Shown here piece by piece: positions 1 through 49,282 of a stretch of 49,282 nucleotides of DNA. Position 1 is the first letter of the stretch; each line of letters starts with the position of its first letter. The stretch lies in assembly GCA_034721855.1 (NCBI GenBank), contig JAYENB010000187.1:1-49282 (forward strand). The letters are read 5' to 3'. Below the pieces are notes generated by a model. That model saw nothing but the letters and a program-made list of their open reading frames with translations, was not told the origin of the DNA and searched no databases. The translations under genes were made by a program, and so were the position numbers. This DNA is from Bacteroidota bacterium (lineage in GTDB: Bacteria > Bacteroidota > Bacteroidia > Bacteroidales > ML635J-15).

Positions 1-1245
1 TATGAGATTTCATTGAGTTCCGGCACAGATTTTTCAAACAGTTTATCGGTACCCTTTGCTGATGCGAATTTTACCTCTGAAATATATGTGCGCTTAAAAG
101 TCGATTTAACCGCAGGCGATTATAATGACGAAGCAATTACCCACACCGGCGGTGGCGCAACCGAAGTAATTTTAAGCTGTAGCGGTGCAGTGCTTCCGGA
201 ATCTACCGAACCCTGTTTATACGAAGATTTTAGCGGATTTACGGATGGTGCTCACGGGGCTCCCCACAGTGTAGATGTTTCTTCAGCTTTGGATGATTAC
301 ACACTGGTGCCCGGATGGGAAGGGTACAAAGTGTTTTCTGCCGGGGGCGAAGTAAAACTGGGTTCAAGTTCATACAATGGTTATGTGATTACACCGGAGC
401 TTGATATGTCTGCCGGTGGCTCGGTGAGCTTTGATTATGCAGCATACGGGTCTGACAATGCGCAGGTGCAAGTGTTTTTTGCTTCTGATGGTGTCAATTT
501 TACCCAGCTTGGCAGCGACATTACACCAGTTTCAGAATTTCAGACTCACAGTATTGATGTTCCTGCCGGTACAGCAAGTTCAAGGCTGAAAATCGGTACC
601 GATAACGAGCGGATTTACCTCGACAATGTTGAGGTGTATTGTGGAAGCAGCCCTGTTCCGGAATTGTTGGTTAATCCTGTTGTGTTGAGTGATTTTAATT
701 ATGTGGAATCGTATGGCCCTTCAGCCGAACAATTCTTTACACTCAGTGGTACGGATTTGGATGGCACGGATGTTAGCATTGCACCCTCAGAAAATTACGA
801 AATTTCTGTGGGCAGCGGATACGAGTCTGTGCCCATCGTGCTTTCAGCTTACGACGGCAATGCTGTGACAGTAAATGTAAGGCTTAAAGCAGGATTGGTA
901 ATCGGAAATTACAATGCAGAGATTATTTATGTGTCAGGCGGTGGCGCTGATGATGTCAGTGTCAGTTGCAGTGGCTACGTTGATGAAAACGTAGGATATA
1001 GTATTGCTACTTCACTGGAGCTTGCTATTTATCCAAACCCGGTGAACACAATCTTGTATGTTGAACCCGCGTTTGCTGATGTTGACTATGCATGGCAACT
1101 AATGGATATTGCCGGCAAATTGCTTGAGGCAGGAACGGCTACCGGAAGGACAACGATTGATGTTTCAGGTTTTGAAGCGGGAATGTATTTTATGAAAGTT
1201 ATTTCCGGAGAAAACGAAGCTATGAAAAAACTCATTGTCAAATAA
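1..1245 (+). CDS. T9SS type A CTD-containing secreted protein, 5' truncated by the window edge; repeated Ig-like modules around a probable beta-sandwich domain
   Basis: Frame open from base 1 (YEISLSS...). C-terminal AIYPNPVNTILYV...GMYFMKV...KKLIVK is a T9SS CTD. The module YEIS..S...V.VRLK..L..G.YN.E.I...GGGA..V..SCSG.V occurs twice. Confidence 0.85.
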   Translation, partial: YEISLSSGTDFSNSLSVPFADANFTSEIYVRLKVDLTAGDYNDEAITHTGGGATEVILSCSGAVLPESTEPCLYEDFSGFTDGAHGAPHSVDVSSALDDYTLVPGWEGYKVFSAGGEVKLGSSSYNGYVITPELDMSAGGSVSFDYAAYGSDNAQVQVFFASDGVNFTQLGSDITPVSEFQTHSIDVPAGTASSRLKIGTDNERIYLDNVEVYCGSSPVPELLVNPVVLSDFNYVESYGPSAEQFFTLSGTDLDGTDVSIAPSENYEISVGSGYESVPIVLSAYDGNAVTVNVRLKAGLVIGNYNAEIIYVSGGGADDVSVSCSGYVDENVGYSIATSLELAIYPNPVNTILYVEPAFADVDYAWQLMDIAGKLLEAGTATGRTTIDVSGFEAGMYFMKVISGENEAMKKLIVK

Positions 1246-1263
1246 TCGATTTGAGATTTATTG

Positions 1264-1292
1264 AGAGGCTTCCTGCGGGAGGTCTTTTTTTT
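1264..1292 (+). terminator. Intrinsic terminator after T9SS cargo gene
   Basis: agaggcttcc-tgcg-ggaggtct followed by T tract. Confidence 0.75.
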
Positions 1293-1471
1293 GCGCCAGG
1301 GCGGAGGCGTATATCCCTGCATCCTGCATGCCTTGCATGAACGCTCTGCTATAGCTGACGGAGGAAGATCATAAGCAGTGCGTTGTGAATGCAGGCACGC
1401 AGGATGCAGGATAGAAGCCGCAGACCGACCCCGCCGGGTTAGGTTATGCGTTCAGGGGCGGGGTGGCGCCC
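1292..1471 (-). ncRNA. Flavo-1-like structured RNA / repeat with an extended internal hairpin
   Basis: Minus strand reads GGGCGCCACCCCGCC...GGCGGGGTCGGTCTGCGGCTTCTATCC-[long stem]-GGGATATACGCCTCCGCCCTGGCGC. This matches the layout I recall for the multicopy Bacteroidota Flavo-1 motif; not confirmed by a covariance-model search. Confidence 0.55.
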
Positions 1472-1516
1472 AAACAAAATTCAGAATTTATTTATATATT
1501 TTTTATCATGCAATTT

Positions 1517-1533
1517 TGGCAGTTATTCTGTCA
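1517..1533. promoter_or_regulatory. Palindromic operator/UAS candidate TGGCAG-N5-CTGTCA
   Basis: Imperfect palindrome about 100 bp upstream of the sigma54-like promoter; another TGGCAG half-site at about 1547. Confidence 0.35.
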
Positions 1534-1630
1534 TTCTAACACATCGTGGCAGTGTATTTATTGTTTGTAAAACCCTGAGAAACAGCGTAATAAGAATTAT
1601 TTGATTGTATCTGCATAAGTGTTGTTCGAC

Positions 1631-1646
1631 TGGTACAGGATTTGCT
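1631..1646 (+). promoter_or_regulatory. sigma54 (-24/-12)-type promoter candidate
   Basis: TGGTAC-aggat-TTGCT; GG and GC have the canonical 12-nt offset; lies 25 nt before ATG 1672. Confidence 0.5.
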
Positions 1647-1671
1647 GGGGAAAGGTTCAAACTGGAATATT

Positions 1672-2253
1672 ATGATTAAACAGGTTGTAAATAATTACAA
1701 TGATCTAAAATCTGCAATTGATGGAGCTGCAGAGGTATTTTGTTTGTTGTATAAACCCGGCAGTGAGTTGAGCAATTGTGTAAATGAACGCCTTGGTAAA
1801 GCATCAGAAGCAAGCAAAGAAGGGATGATTTGTTTGGCTGATGTCAGTAAAGTACGGGATATACACCCTGTTTATAATGTGAATTCAGCACCAACGCTGC
1901 TGGTGTTTAAAAATGGGAAATTGATAAACCAGGTAAAAGGATGTAATGATACAAGTTTTTATAAAAATTTGATTGAAGGCAGTTATTTTGTTAGTAAACA
2001 AACTGGTGAGAATAAACAGAAAAACGTGACAGTATATACTGGTCCCGGATGTACATACTGCAATAGCCTGAAAACATACTTAAAAAAAATGCAGGTTAAT
2101 TTCAGGGAAGTGGATGTATCGAAAAGTCCGGAACAAGCACAACAATTGGTAAGCCGAACCGGACAACAAGGCGTGCCACAAACCGAAATAAATGGTAAAT
2201 TTGTGGTCGGTTTTGATAAAGATAAAATTGACAGATTGTTAGAAATACAGTGA
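1672..2253 (+). CDS. Thioredoxin-like / glutaredoxin (NrdH-like) two-domain protein
   Basis: N-domain has a Trx fold (YNVNSAPTLLVFKNG) with a degenerate active site (SELSNC). C-domain has VTVYTGPGCTYC...GQQGVPQ...VVGFD. Start moved to ATG 1672. Confidence 0.85.
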   Translation: MIKQVVNNYNDLKSAIDGAAEVFCLLYKPGSELSNCVNERLGKASEASKEGMICLADVSKVRDIHPVYNVNSAPTLLVFKNGKLINQVKGCNDTSFYKNLIEGSYFVSKQTGENKQKNVTVYTGPGCTYCNSLKTYLKKMQVNFREVDVSKSPEQAQQLVSRTGQQGVPQTEINGKFVVGFDKDKIDRLLEIQ

Positions 2254-2290
2254 TAAATTAAAATAAGTTAAATCATTAAATAGAAAAATT

Positions 2291-2578
2291 ATGAAAGATT
2301 TACAACCACTCAATGAAAATGTATTGTTAGATGTCAGTACAGAGGAAACTGAAGAAAAAACAGCCTCAGGGATTATTATTCCGGATACAGCAAAAGAGAA
2401 ACCTCAGTATGGTACTGTTGTTGCCATTGGACAAATTGAGAATCCTTCTGTTGCTATTGGAGACAAAGTGTATTACAAAAAATTCTCAGGCTCTGAACTT
2501 GAAATGGGAGAAAAGAAATATTTGCTGATTCCTTACGCTGATCTCCTTGCAAAAGAAGTAGCAACAGAAAACATTTAA
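2291..2578 (+). CDS. groES: Co-chaperonin GroES (no adjacent groEL)
   Basis: LQPLNENVLL...EEKTASGIIIPDTAKEKPQYGTVVAIG. Confidence 0.93.
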   Translation: MKDLQPLNENVLLDVSTEETEEKTASGIIIPDTAKEKPQYGTVVAIGQIENPSVAIGDKVYYKKFSGSELEMGEKKYLLIPYADLLAKEVATENI

Positions 2579-2729
2579 TTAATGTTTGTCCATAATGTCC
2601 AATATCTGCGTTGTTGCTCAAATTTTAAATCTTCATATACACTCTAGTATACTGCGGTTTAAAATTTTCACACGCCTTAATCTTGAACATCATGAACTAA
2701 ACACTGACTAAATGGACGAACATTAATTA
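2576..2729 (-). mobile_element. MITE-like element, copy A, with a structured AAGGC...AACGCAG core
   Basis: 17/18-bp TIR taattaatgtttgtccat / atggacgaacattaatta; no ORF; nested internal stems. Confidence 0.7.
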
Positions 2730-2743
2730 GCTTTTCTATCGAT

Positions 2744-2781
2744 AAAAAATCCGCATAGCGATGCACGTATGCGGATTTTTT
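2744..2781. terminator. Bidirectional intrinsic terminator between groES and osmC-like gene
   Basis: aaaaaatccgcata...tatgcggatttttt. Confidence 0.8.
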
Positions 2782-3203
2782 TATTCTACATATTGTATCT
2801 CAGAACTCATTTCTATGCCGGCTTGCCTGTATGTATAAGTCACTCCGCAATATCTGTTTTCCGACAAATCAACGGCTTTTTCTATCAATTTTTTATTGAG
2901 GTTTTTCCCTTTAAATACATAGGTTTGATGTATTTTTGAATAATGCTTGGGGTGTTCTTCTGTTTCTTCAGCTTCAACAATGATTTTAAAATCATCAACA
3001 TCCACACGCATTTTTTTCAGCAAAGGCACAACAAACTGGCCGTTGCAGCCTCCCAACGCAACCAGCATCATTGGTTTGGGTGGTGGCCCCTTGTCTTCAC
3101 CACCAACATCCCTGCTGTAACCATCCAAGGTGATTTTGTGTCCGTTGGACTCAGTGTTGAATACCATTTTTTTCCCCCAGTTTAATTCAATTTTTTGTTT
3201 CAT
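2781..3203 (-). CDS. OsmC/YhfA family protein
   Basis: GG.DKGPPPKPMMLVALGGC...LSENRYCGV; two conserved Cys. Confidence 0.9.
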   Translation of the reverse strand: MKQKIELNWGKKMVFNTESNGHKITLDGYSRDVGGEDKGPPPKPMMLVALGGCNGQFVVPLLKKMRVDVDDFKIIVEAEETEEHPKHYSKIHQTYVFKGKNLNKKLIEKAVDLSENRYCGVTYTYRQAGIEMSSEIQYVE

Positions 3204-3325
3204 AACAAGTCTATATTTTTATTTAGTACAAATTTAAAAATTATTGTTATTTTCCTTTGCAGATATTGTTTATTTATTTTCCAACAAAATAACATTCAAA
3301 ATGTTCTTATTCATTATATTTTCAT

Positions 3326-3387
3326 AATTTTGGCTGCACTCGGCATAGCACAAGCAAGCTTGGCTCTGCCCTCGTTTGCACAAAATT
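3326..3387. repeat. Short Bacteroidota interspersed hairpin element (GGCTGCACTCGGCA...TGCCCTCGTTTGCAC)
   Basis: GC-rich nested palindrome bounded by aattttg/caaaatt inside an AT-rich divergent promoter region. Confidence 0.5.
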
Positions 3388-3466
3388 TGCATAAAATTTG
3401 TTTCTTGAAAGAAAAGAATTAATAGAAGGCCCCTATACAAAATTGGAGAAAATTTTATTTGAATGT

Positions 3467-3496
3467 TTTGCTGGAAAGAATAAAACCCTATATTTG
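3467..3496 (+). promoter_or_regulatory. Bacteroidota sigmaA promoter of tRNA-Phe
   Basis: TTTG (3467-3470) and TATATTTG (3489-3496). Confidence 0.7.
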
Positions 3497-3516
3497 CACT
3501 CTCAAAATAAAACAGA

Positions 3517-3589
<73 letters not shown>

Positions 3590-3592
3590 CAA

Positions 3593-3790
3593 GGCATGAT
3601 AGAACGAAGGCACGAAGGGGCGAGTTGGCGATGGGGTGATGGCATGATAAGGAGAAATAATCAGAACACACACACAATAAAGGGATATCCCTTGAAATTT
3701 CGTGCAATCGTGCCATCTTTCAGTCGTGCTATCACACAATAACCGCTCACCAACTCGCCCCATCGCCAACTCGCCCCTTCGTGCTATCAC
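3593..3790. repeat. REP-like palindrome built of ~8-mer tandem units
   Basis: Perfect 27-bp inverted repeat 3610-3636 / 3758-3784; central palindrome aagggatatccctt; GCACGAAG/GCATGATA and TCGTGC units. Confidence 0.75.
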
Positions 3791-3819
3791 TCTATCTCAC
3801 ACTCACATTTGCTATGGAT

Positions 3820-5817
3820 TTACCTCTTTATTTTTTTATACAGCGTAATATTTGAGTTTTCAATTTTTATACAACCATCTAATGATAATTGTCTGATGAT
3901 TAAACTAATATCAGATTTGTCTATATATACTTTTGATCCAAAGTAATTTAATAATTTTTTCTCTGATACCATTTTTTCTTTTCTGATAAATTGTTTAATA
4001 TAAATTCCAAAATTCTTAGGCAAATAATAATAATCCCGATATTCAACTGAATCTTTTTTATTCTGTAAGCCTATAAAATTTTGAGGGAAAAATACAAACA
4101 CATTTGATTTATCTAGCTTTAGGTTAGTAATAATATTTTTTCCATTGGTATTTCGGAATTTATTTACATACTCCGTTACTTCCAGTAAATGTTTTGGTTT
4201 ATTATGTTTTTTGAGGAATTGTTCAACGATATTTCTAATCGTTCCCCCTTTAAAAGACTCTATTTTTCCCTCCCATATTTTTAATCCATAAGTACTTGAT
4301 CTTCCAAGTGGTACAAATTTACTACTTCTTTGCATTGATGTTCTGAGTTTCTCTACACTGGTAATGTATCCCGGATATAGTTCTTTGACTTTTTTATAAA
4401 TCGTATCAACTTTGGATGATTCTCCTAATTCTTTTAATGCTTCATAAGCATATTCATAAATTAATTTTTTTGTATTTCTTTCAAAGTTGATTCTGTCATT
4501 AAATAAGACATTGGTTATTTCAAGCTCATTAAAAAGAATATGCTCCGCTACTGGAATAACCCTTTTAAAATCAATGGATGAACCTGGTTTTTTAAAGTTT
4601 ATTAAATGTGTTTCAAAATCTAATGAATAATTTTCTTCTATTTTTCCGGATAATCTTCTGGAAACATCAATTATTAACGAAGAAAAATCAATCATTTCAG
4701 TTAATTCTTTTTTTACTAAATAAACAGAATGCCATTTGTATTTTGTTTCCCTGTCTTTTATGTTACAAGCACAACTCATTATGTTTCCAACCAAGCAATG
4801 CGTATTATCCAAAAGAATAGATAATATCTTTGTAATAAAAATTTGATTGAAAGAAGTTGATTCTTGTCGGTTAATTTCCTTTACTAAGTCTTCGTTTATG
4901 ATAATAATATCAGAATCAATATCAATATCATAAAGGTTTAATGTTTCAAACTCCAATCCTTTAATAAATGAAAATGTATTGTTTAAATTTTCAATCAAAT
5001 GTTTTCTAATTTCCCTGATTCTTTCTGTTGTAAGATTAAGTGATGAACCAATTTTTTTAATTTTTGATATTTCTGTATGCATCCAAAAATTTAACCCTTT
5101 TTGAAAAATTAATTTTTCTTTTTTGTTAAATATTAAATCATTCGAAATTAACGTCTGGATGGTCTTAAAAATTGGCAATCCAATTTCAATGTCATAATCT
5201 TCCAAAATGTCATGATTTATTTCGGGTTTTAAGTTGTTGAATCTCTTATTTAAATAAGTCTTAAATAATTCTACAGATACTTCCTTATAATCTTCATAAG
5301 ATTGAATTATTTCAATTTGTTCCCGTATGTTTATAAAAAGAGAATTTAGTTCTTTTTCGCTTACTCTGCCAACATTTCTAATTGTTTTTAAATTAAAATA
5401 CGGGTTTATTATAATTTCGGTCAGATTATCTAAGGAATAATCTGATTCTGCATAATATTTTATACAATTAAAACTTCTGATAGATAAATTATTTACAAGA
5501 GAATCTATAACATTGTCCAATATTTTTTTTTGTTTAACTGTTAAATTATCAATTTGTTGTTGGATATTATTCTCAGGATTTGATTCTATTATTTTTGTTG
5601 TAAGGTTTTTGTATTTGTGGCAAATATTAACTAATTCAATATTTGATACCTGACCACAATTTCTAAGATGTAAAAAGCTTCCGTTATCCAAGTAAAAATT
5701 AATAATCGCTGATATATCAGTTAAATTATTTTTCTTACAAATATTATAAGATTGAACACTTAGGTTTTCAAGTTTTGATATTTGATTTAAACTGATGTTT
5801 ACTTTGTTTATATACAT
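3820..5817 (-). CDS. AT-rich multidomain DNA-binding protein: two RNAP alphaCTD-like HhH, sigma70 region-4 HTH, two C-terminal winged helices (HARE-HTH-like)
   Basis: LSVQSYNIC...LRNCGQVSNIEL and LSIRSFNCI...IRNVGRVSEKEL (alphaCTD-like); IGSSLNLTTERIREI (sigma4); YEALKELGE...IYKKV...STYGLKIW (wHTH). Confidence 0.7.
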   Translation of the reverse strand: MYINKVNISLNQISKLENLSVQSYNICKKNNLTDISAIINFYLDNGSFLHLRNCGQVSNIELVNICHKYKNLTTKIIESNPENNIQQQIDNLTVKQKKILDNVIDSLVNNLSIRSFNCIKYYAESDYSLDNLTEIIINPYFNLKTIRNVGRVSEKELNSLFINIREQIEIIQSYEDYKEVSVELFKTYLNKRFNNLKPEINHDILEDYDIEIGLPIFKTIQTLISNDLIFNKKEKLIFQKGLNFWMHTEISKIKKIGSSLNLTTERIREIRKHLIENLNNTFSFIKGLEFETLNLYDIDIDSDIIIINEDLVKEINRQESTSFNQIFITKILSILLDNTHCLVGNIMSCACNIKDRETKYKWHSVYLVKKELTEMIDFSSLIIDVSRRLSGKIEENYSLDFETHLINFKKPGSSIDFKRVIPVAEHILFNELEITNVLFNDRINFERNTKKLIYEYAYEALKELGESSKVDTIYKKVKELYPGYITSVEKLRTSMQRSSKFVPLGRSSTYGLKIWEGKIESFKGGTIRNIVEQFLKKHNKPKHLLEVTEYVNKFRNTNGKNIITNLKLDKSNVFVFFPQNFIGLQNKKDSVEYRDYYYLPKNFGIYIKQFIRKEKMVSEKKLLNYFGSKVYIDKSDISLIIRQLSLDGCIKIENSNITLYKKIKR

Positions 5818-5950
5818 TAAAAAAATATTCTTATGTTTCGATTACTTTATTAATGATTGTGTTATTTCTCTTTTCATGCTAATATACAATGTTGTTTTTA
5901 CATAATTTTTGTAAAAATACAATATTGTTCCGTAATTTACGAATTATTGA

Positions 5951-6748
5951 TCAAAATATCGCATCCCACACCCCCAGTAAATGCCCTGAAAATGCCAGGA
6001 CAATAATAATCAGTAATATGCGCACAAATTTTACCCCTTTTGTTATGGCCAGATGTGAACCGACAAGTCCTCCGGCAAAATGGCCAATGGCAGCAACAAG
6101 GCCAAGTATCCACTCTATCTGTCCGTCAAGGACATATATTGCAATGGCAAAAGGGCTGTACATCAATACAACAAACACTTTGATGGCATTGGCTTTGACC
6201 AAATCATAACCTGCCTGCAACACCAATGCGGACAACAAAAATATGCCTACACCTATATGAATAAAACCGCCATAAATACCCACTAGGAAAAACAACAATA
6301 TCTGCAGCCATCCGATTTTTTTATGTGTTTTTTCTTTTTGCTCTTCAACCCATTTTTTGGGATCAAAAATCATAAAAACCATCAGTACTAAAAGCGATAC
6401 GCCAATAATCTTTTCAAACAAATGATGTGGTATGTTTACGGCTATCATCGCACCTATGATAGAGCCAATGATAATAGGAATGCTCAGCTTTAATGCTTTT
6501 TTGATATCCAGCTTCCCGTTTCGGTAAAACCTGATGGCTGCTGTGGACGTTTGTAACATTACGCCTAACCGCATGGTCCCATTAGCCATAGGAGCAGGAA
6601 TACCCAAAGCTACCAGCAACGAAAACGTAATGACAGAACCCGATCCTGCCAGGGTATTTATTATTCCCACCGCGAAACCTGCCAATATCAATATCAGAAA
6701 AATCTGCCATGAATACAGGTCAAAGGATGTTAGAAAATCATGAATCAT
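5951..6748 (-). CDS. TauE/SafE (TSUP) family membrane transporter
   Basis: GFAVGIINTLAGSGS...GIYGGFIHIGVG; about 8 TM segments. Confidence 0.9.
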   Translation of the reverse strand: MIHDFLTSFDLYSWQIFLILILAGFAVGIINTLAGSGSVITFSLLVALGIPAPMANGTMRLGVMLQTSTAAIRFYRNGKLDIKKALKLSIPIIIGSIIGAMIAVNIPHHLFEKIIGVSLLVLMVFMIFDPKKWVEEQKEKTHKKIGWLQILLFFLVGIYGGFIHIGVGIFLLSALVLQAGYDLVKANAIKVFVVLMYSPFAIAIYVLDGQIEWILGLVAAIGHFAGGLVGSHLAITKGVKFVRILLIIIVLAFSGHLLGVWDAIF

Positions 6749-6791
6749 AGCACAAATCTAATACTTCTCTTAACATTTATACCCCGGGGAA

Positions 6792-7694
6792 TTAAATATT
6801 TTCTTTTTCTATGGATTTCTGAAGGGAATTGAATCCTTCACCCAGAATTTCTTTTGCATCGGAAACAGTCAGAAATGCATCCGGGTCTATGCTTGCAATG
6901 TAATGTTTTAGTATGCTCAATTCACGACGGCTAAGCACGGTAAATATCACTTTTTTCTTGTTTCCGTGATACATCCCTTCAGCCTGCAAAAATGTCCCCC
7001 CACGCTTCAAATCTTTCATCAGTTTTTCACTTATTTCCTCCGCTTTATCGGATATGATCATCAGGCTTTTGTTGTAACTGATACCTTCCACTACCATATC
7101 AATCACCTTCCCGGTAATGAAAATAACAATCCAGGAATACAGGGGGATTTCCCATTGTTTGAAAGCCACAAAACCAAGCAACACAATTACAGAATCAATA
7201 TATATTAATAGTTGTCCAAGCGGGAGTTTTGTGTATTTGGATATTACCATGGCAATAATGTCTGAGCCTCCTGTTGTTGCTCTGGCATGCAAAACTAACC
7301 CCAGGCCTGCTCCTAAAATCACACCCCCAAATATTGAAGACAACAACGGATCATCAGGAACCAGCGCTTCATCCCCCTGGAAAAGCATCAACAAGTTTAC
7401 AAACTGTGACAATGATACAATCCCAACAATGGTTTTCCATCCAAAACGCGGCCCCAATATTTTAAGGCCAATGATCAACAAGGGGATATCAATGGCCAGG
7501 GCAACAAAACCTGTTGGCCAACCCATCAGGTGGTGGATTATAATTGCTATCCCATAAGTGCCTCCGGGAGCAAGCTTATATGGTGAGATAAAATATACAA
7601 ACGCAACGGCCATAATGAATGTACCAACGAGAATCAAAAACAGCGATTTAAACCAGCTCCAGCTAAATAATTCTTCTTTTGTCAGGAATGCCAT
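6792..7694 (-). CDS. YitT family membrane protein (DUF161 + DUF2179)
   Basis: LAPGGTYGIAI, ATTGGSDII, RGGT...GMY, IDPDAF...EILGEGF; start at MAFLTKEE, downstream of a TAnnTTTG box. Confidence 0.92.
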   Translation of the reverse strand: MAFLTKEELFSWSWFKSLFLILVGTFIMAVAFVYFISPYKLAPGGTYGIAIIIHHLMGWPTGFVALAIDIPLLIIGLKILGPRFGWKTIVGIVSLSQFVNLLMLFQGDEALVPDDPLLSSIFGGVILGAGLGLVLHARATTGGSDIIAMVISKYTKLPLGQLLIYIDSVIVLLGFVAFKQWEIPLYSWIVIFITGKVIDMVVEGISYNKSLMIISDKAEEISEKLMKDLKRGGTFLQAEGMYHGNKKKVIFTVLSRRELSILKHYIASIDPDAFLTVSDAKEILGEGFNSLQKSIEKENI

Positions 7695-7980
7695 AATCAA
7701 GTCATTTGATGAAAAACGGCTGCAAATATACAATTTAGATTTTACAAAACAATTTGTAAAATATTATAGAAACTGTAATTATTCAGATGTATTTAGAATG
7801 ATTGCACGAATGCACGAAACCACGATAGTGTGACAAATCAAAATATAAGAGCATTTCTATAATTTCCATGTACACAAAATCGGAGCAGTAAAAACTATGG
7901 CTCAATAGTTACCATTTGTGGTTCCAATTCTGAGCTTTTCAGGGATTTTTGTTTTAATAGAGGAAATATAATTAAATGAT

Positions 7981-8125
7981 AAATATCGAATGCTATAACT
8001 TGTCCGGCGAAGACGGATAAAAAATGTCAAAGTTATTTTTTCTTTGTAACGTACTGTTTTGTTGTATAGTGTTAACTTTATCATTTTTCATTCGATATTC
8101 GATATCCGTCTTCGCCTGACAGGTC
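7981..8125. repeat. REP-like inverted repeat with heptamer (AATATCG) units
   Basis: 18/19-bp IR tgtccggcgaagacggata (8001-8019) / tatccgtcttcgcctgaca (8103-8121), plus aaatatcgaa / ttcgatattcgatat. Confidence 0.65.
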
Positions 8126-8254
8126 TTGAAATTTAAAGTACAAAAAAATATCAATAAACTTTTTGTTAAACTTCTTTGTTTTCATTATTTAAGCTGTTAT
8201 TTTTACCTTTGTATATTTGGAAATACATTGGAAACATTTTAAAGAAAGATACTT

Positions 8255-9451
8255 ATGGCAAAACAAACTATTGTAAAATTACCAGGAGACGGCATTGGCC
8301 GTAATGTTTTGGAAGCTGCTATCCGCGTGTTGGAAGCAGCAGGTTTTGAAGCAGAATACGTTGAAGCTGATATCGGTTGGGAATTCTGGAAAAAGGAAGG
8401 AAATCCCCTGCCAGAACGCACCATTGATCTGATTGAAAAACACAAAATTGCCCTTTTTGGGGCTATCACATCAAAACCCAAAGATGAAGCTGCTGAAGCA
8501 CTTGCCCCTGAACTTCAGGACAAAGGACTGGTGTATTCATCTCCCATTGTGGGATTGCGTCAGCATTTTGGATTAGACATTTGTCAGCGACCATGCCGGA
8601 CATACAAAGGCAACCCGCTGAATTTTATCCGCAGGGGTGCGGAAGGCAAAATTGAAGAACCCCAGATAAACACTGTTATCTTCAGGCAAAATACCGAAGG
8701 CCTGTATGGTGGTGTGGAATGGTCTAATCCGGATGATCAGGTGTATAATGCCCTGATGACACATCCGAAATTTAAAAAGAACTTTGGAAAAACGCCGCGT
8801 GAAGAACTCGCTATATCCACAAGAATTTTTACCAGGAAAGCCACAGAACGCATTCTCCGCGCTGCATTTGAGTATGCCAAAGAGTTCGGATTTGAATCCG
8901 TGACGGTGTGTGAAAAACCCAATGTTATCCGCGAAACATCAGGGATGATGTACAAAATGGCCCTCGAAATGCAGAAAAAAGATTACCCCGATATTTGGGT
9001 TAAAAACACCAATATTGATGCGCAAATGATGTGGATGACAAAAAATCCGGAAGATTATGGCGTACTTGTGGCCGGAAATATGTTTGGAGACATTGCTTCT
9101 GATGGTTTTGCCGGACTTATCGGCGGCCTGGGTTTTGCCTGTTCCGCTCAATTTAATCCCGACAGCGGTATTGGTGTGTTTGAACCTACTCATGGTTCTG
9201 CCCCAAAATATGCCGAATACGATACATCCATTGTCAATCCGATTGCAATGATCGAATCTGCCTGCATGATGCTCGATTACATTAAGGAATATGATACCGC
9301 TAAAAAAATCCGCAAAGCAATAGCTACTGTCATTGAAGAAGGAAAAGTACGTACTTATGACATGCTGAAAATGCGTGGCAAACCCGATGTGGTTAAGAAT
9401 GGTGCTGCCAGCACTGATCAAATGGCGGATGCTATCATTGACAAACTATAA
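8255..9451 (+). CDS. Isocitrate/isopropylmalate dehydrogenase family protein, homoisocitrate-dehydrogenase-like
   Basis: LPGDGIG, RQNTEGLY, NMFGDIASD, FEPTHGSAP, NPIAMI; substrate loop YSSPIVGLR. Confidence 0.88.
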   Translation: MAKQTIVKLPGDGIGRNVLEAAIRVLEAAGFEAEYVEADIGWEFWKKEGNPLPERTIDLIEKHKIALFGAITSKPKDEAAEALAPELQDKGLVYSSPIVGLRQHFGLDICQRPCRTYKGNPLNFIRRGAEGKIEEPQINTVIFRQNTEGLYGGVEWSNPDDQVYNALMTHPKFKKNFGKTPREELAISTRIFTRKATERILRAAFEYAKEFGFESVTVCEKPNVIRETSGMMYKMALEMQKKDYPDIWVKNTNIDAQMMWMTKNPEDYGVLVAGNMFGDIASDGFAGLIGGLGFACSAQFNPDSGIGVFEPTHGSAPKYAEYDTSIVNPIAMIESACMMLDYIKEYDTAKKIRKAIATVIEEGKVRTYDMLKMRGKPDVVKNGAASTDQMADAIIDKL

Positions 9452-9476
9452 GTTACCCCCTCCCTATCCCCAACAT

Positions 9477-9514
9477 AAGCACCTGTCAGACGCCCGTTTG
9501 GCAGGTGCTTTTTT
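9477..9514 (+). terminator. Intrinsic terminator
   Basis: aagcacctgtcaga...tttggcaggtgctt followed by T tract. Confidence 0.8.
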
Positions 9515-9569
9515 GTTCATTTCAATCCCTTGTGTTACCTTAGTATGCTCATATTAAACACACAAAATT

Positions 9570-10529
9570 ATGTTACTCAAAATAACAATCGTTCTTGCTG
9601 TCATATTTCAGGTTATTGCTGCATACCAGGCACTCAAACTGACAAAACGCACCAAATACAATTTTTCCTGGATCATGATTTCTGTGGGAATTGCCGCCTT
9701 GTTGATACGGCGGGTGGTGGAATTTTTACCTCTGGTGAGCAATTTTCAAGCCCAGGATTTCCGTTTATTGTACATTTGGGTCGGGGTGCTGTCCTCGCTT
9801 TTCCTGGCATTGGGGTTGCTGCTCATCAAGCAGATTTTTAATTACATCGACCGCATGGAAGCCGAACGCCGTGAAGCCGAAAAACAACTGCTCTCATCGG
9901 TTATCGTTACCGAAGAATCTGAACGTAAACGCCTCGCCAGGGAATTGCATGATGGCCTTGGCCCGTTGATGTCCGGTATTCGCATGTCGGTGTCTGCCCT
10001 CCAAAAACAACTGACTGACGAAAAGCAAAAACAAATCGCTGGAAATGCCAATAAACTGGTGCAGGAAGCATTGAAATCCGTCAAAGACATTTCTACCAAC
10101 CTGAGCCCCCACATGCTCGAAAATTTTGGCCTGGTACAAGCTTTGAAAAATTTCATCAATAAAATCGGTGCGTCTTCTGAGCTGAACATAACATACAACA
10201 CTACCTTAAAAAATGAAAATTTTCCCCATAAAATCGAAATCATTGTGTATCGTGTGATTTGTGAAATGCTTACCAATACAGTCAAACATGCTGCAGCTTC
10301 ACAGGTAGTTATTAACCTCGATCAAACCAACAACGCATTAATGATTGATTATGCTGATGATGGAAAAGGATTTAACCTTCAGGACGTTTTTAACAAAAAA
10401 CAAGGCATGGGGTTATCGAATATGTATTCACGGATAGCTTCCATCAATGGCAGTGTTGATATTGATACGGCAAAAGAAAATGGAATCGTTATAAAAATTT
10501 ATATACCTTTGAATCACGATGAAATCTGA
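9570..10529 (+). CDS. Membrane sensor histidine kinase (HisKA_3, NarX/UhpB type), three N-terminal TM helices
   Basis: ERKRLARELHDGLG, EMLTNTVKHA, DDGKGF, GMGLSNM. Confidence 0.92.
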   Translation: MLLKITIVLAVIFQVIAAYQALKLTKRTKYNFSWIMISVGIAALLIRRVVEFLPLVSNFQAQDFRLLYIWVGVLSSLFLALGLLLIKQIFNYIDRMEAERREAEKQLLSSVIVTEESERKRLARELHDGLGPLMSGIRMSVSALQKQLTDEKQKQIAGNANKLVQEALKSVKDISTNLSPHMLENFGLVQALKNFINKIGASSELNITYNTTLKNENFPHKIEIIVYRVICEMLTNTVKHAAASQVVINLDQTNNALMIDYADDGKGFNLQDVFNKKQGMGLSNMYSRIASINGSVDIDTAKENGIVIKIYIPLNHDEI

Positions 10530-11166
10530 CCATAAAATAAAAGTAATGCTTGTTGATGACCATGCCTTGTTCAGGAATGGCTTAAAAACCCTCTTAGAAG
10601 CATCAAAACACATAAAGGTTGTCAGCGAAGCCGCAAACGGAAAAGATTTTTTGACAACAATACGCAGCCAAAAACCCGATGTGGTGTTGCTCGATATTGC
10701 CATGCCGGTGATGGATGGGGTGGAAGCAGCATCACAAGCATTGACTCTTTATCCCGACTTAAAAATCATTACCCTTTCCATGTATGGGGATGAAAATTAT
10801 TACAACCGGATGGTAGAAGCCGGGGTTAAAGGGTTTATTCTGAAAGATTCGGAAATTGATGAAGTGGAAAAGGCCATCATCACGGTAGATGCCGGAAGAA
10901 CCTATTTTTCACAGGAATTATTGCAGTCCTTGCTCGAAGGCTTAAAAAAAGATGACAGCGTGGAAAAAAACGTCCTCTCTGAAAGGGAAATTGAAGTGGT
11001 GCAACATGTCTGCAGGGGGAAATCAAACATCGAAATTGCAGATGAAATGTATCTCAGCAAACGAACAGTGGAAAAACACCGTGCCAACATCATGGAAAAA
11101 ACACGTTGCAAAAACACGGCCAGCCTTGTTATTTTTGCGGTGAAAAATAACATTTATGAGGTGTGA
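10519..11166 (+). CDS. NarL/LuxR family response regulator
   Basis: LVDDH, LLDIAMP, LSEREIEV...TVEKHRANIMEK; overlaps the kinase stop. Confidence 0.95.
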   Translation: MKSDHKIKVMLVDDHALFRNGLKTLLEASKHIKVVSEAANGKDFLTTIRSQKPDVVLLDIAMPVMDGVEAASQALTLYPDLKIITLSMYGDENYYNRMVEAGVKGFILKDSEIDEVEKAIITVDAGRTYFSQELLQSLLEGLKKDDSVEKNVLSEREIEVVQHVCRGKSNIEIADEMYLSKRTVEKHRANIMEKTRCKNTASLVIFAVKNNIYEV

Positions 11167-11281
11167 TTTCTTCCTTTTTATGTTTTTCGTTGAATAATAA
11201 AATAACCATACCACCGTTTGTTAACCAAAACAAAACAATTGATTTGCAGTGTGGCTGCAGTAAGATTATTATCTTTGCATT

Positions 11282-12724
11282 ATGCGCATTATTATCATAT
11301 CACTTATTATCGGGGTAGGCATCGCTTTTTTTAGTGCTTGTGATATGGAACAGTTTACAACGGACCCTAAGGATAAGTTGAGCTTTTCCAGGGATACAGT
11401 GCAGTTTGATACGATATTCACAAGCATAGGGTCCACAACCAAATATTTTACCGTCATCAACCCGCATGACAAAGCATTAAAAATTGATAAAATTGCTTTG
11501 GCACGTGGCAAACAATCTGTTTTCCGTTTAAACATTAACGGGTATCAGTCAACTACGTTAACCGATGTGGAAATATTACCAAACGATTCCATTTTTGTAT
11601 TTGTGGAAGTGACCATTGACCCTTCAACCAACGATATGGTGGAAAAAGATTCTGTTGTATTTCAGGTTAACAGCAACAACCAGGATGTAAAACTGGTGGC
11701 TTTCGGGCAAAATGTGCATCTTTTCAATGGAAAAACCATCACAAACGATACCATCTGGACAAACGATAAACCATTTCTTATTTACAACTCCCTGTTGGTT
11801 GACGAAAACGTGACATTGCAAATTCAGCAAGGTACACAATTGCATTTTCATTACGGTTCCAGCATGCTTGTGAACGGAAGCCTGAAAGTATATGGTACTT
11901 ATGATCAGCCTGTGGTTTTCCAGGGCGACCGGTTAGAGAATTACTACGATGATATCCCCGGACAATGGGGAGCATGGCTTGAACTTGACGGAGGCGGGAT
12001 ATATTTGTTGGGTGGATTGCACTTCCTACAGGGAAGCAAAAACAACGAATTGTATTACACAGAGATAAAAAACAGCATCATTGGTGTCCGTGCCGATTCT
12101 GTGGTTACTCCCAGCACACCCACACTCACCATGGACAATTGCATTGTTCAGCACATGAATGTGGCCGGATTGTATGGTGCCGGGGCTCACATTGAAGCTA
12201 CCAACAGCCTTTTTTCAGACTGTGGCCAATATACGGCTGCTCTGCTTTACGGAGGCAATTATGATTTTAGGCATTGTGTATTTGCCAATTACTTTTCAGG
12301 CACAAGGCAAACAAGTTCCGTGGTGCTGAACAATTATTTTGCCTATGATAACTCAAGCGGGCAAACCATTGTGGACACAAGGCCATTTGATGCTTTTTTT
12401 GGTAATTGCATTGTGTATGGTAACCTTGAAGAAGAGTTGGAAATAGACGGTATTGAAGAAGGTGGCTTTGAATACCTGTTTGACCATTGCCTCATCAAAA
12501 CACAGCTTGCTACCAACAACCCTCACTTTAATGTAGTTATGCTTAATCAGGCCCCCGAATTTATTGATAAATACGTAAATTACGATTTCAGACTTGATTC
12601 ACTTTCTCCTGCCATAGATGCCGGGGATGTTGATATAGCCAATACCGTACCCATTGATTATGACGGAAACAGCCGTTTAATTGACGATGGTCCGGATATG
12701 GGTGCCTTTGAACGAATGCAATAA
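11282..12724 (+). CDS. Lipoprotein with Ig-like N-domain and right-handed beta-helix (choice-of-anchor Q-like end)
   Basis: Lipobox FFSAC followed by acidic residues; C-terminal DFRLDSLSPAIDAG...DYDGNSR...PDMGAFE. Confidence 0.75.
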   Translation: MRIIIISLIIGVGIAFFSACDMEQFTTDPKDKLSFSRDTVQFDTIFTSIGSTTKYFTVINPHDKALKIDKIALARGKQSVFRLNINGYQSTTLTDVEILPNDSIFVFVEVTIDPSTNDMVEKDSVVFQVNSNNQDVKLVAFGQNVHLFNGKTITNDTIWTNDKPFLIYNSLLVDENVTLQIQQGTQLHFHYGSSMLVNGSLKVYGTYDQPVVFQGDRLENYYDDIPGQWGAWLELDGGGIYLLGGLHFLQGSKNNELYYTEIKNSIIGVRADSVVTPSTPTLTMDNCIVQHMNVAGLYGAGAHIEATNSLFSDCGQYTAALLYGGNYDFRHCVFANYFSGTRQTSSVVLNNYFAYDNSSGQTIVDTRPFDAFFGNCIVYGNLEEELEIDGIEEGGFEYLFDHCLIKTQLATNNPHFNVVMLNQAPEFIDKYVNYDFRLDSLSPAIDAGDVDIANTVPIDYDGNSRLIDDGPDMGAFERMQ

Positions 12725-12735
12725 AATAGATTGTT

Positions 12736-13782
12736 ATGAAAAAAATCGCATGTCTTTTTTTGTTCTGTTTCCTGCTGTCATTGACACTTTCAGCACAATC
12801 TGATAAGGAAACACCAGAATATACCGGAACCATTATGTTCTACAACGTTGAAAACCTTTTCCACCCTGATGATGACCCGGACAAATGGGATGAGGAGTTT
12901 ACTCCCAAAGGGGACAGGTACTGGACTTCATACCGGTATTACAAAAAATTATTCCAAATATATCAGGTGATTACAGCCGTTGGCGAATGGAACCCTCCGG
13001 ACATGGTTGGTCTGTGTGAAATTGAAAACCGCCAGACACTGCAGGACCTCATTAACAAAACGCCATTGTTCAATGCGGGTTATGACATCATTCATTATGA
13101 GTCACCAGATGGCAGAGGTATTGATGTTGGGTTGTTGTACCGCACCAAAACCTTTAAGCCATTGAAAGATTACCCCATTCCTGTAACCTTTAGTGGAAGC
13201 AGGAGGGCTACCAGAGATATACTGTTTGTGAAAGGCGTATTGAACAACAGAGATACCCTGCATCTTTTTGTCAACCATTGGCCTTCACGCTGGGGCGGAC
13301 AAATGGAAACAGAACCGAAACGTGTAAGGGCAGCTTCCATTTTAAGAAAACATGTGGACAGTATTTTTGTTGTGGCTCCACATGCCAATATCATCATCAT
13401 GGGAGATTTGAATGACCATCCTGATAACAAGTCTGTATCAGAAACCCTCGGGGCTATAAACGGAGATTACGATAATCCTGAACAGGATGAATTGTACAGT
13501 ATGGGGTATTACCTGCAAAACAAAACTGGGCTTGGTTCTCATAAATATCAGGGGGAATGGGGTGTGTTAGACCATCTCATCATTTCCGGCAACCTCCTCA
13601 ACCAGGAAACAATGCCTTTTACCGATCTGGATAACGTCCACATTTTTAATAAAGATTTTCTTTTGGAAAAGGATGAAAAGAACACCGGTAAAAGGCCCAA
13701 CCGTACTTACATAGGGTTTAAATACCACGGAGGTTACTCCGACCACTTGCCTGTGTATCTTAAACTTTTTCGAAAGAATTGA
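12736..13782 (+). CDS. Exported endonuclease/exonuclease/phosphatase (EEP) family protein
   Basis: Signal peptide; YNVENLF, GLCEIEN, NHWPSR, MGDLND, SDHLPV. Confidence 0.92.
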   Translation: MKKIACLFLFCFLLSLTLSAQSDKETPEYTGTIMFYNVENLFHPDDDPDKWDEEFTPKGDRYWTSYRYYKKLFQIYQVITAVGEWNPPDMVGLCEIENRQTLQDLINKTPLFNAGYDIIHYESPDGRGIDVGLLYRTKTFKPLKDYPIPVTFSGSRRATRDILFVKGVLNNRDTLHLFVNHWPSRWGGQMETEPKRVRAASILRKHVDSIFVVAPHANIIIMGDLNDHPDNKSVSETLGAINGDYDNPEQDELYSMGYYLQNKTGLGSHKYQGEWGVLDHLIISGNLLNQETMPFTDLDNVHIFNKDFLLEKDEKNTGKRPNRTYIGFKYHGGYSDHLPVYLKLFRKN

Positions 13783-13826
13783 ATGTTTGTCAGTATTTTG
13801 CTTGTTGGAAATGCAGGTGTTTTTCG

Positions 13827-13926
13827 TTTTGGCAAAAGCATTAAAGCTTTTTGATTCTTCAATTGCTCTGTCCTTTAGGGCAGAGCTAATTGATTGAACC
13901 GAAAAAAATCTTAGGGCTTTAGCCCT
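13827..13926. repeat. REP-like element (central palindrome plus GGCTTTAGCC arm)
   Basis: aattgctctgtcc-ttta-gggcagagctaatt, gggctttagccc and a degenerate ttggcaaaagc arm. Confidence 0.6.
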
Positions 13927-13999
13927 TTTATTATTGTTAATCTTCATATTTTTCGAAGGTATTTTTCCGGGAATAAAAACATTTACAACTTTGTTCCTA

Positions 14000-14287
14000 T
14001 CAATCAGTAGAATTTTCCTGATATTTTATGAAACCAAAAATTTCAATTGAGTTTTTAGACTCATTTACTCTAAAAACAATACAATAGCCTTTAAAAATTA
14101 AGTCTCTAATAGAATTATCATCGAAGTATATCGATTTTCTGTAAGAATAAGGATGATTGGGGATTTTCTTAATTTGCTCTAACAAATCGTTTTTGAACCT
14201 TCTCGCTCTTGATGGAAAATCATATGCAATATAACTCACTTGTCTTTCTAACCTGTCAGTAAAAGTAGATTTAAATTCTATTTTCAT
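14000..14287 (-). CDS. Type II TA toxin, RelE/ParE family
   Basis: 95 aa; YIAYDFPSRARRF...PYSYRKS...IRDLIFKGYCIVFRV; overlaps the upstream small acidic ORF. Confidence 0.85.
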   Translation of the reverse strand: MKIEFKSTFTDRLERQVSYIAYDFPSRARRFKNDLLEQIKKIPNHPYSYRKSIYFDDNSIRDLIFKGYCIVFRVNESKNSIEIFGFIKYQENSTD

Positions 14288-14510
14288 TTGCACGAATAGA
14301 GCTTTCAATTTTATTATCAACTTCTTCTAAGGTGTGGAAGGTAGCTTTACCAGAATCAATGTCATCTAATTCTTTTTCAAGATAATTTTTGGTTTCAGCA
14401 AAACTGTTTTCATTTGATAAGATTTCAATTTCATCCTTGCTGAATTTGCTTAAAAGCCACAAAAGCTTATCATAAACTTTTTCACTTATTTTCAATTTAA
14501 TGGTATGCAT
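14271..14510 (-). CDS. Putative cognate antitoxin
   Basis: 79 aa, acidic C-half (ELDDIDSGKATFHTLEEV), directly upstream of and overlapping the toxin; TAAATTTG promoter at 14530-14537 on minus. Confidence 0.75.
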   Translation of the reverse strand: MHTIKLKISEKVYDKLLWLLSKFSKDEIEILSNENSFAETKNYLEKELDDIDSGKATFHTLEEVDNKIESSIRANENRI

Positions 14511-14565
14511 ATCTTAAAGCTTCTTTTTGCAAATTTACGTAATTTTTTTGCATTTTGTCCAAATC

Positions 14566-14738
14566 ATTAATGAGTTCAGTTTAAAAAGTAAAAATAACAA
14601 AATTCTCCATCAAGCAACCGAGCCACAAAGACACCAAGTTTCACAAAGTACTAGTATTTAGTAATTTTAACTTTGTGATTTCTTTGTGTCTTTGCGGCTT
14701 TGTGGGATAAAATGACTTTTTAGACCGGGCTCATTAAT
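14566..14738. mobile_element. MITE-like element carrying a CACAAAG/CTTTGTG repeat hairpin
   Basis: Imperfect ~24-bp TIR attaatgagttcagtttaaaaagt / actttttagaccgggctcattaat; interior ccacaaagacaccaag...ctttgtgtctttgcggctttgtgg. Confidence 0.7.
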
Positions 14739-14828
14739 AAAAAATCTCAAACAGGCTTATTGTTTAACATGATTTTCAATATCTGAAAGAATTTTTATCT
14801 TTGATTCCTGAATTATAAAACCAAGGTT

Positions 14829-16187
14829 ATGACAGATAAAATTGTACCCAGGGGTGCTTTTACTTCTAAGTTTGGCATTGTTGCAGCAGCAGCAGGTTCG
14901 GCTGTCGGACTGGGAAATATCTGGCGTTTTCCGTATGTTGCCGGCGAAAATGGGGGCGGTGCTTTTTTGTTGATTTACATTGGCTTTATCCTTACCATTG
15001 GCATGTCTGTTATGCTGGCTGAATTTATCATCGGGAGACGTGCTCAGAAAAATGCACTGGGGTCATTCAAAAAGCTGGCTCCCGGAAAACCATGGTGGAT
15101 AGTAGGTTTTATGGGTATCGTTGCAGCATTTGTTATCCTTGCCTTTTACTCAACCATTGCAGGCTGGACAGTTGAATATCTTATTCAGGCAATCGGTAAT
15201 GGATTTGCAGGGAAAGATGCCGGTGCAATTTCCCAAATGTTTACTGATTTTCAAACCAGCACAACCAGGCCTTTGCTCTGGCAGTTAGTTTTTATGGTAT
15301 TGACAGCGGGCATTATTGTTTGCGGCGTTCAAAAAGGCATTGAGAAATACACCAAAATGTTAATGCCCCTCCTGGTATTACTCATCATTATAATGTGTAT
15401 CCGTTCGCTTACACTTTCGGGTGCTTCCGAAGGCGTGAATTTTCTTTTTAAACCGGATTTTTCAGAAATTACAGGGAAAGTAATCCTTGAAGCCCTTGGC
15501 CAGTCATTTTTCTCTATGAGCATTGGTATGGGAGCTTTAATTACATACGGATCTTATATTCAGAAAAATAATAACCTTCCAAAAACCACATTTCAGGTAG
15601 CAATCGCTGATACAGCCATTGCTATCCTTGCCGGGGTAATGATATTTCCGGCTGTTTTTGCTTTCAAGATGGAGCCCGATGCCGGAACTGGCCTCGTTTT
15701 TCAGGTATTGCCAAACATCTTTACTAAAATGGCAGGGGGCTATATCTTTGCTGTGATGTTTTTTCTTTTGCTGTCTGTGGCAGCACTTACATCAACCATT
15801 TCTGTACTCGAAGTGGTGGTAGCTTATGGCATTGAAGAATTGAATTTATCCCGAAAAAAAGCGACCATTATTTTTGCCTCTGCCATTGCTGTATTAGGGG
15901 TGTTTGCAACCCTGTCCTTTTCAGAGTTATCAGAATTTAAAATATTCGGACATACTATTTTTGGCAGCCTTGACTGGGTATCTGCTAATCTGTTGCTCCC
16001 GCTCGGTGGTGTATTTATTGTTATATTTCTCGGTTGGGTACTTGGGAAAAAAGCCATCGCTGATGAGGTTACAAACCATGGCCAAATCAAAATGCGTTTT
16101 CTTAGGGTATTTATTTTTATCCTGAAATACATTGCTCCGATAGCCATCATACTGGTATTTCTTAAAGCCATTGGTGTGCTTGGATAA
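14829..16187 (+). CDS. Sodium-dependent transporter, NSS/SNF family
   Basis: AGSAVGLGNIWRFPY...NGGGAF. Confidence 0.95.
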   Translation: MTDKIVPRGAFTSKFGIVAAAAGSAVGLGNIWRFPYVAGENGGGAFLLIYIGFILTIGMSVMLAEFIIGRRAQKNALGSFKKLAPGKPWWIVGFMGIVAAFVILAFYSTIAGWTVEYLIQAIGNGFAGKDAGAISQMFTDFQTSTTRPLLWQLVFMVLTAGIIVCGVQKGIEKYTKMLMPLLVLLIIIMCIRSLTLSGASEGVNFLFKPDFSEITGKVILEALGQSFFSMSIGMGALITYGSYIQKNNNLPKTTFQVAIADTAIAILAGVMIFPAVFAFKMEPDAGTGLVFQVLPNIFTKMAGGYIFAVMFFLLLSVAALTSTISVLEVVVAYGIEELNLSRKKATIIFASAIAVLGVFATLSFSELSEFKIFGHTIFGSLDWVSANLLLPLGGVFIVIFLGWVLGKKAIADEVTNHGQIKMRFLRVFIFILKYIAPIAIILVFLKAIGVLG

Positions 16188-16211
16188 AATTAAAATATTT
16201 AAAAGAAATGT

Positions 16212-17621
16212 ATGGAAATTTTTAACAGCATTACAGAATTTATTCACTCGGGCATCAGTTGGTACAATGAGTTTGTCGGAGGATATCTGCTTGTAGCCCT
16301 GCTTGTGCCAACAGGTATATTTTTTGCTTTTAAATTCAAGTTCCTGCATATTACCAGGCTTAAACATTCTTTCCGTGTCATCAGTGGTAAATATGATAAG
16401 GATAAAGACCTCGGTGATATCAATCACTTTAGGGCGCTTACAACAGCATTGTCGGCTACAGTTGGTACAGGGAATATTGTCGGCGTTGCGTTGGCTATCC
16501 AGTGGGGTGGCCCGGGCGCCATTTTCTGGATGTGGATAGTGGCCTTTTTTGGCATGATGCTGAAGTTTGTTGAATCAACCCTGGGTATTAAATACCGACA
16601 AACCAATAAAGATGGAACCGTTTCCGGTGGACCGATGTATTACATCGAACACGGATTGAAAGACAAACTGGGGAAATTTGCTAAAATACTGGCTGTTATT
16701 TTTGCTATCGCTGCTGTGATTTGTTCTTTTGGTACAGGAAATATGGCTCAGTCAAATTCCATTTCTGATGCCCTATCTACAAGTTACGGGGTTGATACAG
16801 TTTATACCGGCTTGATTATCACCATGCTGGTTCTGCTTGTTATTGTTGGTGGCATAAAGCGCATAGCAAGTGTGACTTCCAAACTGGTGCCTTTTATGGC
16901 TGTTTTTTATGTGCTCACAGCCCTGGTTATCATTGGTGTTATGTATAAAGAAATTCCCGGTGCTTTTGGAATGATATTCTCTGATGCATTTACAGGAACT
17001 GCAGCCACAGGAGGGTTTGCCGGTTCTGCTTTTATCATAACCTTAAAACTTGGTGTGCAACGTGGATTATTCAGCAATGAAGCCGGTCAGGGGTCTGCGC
17101 CTATAGCTCATGCTGCAGCAAAAACGGAATACCCTGTACGCGAAGGCCTGGTTGCTTCGGTTGGACCACTAATTGATACCCTGATTATTTGCTCCCTCAC
17201 AGCGCTTGTCATTCTGGTTACAGGAGCTTGGAAAACCAGTGCCGAAGGTGTGGCCATTACTATTGATAGTTTCAGAATTGGGTTGGAACCCATTGGGCTT
17301 GGATTAGTTTCAAGGCACCTGATTTCAATAGGACTGTTGCTCTTTGCTTTCTCCACCATCATTTCATGGTCTTATTATGGTAGCAGGGCTGTTCAATACC
17401 TGTTTGGATATAAGGCGATTAAACCCTATTATTGGGTGTTTGGAGCGTTCGTTTTTCTCGGCAGCATTTGGGGACTGGACATTGTCTGGGATTTTGTGGA
17501 TACGGTGATTACGTTTATGACCATTCCCAATTTGATTGGTATCATTTTACTGGCTCCTGTGGTGAAAAAGGAAATTGAAAAATATTTCAATTACATGGAC
17601 ACATCCAAAACACGCTATTAA
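16212..17621 (+). CDS. Alanine/glycine:cation symporter (AGCS)
   Basis: ATVGTGNIVGVA, GGPGAIFWMW, GGPMYY, FSNEAGQGSAPIAHA. Confidence 0.95.
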   Translation: MEIFNSITEFIHSGISWYNEFVGGYLLVALLVPTGIFFAFKFKFLHITRLKHSFRVISGKYDKDKDLGDINHFRALTTALSATVGTGNIVGVALAIQWGGPGAIFWMWIVAFFGMMLKFVESTLGIKYRQTNKDGTVSGGPMYYIEHGLKDKLGKFAKILAVIFAIAAVICSFGTGNMAQSNSISDALSTSYGVDTVYTGLIITMLVLLVIVGGIKRIASVTSKLVPFMAVFYVLTALVIIGVMYKEIPGAFGMIFSDAFTGTAATGGFAGSAFIITLKLGVQRGLFSNEAGQGSAPIAHAAAKTEYPVREGLVASVGPLIDTLIICSLTALVILVTGAWKTSAEGVAITIDSFRIGLEPIGLGLVSRHLISIGLLLFAFSTIISWSYYGSRAVQYLFGYKAIKPYYWVFGAFVFLGSIWGLDIVWDFVDTVITFMTIPNLIGIILLAPVVKKEIEKYFNYMDTSKTRY

Positions 17622-17624
17622 ACG

Positions 17625-18779
17625 ATGAAAAGTCAAAAATGGAAAGACCTGATGGCTTTTTCTGCACGTGAAAAACGTGGACTTAGCGTATTGATAGTTG
17701 TTGTTCTGTTGTTGATTGTTCTGAGGGTATGGGCGCCATGGAAGAATTCAGATTTACAGGTTTACGATTTTTCCGGTTATGAAGCTGACATTGATAAATT
17801 TGAAATGCAGCTTACAAAAGAGACAAAAAAATCAGGAACATTTTCAGAATATAAATTCACGCCTGATAATAACCTGAATTACGATAAACCCCTTTTCCCA
17901 TTCAATCCCAATACGGTTACTGTTGATGAAATGTTATCACTTGGGTTTACGGATAAACTTGCTCAAAACATTGTCAATTACAGGAACGCAGGTGGGAAAT
18001 TTTACGAGGCAGCGGATATGAAAAAAATATATGCTATGCCTGAGAAATTTTATCTGCACATAAAATCCTACATCAGGTTAAAAAATGATGAAAACAAAAC
18101 ACCTGAACAACACAAAGTCTTTCAATTTAATCCCAATAAAATAAGCTCAGACAGTTTGCAATTGCTTGGTTTTGCTCCTGATGTGTCTGAGAGGTGGATT
18201 AAATACAGAAAGGCTGTCGGCGGATTTGAAAACCTGGATGATATAAAAAAACTGTATGGCATTGACACTGCCCTGCTACACAAGTTATCTCCTATCATGA
18301 GTTTTAATGTGGATGCTGATGGGGAAGACCCTGTAAGTAAAGAAATCATAACTGTGCAGATTAACACAACGAACAAAAAAGGACTCATTGAAACAGAAGC
18401 TGTAAGCGAATCTATTGCACAACGGATCATCACATACAGAAATTTGCTTGGTGGTTATTATAAAACCGATCAGTTACTCGAAGTGTATGGTATGTCACAA
18501 ACGAATCTGAATAAACTAAAGGATCACATTATTATTGATGAGGAAAATATTACCCATATTGACCTAAATAAAATTTCCTTCGGTGATTTGTTGAGACATC
18601 CCTACATGACAAAAAACAATGTAAAAAACATCATGAAATACCGTGATTTTGCAGGCAGAATTAAACATCCTGAAGAATTGCTGAAAAATAACATCATTGC
18701 AGACACTACCTATCAAAAAATCATTCCATATATACATTTACCAAAAAAAACAAAGAACAAAATTCAAAATCCAAAATAA
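17625..18779 (+). CDS. Membrane-anchored ComEA-like protein with four helix-hairpin-helix repeats
   Basis: N-terminal TM; repeated FNPN...LG...I..YR...GGF...L..LYG. Confidence 0.85.
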   Translation: MKSQKWKDLMAFSAREKRGLSVLIVVVLLLIVLRVWAPWKNSDLQVYDFSGYEADIDKFEMQLTKETKKSGTFSEYKFTPDNNLNYDKPLFPFNPNTVTVDEMLSLGFTDKLAQNIVNYRNAGGKFYEAADMKKIYAMPEKFYLHIKSYIRLKNDENKTPEQHKVFQFNPNKISSDSLQLLGFAPDVSERWIKYRKAVGGFENLDDIKKLYGIDTALLHKLSPIMSFNVDADGEDPVSKEIITVQINTTNKKGLIETEAVSESIAQRIITYRNLLGGYYKTDQLLEVYGMSQTNLNKLKDHIIIDEENITHIDLNKISFGDLLRHPYMTKNNVKNIMKYRDFAGRIKHPEELLKNNIIADTTYQKIIPYIHLPKKTKNKIQNPK

Positions 18780-18780
18780 T

Positions 18781-18812
18781 TTTGTGATGTAAAAAATAAA
18801 TATGTATTTTTG
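18781..18812 (+). promoter_or_regulatory. sigmaA promoter of rpsU
   Basis: TTTG (18781) and TATTTTTG (18805-18812). Confidence 0.65.
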
Positions 18813-18854
18813 CAGCCCTCAATTTGAAACAATTATATTTAAACTGTAGAACCT

Positions 18855-19046
18855 ATGATTATAGTACCAGTAAAAGAAGGCGAAAATATTGACAGGGCTT
18901 TGAAACGCTTCAAACGCAAATTTGAGAAAACAGGCGTTATCAAAGAATTGCGTGAGCGGCAAGCATTTACCAAACCATCAATGCAACGTCGTCAGGAAAT
19001 GATGAAAGCAAAATACATCCAGAAACTCAGGGACAAAGAAAATTAA
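18855..19046 (+). CDS. rpsU: 30S ribosomal protein bS21
   Basis: VKEGENIDRALKRFKRK...FTKPS; Tyr at position 54. Confidence 0.97.
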   Translation: MIIVPVKEGENIDRALKRFKRKFEKTGVIKELRERQAFTKPSMQRRQEMMKAKYIQKLRDKEN

Positions 19047-19180
19047 TATCACTTTATCCACCAATAGAGCTAAAATTCTGACATTTTTTTAATCGTATTT
19101 ACAATTTTATTTGTAACCTTTTCGTTATTATTTACGTAATGAATAATGAATAAAAGACACGTGAAGTTGATTAAGGTTTT

Positions 19181-20080
19181 ATGCAAAAGGATATTTACCT
19201 GAATTTTTTGAAATTTGAAAAACGCTATTCCGCACATACGGTAAGAGCATACCAAAACGATATTGAACAATTTTACCTTTTCTTTTGTCTGTCTGATACA
19301 AATGAATTAATCGAATTACGTAATTTGGACTCGAAAGAAATACGTTCCTGGATAGTACATTTAATGAAAACTGTTTCAGCACGATCAGTAAAAAGAAAAC
19401 TGGCAAGCATTAACGGTTTTTACAGTTATCTGATAAGAAATAAGATTGTATTGCACAATCCGATGAGTAAAGTACAAGCACCGAAAACCAAAAACATGCT
19501 ACCCGAATTTGTCCCCGAAAAGCCCTTGGAGGATATGCTTAAGCTTTTTGATAATCATGAGGATAATTTTTCGGCTATCCGGGATTATCTTTTGATAGAA
19601 TTGCTTTATAATACCGGCATGAGGCAGGCAGAATTAATCGAATTAACTCATGCTGATGTGGATGCAGGGCAAATGCAGATTAAAGTAATGGGAAAACGTA
19701 ATAAAGAGAGAATCATTCCAGTATCAGATAATGTAATTAAGCTTTTAAATGAATATGCGACAGCCAAAGCCGGTCAGCATTTCTCATGTCAGAATAACGC
19801 TCCTGTGATGGTAACTGATTCCGGTCATAAACTTTATCCTTCATTCGTTTATAATAAAGTGAACTATTACCTTGGGCAGGTAAGCAGCATGAAAAAACGG
19901 AGCCCTCATATTCTCAGGCACAGTTTTGCCACACACATGCTAAATCGCGGAGCAGATCTCAATGCCATAAAAGAATTGCTTGGACATGCCAACCTGGCCG
20001 CAACCCAAATATACACACACAATAGTTTTGAACAATTAATCAATATATATAATAAGGCTCATCCACGAGCCGGGAACTAA
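19181..20080 (+). CDS. xerC: Tyrosine recombinase XerC
   Basis: YSAHTVRAY, TGMRQAEL, GKRNKER, PHILRHSFATH, LLGH, TQIYTH; conserved rpsU-xerC-hpf synteny. Confidence 0.88.
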   Translation: MQKDIYLNFLKFEKRYSAHTVRAYQNDIEQFYLFFCLSDTNELIELRNLDSKEIRSWIVHLMKTVSARSVKRKLASINGFYSYLIRNKIVLHNPMSKVQAPKTKNMLPEFVPEKPLEDMLKLFDNHEDNFSAIRDYLLIELLYNTGMRQAELIELTHADVDAGQMQIKVMGKRNKERIIPVSDNVIKLLNEYATAKAGQHFSCQNNAPVMVTDSGHKLYPSFVYNKVNYYLGQVSSMKKRSPHILRHSFATHMLNRGADLNAIKELLGHANLAATQIYTHNSFEQLINIYNKAHPRAGN

Positions 20081-20084
20081 TTAA

Positions 20085-20092
20085 AAGGAGGT
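20085..20092 (+). promoter_or_regulatory. Strong Shine-Dalgarno of hpf
   Basis: AAGGAGGT, 4 nt before ATG 20097. Confidence 0.8.
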
Positions 20093-20096
20093 TACT

Positions 20097-20399
20097 ATGA
20101 ACATTAACGTACGTTCTTTACGATTTGACGCAGACAAAAAACTCGTTGAATTTATCAACGAAAAAATGGAAAAATTAACAAAAGTAGCTCCCGATGTCAT
20201 AGCTGCTGATGTAACTTTGAGGGTGGATAACGGTTCATCCCTTGATAATAAGTTTGTGGAAATCAAAATTGAAATTCCTAAAAATGATGAAATCTTTGCG
20301 AAAAAACAGGCAAAAAGCTTTGAAGAAGCTGTTGACTTGAATTATCAGGCTCTCCGTCGTCAATTGAAAAAATTCAAGGAAAAACAAAGGCAAAAATAA
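20097..20399 (+). CDS. hpf: Ribosome hibernation promoting factor (short HPF/RaiA)
   Basis: MNINVRSLRFDADKKLVEFI.EK..KL...SFEEAVD...LRRQLKKFK. Confidence 0.92.
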   Translation: MNINVRSLRFDADKKLVEFINEKMEKLTKVAPDVIAADVTLRVDNGSSLDNKFVEIKIEIPKNDEIFAKKQAKSFEEAVDLNYQALRRQLKKFKEKQRQK

Positions 20400-20566
20400 C
20401 ATTGCATAAACCAGTATAATACTCTCTTTTTATAAATCCTTTGATGGAAACAACAGAATTTGTTGTTATTTTAAATCTGCAACCCGTTTTGAGGGGGTGA
20501 GGTGGCGATGATGCATCCTGCATGTGTTTAGAGCTTTTCAATGCAGTGAAGGATCTGTTTTGTATG

Positions 20567-20582
20567 AGTTCGCTGGCAAGGC
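20567..20582 (+). repeat. Fragment of the AAGGC...AACGCAG element
   Basis: 16-nt identity agttcgctggcaaggc with 34223-34238. Confidence 0.5.
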
Positions 20583-20779
20583 AGTATAAACGTCTTAATT
20601 CGTTTGTAAGGTTAAAATGGGGAAGCATATTAATAGATATGTGAATAGTTATTATGCATATTGTTTCTGTTGTAGGAACATTTTACGTGTAAAGAAATTT
20701 AATAAAAACCTGGTTGTGAGGAAAATGTGTCTGTTTAAAAACTTTTTAACGGATACCTGAAAAAAATAATTCAAATATT

Positions 20780-20811
20780 TTTGTAAACTCAAATAAAAGT
20801 ATATATATTTG
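20780..20811 (+). promoter_or_regulatory. sigmaA promoter of the tRNA-tuf operon
   Basis: TTTG (20780) and TATATTTG (20804-20811). Confidence 0.7.
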
Positions 20812-20860
20812 CACTCCAATTTTCGGTACGCTTTTGGCGTAAAGGTTCTTTTTAATATAA

Positions 20861-20934
20861 GCCGATGTAGCTCAGTTGGTCAGAGCAGCTGATTTGTAAT
20901 CAGCAGGTCGTGGGTTCGAATCCGTCCATCGGCT
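20861..20934 (+). tRNA. trnT: tRNA-Thr(TGT)
   Basis: GCCGATG/CATCGGC; GCTGA-TTTGTAA-TCAGC. Confidence 0.95.
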
Positions 20935-20944
20935 CTTGTGACCG

Positions 20945-21027
20945 GGGGAGATACCAAAGTGGCCAACTGGGGCAGACTGTAAATCTGCTGGCGTATGCCT
21001 TCGTAGGTTCGAATCCTGCTCTCCCCA
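20945..21027 (+). tRNA. trnY: tRNA-Tyr(GTA)
   Basis: GGGGAGA/TCTCCCC; GCAGA-CTGTAAA-TCTGC; long variable arm. Confidence 0.96.
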
Positions 21028-21056
21028 CATTATACGGCTCTGAATGTTGTAAGGAT

Positions 21057-21129
21057 GCGGGAATAGCTCAGTTGGTAGAGCACAACCCTTCCAAGGTTGG
21101 GGTCGCGAGTTCGAGCCTCGTTTCCCGCT
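21057..21129 (+). tRNA. trnG: tRNA-Gly(TCC)
   Basis: GCGGGAA/TTCCCGC; CAACC-CTTCCAA-GGTTG. Confidence 0.96.
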
Positions 21130-21137
21130 CTTGGCCA

Positions 21138-21209
<72 letters not shown>

Positions 21210-21285
21210 CTGATTTTGATGTTATTAGAAAGGTTAAATTAAAAATAAGTAAAGTGATAAAGTAATATTATAAATTTTTAAAACC

Positions 21286-22473
21286 ATGGCAAAAGAAAAA
21301 TTTGAAAGAAACAAACCGCATGTCAATATTGGTACTATTGGTCACGTTGACCACGGTAAAACAACATTGACCTCTGCAATTACAAAGATTCTGGCCAAAG
21401 ATGGTTATGCCACAGAAGCCAGTTTTGATTCTATTGACAACGCTCCTGAAGAAAAAGAAAGAGGGATTACGATCAATTCTGCACATGTTGAATATGAAAC
21501 AGAAAACAGGCACTATGCCCATGTTGACTGTCCGGGACACGCCGATTATGTGAAAAACATGGTTACGGGTGCAGCTCAAATGGATGGTGCCATTCTCGTG
21601 GTTGCTGCTACTGACGGCCCCATGCCTCAGACAAGAGAACATATTCTTCTTGCCCGTCAGGTTAATGTGCCGAAAATTGTTACTTTCCTCAATAAATGCG
21701 ACCTCGTCGATGATGAAGAACTTCTTGAGCTCGTGGATATGGAAGTACGTGAACTCCTTAGCTTCTATGAATTTGATGGCGATGATGCTCCCGTTATTCG
21801 CGGTTCTGCTCTTGCTGCCCTTAACGGCGATGCTGATGGAGAACAACAGATACGTGATTTGATGAAAGCCGTGGATGAATGGATTCCCGTTCCTCCTCGT
21901 GATAATGAAAAACCGTTCCTCCTGCCTGTAGAAGATATTTTCTCAATTACAGGACGTGGAACTGTTGCCACAGGACGTATCGAATCAGGTGTTGTGAATA
22001 CTGGCGATGCAGTGCATATCATCGGACTGGGTGCTGATGGTCGTAAAACTGTTGTAACCGGTGTTGAAATGTTCCGCAAAATCCTTGACAGAGGAGAAGC
22101 TGGGGACAACGTTGGTCTGTTGTTACGTGGTGTAGATAAGAAAGAAATAAAAAGAGGTATGGTTGTAGCTCAGCCTGGTTCTATTAAACCAGTTACAAAA
22201 TTCAAAGCTGAAGTTTACGTCTTGAAAAAAGATGAAGGCGGACGCCATACACCTTTCCACAATAATTACCGTCCACAATTTTACTTGCGTACCATGGATA
22301 TCACAGGTGAAATTAAATTGCCCGATGGTGTTGAAATGGTAATGCCGGGTGATAATGTAACCATTGATGTTACGCTTATTTATCCTGTTGCATGTAATGT
22401 GGGTCTGCGGTTTGCTATCCGTGAAGGTGGCCGTACTGTAGGTGCTGGACAGATTATTGAAGTTGAAGAATAA
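21286..22473 (+). CDS. tuf: Elongation factor Tu
   Basis: [27 protein letters not shown]. Confidence 0.99.
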
Positions 22474-22503
22474 AAGAGCATTAAACTGGTAAAATGTAAA
22501 TTG

Positions 22504-22528
22504 ATTCGGCAAGCTTGCCTTGCCGAAT
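22504..22528 (+). terminator. Hairpin after tuf (terminator or processing site)
   Basis: attcggcaag...cttgccgaat; weak U tract. Confidence 0.5.
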
Positions 22529-22543
22529 TAATTTGTTCATTTT

Positions 22544-22616
<73 letters not shown>

Positions 22617-22631
22617 CTAAATAAAAGTGAT

Positions 22632-22820
22632 ATGGCTGTTTCATCATACATAAAAGGAACCTACGAAGAACTGATTCATAAAGTGTCCTGGCCTACATGG
22701 TCAGAACTGCAAAATAGCGCATTAGTAGTAATGGTTGCTTCCGTAATAATCGCACTAATTGTTTATTTGATGGATGTTTCATTTAAAAACGTGCTGGAAC
22801 TCATTTATAGTATTTTTTAA
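22632..22820 (+). CDS. secE: Preprotein translocase SecE
   Basis: ELIHKVSWPTW motif and one TM; between trnW and nusG. Confidence 0.95.
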   Translation: MAVSSYIKGTYEELIHKVSWPTWSELQNSALVVMVASVIIALIVYLMDVSFKNVLELIYSIF

Positions 22821-22841
22821 TTCATTGATTCGGGTATTGGC

Positions 22842-23390
22842 ATGGATAATAATAGAGATAAAAAATGGTATGTAATTCGGGCAATCGGAGGAAAAGAAAA
22901 ACGTGTGAAAGAATTTCTTGAATCCGAGATTGCACGTAGGGACTTACAGGACAGGGTTTCCAATGTTCTGATTCCCATGGAAAAATATTACCAGGTCAGA
23001 AACGGAAAAAAAATATCTAAGGAAAGAAACCATTTCCCTGGATATGTCCTGATTGAAGCTGCTCTCGATGGTGAAATTATCCATATCATTAAAAATGTTA
23101 CAAACGTGATCGGCTTCCTCGGAACTCAGTCCGGCGATCCCGTACCCCTGAGAGAATCGGAAGTAAATCGTATTCTTGGTAAAGTAGATGAACTCGCTGA
23201 ACAAGAAGAAGAGATTAACATTCCGTTTTATGTAAACGAATCAGTGAAAGTCATCGACGGGCCTTTTAATGGTTTTAAAGGAACCATTGAAGAAGTCCAC
23301 GAAGACAAGAAAAAACTGAAAGTTATGGTGAAAATTTTCGGTAGAAAAACACCATTGGAATTGAGTTTTATGCAAGTTGAAAAAGAGTAA
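22842..23390 (+). CDS. nusG: Transcription factor NusG
   Basis: KWYV...FPGYV; KOW DGPFNGF; [10 protein letters not shown]. Confidence 0.98.
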
Positions 23391-23394
23391 AATT

Positions 23395-23838
23395 ATGGCT
23401 AAAAAAGTAGAGGCCCTGATAAAATTACAAATACGTGGTAGTGCTGCAAATCCATCCCCTCCTGTCGGTCCCGCACTGGGTGCCAAAGGAGTGAATATTA
23501 TGGAGTTTTGTAAGCAATTTAACGCACGTACACAGGAACAGGCTGGGAAGGTTTTGCCTGTTATTATAACAGTGTATGGAGACAAATCTTTTGATTTTGT
23601 TGTAAAAACCCCTCCGGCTGCTGTTCAATTGCTTGAAGCTAGCAAGTTAAAAAAGGGCTCTCCGGAATCAAACCGCACCAAAGTAGGTTCAGTAACATGG
23701 AATCAGATTAAAGCCATTGCTGAAGATAAAATGGTTGATCTGAACTGTTTTAACATCGAATCTGCAATGAAAATGGTAGCTGGTACGGCTCGTAGTATGG
23801 GTGTTACTGTAAAAGGGAATGCCCCGTTTGATAATTAA
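23395..23838 (+). CDS. rplK: 50S ribosomal protein uL11
   Basis: [26 protein letters not shown]. Confidence 0.99.
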
Positions 23839-23856
23839 AATTTAGCGTGACTCGAC

Positions 23857-24549
23857 ATGGCAAAAAAGACAAAAAACAGAAAACAGGCTATCGAAAAACT
23901 CGAAGCTGGAAAAAAATATCCAATTGACGAAGCTGCTGAATTGGTTAAGGAAGTTTCTTCAACCAAATTCGATGCCTCCGTGGATATGGATTTCAGACTC
24001 GGAGTAGATCCCCGGAAAGCCGACCAAATGGTCCGCGGTATTACTACCCTGCCACATGGTACCGGCAAAGAGGTGAAAGTGCTTGCGTTGTGTACACCCG
24101 ACAAAGAGGAAGAGGCAAAAAATGCCGGCGCCGATTATGTTGGCCTCGATGATTACATCGAAAAAATTCAGGAGGGATGGACAGATATGGATGTAATTAT
24201 TACTATGCCCCCCGTAATGGCCAAAATTGGTCGCCTTGGGCGTATTCTTGGTCCTCGTGGACTGATGCCAAATCCCAAAAGCGGAACTGTTACAATGGAA
24301 ATCGGAAAAGCCGTTGAAGAAGTGAAAAAAGGTAAAATCGATTTCAAAGTGGACAAATATGGCATCATCCATACCAGAATTGGAAAAGTATCCTTCTTGC
24401 CTGAGCAAATTCGCGACAATGCAAAAGAAATTGCTCAGACAATTGCCAAATTAAAACCGGCATCATCTAAGGGTACCTATATGAGGAGTGTACATATATC
24501 TAGTACCATGAGCCTTGGAATCCAACTCGATCCAAAGTCTTTGGTATAA
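23857..24549 (+). CDS. rplA: 50S ribosomal protein uL1
   Basis: [18 protein letters not shown]. Confidence 0.99.
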
Positions 24550-24571
24550 ATTTTTTTAAGACTTTACTTCT

Positions 24572-25096
24572 ATGAAAACAAGAGAAGACAAAAACAAACA
24601 GATCGACATTCTGGCCGATGAGATCAATCGTTTCGATCATTTCTACCTTACTAATACACAAGGGTTGGATGCTGAAGAAACTACAGATCTCAGAAAACAA
24701 TGTTATGAGAAAGAAGTAAAGCTTACCATGGTTAAGAATACCTTATTTAAAAGGGCACTGGACAAAGCAGATGGTGATTTTGAAGAATTGTATGATTTAC
24801 TCAAAAGCAATATCACTGTAATGTTTTCTAATACAGCAAATGCTCCTGGTAAGGTTATCAAAACATTCATTAAAAACCATGATAAGCCCAGCTTGAAAGG
24901 TGCTTATGCTGCTGAAAATTTTTATCTTGGAGAAGATCAATTGGAAGCCCTTGCCGGGCTTAAATCCAAAGAAGAAATTCTCGGAGACATTGTGCTTCTG
25001 CTGCAATCACCAGCAAAAAACGTTGTATCACAACTCCAGAGTGCTGGTCAAATTATTGCCGGGCTTACCAAAGCACTGGCAGACAGAGAAGAGTAA
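24572..25096 (+). CDS. rplJ: 50S ribosomal protein uL10
   Basis: VKNTL motif; operon position. Confidence 0.97.
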   Translation: MKTREDKNKQIDILADEINRFDHFYLTNTQGLDAEETTDLRKQCYEKEVKLTMVKNTLFKRALDKADGDFEELYDLLKSNITVMFSNTANAPGKVIKTFIKNHDKPSLKGAYAAENFYLGEDQLEALAGLKSKEEILGDIVLLLQSPAKNVVSQLQSAGQIIAGLTKALADREE

Positions 25097-25133
25097 TTTA
25101 TTAATTGAATAACATTTTAAAAGTGATAGAAAA

Positions 25134-25508
25134 ATGGCAGATCTCAAAAAATTAGCTGAAGAGTTAGTAAACTTATCGGTAAAAGATGTCAACGAACTCG
25201 CTGATATCTTAAAAGAAGAACATGGTATCGAACCTGCTGCTTCTGCTCCTGTTGTCGCAGCTCCCGCTGGTGGCGAAGGTGAAGCTGAAGCAGAACAAAC
25301 TGAATTTGATGTGATTCTGAATTCAGCCGGACAAACCAAGCTGAAAATTATTAAACTTGTTAAAGAACTGACCGGATTAGGGCTTAAAGAAGCTAAAGCC
25401 TTGGTTGATGGTGCACCTGCTCCTGTTAAAGAGGGTGTGTCTAAAGAAGATGCCGAGCAATTTAAATCTCAGCTCGAAGAAGAAGGCGCTGAAGTGGAAT
25501 TAAAATAA
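25134..25508 (+). CDS. rplL: 50S ribosomal protein bL12
   Basis: [17 protein letters not shown]. Confidence 0.99.
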
Positions 25509-25530
25509 GCCCACTTTTTTTACGTTTTTT

Positions 25531-25564
25531 AGGTTTAAAACCAGGTTTCTGGTTTTAAACCTTT
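25531..25564 (+). terminator. rplL-rpoB intercistronic hairpin (attenuator-like)
   Basis: Perfect 14-bp stem aggtttaaaaccag / ctggttttaaacct. Confidence 0.6.
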
Positions 25565-25599
25565 CGTCGTTTTGTATTTTCTTAACTAATCCAACGTCA

Positions 25600-28500
25600 A
25601 TGTCAGTAAATAATAGCCAGAGATATTCGTTCTCTACAACCAAAAATCAGCTTGATTATCCGGATTTTCTTGATCTGCAATTAAAATCCTTTAAGGATTT
25701 TTTGCAGCTAGATACAACTTTGGAAAAAAGAAAAAATGAGGGACTTTATAAAGTTTTCAACGAAAACTTCCCCATTTCAGATACTCGCAATAATTTTGTG
25801 CTGGAGTTTATGGATTATTCCATCGATTTGCCCAGGTATACCATTGAGGAATGCCTGGCCAGGGGGCTTACATATTCTGTCCCGCTGAAAGCCAAACTTA
25901 AACTGTATTGTACAGATCCGGAACATGAAGATTTTGAAACAACCATTCAGGATGTATGGCTCGGCCCCATTCCTTATATGACACCTAAAGGTTCATTTGT
26001 GATCAATGGGGCTGAACGTATCGTTGTGTCACAATTACACAGATCTCCCGGCGTTTTCTTTGGACAAAGCCTCCATGCTAACGGGACCAAATTGTATTCG
26101 GCACGTATCATTCCCTTTAAAGGGTCATGGATGGAATTTGCAACCGATATCAATTCTGTTATGTACGCATACATTGACAGAAAAAAGAAATTACCCGTTA
26201 CAACACTACTCAGAGCCATTGGTTTTGAAAGTGATAAAGAAATCCTTGAAATCTTTGATCTCGCCGAAGAAATTAAAGCAAACAAAACGGCGCTCAAGAA
26301 AGTCGTTGATCGGAAATTGGCTGCCAGAGTGCTTAGATCATGGGTGGAAGATTTTGTTGATGAAGATACCGGTGAAGTTGTTTCCATCGAAAGAAATGAA
26401 GTTATCCTCGACAGGGAAACCGTAATCAAACCTGAACATATTCAGACCATCATTGATTCTGGGTCCAAAACCATTCTTGTTCACAGGGAAAAATCAAAAA
26501 CCTCGGATTATGCAATCATTTATAACACGCTGTATAAAGACCCATGTAATTCTGAAAAAGAAGCTGTGGTCTATATTTACCGACAATTGCGTAGTTCTGA
26601 ACCTCCCGACGAAACAACTGCACGGGAAGTAATTGATAACTTGTTTTTCTCCTCTAAGCGGTATGATCTTGGTGAAGTTGGACGCTACAGGTTAAATAAA
26701 AAATTGAAAATTGATATCAATGAAAACACCAAAACCTTAACAAAAGATGATATTATTGCTATCATTAAATACCTGATCGAACTGATCAATTCTAAAGCGG
26801 AAGTTGATGATATTGATCACCTGAGTAACAGAAGAATTCGTACTGTTGGAGAACAATTGGGGAACCAGTTTGGTGTCGGTTTGGCAAGAATGGCAAGAAC
26901 CATCAGGGAAAGAATGAATGTCAGGGATAATGAAGTCTTTCATCCCACCGACCTGATCAATGCAAAAACCTTGTCTTCGGTCATCAATTCATTTTTTGGA
27001 ACCAACCAGTTGTCTCAGTTTATGGATCAGACAAATCCGCTCGCTGAAATGACTCACAAACGACGTCTTTCCGCTCTCGGCCCCGGCGGATTATCCCGTG
27101 AACGTGCCGGTTTTGAAGTCAGGGATGTGCATTATACCCACTATGGTAGGTTATGTCCCATTGAAACACCTGAGGGACCAAACATCGGTTTGATCTCTTC
27201 CCTTTGTGTTTATGCTAAAATCAATGAGCTTGGTTTTATTGAAACGCCTTACAGAAAAGTTGAGGAAGAACAGGTAAAACTTAAGGAAGATATTCTTTAC
27301 CTCAGTGCAGAGGAAGAAGAAAATCATGTTATTGCTCAGGCAAATGCGCCCATTGATGATGAAGGAATGTTTCAGTCTGATAAGATCAGGGTGCGGCATG
27401 ACGGTGAATATGCCATGACTGAACCGGAAAGTATCCGTCTTATGGATGTGGCTCCAAATCAGATTGCTTCCATTGCAGCATCTCTGATTCCTTTCCTGGA
27501 ACATGATGATGCAAACCGTGCTCTTATGGGATCCAATATGATGAGACAAGCCATTCCATTGATCAAAAACGAAGCACCAATTGTGGGTACAGGTATTGAA
27601 GAAAGAGTGGCCAGGGATTCCCGGTTGCTTTTCCTTGCCGAAGGAAATGGTGTGGTAGAATACGTGGATGCTGATAAAATCGTGGTTAAATATAACCGCA
27701 GTGAGGAGGAAAAATTTGCTTCCTTTAATGATGATACCGTTACTTATGACATTACAAAATTTCAAAAAACCAATCAAAACAGCAATGTCAACTTAATGCC
27801 CATCGTCAGAAAAGGAGATAAAGTGCAAAAAGGAACCGTCATGACAGAAGGATACGCAACTGTTGGCGGCGAACTTGCTCTGGGACGCAATTTGAAAGTT
27901 GCCTTTATGCCCTGGAAAGGATATAATTTTGAGGATGCTGTGGTGATTTCTGACCGTGTTGTCCGGGATGATGTCTTTACTTCTGTGCATATTGAAGAAT
28001 ATCAACTTGATGTTAGAGATACTAAACGAGGCCTCGAAGAATTAACCGCAGATATACCAAACGTGAGTGAATCTGCAACAAGGAATCTTGATGAAAACGG
28101 GATTATCCGTATCGGTGCAAATGTGAAAGCCGGGGATATTATGATCGGTAAAATCACACCGAAAGGCGAATCCGATCCTTCACCTGAAGAAAAATTGTTG
28201 CGTGCTATTTTTGGTGATAAAGCAGGTGATGTGAAAGATGCTTCATTAAAAGCCTCGCCTTCTACATCCGGTATAGTGGTTGATAAAAAGTTGTTTTCCA
28301 AAATCTATAAAGACAAAAAAACAAGAAATCAGGAAAAAATTCTTGTTCAGAACATCGATAATGAATTCCAACAGGAGGCAGAAAAACTCAAAAACGTATT
28401 GCTTGAAAAATTGTTTGTTGTCGTTAATGGTAAAACTTCACAGGGAGTAAAAGACAACTTTGGGGCAGTGCTAATCCCCAAAGGCAAAAAATTTACGCTC

Positions 28501-29406
28501 AAAGCACTTGCAAAAATAGATTTCCTTGATGTTAAACCGTCCAAATGGACAACCGACAAAAAGAAAAACGCAACCATCGAAAAGATTTTACATAATTACC
28601 TCATTGAATTTAAAAACCTGGAGGGAAAATACAGGCGTAAATCCTTGAACATTACAATTGGCGATGAATTGCCAAATGGTATTGTTCAAATGGCAAAGAT
28701 TTACCTGGCCAAAAAGCGGGTTATTAAAGTCGGTGATAAAGTTGCAGGCCGGCACGGAAATAAAGGTATTATTGCCAGGATTGTCAGGCAGGAAGATATG
28801 CCTTTCCTTGAAGACGGAACGCCTGTTGATTTGGTATTGAATCCGCTGGGTGTGCCATCCCGTATGAACCTCGGACAAATATACGAAACTGTCCTTGGCT
28901 GGGCTGGTGAAAAACTCGGCATGAAATTTTCAACACCAATTTTTGATGGTGCCACGCTGGATCAGATCAATGATTTTACCGATAAAGTCGGCTTACCAAG
29001 ATATGGAAAAACCCATATTTATGATGGAGAAACCGGCGAAAAATTTGATCAGCCCGCTACCGTTGGTGTGATTTATATGCTTAAACTCGGGCACATGGTT
29101 GACGATAAAATGCATGCCCGTTCCATTGGCCCCTATTCACTGATCACACAGCAACCGCTTGGTGGTAAAGCTCAATTTGGCGGTCAGCGTTTTGGTGAAA
29201 TGGAGGTTTGGGCCCTCGAAGCATTTGGAGCTGCTCATACGTTGAGAGAAATACTCACTGTGAAATCCGATGATGTTAAAGGGCGTGCCAAAACTTACGA
29301 ATCAATCGTAAAAGGAACACCCATGCCAACTCCCGGAGTGCCGGAGTCTTTAAATGTGCTTATTCATGAGTTGCAAGGCTTGTGTCTCAATTTTGAAATG
29401 AATTAA
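25600..29406 (+). CDS. rpoB: RNA polymerase beta subunit
   Basis: [37 protein letters not shown]. Confidence 0.99.
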
Positions 29407-29433
29407 TTTGTACTTATTTAATTGAGAAGATAT

Positions 29434-32400
29434 ATGGCTTTCAAAAAAGACAAGAAAGTTACCAGTAACTTTGACAAATTATCCATCAGTTTGGCTTCAC
29501 CCGAAGATATTATGGATCGCTCTAGTGGTGAAGTTAAAAAACCAGAAACCATCAATTACCGGACATACAAACCGGAAAGGGATGGCCTGTTTTGTGAACG
29601 CATTTTTGGACCGGTAAAAGATTTTGAATGTCACTGTGGTAAATACAAAGGTATCCGCTACAAGGGAATTGTATGCGATCGCTGTGGTGTGGAAGTAACC
29701 GAGAAAAAAGTGCGCCGGGAACGTATGGGGCATATTAAACTCGAAGTGCCTGTGGCTCACATCTGGTATTTCCGTTCCCTGCCAAACAAAATTGGTTATC
29801 TGCTTGGCTTGCCTACCAAAAAAATGGATTCCATCATATATTATGAAAAATATGTGGTTATCCAGCCCGGTGTCAAAGAAAAAGATGATTTAAAGCCTCT
29901 TGACTTTTTAACGGAAGAAGAGTACCTTGATATAATTGATGCCCTGCCACAAGGAAATCAGATGCTTGAAGATGATGATCCTAACAAGTTTATCGCTAAA
30001 ATGGGTGCTGAAGCAGTATTTGATCTCTTGTCTAGGATTGACCTTGATGATCTGTCTTTCAGTTTAAGAGACAAAGCCAATAAGGAAACATCCCAGCAAC
30101 GAAAAAATGAAGCACTCAAAAGACTGAATGTGGTTGAAGCATTCAGGGCATCTAAAGAAAAAAACAGACCTGAATGGATGGTTATAAGGGTTATCCCCAT
30201 TATACCTCCTGAACTCAGGCCACTCGTGCCCCTTGATGGTGGCAGGTTTGCTACATCAGACCTTAATGATCTTTACCGACGCGTAATCATCAGAAACAAC
30301 AGGCTTAAACGCCTTATGATTATAAAAGCACCTGAAGTTATTTTACGTAATGAAAAACGCATGCTTCAGGAATCGGTTGATAGCCTATTTGATAATTCAC
30401 GTAAATCCAATGCCGTTAAAACGGATGCCAATAGGCCATTGAAATCCCTTAGCGACAGCCTGAAAGGAAAACAAGGACGTTTCCGTCAAAACCTGCTTGG
30501 AAAACGTGTTGATTATTCTGCACGTTCTGTGATTGTTGTCGGCCCTGAATTGAAACTCCATGAATGTGGTTTGCCAAAAGATATGGCAGCAGAACTTTAC
30601 AAACCTTTTGTAATCAGAAAGCTGATTGAAAGAGGCATTGTAAAAACAGTGAAATCTGCCAAGAAAATTGTTGACCGCAGAGACCCCGTGATCTGGGATA
30701 TACTGGAAAATGTATTGAAAGGACATCCGGTAATGCTAAACCGTGCACCAACACTGCACCGCTTAGGTATTCAGGCATTTCAACCAAAATTGATTGAAGG
30801 GAAAGCCATTCAGCTTCATCCCCTTGCATGTACAGCATTTAATGCTGACTTTGATGGTGACCAGATGGCTGTTCATCTTCCACTGGGCAATGCAGCCATC
30901 TTAGAAGCTCAGATACTTATGCTGGCTTCTCACAATATTCTTAATCCGGCCAATGGAGCCCCGATTACCGTGCCATCTCAGGATATGGTGCTTGGGTTAT
31001 ACTACATTACAAAAGGACGAAAAGGCTCCAAAGGCGAAGGTCTGACTTTTTACTCCCCCGAGGAAGTAAAAATCGCTTATAATGAAAAGAAAATTGCACT
31101 CAGTGCCATCATAAAAGTACGGGTGGATGATCTCGATGATGATGGAAAACTAGTTAAGAAGGTTATTGAAACCACAACCGGACGAGTGTTGTTTAATGAT
31201 ATTGCTCCGAAAGAAGTTGGGTTTATCAATGAATTGCTGACCAAAAAATCGGTGCGCGGTATCATTGCTAATGTCCTGGATAAAACAAATACAGCTGTTA
31301 CTGCTGACTTCCTTGATAACATTAAGCACATGGGATTCAACATGGCTTATAAGGGAGGACTTTCGTTTAACCTTGATGATGTTATCATCCCTGATGAAAA
31401 AGAAAGCATGATCCAGGAAGGTTATCAACAGGTTGATGAAGTGCTCAACAATTACAACATGGGTTTCATCACCAACAATGAAAGGTATAATCAGATAATT
31501 GATATCTGGACGCATACAAATGCGAAACTTACCCAGTTGGTAATGAGTAACCTGTCAAAAGACAACAATGGTTTCAATCCTGTTTATATGATGCTGGATT
31601 CAGGAGCCCGTGGATCCAAAGAGCAGATCCGTCAGTTATGCGGTATGCGCGGCTTGATGGCTAAACCTCAAAAATCAGTAGGTGCCGGACAACAAATTAT
31701 TGAAAATCCGATCCTTGCTAATTTTAAGGAAGGCTTATCTGTTCTTGAATATTTTATTTCAACACATGGTGCTCGTAAAGGCCTTGCTGATACTGCCCTC
31801 AAAACGGCTGATGCAGGTTACCTTACAAGACGCCTTGTTGATGTTTGCCAGGATGTGGTTATTTCAGAAAGAGATTGTGGTACATTAAGGGGCATTGTGG
31901 CTACAGCTATCAAAAAGAATGAAGAAATTGTAGAAAGCCTTTATGAACGTATACTGGGGCGTACTGCTGTACACGATGTTTATCATCCGCAGAGCGGAGA
32001 TATTATCATCAAATCGGGAGACCAAATTACCGAGAAAATTGCAAAAACCATTGAAGATTCTCCCATCGAAGAAGTTGAGATCAGATCGGTATTGACGTGT
32101 GAATCCAGGCGTGGTGTCTGTGCAAAATGTTATGGCCGTAACCTGGCTACTGCAAGGATGGTTCAAAAAGGGGAGGCTGTTGGCGTAATTGCAGCACAGT
32201 CAATTGGAGAACCCGGAACTCAGCTTACATTGAGGACATTCCATGTTGGTGGTGTAGCTGGTAATATTGCAGCAGAATCATCCATTACTGCCAAATATAA
32301 CGGACGCCTTGAAATTGAAGAATTACGTACTGTAACTTACAAAAGAGAAGCTGAGGATGATGTGGATATTGTCATCGGCCGCATGGCTGAAATGAAAATT

Positions 32401-33729
32401 GTGGATGACAATACCGGGATTACCCTCATGACCAATAATATTCCTTATGGTGCCAAATTGTATGTTAAGAACAATCAGAAAATTGAAAAAGGCACCAAAA
32501 TATGTGAATGGGATCCATTCAATGCTACCATTGTTAGTGAAATGAAAGGGATTTCAAGATTCGATAATCTGATCGAAGGCATCACCTATCAGGAAGATGC
32601 TGATGAACAAACCGGCTTCAGGGAAAAAGTAATTACCGAAACGAAAGACAAGAAAAAGAACCCTGAACTGGCTATTGTATCTGAAAAAGATGAGAATAAG
32701 GTACTTAAAAATTATAACTTGCCGGTCGGCGCTCATCTTGCCGTGAAAGAAGGGGATAAGCTTATTGCCGGACAAACCATCGCAAAAATACCGAGGAATG
32801 TAAGTAAGGGTGGTGATATTACTGGTGGTTTGCCACGTGTAACTGAGCTTTTTGAAGCTCGTAACCCATCTAACCCGGCAGTCGTTTCTGAAATTAACGG
32901 TCAGGTTGAATTTGGTAAAATCAAACGTGGTAACCGTGAGATCATCGTTACTTCAAAAGATGGTGATGTGAAAAAATATCTTGTTCCGCTGACAAAACAA
33001 ATACTTGTTCAGGAAGGCGATTATATCAGAGCAGGTACTTCGTTGTCTGATGGGATTACTACGCCTGCTGATATCCTTAATATTGAAGGGCCGACAAAAG
33101 TTCAGGAATACATTGTCAATGAAGTACAGGAAGTGTACAGGTTACAGGGTGTGAAAATCAACGATAAACATTTTGAAGTGGTAGTCAAACAAATGATGCG
33201 TAAAGTCATTATTGAAGATGCAGGTGACACACAATTCCTGGAAAAACAAATTGTTGATAAATGGAAATTCCGTGAAATTAACGATGAAATTTACGGTATG
33301 CAGGTGATCGAAGATAATGGTGATTCAGCTAACCTGAAAGCAGGTCAAATTATAACAGCCCGCAGGCTTCGTGATGAAAATTCACACCTTAAAAGGCGAG
33401 ACCTTAAGCTTGTCAGGGCAAGACCGGCAGTGCCGGCAACATCACGTCAGGCATTACAGGGTATTACACGGGCAGCACTGCAAACAGAGAGTTTTATGTC
33501 GGCAGCTTCATTCCAGGAAACCAACAAAGTACTCAACGAAGCAGCCATCAAGGGCAAAGATGACCTGTTGCTCGGATTGAAAGAAAATGTGATTGTCGGT
33601 CATTTGATTCCTGCTGGTAGCGGATTGAAAGAGTATGACAAAATCCTTGTCGGTAATAAATCTGAATTGCAAAAACTGCAGGAAAGCAGTGAAGCAACAG
33701 AAGAAGATGATTCCGAATCAACAAAATGA
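29434..33729 (+). CDS. rpoC: RNA polymerase beta' subunit
   Basis: NADFDGD, Zn finger, GEPGTQLT; start at ATG 29434. Confidence 0.99.
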
Positions 33730-33795
33730 GGTGTTAGGGGTTAGGTTATGAGATATCTTAAACACCTAACCCCTAACCCCCTAACACCTCATTTT
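33723..33795. repeat. Heptamer-repeat (TTAGGGG/CCCCTAA) hairpin overlapping the rpoC stop; may act as terminator
   Basis: Perfect 18-bp IR 33723-33740 / 33778-33795. Confidence 0.75.
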
Positions 33796-33841
33796 TCTGT
33801 CAAAATATATCACAGAATAATCTTTAAAACAATAATATCTT

Positions 33842-34165
33842 ATGGAACAACAGCAAGACAAAAATAAACAGTTGAATATTGAATTGGATGAAAAAACAGC
33901 ACAGGGAACCTATGCTAACCTGGCTGTTATATCACATTCAAGTTCGGAATTTATTGTCGATTTCATCAGGATTATGCCCGGTGTGCCAAAAGCACCTGTA
34001 AAATCCAGGATTGTGCTTACGCCTGAACATGCCAAGAGATTGATGAATGCCCTTCAGGGTAACATCAAAAAATACGAGAGTGTTCACGGTGAAATTAAGA
34101 TCAAAGGCGGACACACCCCACCAAAAATGCCTATGAATTTTGGTGGCCCCACTGCTGAAGCTTAA
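33842..34165 (+). CDS. DUF3467 domain protein
   Basis: GTYANLAVISHSSSEFIVDF...SRIVLTPEHAKRL; usual position after rpoC in Bacteroidota. Confidence 0.9.
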   Translation: MEQQQDKNKQLNIELDEKTAQGTYANLAVISHSSSEFIVDFIRIMPGVPKAPVKSRIVLTPEHAKRLMNALQGNIKKYESVHGEIKIKGGHTPPKMPMNFGGPTAEA

Positions 34166-34206
34166 TTTTCTTATTTAGTGCGTGTTCATAGTGTCTTTAT
34201 ATTTTG

Positions 34207-34331
34207 AGAGTCTGAACTAGAAAGTTCGCTGGCAAGGCTTGCGAAGTCTGAAAATACCGGAGTTTACTTTTGTAAATGAGGATTTTTCAGACGAGTATAA
34301 CGCAGCCAGCGGACTTTATAGACAGACTCTA
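34207..34331 (+). mobile_element. MITE-like element, copy B, with a structured AAGGC...AACGCAG core
   Basis: Imperfect TIR agagtctgaactagaaagt / actttatagacagactct; nested stems; extra TIR-like stub at 34176-34195. Confidence 0.7.
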
Positions 34332-36176
34332 TTTATTCATACGCTCGAGGAACTGGTGCAGGACAATCAATAACCAAAGGCGGTTATAAAGGTAATCTGT
34401 GCCATTCATATAGTTATCAATCATTTCTTTTACCGGGGGATAATTAATGACGTTGTGTTTTTCAATCACATCCTTTGACAGGTAATCCTTAATCAGGTAA
34501 CTGTGTTCATCGCGTAACCATTCCTTTAATGGCAGTGCAAATCCGGATTTTGGCCTGTCAAATAACGATTCGGGAACATGTTGAAATAATATCTCTTTTA
34601 ACAGGTATTTTTTCGTGTTTCGGCGTACTTTGAGTTTGGGATCCAGATTAAGTGCAAATTCAACAATGCGATGATCCAGCAAAGGAACTCTTGCTTCAAG
34701 GCTGTATCGCATGCTGGCCCGGTCCAGCTTTACCAGCAGGTCATCTTTCAGGTAATACCGCAAATCAAAAACAGCCTGATTTTCACCGGCAGATAAATGC
34801 CTGACAAAATAACTATGATCTTCCTGCAGGTTGATTTCTTCAGTAAAGTTATCAACCAGTATTTTTTCAATTTCTGCCCTGCTGAAAAAATATTGTTCCT
34901 GCGAAAATATGTGGGATTTCAATTTGGCTTTTTGATCAAAATCAAACAAATGGGATACACGCTGATGGCGGTCTGACATTTTGGATAATCCGTATTTTAT
35001 GGGCTGTCTCATACCACGTAACAGGGGATTCGAAAGCCGCTTTGCCCAGGTATATGCACCGTAACCATGAAACAGTTCATCTCCACCATCACCCGACAAG
35101 ACAACACTGACGTCTTTTTTTGCAAACCTTGATAATAACATAGTGGGTATCGCTGATGAATCAGCGTAAGGCTCATCGTAATAATTCAGAATGTCCGGAA
35201 TCATATCACGGGCTTCATCTTTGGACACAATATGTTCATGATGATTTGTCCCTAAATGTTTGGCCACTTTCCTGGCATATTCAGCCTCATTATATTCATT
35301 CTCTTTAAAACCAATTGAAAAGGTATTGAGTTTTCCTTGTGTATGTTTTTGTGCAAACGCTGTGACCAGGCTTGAATCTATGCCTCCGCTTAACAAACTT
35401 CCAAAAGGGACATCACTGATAAGACGTGATTCTACAGAATTGTCTATCAGTTCTGTTAACCTGCTTTTAGCATCTTTGTGATTATCAATCAAATTCCGGC
35501 GGATGGCTCCTTCAATCATCCAGTATGCTTCAATACGAAGTCCGTTTTCATCCAGAATACCCAAATGCCCAGAGGGAAATTTTCTGATTTTACGGTAAAT
35601 GGTATCCGGCTCAGGGATATAGCCAAGATGTAAATATTCATTGATAGCCAGGCTGTTGATTGTCAAATTTTGTTTTATGTTGTTTACCTGAAGTAAAGCC
35701 TTCAATTCAGATGCAAACACAAAATGATCACCATCCCAGTAGTAATACAGAGGTTTTATACCGACTCTGTCTCTGAACAAATACAATATTTTTTCCTGTT
35801 TATCATAAATGGCCAGGGCAAACATCCCGTTCAGTTTATTGACAAAGGTTACGCCCCATTCTTCAAACGCTTCAATAATGATTTCTGTATCACTTCTGGT
35901 TCTGAATGTAACATCCAATTCTGCCGCAATATCCCTGAAATTATATATCTCACCGTTATATACACAGGTATAACGCCTTGAGTGAGATTCCATGGGCTGA
36001 TTTGCATTATCAGATAAATCCAGTATGCTCAGACGTTTGTGTGCAAAACCGGCATGACTGTCACAATAAAACCCTTCAGCATCAGGGCCCCTGTGTTTCA
36101 TTGATTCTGCCATAAGGTGCATTTCCTCCTCTGTAACAAACGAGTCAGATGCATAATATCCAGCTATTCCGCACAT
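34329..36176 (-). CDS. asnB: Asparagine synthase (glutamine-hydrolysing) family amidotransferase
   Basis: MCGIAG (Ntn Cys), HRGPD, NGEIYN, LSGGIDSS, SGDGGDE. Confidence 0.93.
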   Translation of the reverse strand: MCGIAGYYASDSFVTEEEMHLMAESMKHRGPDAEGFYCDSHAGFAHKRLSILDLSDNANQPMESHSRRYTCVYNGEIYNFRDIAAELDVTFRTRSDTEIIIEAFEEWGVTFVNKLNGMFALAIYDKQEKILYLFRDRVGIKPLYYYWDGDHFVFASELKALLQVNNIKQNLTINSLAINEYLHLGYIPEPDTIYRKIRKFPSGHLGILDENGLRIEAYWMIEGAIRRNLIDNHKDAKSRLTELIDNSVESRLISDVPFGSLLSGGIDSSLVTAFAQKHTQGKLNTFSIGFKENEYNEAEYARKVAKHLGTNHHEHIVSKDEARDMIPDILNYYDEPYADSSAIPTMLLSRFAKKDVSVVLSGDGGDELFHGYGAYTWAKRLSNPLLRGMRQPIKYGLSKMSDRHQRVSHLFDFDQKAKLKSHIFSQEQYFFSRAEIEKILVDNFTEEINLQEDHSYFVRHLSAGENQAVFDLRYYLKDDLLVKLDRASMRYSLEARVPLLDHRIVEFALNLDPKLKVRRNTKKYLLKEILFQHVPESLFDRPKSGFALPLKEWLRDEHSYLIKDYLSKDVIEKHNVINYPPVKEMIDNYMNGTDYLYNRLWLLIVLHQFLERMNK

Positions 36177-36244
36177 AATTTCTTTTTCTTGATGAACAAA
36201 TGTAATAAATATCGCATCATGCAAACATGAAAACCAATTTTATA

Positions 36245-36964
36245 TCAGGGTTTTTGTAATTGGCGTTTGTACATTTGAATGGTGTTTTCCAGGCCATAAT
36301 ACAACGCGTCAGAAATCAATGCATGCCCAATGGAGACTTCAGCCAAATCCGGTATGTTTGTGTTGAAAAAAGCCAGGTTATCAAGGCTCAGGTCGTGACC
36401 GGCATTGATGCCCAGTCCAAGTTGGGATGCAAGTTTAGCTGCCTCAACAAATGGCCTGACAGCATGTGCTTTGTCATTATGATAGTTGACAGCATAGGCC
36501 TCTGTGTACAATTCTATCCGGTCGGTTCCTGTTTTTGCCGCGTAATTAATCATATCAGGATCAGCATCTACAAAAATAGAAATTCTGCAGCCAAATGGTT
36601 TTAGATGCTTGATGGCTTCAGTTAGGAAATCAACATTTTCCCTGGTATTCCAACCGGTATTCGATGTGACAGCTTCCGGAGGGTCAGGAACAAGGGTTAC
36701 CTGATCTGGCTTTACCTCCTCAATCAGTTGCAAAAAAGTTTCAGAAGGATACCCTTCAATATTGTATTCCGTTTGTATGTGAGGGCGAATGGCGAATATG
36801 TCGCTTCTCCGGATGTGCCTTTCATCGGGCCTGGGATGTACTGTTATGCCATCTGCTCCATAAGCTTCACAACGTATGGCAGCTTGTAATACATCAGGGG
36901 TATTTCCGCCCCTGGCATTCCGCAATGTGGCTATTTTATTGATGTTAACACTTAATCTTGTCAT
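36245..36964 (-). CDS. pdxJ: Pyridoxine 5'-phosphate synthase
   Basis: [37 protein letters not shown]. Confidence 0.98.
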
Positions 36965-37037
36965 TTTTTTGTATTTTTCTTACAAATATATATTATCTTT
37001 ATCATGTATGAAATTTTAACCATGAAAATAAATTTTT

Positions 37038-37706
37038 ATGTATGCTAATGAACTCATATCTTCACTGATCCCGGAAGTTAAAACGTCTGACACAGGCAAT
37101 AAAGTGTTGTCCTGGATGGAATTTTTCAAAGTATCTCACATGCCCATCGTAAACAATGAGGATTTCCTGGGTCTGATATCTGAATCTGATATTTACAATT
37201 TGAATTGTGGAAAAGAGCCCATCGGAAATCATAAGTTAAGTCTGATCAGACCTTTTGTAACTGAAAATCAACACTTATGGGAAGTTGTAGATTTAACTGC
37301 GAAACTAAAACTAAGCATTATTCCGGTGCTTTCAGAAACATCGAAAACATACCTGGGGGCCATTACTTTAACTGATTTGGTTCAGCATTTTGCCAGGATT
37401 ACATGCGCTGAAGTAAGAGGCACTGTGATGGTACTGGAAATGGGGGTGCATGATTATGCGTTGAGTGAAATCGCAAGAATTGCAGAAGAAAACAACACCA
37501 AAATTGTAAGTCTTTATGTTTCCGGCACAAAAGACAGCATGAAAATCTATGTCACAATTAAATTTGATACTACCGATATCAATCCAATCATTCATAGTTT
37601 TAATCGTTATGACTACAACATCAAAGCTTCATTTATGATTGATGATGATGTAAATTCTATGTACAGAGACAGATATGAGTTGTTTTTAAGTTATTTAAAC
37701 GTTTAA
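37038..37706 (+). CDS. CBS-pair plus ACT-like domain protein
   Basis: HMPIVNN..FLGLISE; conserved before nadK in Bacteroidota. Confidence 0.88.
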   Translation: MYANELISSLIPEVKTSDTGNKVLSWMEFFKVSHMPIVNNEDFLGLISESDIYNLNCGKEPIGNHKLSLIRPFVTENQHLWEVVDLTAKLKLSIIPVLSETSKTYLGAITLTDLVQHFARITCAEVRGTVMVLEMGVHDYALSEIARIAEENNTKIVSLYVSGTKDSMKIYVTIKFDTTDINPIIHSFNRYDYNIKASFMIDDDVNSMYRDRYELFLSYLNV

Positions 37707-39103
37707 TGAGCAAAATACGCTTCATTATCATTGTGCTTGTCTTTTTCACTGTGGTGTCAAATGCGTACTCACAAACCATCAAATCACTCAATATCAGGGG
37801 TAATCACACCACAGATTCCTCAATAATTATCCGTGAATTGAGTTTCTCTGTTGGAGACAGCATTGCCCATGATAGCTGGCCTGAAGCGATCAGCAACGCT
37901 GAGGAAAACCTTATGAATACGTCTTTGTTTGTGTTTGTTGAGATAACCTGGTCAGAACAAACCGATGGGATGGATGTAACGGTGCATGTTAAAGAAAGAT
38001 GGTATTACTGGATATATCCGATCCTGGAACACGCTGACAGAAATTTAAGTGCGTTTTTTCATAATGCTGACTGGAAAAAAATCAATTACGGCCTGAGTTT
38101 TGAAAAACACAATCTTTTTGGCAGAAATCAATTTTTAAAGCTTAAGGCGCGTTTTGGATACCGGGAACAAATGGGCATATTGTATGAAAATCCCGGCATT
38201 GATAATGCGAACATACACGGTTTTCAAGTCTATGCTGACCGCTTCATGCAACGGCAGGTGGCCGTTATGGACATCAATGATAAGCCGGAGTATTTTTACC
38301 ATCCTGATCTGACCGTTTTATATGAAGACAGAGCCGGCTTTGTTTACATTGCCCGTCCTGCAATACATCACAGGCTGAGGTTTTTCGGAGAATACCATCG
38401 TTATGAAATCTCTGACAGCCTCTATGATGTTTATCCTGTTTTTCTCTACAATGCAGAACAGGAATCTGATTTTATTAAGCTTGCATTGCAGTATGAATGG
38501 GATGAAAGAGATGACAGGTTTTTTCCTACCCAAGGGTTTTTGGTGTTATCAGAAATTCAAAATCAACAACCGGCGATGGATTTTCAAAAGCGCCCTTTTT
38601 TAACATCAAAAATACAATTGCATTTTTATCATGCGTTCACAGAAAGAATGCATTATGCATTTGAAACAAACGGCTTATGGAAAATGACAAACACAAGCCG
38701 GCTTCCTTATCATTTGTCAGGGATAATGGGATACGACTATTATCCTCGTGGATTTGAATACCATACGATTCACGGAACAGGATTGATAAATATCAATCAG
38801 ACATTAAGGTATAAGTTGTTTTCCCGGGAAAAAGTAAACATCCCGTTTATTCCGGTAAACGCTTTCGATGAATTGTATTACGATGTTTATTTATATGCAT
38901 TTTGGGACAATGCCAAAACCTGGTACGATAAAAATTATGGCACCGAAAATGAATTGCCGGGTGGCTTTTTGACAAGCACAGGGGCAGGTATTGAATGTCA
39001 TACTTATTATGACAGGAGTTTTGGGTGCCATGTTGCCTTTACAAATCACAATGCTTTTGGTATATTTGTCTGGTTTTATTCACCACTGTATAAAATTTAT
39101 TGA
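37706..39103 (+). CDS. Single-POTRA Omp85/TamA-like outer-membrane protein
   Basis: Signal peptide; IRGNHTTDSSIIIREL POTRA; VKERWY; (P)RGFEY motif; aromatic beta strands. Confidence 0.78.
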   Translation: MSKIRFIIIVLVFFTVVSNAYSQTIKSLNIRGNHTTDSSIIIRELSFSVGDSIAHDSWPEAISNAEENLMNTSLFVFVEITWSEQTDGMDVTVHVKERWYYWIYPILEHADRNLSAFFHNADWKKINYGLSFEKHNLFGRNQFLKLKARFGYREQMGILYENPGIDNANIHGFQVYADRFMQRQVAVMDINDKPEYFYHPDLTVLYEDRAGFVYIARPAIHHRLRFFGEYHRYEISDSLYDVYPVFLYNAEQESDFIKLALQYEWDERDDRFFPTQGFLVLSEIQNQQPAMDFQKRPFLTSKIQLHFYHAFTERMHYAFETNGLWKMTNTSRLPYHLSGIMGYDYYPRGFEYHTIHGTGLININQTLRYKLFSREKVNIPFIPVNAFDELYYDVYLYAFWDNAKTWYDKNYGTENELPGGFLTSTGAGIECHTYYDRSFGCHVAFTNHNAFGIFVWFYSPLYKIY

Positions 39104-39107
39104 TGAT

Positions 39108-39992
39108 ATGAAAATTGCAATTTACGGCCGGCGTTTCAATCAATCCTTCAATGGAAGCATCATTCAGATCTTTGAGATGCTAAAAAAAAATAAGATTAAA
39201 TTCTGTATATACCGGCCTTTTGCGACCTTTATCAAGGAAAAATTGGCTTATGAGCCGGCTTGTGAAGGCTTATTCAATCACCCCGCAGATGACTGGAATG
39301 ACATTGATATGGTATTTTCAATTGGTGGCGACGGAACTTTTCTTGAAACGGTAAACATGATCAAAGACAAAGGAATACCCATCCTGGGAATCAATAGTGG
39401 GAGACTGGGATTTCTGTCATACGTTTCAAAAAATGAAATCCCGCGTGCCCTTGAACAGGTTTTACAAGGAGAATATAAGATGGAGCAGCGCTCCCTACTG
39501 GAAACACATACCGAAATGGATGATTTCGGTGACAATAATTTTGCGATGAACGAAATAGCATTGCAAAAACATGTTAGCCCATCCATGATAAAAATAAATG
39601 CTTTTTATGATGATGAATTAATCAACACATACTGGTCTGATGGTTTAATTGTGAGTACACCTACAGGCAGTTCTGCCTATTCATTGAGTTGCGGCGGCCC
39701 CATTGTGCATCCCAACAGCAATAATTTTGTTATTACACCCATTGCTCCGCACAATTTAACTGTACGCCCTTTGGTGATTTCTGACGAGGGCACAATTAAG
39801 CTAAAACTTGAAGGTACTCAAAAATCTGCAAAACTTAGTCTTGATTACAGGTCAGTACACCGCACATTTTTTGAGGAAATAATCATAAAAAAGGCAAATT
39901 TTTCGATTAATCTTGTAAAATTGTTTAATAATAATTATTTTAGCACTTTACAAAAAAAGCTGATGTGGGGAGTGGATATGAGAAATTATTAA
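39108..39992 (+). CDS. nadK: NAD kinase
   Basis: GGDGTFL, GINSGRLGFL, NE, DGLIVSTPTGSSAYSLSCGG. Confidence 0.96.
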   Translation: MKIAIYGRRFNQSFNGSIIQIFEMLKKNKIKFCIYRPFATFIKEKLAYEPACEGLFNHPADDWNDIDMVFSIGGDGTFLETVNMIKDKGIPILGINSGRLGFLSYVSKNEIPRALEQVLQGEYKMEQRSLLETHTEMDDFGDNNFAMNEIALQKHVSPSMIKINAFYDDELINTYWSDGLIVSTPTGSSAYSLSCGGPIVHPNSNNFVITPIAPHNLTVRPLVISDEGTIKLKLEGTQKSAKLSLDYRSVHRTFFEEIIIKKANFSINLVKLFNNNYFSTLQKKLMWGVDMRNY

Positions 39993-40035
39993 TGTCCTCA
40001 CATTCAGTTAGTAAAGTTTGTTAAAAACAAATAAT

Positions 40036-40926
40036 ATGAAACGACTACTCATTGCACTTGCTTTACTTGGGCTATTTTCAGGAACAGTCAATGCTCAATA
40101 TGGTTCGCAATGGCGTAAATTAAGACAGGAAGTTTTCTTAGGCATAGGAGGCACCAATTTTCTTGGTGAACTGGGTGGTTCTGATTGTTGCGAAGGATCC
40201 CATTTTGTCAAGGATTACGAAATATTATATACCCGCCCTCTGGTCTATGCCGGATACAGATATAAACTAAGTAAATCCTTTTCCGTAAAAGGGACAGGCG
40301 CTTTTGGCTGGGTATTTGGTGATGATGCCACAACCGATGAAATTCACAGGCATGCCAGAAATCTGTCTTTCCGTTCTCCGCTTGCTGAAGTTGGTGCACA
40401 TATCGAATATCATATTCTTAAAGAACAATTCGGTCACAAGTATGATTTGCGACGCAACAGGGGACAGCAAAATTCACCAAGTTTATATATTTTTACCGGG
40501 ATTAATGGTTTTTGGTTTAACCCCAAAGGCCAATATACTGACGGGGAATGGTATGCATTACAACCACTTGGAACAGAAGGTCAGAATCACGTTGCCACTC
40601 GTGAACCGTATCAAAGGATTTCATGGTCTGTTCCCATTGGTTTTGGTATGAATTTTTTACTTGACCGAAACTGGGGGGTTGGTTTTGAACTAGGTGCACG
40701 ATATACAGGAACTGATTATATTGATGATGTGAGTACAACTTATGTAGATCCCAATCTTTTTGATGATCCGATAGCCAGGTTTTTCGCTGACAGATCGGAC
40801 GACTGGTATGGAGCAGCGGTATATAACCAGCGTGGTAATTCAAATTACAACGATGCTTATGTGTTTATTACACTCAATGTGTCTTATAAATTACGCCCCA
40901 AAGGACCAAGTGTCCCAAAATTCTAA
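40036..40926 (+). CDS. DUF6089-like outer-membrane beta-barrel (PorG paralog)
   Basis: Signal peptide; NFLGELGG, RNLSFRS, TDYIDDVS. Confidence 0.75.
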   Translation: MKRLLIALALLGLFSGTVNAQYGSQWRKLRQEVFLGIGGTNFLGELGGSDCCEGSHFVKDYEILYTRPLVYAGYRYKLSKSFSVKGTGAFGWVFGDDATTDEIHRHARNLSFRSPLAEVGAHIEYHILKEQFGHKYDLRRNRGQQNSPSLYIFTGINGFWFNPKGQYTDGEWYALQPLGTEGQNHVATREPYQRISWSVPIGFGMNFLLDRNWGVGFELGARYTGTDYIDDVSTTYVDPNLFDDPIARFFADRSDDWYGAAVYNQRGNSNYNDAYVFITLNVSYKLRPKGPSVPKF

Positions 40927-40999
40927 TTATTTTGTTTCTGTTGATACTATTTTGTTTCGTTGCTCGTTAGCATAACAATTCTTTTCTGGAAATTTTCTT

Positions 41000-41752
41000 A
41001 TGGATGTGATTAAAAATAATAACATAATAAAAACCATACGCCACATATACCTGAGCTTTGCTTTTATCATCTTCTCATTTTCTCTACATGCACAACAAGC
41101 AGGGGAAATCGGGATTCATGCCGGAGGATCCTATTATCTTGGTGAGATAAACTGGGGACAACCGTTTTATTCTCCACGAGTGAATGTTGGTGGATTTTAC
41201 AAACAACACATTAATACCCGTCTGGCAATAAAATACGGGGGACTTTATACACACCTTCAGGGCTTTGATGAAGATTCGCATTTTAGGTATCAAAGGCTGC
41301 GTGATGCCGGTTTTGCAACAACGCTTTTTGAAGTAGCAGCTCAGGTAGAATACCATTTTCTTATTTATGAAATAGGAAAAACAAAAAATAATTTTAAAAC
41401 AAAAGATAATTTTTATACCCCTTATGTTAATCTTGGTATTGGGGGGTGTTATGCGATGGAGTCAAACCATGTTTTTTCCGTTATTTTACCTATGGCTGTA
41501 GGGATTAAAATGAACCTGACCAGACAGATTGTTGTTGGAGCTGAGTGGGCGTTCAGAAAAACATTTACTGATATGCTTGATAACTTGACGGGGGAAGACC
41601 TGGATTTTTATGCTCAAACAAATGTGCTACTAAGCAGTACCAACGATGTGAAACAACACGGGTTTATGACAAATGATGATTGGTATTCCTATGCAGCGGT
41701 TACCTTGTCTTATGTTTTTAGTCTTGGTACAGAATGTCATGCATATTATTAA
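41000..41752 (+). CDS. porG: T9SS-associated beta-barrel PorG (DUF6089)
   Basis: GGSYYLGEIN, RKTFTDMLD, DWYSY; immediately upstream of uppS-bamA-skp-skp as in Porphyromonas. Confidence 0.7.
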   Translation: MDVIKNNNIIKTIRHIYLSFAFIIFSFSLHAQQAGEIGIHAGGSYYLGEINWGQPFYSPRVNVGGFYKQHINTRLAIKYGGLYTHLQGFDEDSHFRYQRLRDAGFATTLFEVAAQVEYHFLIYEIGKTKNNFKTKDNFYTPYVNLGIGGCYAMESNHVFSVILPMAVGIKMNLTRQIVVGAEWAFRKTFTDMLDNLTGEDLDFYAQTNVLLSSTNDVKQHGFMTNDDWYSYAAVTLSYVFSLGTECHAYY

Positions 41753-41762
41753 TTTTGCAGGA

Positions 41763-42503
41763 ATGTCAGATTTGAAAAATAAAATAAATAAAGATAAATT
41801 ACCACAACATATTGCCATCATTATGGATGGAAATGGCAGATGGGCAAAAAAAAGAGGCGGAATTCGTATAATAGGACACCGTGCCGGGGCTAAATCGGTT
41901 AGGAATGTGGCCGAAGCTTGTGCTGAACTAGGCATTAAATATCTTACCCTGTATGCTTTTTCAACTGAGAATTGGAATAGACCTAAAGATGAAGTTAGCA
42001 GCCTGATGGAACTCCTGATTGAAAATCTACAAAAAGAAATAAAAACACTGTTGAATAATGATATTGCCCTCAATGTCATTGGAGACACATCTGTGTTGCC
42101 TGATAAAGTACAAAAGAACCTCAATAAAACAATTGATGAAACAAAACACGGAAAACGCATGTGCCTGTCACTGGCATTATCATACTCCGGACGATGGGAT
42201 ATTATTCAGGCATGTCAGAACATTGCCATGAAAGTAAAACAAAAGGAATTAAACCCGGAAGACATTGATCAGAATATGTTTGTTCAATACCTTTCAACTA
42301 AGGGCATACCTGATCCTGAACTTTTGATCAGAACAAGCGGGGAAAAAAGAATAAGCAACTATATGATTTATCAAATGGCTTATTCTGAGTTGTACTTTAC
42401 AAAAACCCTGTGGCCTGATTTTTCAAAAAATCACCTTTATAAGGCAATACTGGATTTTCAAACCAGGGAAAGAAGATTTGGTAAAACGAGTGAACAATTG
42501 TAA
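41763..42503 (+). CDS. uppS: Undecaprenyl diphosphate synthase
   Basis: HIAIIMDGNGRWA, YAFSTENW, RTSGE.RISN. Confidence 0.97.
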   Translation: MSDLKNKINKDKLPQHIAIIMDGNGRWAKKRGGIRIIGHRAGAKSVRNVAEACAELGIKYLTLYAFSTENWNRPKDEVSSLMELLIENLQKEIKTLLNNDIALNVIGDTSVLPDKVQKNLNKTIDETKHGKRMCLSLALSYSGRWDIIQACQNIAMKVKQKELNPEDIDQNMFVQYLSTKGIPDPELLIRTSGEKRISNYMIYQMAYSELYFTKTLWPDFSKNHLYKAILDFQTRERRFGKTSEQL

Positions 42504-42514
42504 GCGTGGATGGA

Positions 42515-44992
42515 ATGAAAAAATTTAGTTTTAATATTATTGTATTGCTTTTTTTCAGTATTACATTAACAGCACAAGTATCTTTAAAAGATAAATTGAG
42601 TCGTATTAATTATGCCAACCCCGAAGAATATGTGATCGGGGGGATTCAGATTTCCGGTGTGCAATACCTTGACCAGAATGTGATCATTCATCTTACAGGG
42701 ATGCAGGTAGGAGATACAATTATGGTGCCGGGTGAAAAAGTAACAAATGCCATTGAAAAACTGTGGGATCAGGGCTTGTTTGCAGAGGTGAAAATTGTTG
42801 CAGACCGTATCATTGATGATAAAATATTCCTGGATATCATGTTGTCTGAAAGGCCACGATTGGCCAAATTTTCGTTTAAAGGCATCAAAAAAGGGGAAGC
42901 TGATGATCTGCGTGAAAACCTTAAGCTTGTCAAAGGTTCGCAGGTGACAGACAATCTGCTGATGAACATACGCTCCGGCACAAAACGATACTTTGTTGAT
43001 AAAGGATACCTCAATATGGAAATCAACATTGTGCAGGAAGATGATACCACCATGCCCAATTCTGTCATTCTGTATATAAACATTGATAAGCATGATCGCA
43101 TCAAAATTGAAAATCTGATTGTTGAGGGAAATGAACATTTTAGCGATGGGAAAATCAAAAGGTTAATGAAAGATACCAAGGAAAAAGCATGGTATCGTTT
43201 CTGGAAAGCTTCCAAATTTATCCGTTCTGAATTTAAAGATGACAAAAAAGCCATCATTGATAAGTATAATGAAGAAGGATTCAGAGATGCTCGCATCCTT
43301 TATGATTCCATTCAAAAAAATGAAGAAAGCATTAACCTTGTTCTTGGTATTGAAGAAGGCCAGAAATATTATTTCCGCAACATTGACTGGGTGGGAAATA
43401 CCAAATACACAAACGAACAACTGTCACGCATGCTCGCCATTGAAAAAGGCGATGTGTATAACCAGAAATTGCTTGATGAACAGTTAATGGGTGAGAATTC
43501 TGTGTTTTCGCTGTATCAGGATAATGGGTATTTGTTTTCCAGCATTACCCCCGTGGAAGTTAACATTCAGCAGGATTCTATTGATCTTGAAATGCAGGTT
43601 TATGAAGGAAAACAGGCCCGTATCAATGAAGTTACCATTGATGGAAACACACGCACTAATGACCATGTCATCATCAGGGAAATACGTACCCGCCCGGGAG
43701 ACCTTTATAAACGTTCAGATATTCAGCGAACCATCAGGGAGTTATCCCAGTTAGGGTATTTTGATCCTGAAAAAATGAATGTGAATTTTGAACCGGATCC
43801 GGAAAAAGGCATTGTGGATCTCGAATACATTGTGGAGGAAAAACCATCAGACCAGATTGAATTGAGTGGTGGATATGGTGCTGGTATGATTGTGGGAACA
43901 CTTGGCCTGACGTTCAATAATTTCTCACTTAAAAATGTTTTTAATCCAAGTGCTTACAGGCCACTACCCGCAGGAGACGGACAACGCCTTAGCCTTAGAG
44001 CGCAGGCAAGCGGGCCATATTATCAGAATTACAGTTTTACATTTGTTGAACCATGGCTTGGAGGGCGTAAACCCAATTCACTTTCCGTTTCTGTGTATAA
44101 TTCCAGGCAAAAATATGGTTCTGATTCCGCACGACAGGAATTTATCGTGACAGGTGCTTCTGCCGGGTTGGGACAGCGACTGGAATGGCCTGACGATTTT
44201 TTTACTCTATACACTCAGGTGGGGTACAAGCATTACAATATTTACCAATGGTCCGGTTTTATTTATGATGAGGGTGCTTCCAATAACATCAATTTTACAG
44301 CAAACCTCGGACGCTCCAGCAGTGGCCCAAATCCCATTTTCCCTACCCGTGGAAGTAACATGAACCTTTCGCTTGAGCTTACGCCTCCTTTCTCATTATT
44401 TAATAATAAGGATTATACCACCATGAATCCCCAGGAAAAATACAAATGGATAGAATATCATAAATGGAAATTAAAAGCAGACTGGTACACTACGCTAATG
44501 GGATCAAAAGATGGTGGAAGCCAAGCTTTGGTGCTTAGATCTAAATTTGAATTTGGATTTCTGGCTTATTATAACAGTGAAATTGGCCCTTCCCCGTTTG
44601 AAGGATTCCAACTTGGCGGCGACGGACTGTACGGATATAATTTGTATGGAAGGGAAACCATTGGCCTTAGAGGATACAACAACAATTCCCTTACCCCCTC
44701 CTCCGGTGGAAACCTCTACAACAAATTCAGTCTTGAACTCCGTTATCCGCTTTCGCTTAATCCTACAGCTACCTTTTACGGACTGGCTTTTGTTGAAGGA
44801 GGAAATGCATGGAACGATTTTTCCAATTATAATCCCTTTGATATTAAACGATCAGCAGGTGTTGGCATTAGGGTATTTATGCCTATGATTGGTATGCTAG
44901 GTGTTGATTGGGGATACGGATTTGATGAAATTGAAGGCAAAACCGGGGTTAACGGATCTCAATTCCATTTTGTTATTGGTCAGCAATTCTGA
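42515..44992 (+). CDS. bamA: Outer membrane protein assembly factor BamA
   Basis: Multiple POTRA domains, LRGY motif, terminal FHFVIGQQF. Confidence 0.96.
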   Translation: MKKFSFNIIVLLFFSITLTAQVSLKDKLSRINYANPEEYVIGGIQISGVQYLDQNVIIHLTGMQVGDTIMVPGEKVTNAIEKLWDQGLFAEVKIVADRIIDDKIFLDIMLSERPRLAKFSFKGIKKGEADDLRENLKLVKGSQVTDNLLMNIRSGTKRYFVDKGYLNMEINIVQEDDTTMPNSVILYINIDKHDRIKIENLIVEGNEHFSDGKIKRLMKDTKEKAWYRFWKASKFIRSEFKDDKKAIIDKYNEEGFRDARILYDSIQKNEESINLVLGIEEGQKYYFRNIDWVGNTKYTNEQLSRMLAIEKGDVYNQKLLDEQLMGENSVFSLYQDNGYLFSSITPVEVNIQQDSIDLEMQVYEGKQARINEVTIDGNTRTNDHVIIREIRTRPGDLYKRSDIQRTIRELSQLGYFDPEKMNVNFEPDPEKGIVDLEYIVEEKPSDQIELSGGYGAGMIVGTLGLTFNNFSLKNVFNPSAYRPLPAGDGQRLSLRAQASGPYYQNYSFTFVEPWLGGRKPNSLSVSVYNSRQKYGSDSARQEFIVTGASAGLGQRLEWPDDFFTLYTQVGYKHYNIYQWSGFIYDEGASNNINFTANLGRSSSGPNPIFPTRGSNMNLSLELTPPFSLFNNKDYTTMNPQEKYKWIEYHKWKLKADWYTTLMGSKDGGSQALVLRSKFEFGFLAYYNSEIGPSPFEGFQLGGDGLYGYNLYGRETIGLRGYNNNSLTPSSGGNLYNKFSLELRYPLSLNPTATFYGLAFVEGGNAWNDFSNYNPFDIKRSAGVGIRVFMPMIGMLGVDWGYGFDEIEGKTGVNGSQFHFVIGQQF

Positions 44993-45054
44993 TTGTGTTA
45001 TCTTTGGTCCGTTATTTGTATGTTTATTTTTTGAAACTAAAAAATACTGAAATT

Positions 45055-45567
45055 ATGAAAAAAATATGCCTGACTTTATTGTTGCCCTTACTTACATTGG
45101 GTGTTTTTGCACAAAAATATGCGTATGTGGATACAGATTATATCATGAACAATATCCCAACCTATGAAACAGCACAGCAGCAACTCAATGAGCTTTCAGA
45201 TCAATGGAAAAACGAAGTGGATGAAATGAAAAATGAACTTGAGAAAATGTATGAAGATTTTAAAGCTGAAAAAGTTTTCCTGACTGAAGAACTTAAAATG
45301 AAACGGGAAGATGAAATCATTCAAAAGGAAAAAGACATGCGGGAACTACAACAAAAATATTTTGGCCGTGATGGTATGTTGTTCAAAAAACGGAAAGAAT
45401 TACTCAAACCTATTCAGGATGATATTTTCAATGCAGTAAAAGAAATTGCCCAGGAAGGCAATTATGCTGTCATTTTTGATACTGCCAATGCAGTAAACAT
45501 GCTTTATACAGATCCTAAATACGATAAAAGCGATGAAGTGCTCAGAAAACTTGGATATAAAAATTAG
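45055..45567 (+). CDS. skp: OmpH/Skp chaperone 1
   Basis: AQKYAYVDT, coiled coil, PIQD.I..AV; own TATCTTTG box at 44999-45006. Confidence 0.92.
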   Translation: MKKICLTLLLPLLTLGVFAQKYAYVDTDYIMNNIPTYETAQQQLNELSDQWKNEVDEMKNELEKMYEDFKAEKVFLTEELKMKREDEIIQKEKDMRELQQKYFGRDGMLFKKRKELLKPIQDDIFNAVKEIAQEGNYAVIFDTANAVNMLYTDPKYDKSDEVLRKLGYKN

Positions 45568-45604
45568 AAATTCTATTTTTGCTAATCATTAAAAAAGAAA
45601 TATT

Positions 45605-46120
45605 ATGTTGAGAAAAATTTCATTAATCGCAGCTATAATCCTCATTGCAGGTACTGCTGCCAATAGTTTTGCACAAAAAGTGAAACTCGGATACGTTAAG
45701 GTAGAAGCCATTTTTACCGAAATGCCGGAACGTTCAAAAGCTGAGCAGGAAATAACTGAATATTCAAAACAACTTGAAAGTCAGTTACAAACCATGAATG
45801 CTGAGTTTGAAAAGAAATACCAGGAGTATGAAGAAAATTACGAGACCTGGGGAGCTGCTGTAAGAAAAGATAAAGAACTTGAAATTCAGAATTTGCAGCA
45901 ACGTATCCAGGGGTTTCAACAAAGTGCGCAAAGTGATTTGCAGCAAAAAGAACAGGAATTGCTGCAACCGATTTATAAGAAAATCAGAAGCGCCATCAAA
46001 AAAGTAGGTGAAGCAGAAGATTATACCTACATTTATGATGCTTCAATGTTGCTCTATAAATCTGACGACAGTGAAGATATTACTGAAAAAGTCAAGGCAC
46101 AGTTAGAGTTGGTGGAATAA
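45605..46120 (+). CDS. skp: OmpH/Skp chaperone 2
   Basis: KLGYV, LLQPI..KI..AIKKV, DITEKV; TATTTTTG box at 45574-45581. Confidence 0.92.
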   Translation: MLRKISLIAAIILIAGTAANSFAQKVKLGYVKVEAIFTEMPERSKAEQEITEYSKQLESQLQTMNAEFEKKYQEYEENYETWGAAVRKDKELEIQNLQQRIQGFQQSAQSDLQQKEQELLQPIYKKIRSAIKKVGEAEDYTYIYDASMLLYKSDDSEDITEKVKAQLELVE

Positions 46121-46139
46121 CCATCATAAAAAATGCATG

Positions 46140-46168
46140 AGACCATCTGTTTTGGTGGTCTTTTTTAT
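46140..46168 (+). terminator. Intrinsic terminator after skp2
   Basis: agaccatc...ggtggtct followed by T tract. Confidence 0.65.
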
Positions 46169-46177
46169 TTTTACACT

Positions 46178-46981
46178 ATGCTTGACGCTGATAAAAGCAT
46201 TGGTATTTTTGATTCCGGGCTGGGTGGTTTATCCGTTTGGAAATATGTCGCTGAATTTCTTCCGCGTGAATCGTTTATCTATTTTGGCGACAGCAAACAT
46301 GCACCCTACGGAAACAAATCTGATGCTTTTATTACAGAACGCTGCCATCACATTACCAGGTTTTTGCTGGATGAAAATGTTAAATTGATTATTGTGGCAT
46401 GCAATACTGCAACTGCTGCTGCCATTGAATCCCTTAGAGAAAATTATCCGCACATACAATTTGTCGGGATGGAGCCCGCCATTAAGCCGGCCAGCCTGCT
46501 TTCAAAAACCGGTCACATCGGTGTGCTTGCTACCCATGGTACTTTCAAAGGAGAACTTTTTAAGCGTAACCAGGAAAAATACCAACCTTACGTAAAAATA
46601 CATTACACCGAAGGAAACGGGCTTGTTGAACTTGCCGAACAGGGAAAAGTGTATTCTGATGAAGCTGAGAAACTGCTCAGAAAATATATAGAACCGCTTG
46701 TGGAAAACAGAGTTGACCAACTGGTGCTCGGGTGTACACATTATTCCCTTTTTATTCCTGTCATCGAAAAAATCACAAAAGGGGCAATACACATACTTCA
46801 TCCTGCTGATGCCATTGCAAAGCGAACTAAAGACCTGCTTATGCAACACCGGATTTTACAAACCCGTAAAAACCATGGTGAAAATGCATTTTACAGCAAT
46901 GGGAAAACCTCTAATATGCTTGATGTTATTAATCAACTTGATGTTGAAGCAGAACCAAATATCTTCTCCGTAGATAATTAA
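46178..46981 (+). CDS. murI: Glutamate racemase
   Basis: IGIFDSGLGG, VACNTAT, LGCTHY. Confidence 0.97.
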   Translation: MLDADKSIGIFDSGLGGLSVWKYVAEFLPRESFIYFGDSKHAPYGNKSDAFITERCHHITRFLLDENVKLIIVACNTATAAAIESLRENYPHIQFVGMEPAIKPASLLSKTGHIGVLATHGTFKGELFKRNQEKYQPYVKIHYTEGNGLVELAEQGKVYSDEAEKLLRKYIEPLVENRVDQLVLGCTHYSLFIPVIEKITKGAIHILHPADAIAKRTKDLLMQHRILQTRKNHGENAFYSNGKTSNMLDVINQLDVEAEPNIFSVDN

Positions 46982-46982
46982 A

Positions 46983-47084
46983 AATTCTGTAAATAATCAG
47001 TAAATAACTGATATTAACCATTATTAACCGTTATTTACAGAATTAGTTATGATTGTATTAGTTATAAAAATATGCGTATATTTG
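46983..47084 (+). promoter_or_regulatory. Operator-like IR/direct-repeat array and sigmaA -7 box upstream of LytTR regulator
   Basis: Perfect 14-bp IR aattctgtaaataa / ttatttacagaatt, phased gtaaataa x2 and tattaacc x2, TATATTTG at 47077-47084. Confidence 0.5.
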
Positions 47085-47109
47085 TTATTGAAACTAAGGT
47101 GTTTATTCC

Positions 47110-47838
47110 ATGATAAATTGTATTGTAATTGATGATGATGCCATTGTCCGGAAGCTTATTGAAGAGTTTATCCGAAAGACAAAACAACTGAATCTTTTGG
47201 GGTCTTTTGAAAATCCGGTCATTGCTCTTAGTGAACTTTCACATTTTGATGATGTTGATATCATTTTTCTTGATGTGGAAATGCCTGAAATGTCGGGATT
47301 GGAATTGCTGGAAAATCTGAAAACCAACCCTCATGTTATTATCATTAGCGGCAAAGATAAATACGCCATTAAGGCGTTTGATTATGATGTGACGGATTAC
47401 CTGCTTAAACCTGTTTCATACAGCCGGTTTTATAAAGCTGTGGGGCGTACAATTAACGATATAAAAAAATCAAAAAATGACACAGATTGCAATGAAAATG
47501 AGAACAATACAGCGAGAGTGTTATTCATAAAGGAAAATTCCAAGCTCATTAAATTGAATTTTAGTGATATCTATTTTATTGAAGCACAGGAAAATTATGT
47601 TTCCATTCAAACTTACGAAAAAAGGTATTTAATTCATTTTACGATGAAAGCCATGCATGCAAAGTTCCCCCAAGGTATTTTTGTCAGAACGCATCGGTCT
47701 TATATCATCAACATCAATCACATTAAAACCATCACGGGGAATGAGATTCCCATGGTTTTAAAACAAGGCAAAAAAGATATCCCCATCGGTAAATCCTACA
47801 AACAAGACCTCCTGGACCGGTTAACCTTGATTAATTAA
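47110..47838 (+). CDS. LytTR family response regulator (orphan)
   Basis: IDDD, FLDVEMP, DYLLKP; FVRTHRSYIIN, IPIGKSY. Confidence 0.95.
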   Translation: MINCIVIDDDAIVRKLIEEFIRKTKQLNLLGSFENPVIALSELSHFDDVDIIFLDVEMPEMSGLELLENLKTNPHVIIISGKDKYAIKAFDYDVTDYLLKPVSYSRFYKAVGRTINDIKKSKNDTDCNENENNTARVLFIKENSKLIKLNFSDIYFIEAQENYVSIQTYEKRYLIHFTMKAMHAKFPQGIFVRTHRSYIININHIKTITGNEIPMVLKQGKKDIPIGKSYKQDLLDRLTLIN

Positions 47839-47854
47839 TAGAAGCACCCTTAAT

Positions 47855-49051
47855 ATGCAACATTCCGCAATGAAACATCGCTTCAGACAACGTCTGGGGC
47901 AAACATCCGAAAACCCTATGATGTTCAGTGCAAGCAAAGCCAAAGGCATTTACATCTATGATGAACACGGGAACCCTTTTATTGATTTGGTGTCCGGTGT
48001 GTCAGTGTGCAACCTGGGGCACCAGCACCCTGAAATTGTTCAAGCTGTCAAAGAACAGATTGATAAACACATGCATCTGATGGTGTATGGTGAATTTGTT
48101 CAGCCGGTTCAAATTGAACTTGCTGATTTGCTGGTCAAACAACTTCATTCTTCCCTCAATGCGGTGTATTTTGTAAACAGCGGTTCCGAAGCCATTGAGG
48201 GAGCCATGAAACTGGCAAAACGCTATACGGGTAAGAATCACATCGTGGCCTGCAAAAACGGGTATCACGGAAGTTCACAAGGCGCTTTGTCTTTGCTGGG
48301 CAATGAGTCCTTTAAACGGAATTACAGACCGTTGTTGCCAGGCATTGATTTTATCCGCTTTAACAACACATCCGATTTTGATAAAATAACCACACAAACC
48401 GCTGCGGTGGTTATTGAACCTATCCAGGCTGAAGCCGGAATCTGCATCCCGGATGATGATTACCTTGCTGCTTTGAAACAACGCTGCCGTGATGTCGGGG
48501 CTTTGTTGATTTTTGATGAAGTACAAACCGGATTAGGCAGGACAGGAAAATTGTTTGCATACATGCATTACAATGTGATACCGGATATTATGTGTGTTGC
48601 GAAAGCTTTCGGAGGCGGTATGCCGCTGGGTGCTTTTATCGCTGACAAACACATTATGGATGTGTTCACGAAAAATCCCATGCTTGGACACATTACTACT
48701 TTTGGCGGGCATCCGGTATCATGTGCGGCAGCCTTGGCAAACCTTAAGGTGTTGTTACGGGACAAACTGATTGAACAAGTGGATGCCAAAGCAAGTCTGT
48801 ATTTTGACCTGTTGATACACCCGCGTATCAAAAAAGTCTGGGGTAAAGGCCTTTTTATTGGCATTGAAATGGAAACCGAAGAAGAGGCAGCACGTGTGAT
48901 GGAAATCGGTGCTAAAACAGGTGGCTTCATCACCGACTTGTTTTTATTTAAGCCGAATGCTTTCCGCATCGGGGCACCCCTGATTATCACTGAAAAACAG
49001 ATACGGGAATCTGTGAAACTGATTTTAAATACACTTGATACCGACTGTTAA
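47855..49051 (+). CDS. Class-III PLP aminotransferase (ArgD/LysJ-like)
   Basis: NSGSEA, GYHG, FDEVQTGLGRTG, AKAFGGG, TTFGGHP. Confidence 0.92.
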   Translation: MQHSAMKHRFRQRLGQTSENPMMFSASKAKGIYIYDEHGNPFIDLVSGVSVCNLGHQHPEIVQAVKEQIDKHMHLMVYGEFVQPVQIELADLLVKQLHSSLNAVYFVNSGSEAIEGAMKLAKRYTGKNHIVACKNGYHGSSQGALSLLGNESFKRNYRPLLPGIDFIRFNNTSDFDKITTQTAAVVIEPIQAEAGICIPDDDYLAALKQRCRDVGALLIFDEVQTGLGRTGKLFAYMHYNVIPDIMCVAKAFGGGMPLGAFIADKHIMDVFTKNPMLGHITTFGGHPVSCAAALANLKVLLRDKLIEQVDAKASLYFDLLIHPRIKKVWGKGLFIGIEMETEEEAARVMEIGAKTGGFITDLFLFKPNAFRIGAPLIITEKQIRESVKLILNTLDTDC

Positions 49052-49086
49052 CGCTGAGACGCTGAGACGCAAAGAAAGAAAGAAAC
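49050..49086 (+). repeat. Half REP-like octamer run
   Basis: acgctgag-acgctgag-acgcaaag starting at the aminotransferase stop. Confidence 0.45.
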
Positions 49087-49282
49087 AAAATTGCCTGTTG
49101 CAGGCAAACGGTGGTCAGTGAAATGAACTAAAAAAAATAAATTGGCCGCATAGATAGTTAACATCGGTTAACAGTTCTATTTACAAATTTTGTAACTGTT
49201 CACATTTTAAAATTAAATAACTGTTAATTGACCTAATTTCTAATTGCTCTAATTAATCTAAAAAATGACCAATAAAACTAAT

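Follow-up and report, generated by a model that had tools for sequence, protein, structure and literature searches.

Within the window, by which we mean the whole 49,282-nt stretch of DNA analyzed here, an intact open reading frame (3820..5817, minus strand) begins with ATG and encodes a protein of 665 amino acids, P0001. Its gene, termed gene A, is surrounded by housekeeping genes and lies between a tRNA-Phe and a TauE/SafE-family gene. Homologs of P0001 are found with E values as low as 2e-175, so gene A is not a chance ORF. The features of the region, including the domains encoded within gene A, are listed here in order of position.

3517-3590, plus strand: tRNA-Phe (GAA), predicted by ARAGORN, convergent with gene A; its 3' end forms one edge of the variable gap
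3591..3819, no strand: MITE-like palindromic repeat between tRNA-Phe and the gene A stop codon, with arms at 3598-3639 and 3755-3796
3820..5817, minus strand: gene A, whose 665-aa product P0001 is a multi-HTH protein with no catalytic domain; orphaned counterpart of the gene that opens the A/Sp-DndD/DndD/DndE-HerA cassette
3823..4032, minus strand: C-terminal tail (residues 596-665), short and helical, pLDDT 27-58
4033..4245, minus strand: winged helix 4 (residues 525-595), Zalpha/MarR-like
4246..4476, minus strand: winged helix 3 (residues 448-524), RpoE-delta/HARE-HTH-like, containing GRSSTYGLKxWE, the motif best conserved in the family
4477..4947, minus strand: central family-specific domain, alpha/beta, modelled as residues 286-455
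4948..5142, minus strand: sigma-70 region 4.2-like HTH (residues 226-290, 'LTTERIREIR'), from the family profile versus SigA region 4.2
5338..5544, minus strand: alphaCTD-like domain 2 (residues ~92-160), Pfam PF03118
5608..5796, minus strand: alphaCTD-like domain 1 (residues ~8-70), fold match to the RNAP alphaCTD
5818..5950, minus strand: AT-rich intergenic region upstream of gene A, up to the TauE stop, without counterpart in the empty-site genomes
5951..6748, minus strand: TauE/SafE-family gene (Pfam PF01925, E 2.5e-45), the conserved flank on the far side of the insert

The G+C content of gene A is 0.250, compared to 0.394 for the remaining window, and values in 500-nt windows over the gene range from 0.23 to 0.28. 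With tRNA-Phe only 229 nt away, a preliminary description of this DNA was right to call the gene markedly more AT-rich than its neighbors and to place it beside that tRNA. The MITE-like repeat has arms of 42 nt each that are 88% complementary, gives 74 matches over many contigs of its own genome, and is predicted to fold as RNA with a free energy of −106 kcal/mol (z −9).

Domain architecture of P0001

Residues 95–158 of P0001 matched the Pfam family RNA_pol_A_CTD (PF03118) at 23.1 bits in hmmscan, against a gathering cutoff of 23.8, and in a six-frame search of the genome gene A scored 24.6 bits, over the cutoff; overall we regard this as a borderline match that counts as a member. The same family was matched by 22 of 27 family members (best E 2.8e-10). 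When a profile of residues 5–165 was compared with PDB sequences, all 11 matches at E ≤ 0.01 were RNAP alpha (best 1.7e-6). In the predicted model, residues 4–73 adopt the compact helix-hairpin-helix fold of the alphaCTD, superposing on 7vpd_S (Z 8.0, rmsd 1.9, 57 residues) and 8y5l_A2 (Z 7.5), Z values that are middling on the structure-comparison scale yet span the whole domain. Pfam, family profile and model superposition agree with RNAP alpha, in line with the two alphaCTD-like motifs reported earlier. Domain 2 is only 29% identical to the alphaCTD of host RpoA, and is therefore not a close copy of it; the genome also carries a separate, bona fide rpoA, which scores 81 bits in the six-frame search.

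For residues 226–290, the family profile matched SigA region 4.2 (SigA residues 324–358) with E 1.1e-12, and 75 PDB sequences were matched at E ≤ 1. Sigma70_r4 (PF04545) was recognized in 20 of the 27 members. P0001 by itself gave no Pfam sigma4 match and a weak RpoS-type match (0.016), so its assignment as a region 4.2 HTH, which the preliminary description had also made, is one of profile-level homology by way of the family. Nothing but the alphaCTDs and a helical linker lies N-terminal to this HTH. Over the 27 members, eight families were reported at E ≤ 0.01, and neither Sigma70_r2 nor any enzyme family is among them, consistent with the earlier view that P0001 has no catalytic domain or sigma region 2. 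Lacking region 2, P0001 was rejected as a sigma factor of the sigma-70 family. A predicted complex of the sigma4-like residues 205–292 with the organism's own RpoB flap (RpoB residues 790–906), run without controls, scored 0.00, a value that speaks neither for nor against such docking.

The presence of two alphaCTD-like domains and one sigma4-like domain in a single protein is what would be expected of a decoy or guard, whose copies imitate the faces of RNAP that are bound or modified by phage proteins, and in which capture of such a factor would trigger defence. The family is linked to defence-type genes, and a sigma-70-like protein is already a named component of the MZA anti-phage system, with the NCBIfam MzaA model giving a weak match (0.0015). 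Against this, the window copy comes with neither an effector nor a partner that it could trigger, and domain 2 shares only 29% identity with the host alphaCTD. In addition, the motifs conserved in the family are those that we take to be the DNA-contact motifs of RNAP, and DNA reading thus fits better than protein mimicry. We therefore consider a decoy very unlikely.

The central domain (residues 286–455) was modelled with a pLDDT of 92 when folded alone. Neither Foldseek against the PDB (E ≤ 0.001) nor a profile search of PDB sequences returned a match to it. Weak tandem winged-helix-like matches were seen (best Z 3.6), to winged helices of the SelB, TFIIIC and kleisin types, and based on the model this domain probably consists of two divergent winged-helix-like units. 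In Dnd neighborhoods, a PD-(D/E)xK nuclease of restriction-endonuclease fold has been described beside a HARE-HTH (PMC10853773). We looked for a nuclease here and claim none: no nuclease was among the structural matches listed, the best of which are winged-helix-like with Z ≤ 3.6 and, being weak, compatible with an undetected fold.

The model of residues 448–524 resembles RpoE delta, with Z values of 7.6 (9a6y_A) and 7.5 (8x6g_E), as well as forkhead domains (Z ∼8) and 2od5 (Z 8.7), while that of residues 525–595 resembles the Zalpha domain of ZBP1 (9j8g_A; Z 8.7, rmsd 1.5), 3bz6 (Z 8.7) and MarR-type winged helices. A profile of residues 453–596 had no meaningful match among PDB sequences, and the Foldseek rows for the whole model were all of tandem winged-helix or cullin type, with none reaching E ≤ 0.001. 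The preliminary description had spoken of two wHTH domains resembling HARE-HTH or RNAP delta. Winged helix 3 does match delta in fold, although forkhead domains and 2od5 fit it equally well, and residues 525–595 are Zalpha/MarR-like. Pfam HARE-HTH (PF05066) was found in only one of 27 members, at 0.0055, and hence 'resembling' is fair wording for what is at most a candidate member. Look-alike clusters from an atlas carry HARE-HTH in 12–88% of their members, which we mention as a lead only. The HA domain (PF03457), present in 19 of the 27 members, is absent from P0001, where the C-terminal tail stands in place of the HA repeats and aligns with P0003–P0005.

P0001 is a non-enzymatic, predicted multivalent DNA-binding protein made up of two RNAP alphaCTD-like domains, a sigma-70 region-4.2 HTH and four winged helices, of which two are RpoE-delta/HARE-like. 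The domain reading of the preliminary description is thus supported.

An insertion between tRNA-Phe and TauE

The TauE gene is present in 13 of 13 genomes of the genus, and the same tRNA-Phe borders the gap in five of them (G004, G005, G007, G010 and G002). In G004, G005 and G007 the gap is empty, with 185–414 nt between tRNA-Phe and TauE, and in the window it is filled by gene A and the MITE-like repeat. A search of the 12 other genomes of the genus gave no full-length copy of gene A. One of these, G011, contains an orthologue with ∼82% nucleotide identity over the gene A region, but it is broken by an in-frame TGA and has no matching start; this TGA argues that the orphan is dispensable. The gene A tree departs from host taxonomy. 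As had been proposed, gene A is a horizontally acquired insert, given the empty site in three genomes, the low G+C content, the discordant tree and the lack of a full-length copy in 12 congeners.

There is no integrase among the neighbors of gene A, and the repeats listed for 3300–6300 include none that duplicates the tRNA 3' end. We therefore rejected a tRNA-targeted integrative island, and the insertion is deduced solely from the comparison of empty and filled sites. Other cargo in the tRNA-Phe/TauE gap consists of metabolic or surface genes, which led us to discard the idea of a defence hotspot. Searches for carriage by mobile elements used collections poor in Bacteroidota: tblastn gave 0 matches in 50,697 phage and 72,556 plasmid records, and a pattern scan of IMG/VR confirmed no relative of gene A. 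In the brine population, no listed contig joins tRNA-Phe to TauE, contigs being blind to rare empty-site variants.

These observations also bear on whether P0001 could be an accessory RNAP subunit or alternative initiation factor, docking on core RNAP via its sigma4-like or delta-like domains. Its relationship to the alphaCTD and to region 4.2 is one of profile- and fold-level homology, and the RpoE delta N-terminal winged helix adds a fold-level likeness. Unlike RNAP subunits, P0001 lacks the alpha N-terminal domain and sigma regions 1–3, with region 2 missing across all 27 members, and its gene is accessory, AT-rich and patchily distributed, with no full-length copy elsewhere among the genus genomes searched. 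We regard this possibility as remote in the extreme.

The gene A family and its four-gene cassette

The gene A family comprises 1171 clusters at 50% identity, mainly from Bacteroidota. Related loci were collected with an alignment of 12 closer sequences, and the domain census described above was conducted on 27 family members. In 53 of 63 homolog loci, the G+C content of gene A is at least 3 points below that of the flanks. We considered a locus assessable if it had at least 4 kb of downstream sequence, which left 59. In 31 of the 59, A is the first gene on one strand with DndD and DndE-HerA, in the order A, Sp-DndD small protein (PF20306), DndD ABC ATPase, and DndE::HerA/FtsK fusion.

The DndD of this cassette scored 261.7 bits with the NCBIfam DndD model (cutoff 245.85) and about 1e-90 with PADLOC DndD/PbeC. 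A small ORF lies between A and DndD in all 32 spacers examined; its product of ∼60 aa is similar to the DndC C-terminus and scored 38 and 28.5 bits with PF20306 Sp-DndD. The third partner gene encodes a DndE domain and a HerA/FtsK ATPase, and usually overlaps DndD by 8–17 nt. At locus L014, A, the small ORF and DndD all run 4 nt into the gene that follows, suggesting stoichiometric co-production. L014 and another cassette-bearing locus, L059, belong to cultured Flavobacterium strains. None of DndA, DndC, a methylase or a nuclease was recurrent in the homolog loci. Judged by its gene content, the cassette, whose genes are as a rule translationally coupled, is a Dnd-derived module without sulfur-transfer genes and without a nuclease.

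Defence-type neighbors, expected from the preliminary description, were indeed found: besides the DndD and DndE-HerA partners, type I R-M genes lie beside the family gene at five loci and PADLOC PDC-S19 at one. The notion of a single-gene defence system was not supported, as the usual state is the four-gene operon and the window copy is an exception. In a basal clade of nine high-GC Flavobacteriales rows, the cassette is never present; in five of the nine, A is preceded by an hsdR of type I R-M together with a YgjP-like gene.

At 25 of the 59 assessable loci, A has neither DndD nor DndE-HerA within 8 kb, so that it may function independently. It could be an autonomous, promoter-occluding regulator, akin to a xenogeneic silencer, that binds UP-element- and −35-like DNA in competition with RNA polymerase; the link with Dnd genes would then be regulatory, as for an operon-specific transcription factor, rather than structural. 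Defence operons are commonly led by regulator genes, all recognizable domains of A are DNA-binding modules, and the window copy is intact, with 45 of 47 family-conserved columns kept. However, a protein of 600–950 aa with at least seven DNA-binding modules would be unusual for an operon regulator, the 4-nt overlaps in L014 point to stoichiometric production with the partners, and the broken G011 orthologue argues against an important regulatory role in the host. We consider an autonomous regulator unlikely, while giving it some weight.

The orphan copy and its interpretation

Downstream of gene A in the window lie the MITE-like repeat and tRNA-Phe, with no cassette partner. Searches of the organism's own genome (97.7% complete, 341 contigs), a draft whose gaps could hide such genes, yielded no DndD, DndE-HerA or Sp-DndD. 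Since these partner genes are missing, the window copy is an orphan. It falls within a well-supported clade of 11 rows, eight of them cassette-bearing; of the three 'solitary' rows, one has only 228 nt of downstream sequence. A PADLOC search, one of the checks previously suggested, came back empty for the window gene: P0001 matched 0 families at E ≤ 10 in PADLOC-DB 2.0.0, a library that includes Dnd-system models. Gene A was found in four sequencing runs, all as DNA contigs and all from one brine-metagenome study, with no RNA source among those listed. Contigs from two runs of a single study extend from the MITE end through gene A into TauE, with a depth like that of the flanks.

Only two of the 47 conserved columns deviate in the window copy, R22Q (in alphaCTD-like domain 1, where the family-conserved Arg 22 is Gln) and Q269E, and the median for cassette copies is also two. 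Both changes fall within predicted DNA-contact motifs. It could be argued that gene A is a decaying remnant of a lost cassette or island, now functionless and open only because the loss was recent. Its partners are gone from the genome, the MITE-like repeat sits where Sp-DndD and DndD would follow, neither integrase nor att repeat is left, and the G011 orthologue is interrupted by an in-frame stop and lacks a matching start. Yet a 1995-nt frame stays open at 25% G+C with nearly all conserved residues kept, despite ∼82% nucleotide identity to G011, which would be hard to reconcile with long neutral drift. Simple decay thus seems to us decidedly improbable.

We believe, with somewhat more confidence than doubt, that gene A is the orphaned, intact DNA-reader "head" of a Dnd-derived, putative anti-invader cassette, acquired horizontally. 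In the cassette, A is most likely the target-recognition head. The alphaCTDs would read the A/T-rich minor groove, the sigma4 HTH would read a −35-like hexamer, and the winged helices would add further DNA contacts. A would then deliver the bound DNA to the clamp of DndD, an SMC-like ABC ATPase, and to the pump of the HerA/FtsK translocase that is fused to DndE. Because the cassette has no recognizable effector nuclease, we infer the anti-invader role from its relatives and from the PADLOC names. Without partners, the orphan cannot run the ATP-driven part of the system. Retaining nearly all conserved residues, it plausibly still binds DNA and may act as a regulator or occluder.

A bolder extension, which we offer as speculation and think rather unlikely, is that the A family is a free-standing kit for reading UP elements and −35 elements, aiming the DndD clamp and HerA/FtsK pump at strong promoters on incoming DNA. 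The system would be restriction-like but nuclease-free, invaders would be recognized by promoter architecture rather than by modification state, and orphans would be kept as silencers that act on AT-rich foreign DNA by competing for promoters.

A DndD-related ATPase with a DndE-fused HerA/FtsK has been noted before, and the trio that follows A in 31 of 59 loci is the same as that of the 'clade-3' HerA/FtsK neighborhoods (Rakesh, Aravind & Krishnan, NAR 2024, PMC10853773; PF20306). By comparison with those neighborhoods, the loci here have no recurrent DndA, DndC, methylase or nuclease, and the window copy lacks the whole trio. The same paper (PMC10853773) describes DndG/SspB/FokI-type triple-wHTH readers of Dnd, Ssp and HerA/FtsK-capture systems, which like A are non-catalytic winged-helix arrays and which partner HerA/FtsK-containing restriction-like machines. 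A differs from them in having no PADLOC match at E ≤ 10 and in possessing RNAP-derived modules. In PglW of type-2 BREX, as described in PMC12839542, three wHTH-like modules come after a helical domain of alphaCTD type, so that PglW shares a domain 'grammar' with the DNA-binding part of A, a likeness in domain layout. PglW also includes kinases, a NERD nuclease and a STAND domain that is inactive, whereas A has no enzymatic domain and has two alphaCTDs and a sigma4 HTH.

The apparent stand-alone 'RNAP mimic' in the window is an orphaned piece of a larger system, and should be annotated accordingly. Computational work has already noted the widespread Sp-DndD/DndD/DndE-HerA module; we found no experimental test of it in the literature searched, outside which a printed description of A may exist. 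The loci described here constitute a subtype, whose sole other component is a large protein built of RNAP promoter-recognition domains, and which includes neither a modification enzyme nor a nuclease. If the head does read promoter-like DNA, this would represent a new principle of discrimination between self and invader, and the alphaCTD and sigma4 would have a new, non-transcriptional use.

Domain content and setting of gene A

Gene A is a single ORF of 665 codons with an ATG start, and its G+C content (0.250, versus 0.394 across the remaining window) falls sharply at either end. The preliminary description of an AT-rich ORF beside tRNA-Phe, encoding RNA polymerase (RNAP)-type domains, is confirmed.

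Features at the tRNA-Phe end of gene A
3517–3590, plus strand: tRNA-Phe(GAA), convergent with gene A
3591–3819: the 229 nt between tRNA-Phe and gene A, with a palindromic MITE-like repeat of ∼200 nt (42-nt arms, 3598–3639 and 3755–3796)
3820–5817, minus strand: gene A

The arms of the repeat are 88% complementary, and a very stable RNA hairpin is predicted (z = −9). The element is multi-copy in the genome carrying the window, with 74 matches on many contigs. At ∼3276–3563, contigs in four brine-metagenome runs reach 10–60 times the depth of the flanks, which suggests a second dispersed repeat upstream of tRNA-Phe, besides cross-mapping of the tRNA. The genes around gene A are ordinary: a T9SS-sorted protein, a thioredoxin/glutaredoxin-domain protein, GroES and OsmC on the tRNA side, and TauE, YitT, an isocitrate/isopropylmalate dehydrogenase and a two-component pair on the far side. 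Further along the window lie ORFs of tuf, rpoB and rpoC size.

The domains first proposed from sequence (alphaCTD, sigma4 and winged helices) were largely borne out. With Pfam PF03118, residues 95–158 of the protein (P0001) scored 23.1 bits (cutoff, 23.8), and the six-frame genome search put the match above the cutoff, with 24.6 bits. An alphaCTD match was found in 22 of 27 aligned family members (best, 2.8e-10), and all 11 PDB sequences matching a profile of residues 5–165 at E ≤ 0.01 are RNAP alpha subunits. We also modelled P0001 with AlphaFold (mean pLDDT 80); residues 4–73 superpose on alphaCTD with Z 8.0 and rmsd 1.9 over 57 residues. For residues 226–290, the profile matched the region 4.2 HTH of SigA (E 1.1e-12), with the family motif LTRERvRQI aligned to VTRERIRQI of the SigA structure, and PF04545 was matched by 20/27 members. 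Sigma region 2 was not detected in any of the 27 members.

Model comparison identified two winged helices, one at residues 448–524 (2od5, Z 8.7; forkhead, Z ∼8; RpoE delta subunit, Z 7.5–7.6) and the other at residues 525–595 (Zalpha, Z 8.7 and rmsd 1.5; also MarR-type domains). Pfam HARE-HTH was reached by only one of the 27 members, at 0.0055, and 'HARE-like', part of the original domain list, is hence a resemblance, with membership not demonstrated. The central domain (residues 286–455) is family-specific and folds confidently when modelled alone (pLDDT 92). It gave no Foldseek match at E ≤ 0.001, and the VIA-wide matches, with Z 3.6 at best, were to SelB, TFIIIC, kleisin and cullin domains resembling tandem winged helices; neither search turned up a nuclease or any other enzyme, which is absence of evidence only. 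Most homologs (19/27) terminate in one to five HA repeats (PF03457), in place of which the window protein and its nearest relatives have a short helical C-terminal tail. A is a multivalent protein composed solely of DNA-binding-type modules.

The Dnd-type cassette beside gene A homologs

The family gave 73 word-indexed matches down to E 3e-66, and comprises 1171 clusters at 50% identity and E ≤ 1e-3, 421 of them at E ≤ 1e-30. Hosts are mostly Bacteroidota. Atlas look-alike clusters with alphaCTD and sigma4, some also with HARE-HTH, occur in Pseudomonadota, Bacillota and Minisyncoccota as well, and are leads only. At five loci (L053, L057, L042, L037, L030), A or the cassette described below lies on contigs binned to Cyanobacteriota, Pseudomonadota, Thermodesulfobacteriota or Ignavibacteriota, which could reflect inter-phylum transfer or mis-binning.

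To characterize neighbourhoods, we clustered every ORF within 8 kb of A at 74 genomic loci. Two neighbour families recur. The first, of about 700 aa, is DndD (NCBIfam TIGR03185, 261.7 bits, cutoff 245.85; PADLOC DndD/PbeC, about 1e-90). The second, of about 525 aa, joins a DndE domain at its N terminus to a HerA/FtsK-type ATPase at its C terminus, the latter matching the end of DndH. At 32 loci A and DndD are separated by 155–234 nt, mostly 155–191 nt, and all 32 spacers contain a conserved ORF of 59–82 codons. This ORF matched Pfam PF20306 ('Sp-DndD, small protein found in certain Dnd DNA modification systems') at 38 and 28.5 bits, and resembles the last ∼50 residues of DndC. At L014, 4-nt overlaps link A, the small ORF and DndD each to the gene that follows; across loci, the DndD and DndE-HerA genes usually overlap by 8–17 nt. 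Two distant loci, L038 and L070, have an ORF of ∼423 aa between A and DndD, with a gap of ∼1.3 kb.

Sequence reaches at least 4 kb downstream of A at 59 loci. At 31 of these, A, DndD and DndE-HerA follow in that order on one strand; at least one of the two partners lies within 8 kb of A at 34, and neither does at 25. Judging from this arrangement, A is usually co-transcribed, and probably co-translated, with Sp-DndD, DndD and DndE::HerA/FtsK. These data do not support the proposal that A is a single-gene system. They uphold a defence-type context for the family, as do its type I restriction-modification (R-M) and PDC-S19 neighbours. After the cassette genes, the commonest neighbours of A are type I R-M specificity subunits (eight loci) and integrases (six loci). 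Genes for HsdR and a YgjP-like metallopeptidase, both of a type I R-M operon, occur at five loci each, directly upstream of A in all five (L051, L052, L058, L060 and L062, from high-GC Flavobacteriales MAGs), and the clade containing these loci never has the DndD cassette. No recurrent DndA, DndC, methylase or nuclease family was found among the clustered ORFs.

A protein with AlbA_2/Schlafen and HATPase_c_4 domains lies just downstream of the cassette at four loci (L001, 15909–17237; L014, 15820–17640; L003; L009) and may be an accessory gene. At one locus (L035, 12046–13101), A is followed by a DUF3644 protein matching the PADLOC candidate PDC-S19 (E 4e-133). Because A is at least 3 points lower in G+C than its flanks at 53 of 63 loci (mean, −7 points), AT-richness is a property of the family.

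The solitary copy and the tRNA-Phe/TauE gap

The genome carrying the window (3.2 Mb, 341 contigs, 97.7% complete) contains a single copy of A. Neither DndD (by protein search and TIGR03185) nor DndE-HerA nor Sp-DndD was found in this assembly. A maximum-likelihood tree built from 64 A proteins places the window copy within a well-supported clade of 11 entries, 8 with the cassette; its nearest relatives, L002 and L001 (46–47% identity), both have it. The tree requires at least 10–14 changes between cassette and solitary states, and host taxa are mixed together on it; therefore, A often becomes separated from its partners and passes from one lineage to another.

All 13 genus genomes have TauE, and they differ both in its distance from tRNA-Phe and in what the gap contains.

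Content of the tRNA-Phe/TauE gap in same-genus genomes
G004: 185 nt; empty, with a terminator-like hairpin after the tRNA
G007: about 320 nt; empty
G005: 414 nt; empty
G010 (L098, 2172–5993): about 3.8 kb; peptidase S15 and ATP-grasp protein
G002 (L101, 832–6025): about 5.2 kb; T9SS-sorted protein, TonB-dependent receptor and 23S-rRNA-IVS protein
G011 (L108, 1–177): contig ends; initial ∼58 codons of A adjoining TauE

This site is variable, with A plus the MITE-like repeat among its alternative fillings, and it is not a defence hotspot: the cargo in G010 and G002 is unrelated. None of the 12 other same-genus genomes searched yielded a full-length A; across 41 genomes, 8 had any match, including the window's own, and all others were partial, mostly to the alphaCTD part. 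Horizontal acquisition, as originally suggested, holds, given the empty gaps in G004, G005 and G007, the lack of full-length A in the 12 congeners and the mixed host taxa on the tree. In one brine-metagenome study, contigs of two runs cover the MITE end, gene A and TauE at flank-level depth with zero or one difference; the junction is therefore not an assembly chimera. One caveat here is that the window itself may derive from these runs, and hence the contigs are not independent support.

In the G011 fragment, a TGA interrupts the frame at about codon 46, and the window copy's ATG has no counterpart. It is probably a broken orthologue, or pseudogene, at least in the assembled part, with assembly error possible. 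The lone window copy may be heading for loss: the G011 copy favours dispensability. Recent or continuing constraint is favoured by the AT-rich frame, which is long and still open, and by the conserved residues that it retains. Of 47 columns with at least 80% conservation across the family, the window copy retains 45, departing at R22Q and Q269E; two deviations are also the median among cassette copies. The orphan copy is a by-product of island turnover and could still bind and occlude DNA alone.

Proposed working of the cassette

The family-conserved alphaCTD positions (LSVRSxN ... NCGxKS) are presumably those of the DNA-binding '265 determinant' of E. coli alpha, and we take the invariant E-R-x-R-Q of the HTH to represent the −35-contacting residues of sigma region 4.2. 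This pattern would be more in keeping with a reader of promoter-like DNA than with a mimic of protein surfaces. The decoy mechanism put forward in the preliminary description is hypothetical. We infer that A is the target-recognition head of the cassette; the window gene would then belong to the head-subunit family of a Dnd-derived cassette, as an orphan that is apparently intact. PMC10853773 describes DndD as an SMC-like clamp, DndE as a double ribbon-helix-helix DNA binder and HerA/FtsK as a translocase. Together these may act on DNA chosen by A. Sp-DndD corresponds to a DndC tail standing on its own, and its docking site is probably DndD. The operon encodes neither a nuclease nor a modification enzyme, and its output may be exclusion, pumping or silencing, or else an effector encoded elsewhere may be recruited.

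The small spacer protein was already catalogued (PF20306). In the passages of PMC10853773 consulted on the Sp-DndD/DndD/DndE-HerA module, no alphaCTD/sigma4/winged-helix partner is named; its supplementary tables, or the module's source paper, may list such a protein. A precedent in a defence protein for the DNA-binding grammar of A is PglW of BREX, in which, according to PMC12839542, three wHTH modules come after an alphaCTD-like domain. In the A family, the promoter-reading modules of RNA polymerase would have been repurposed beside a clamp and a pump, making it a good experimental target.
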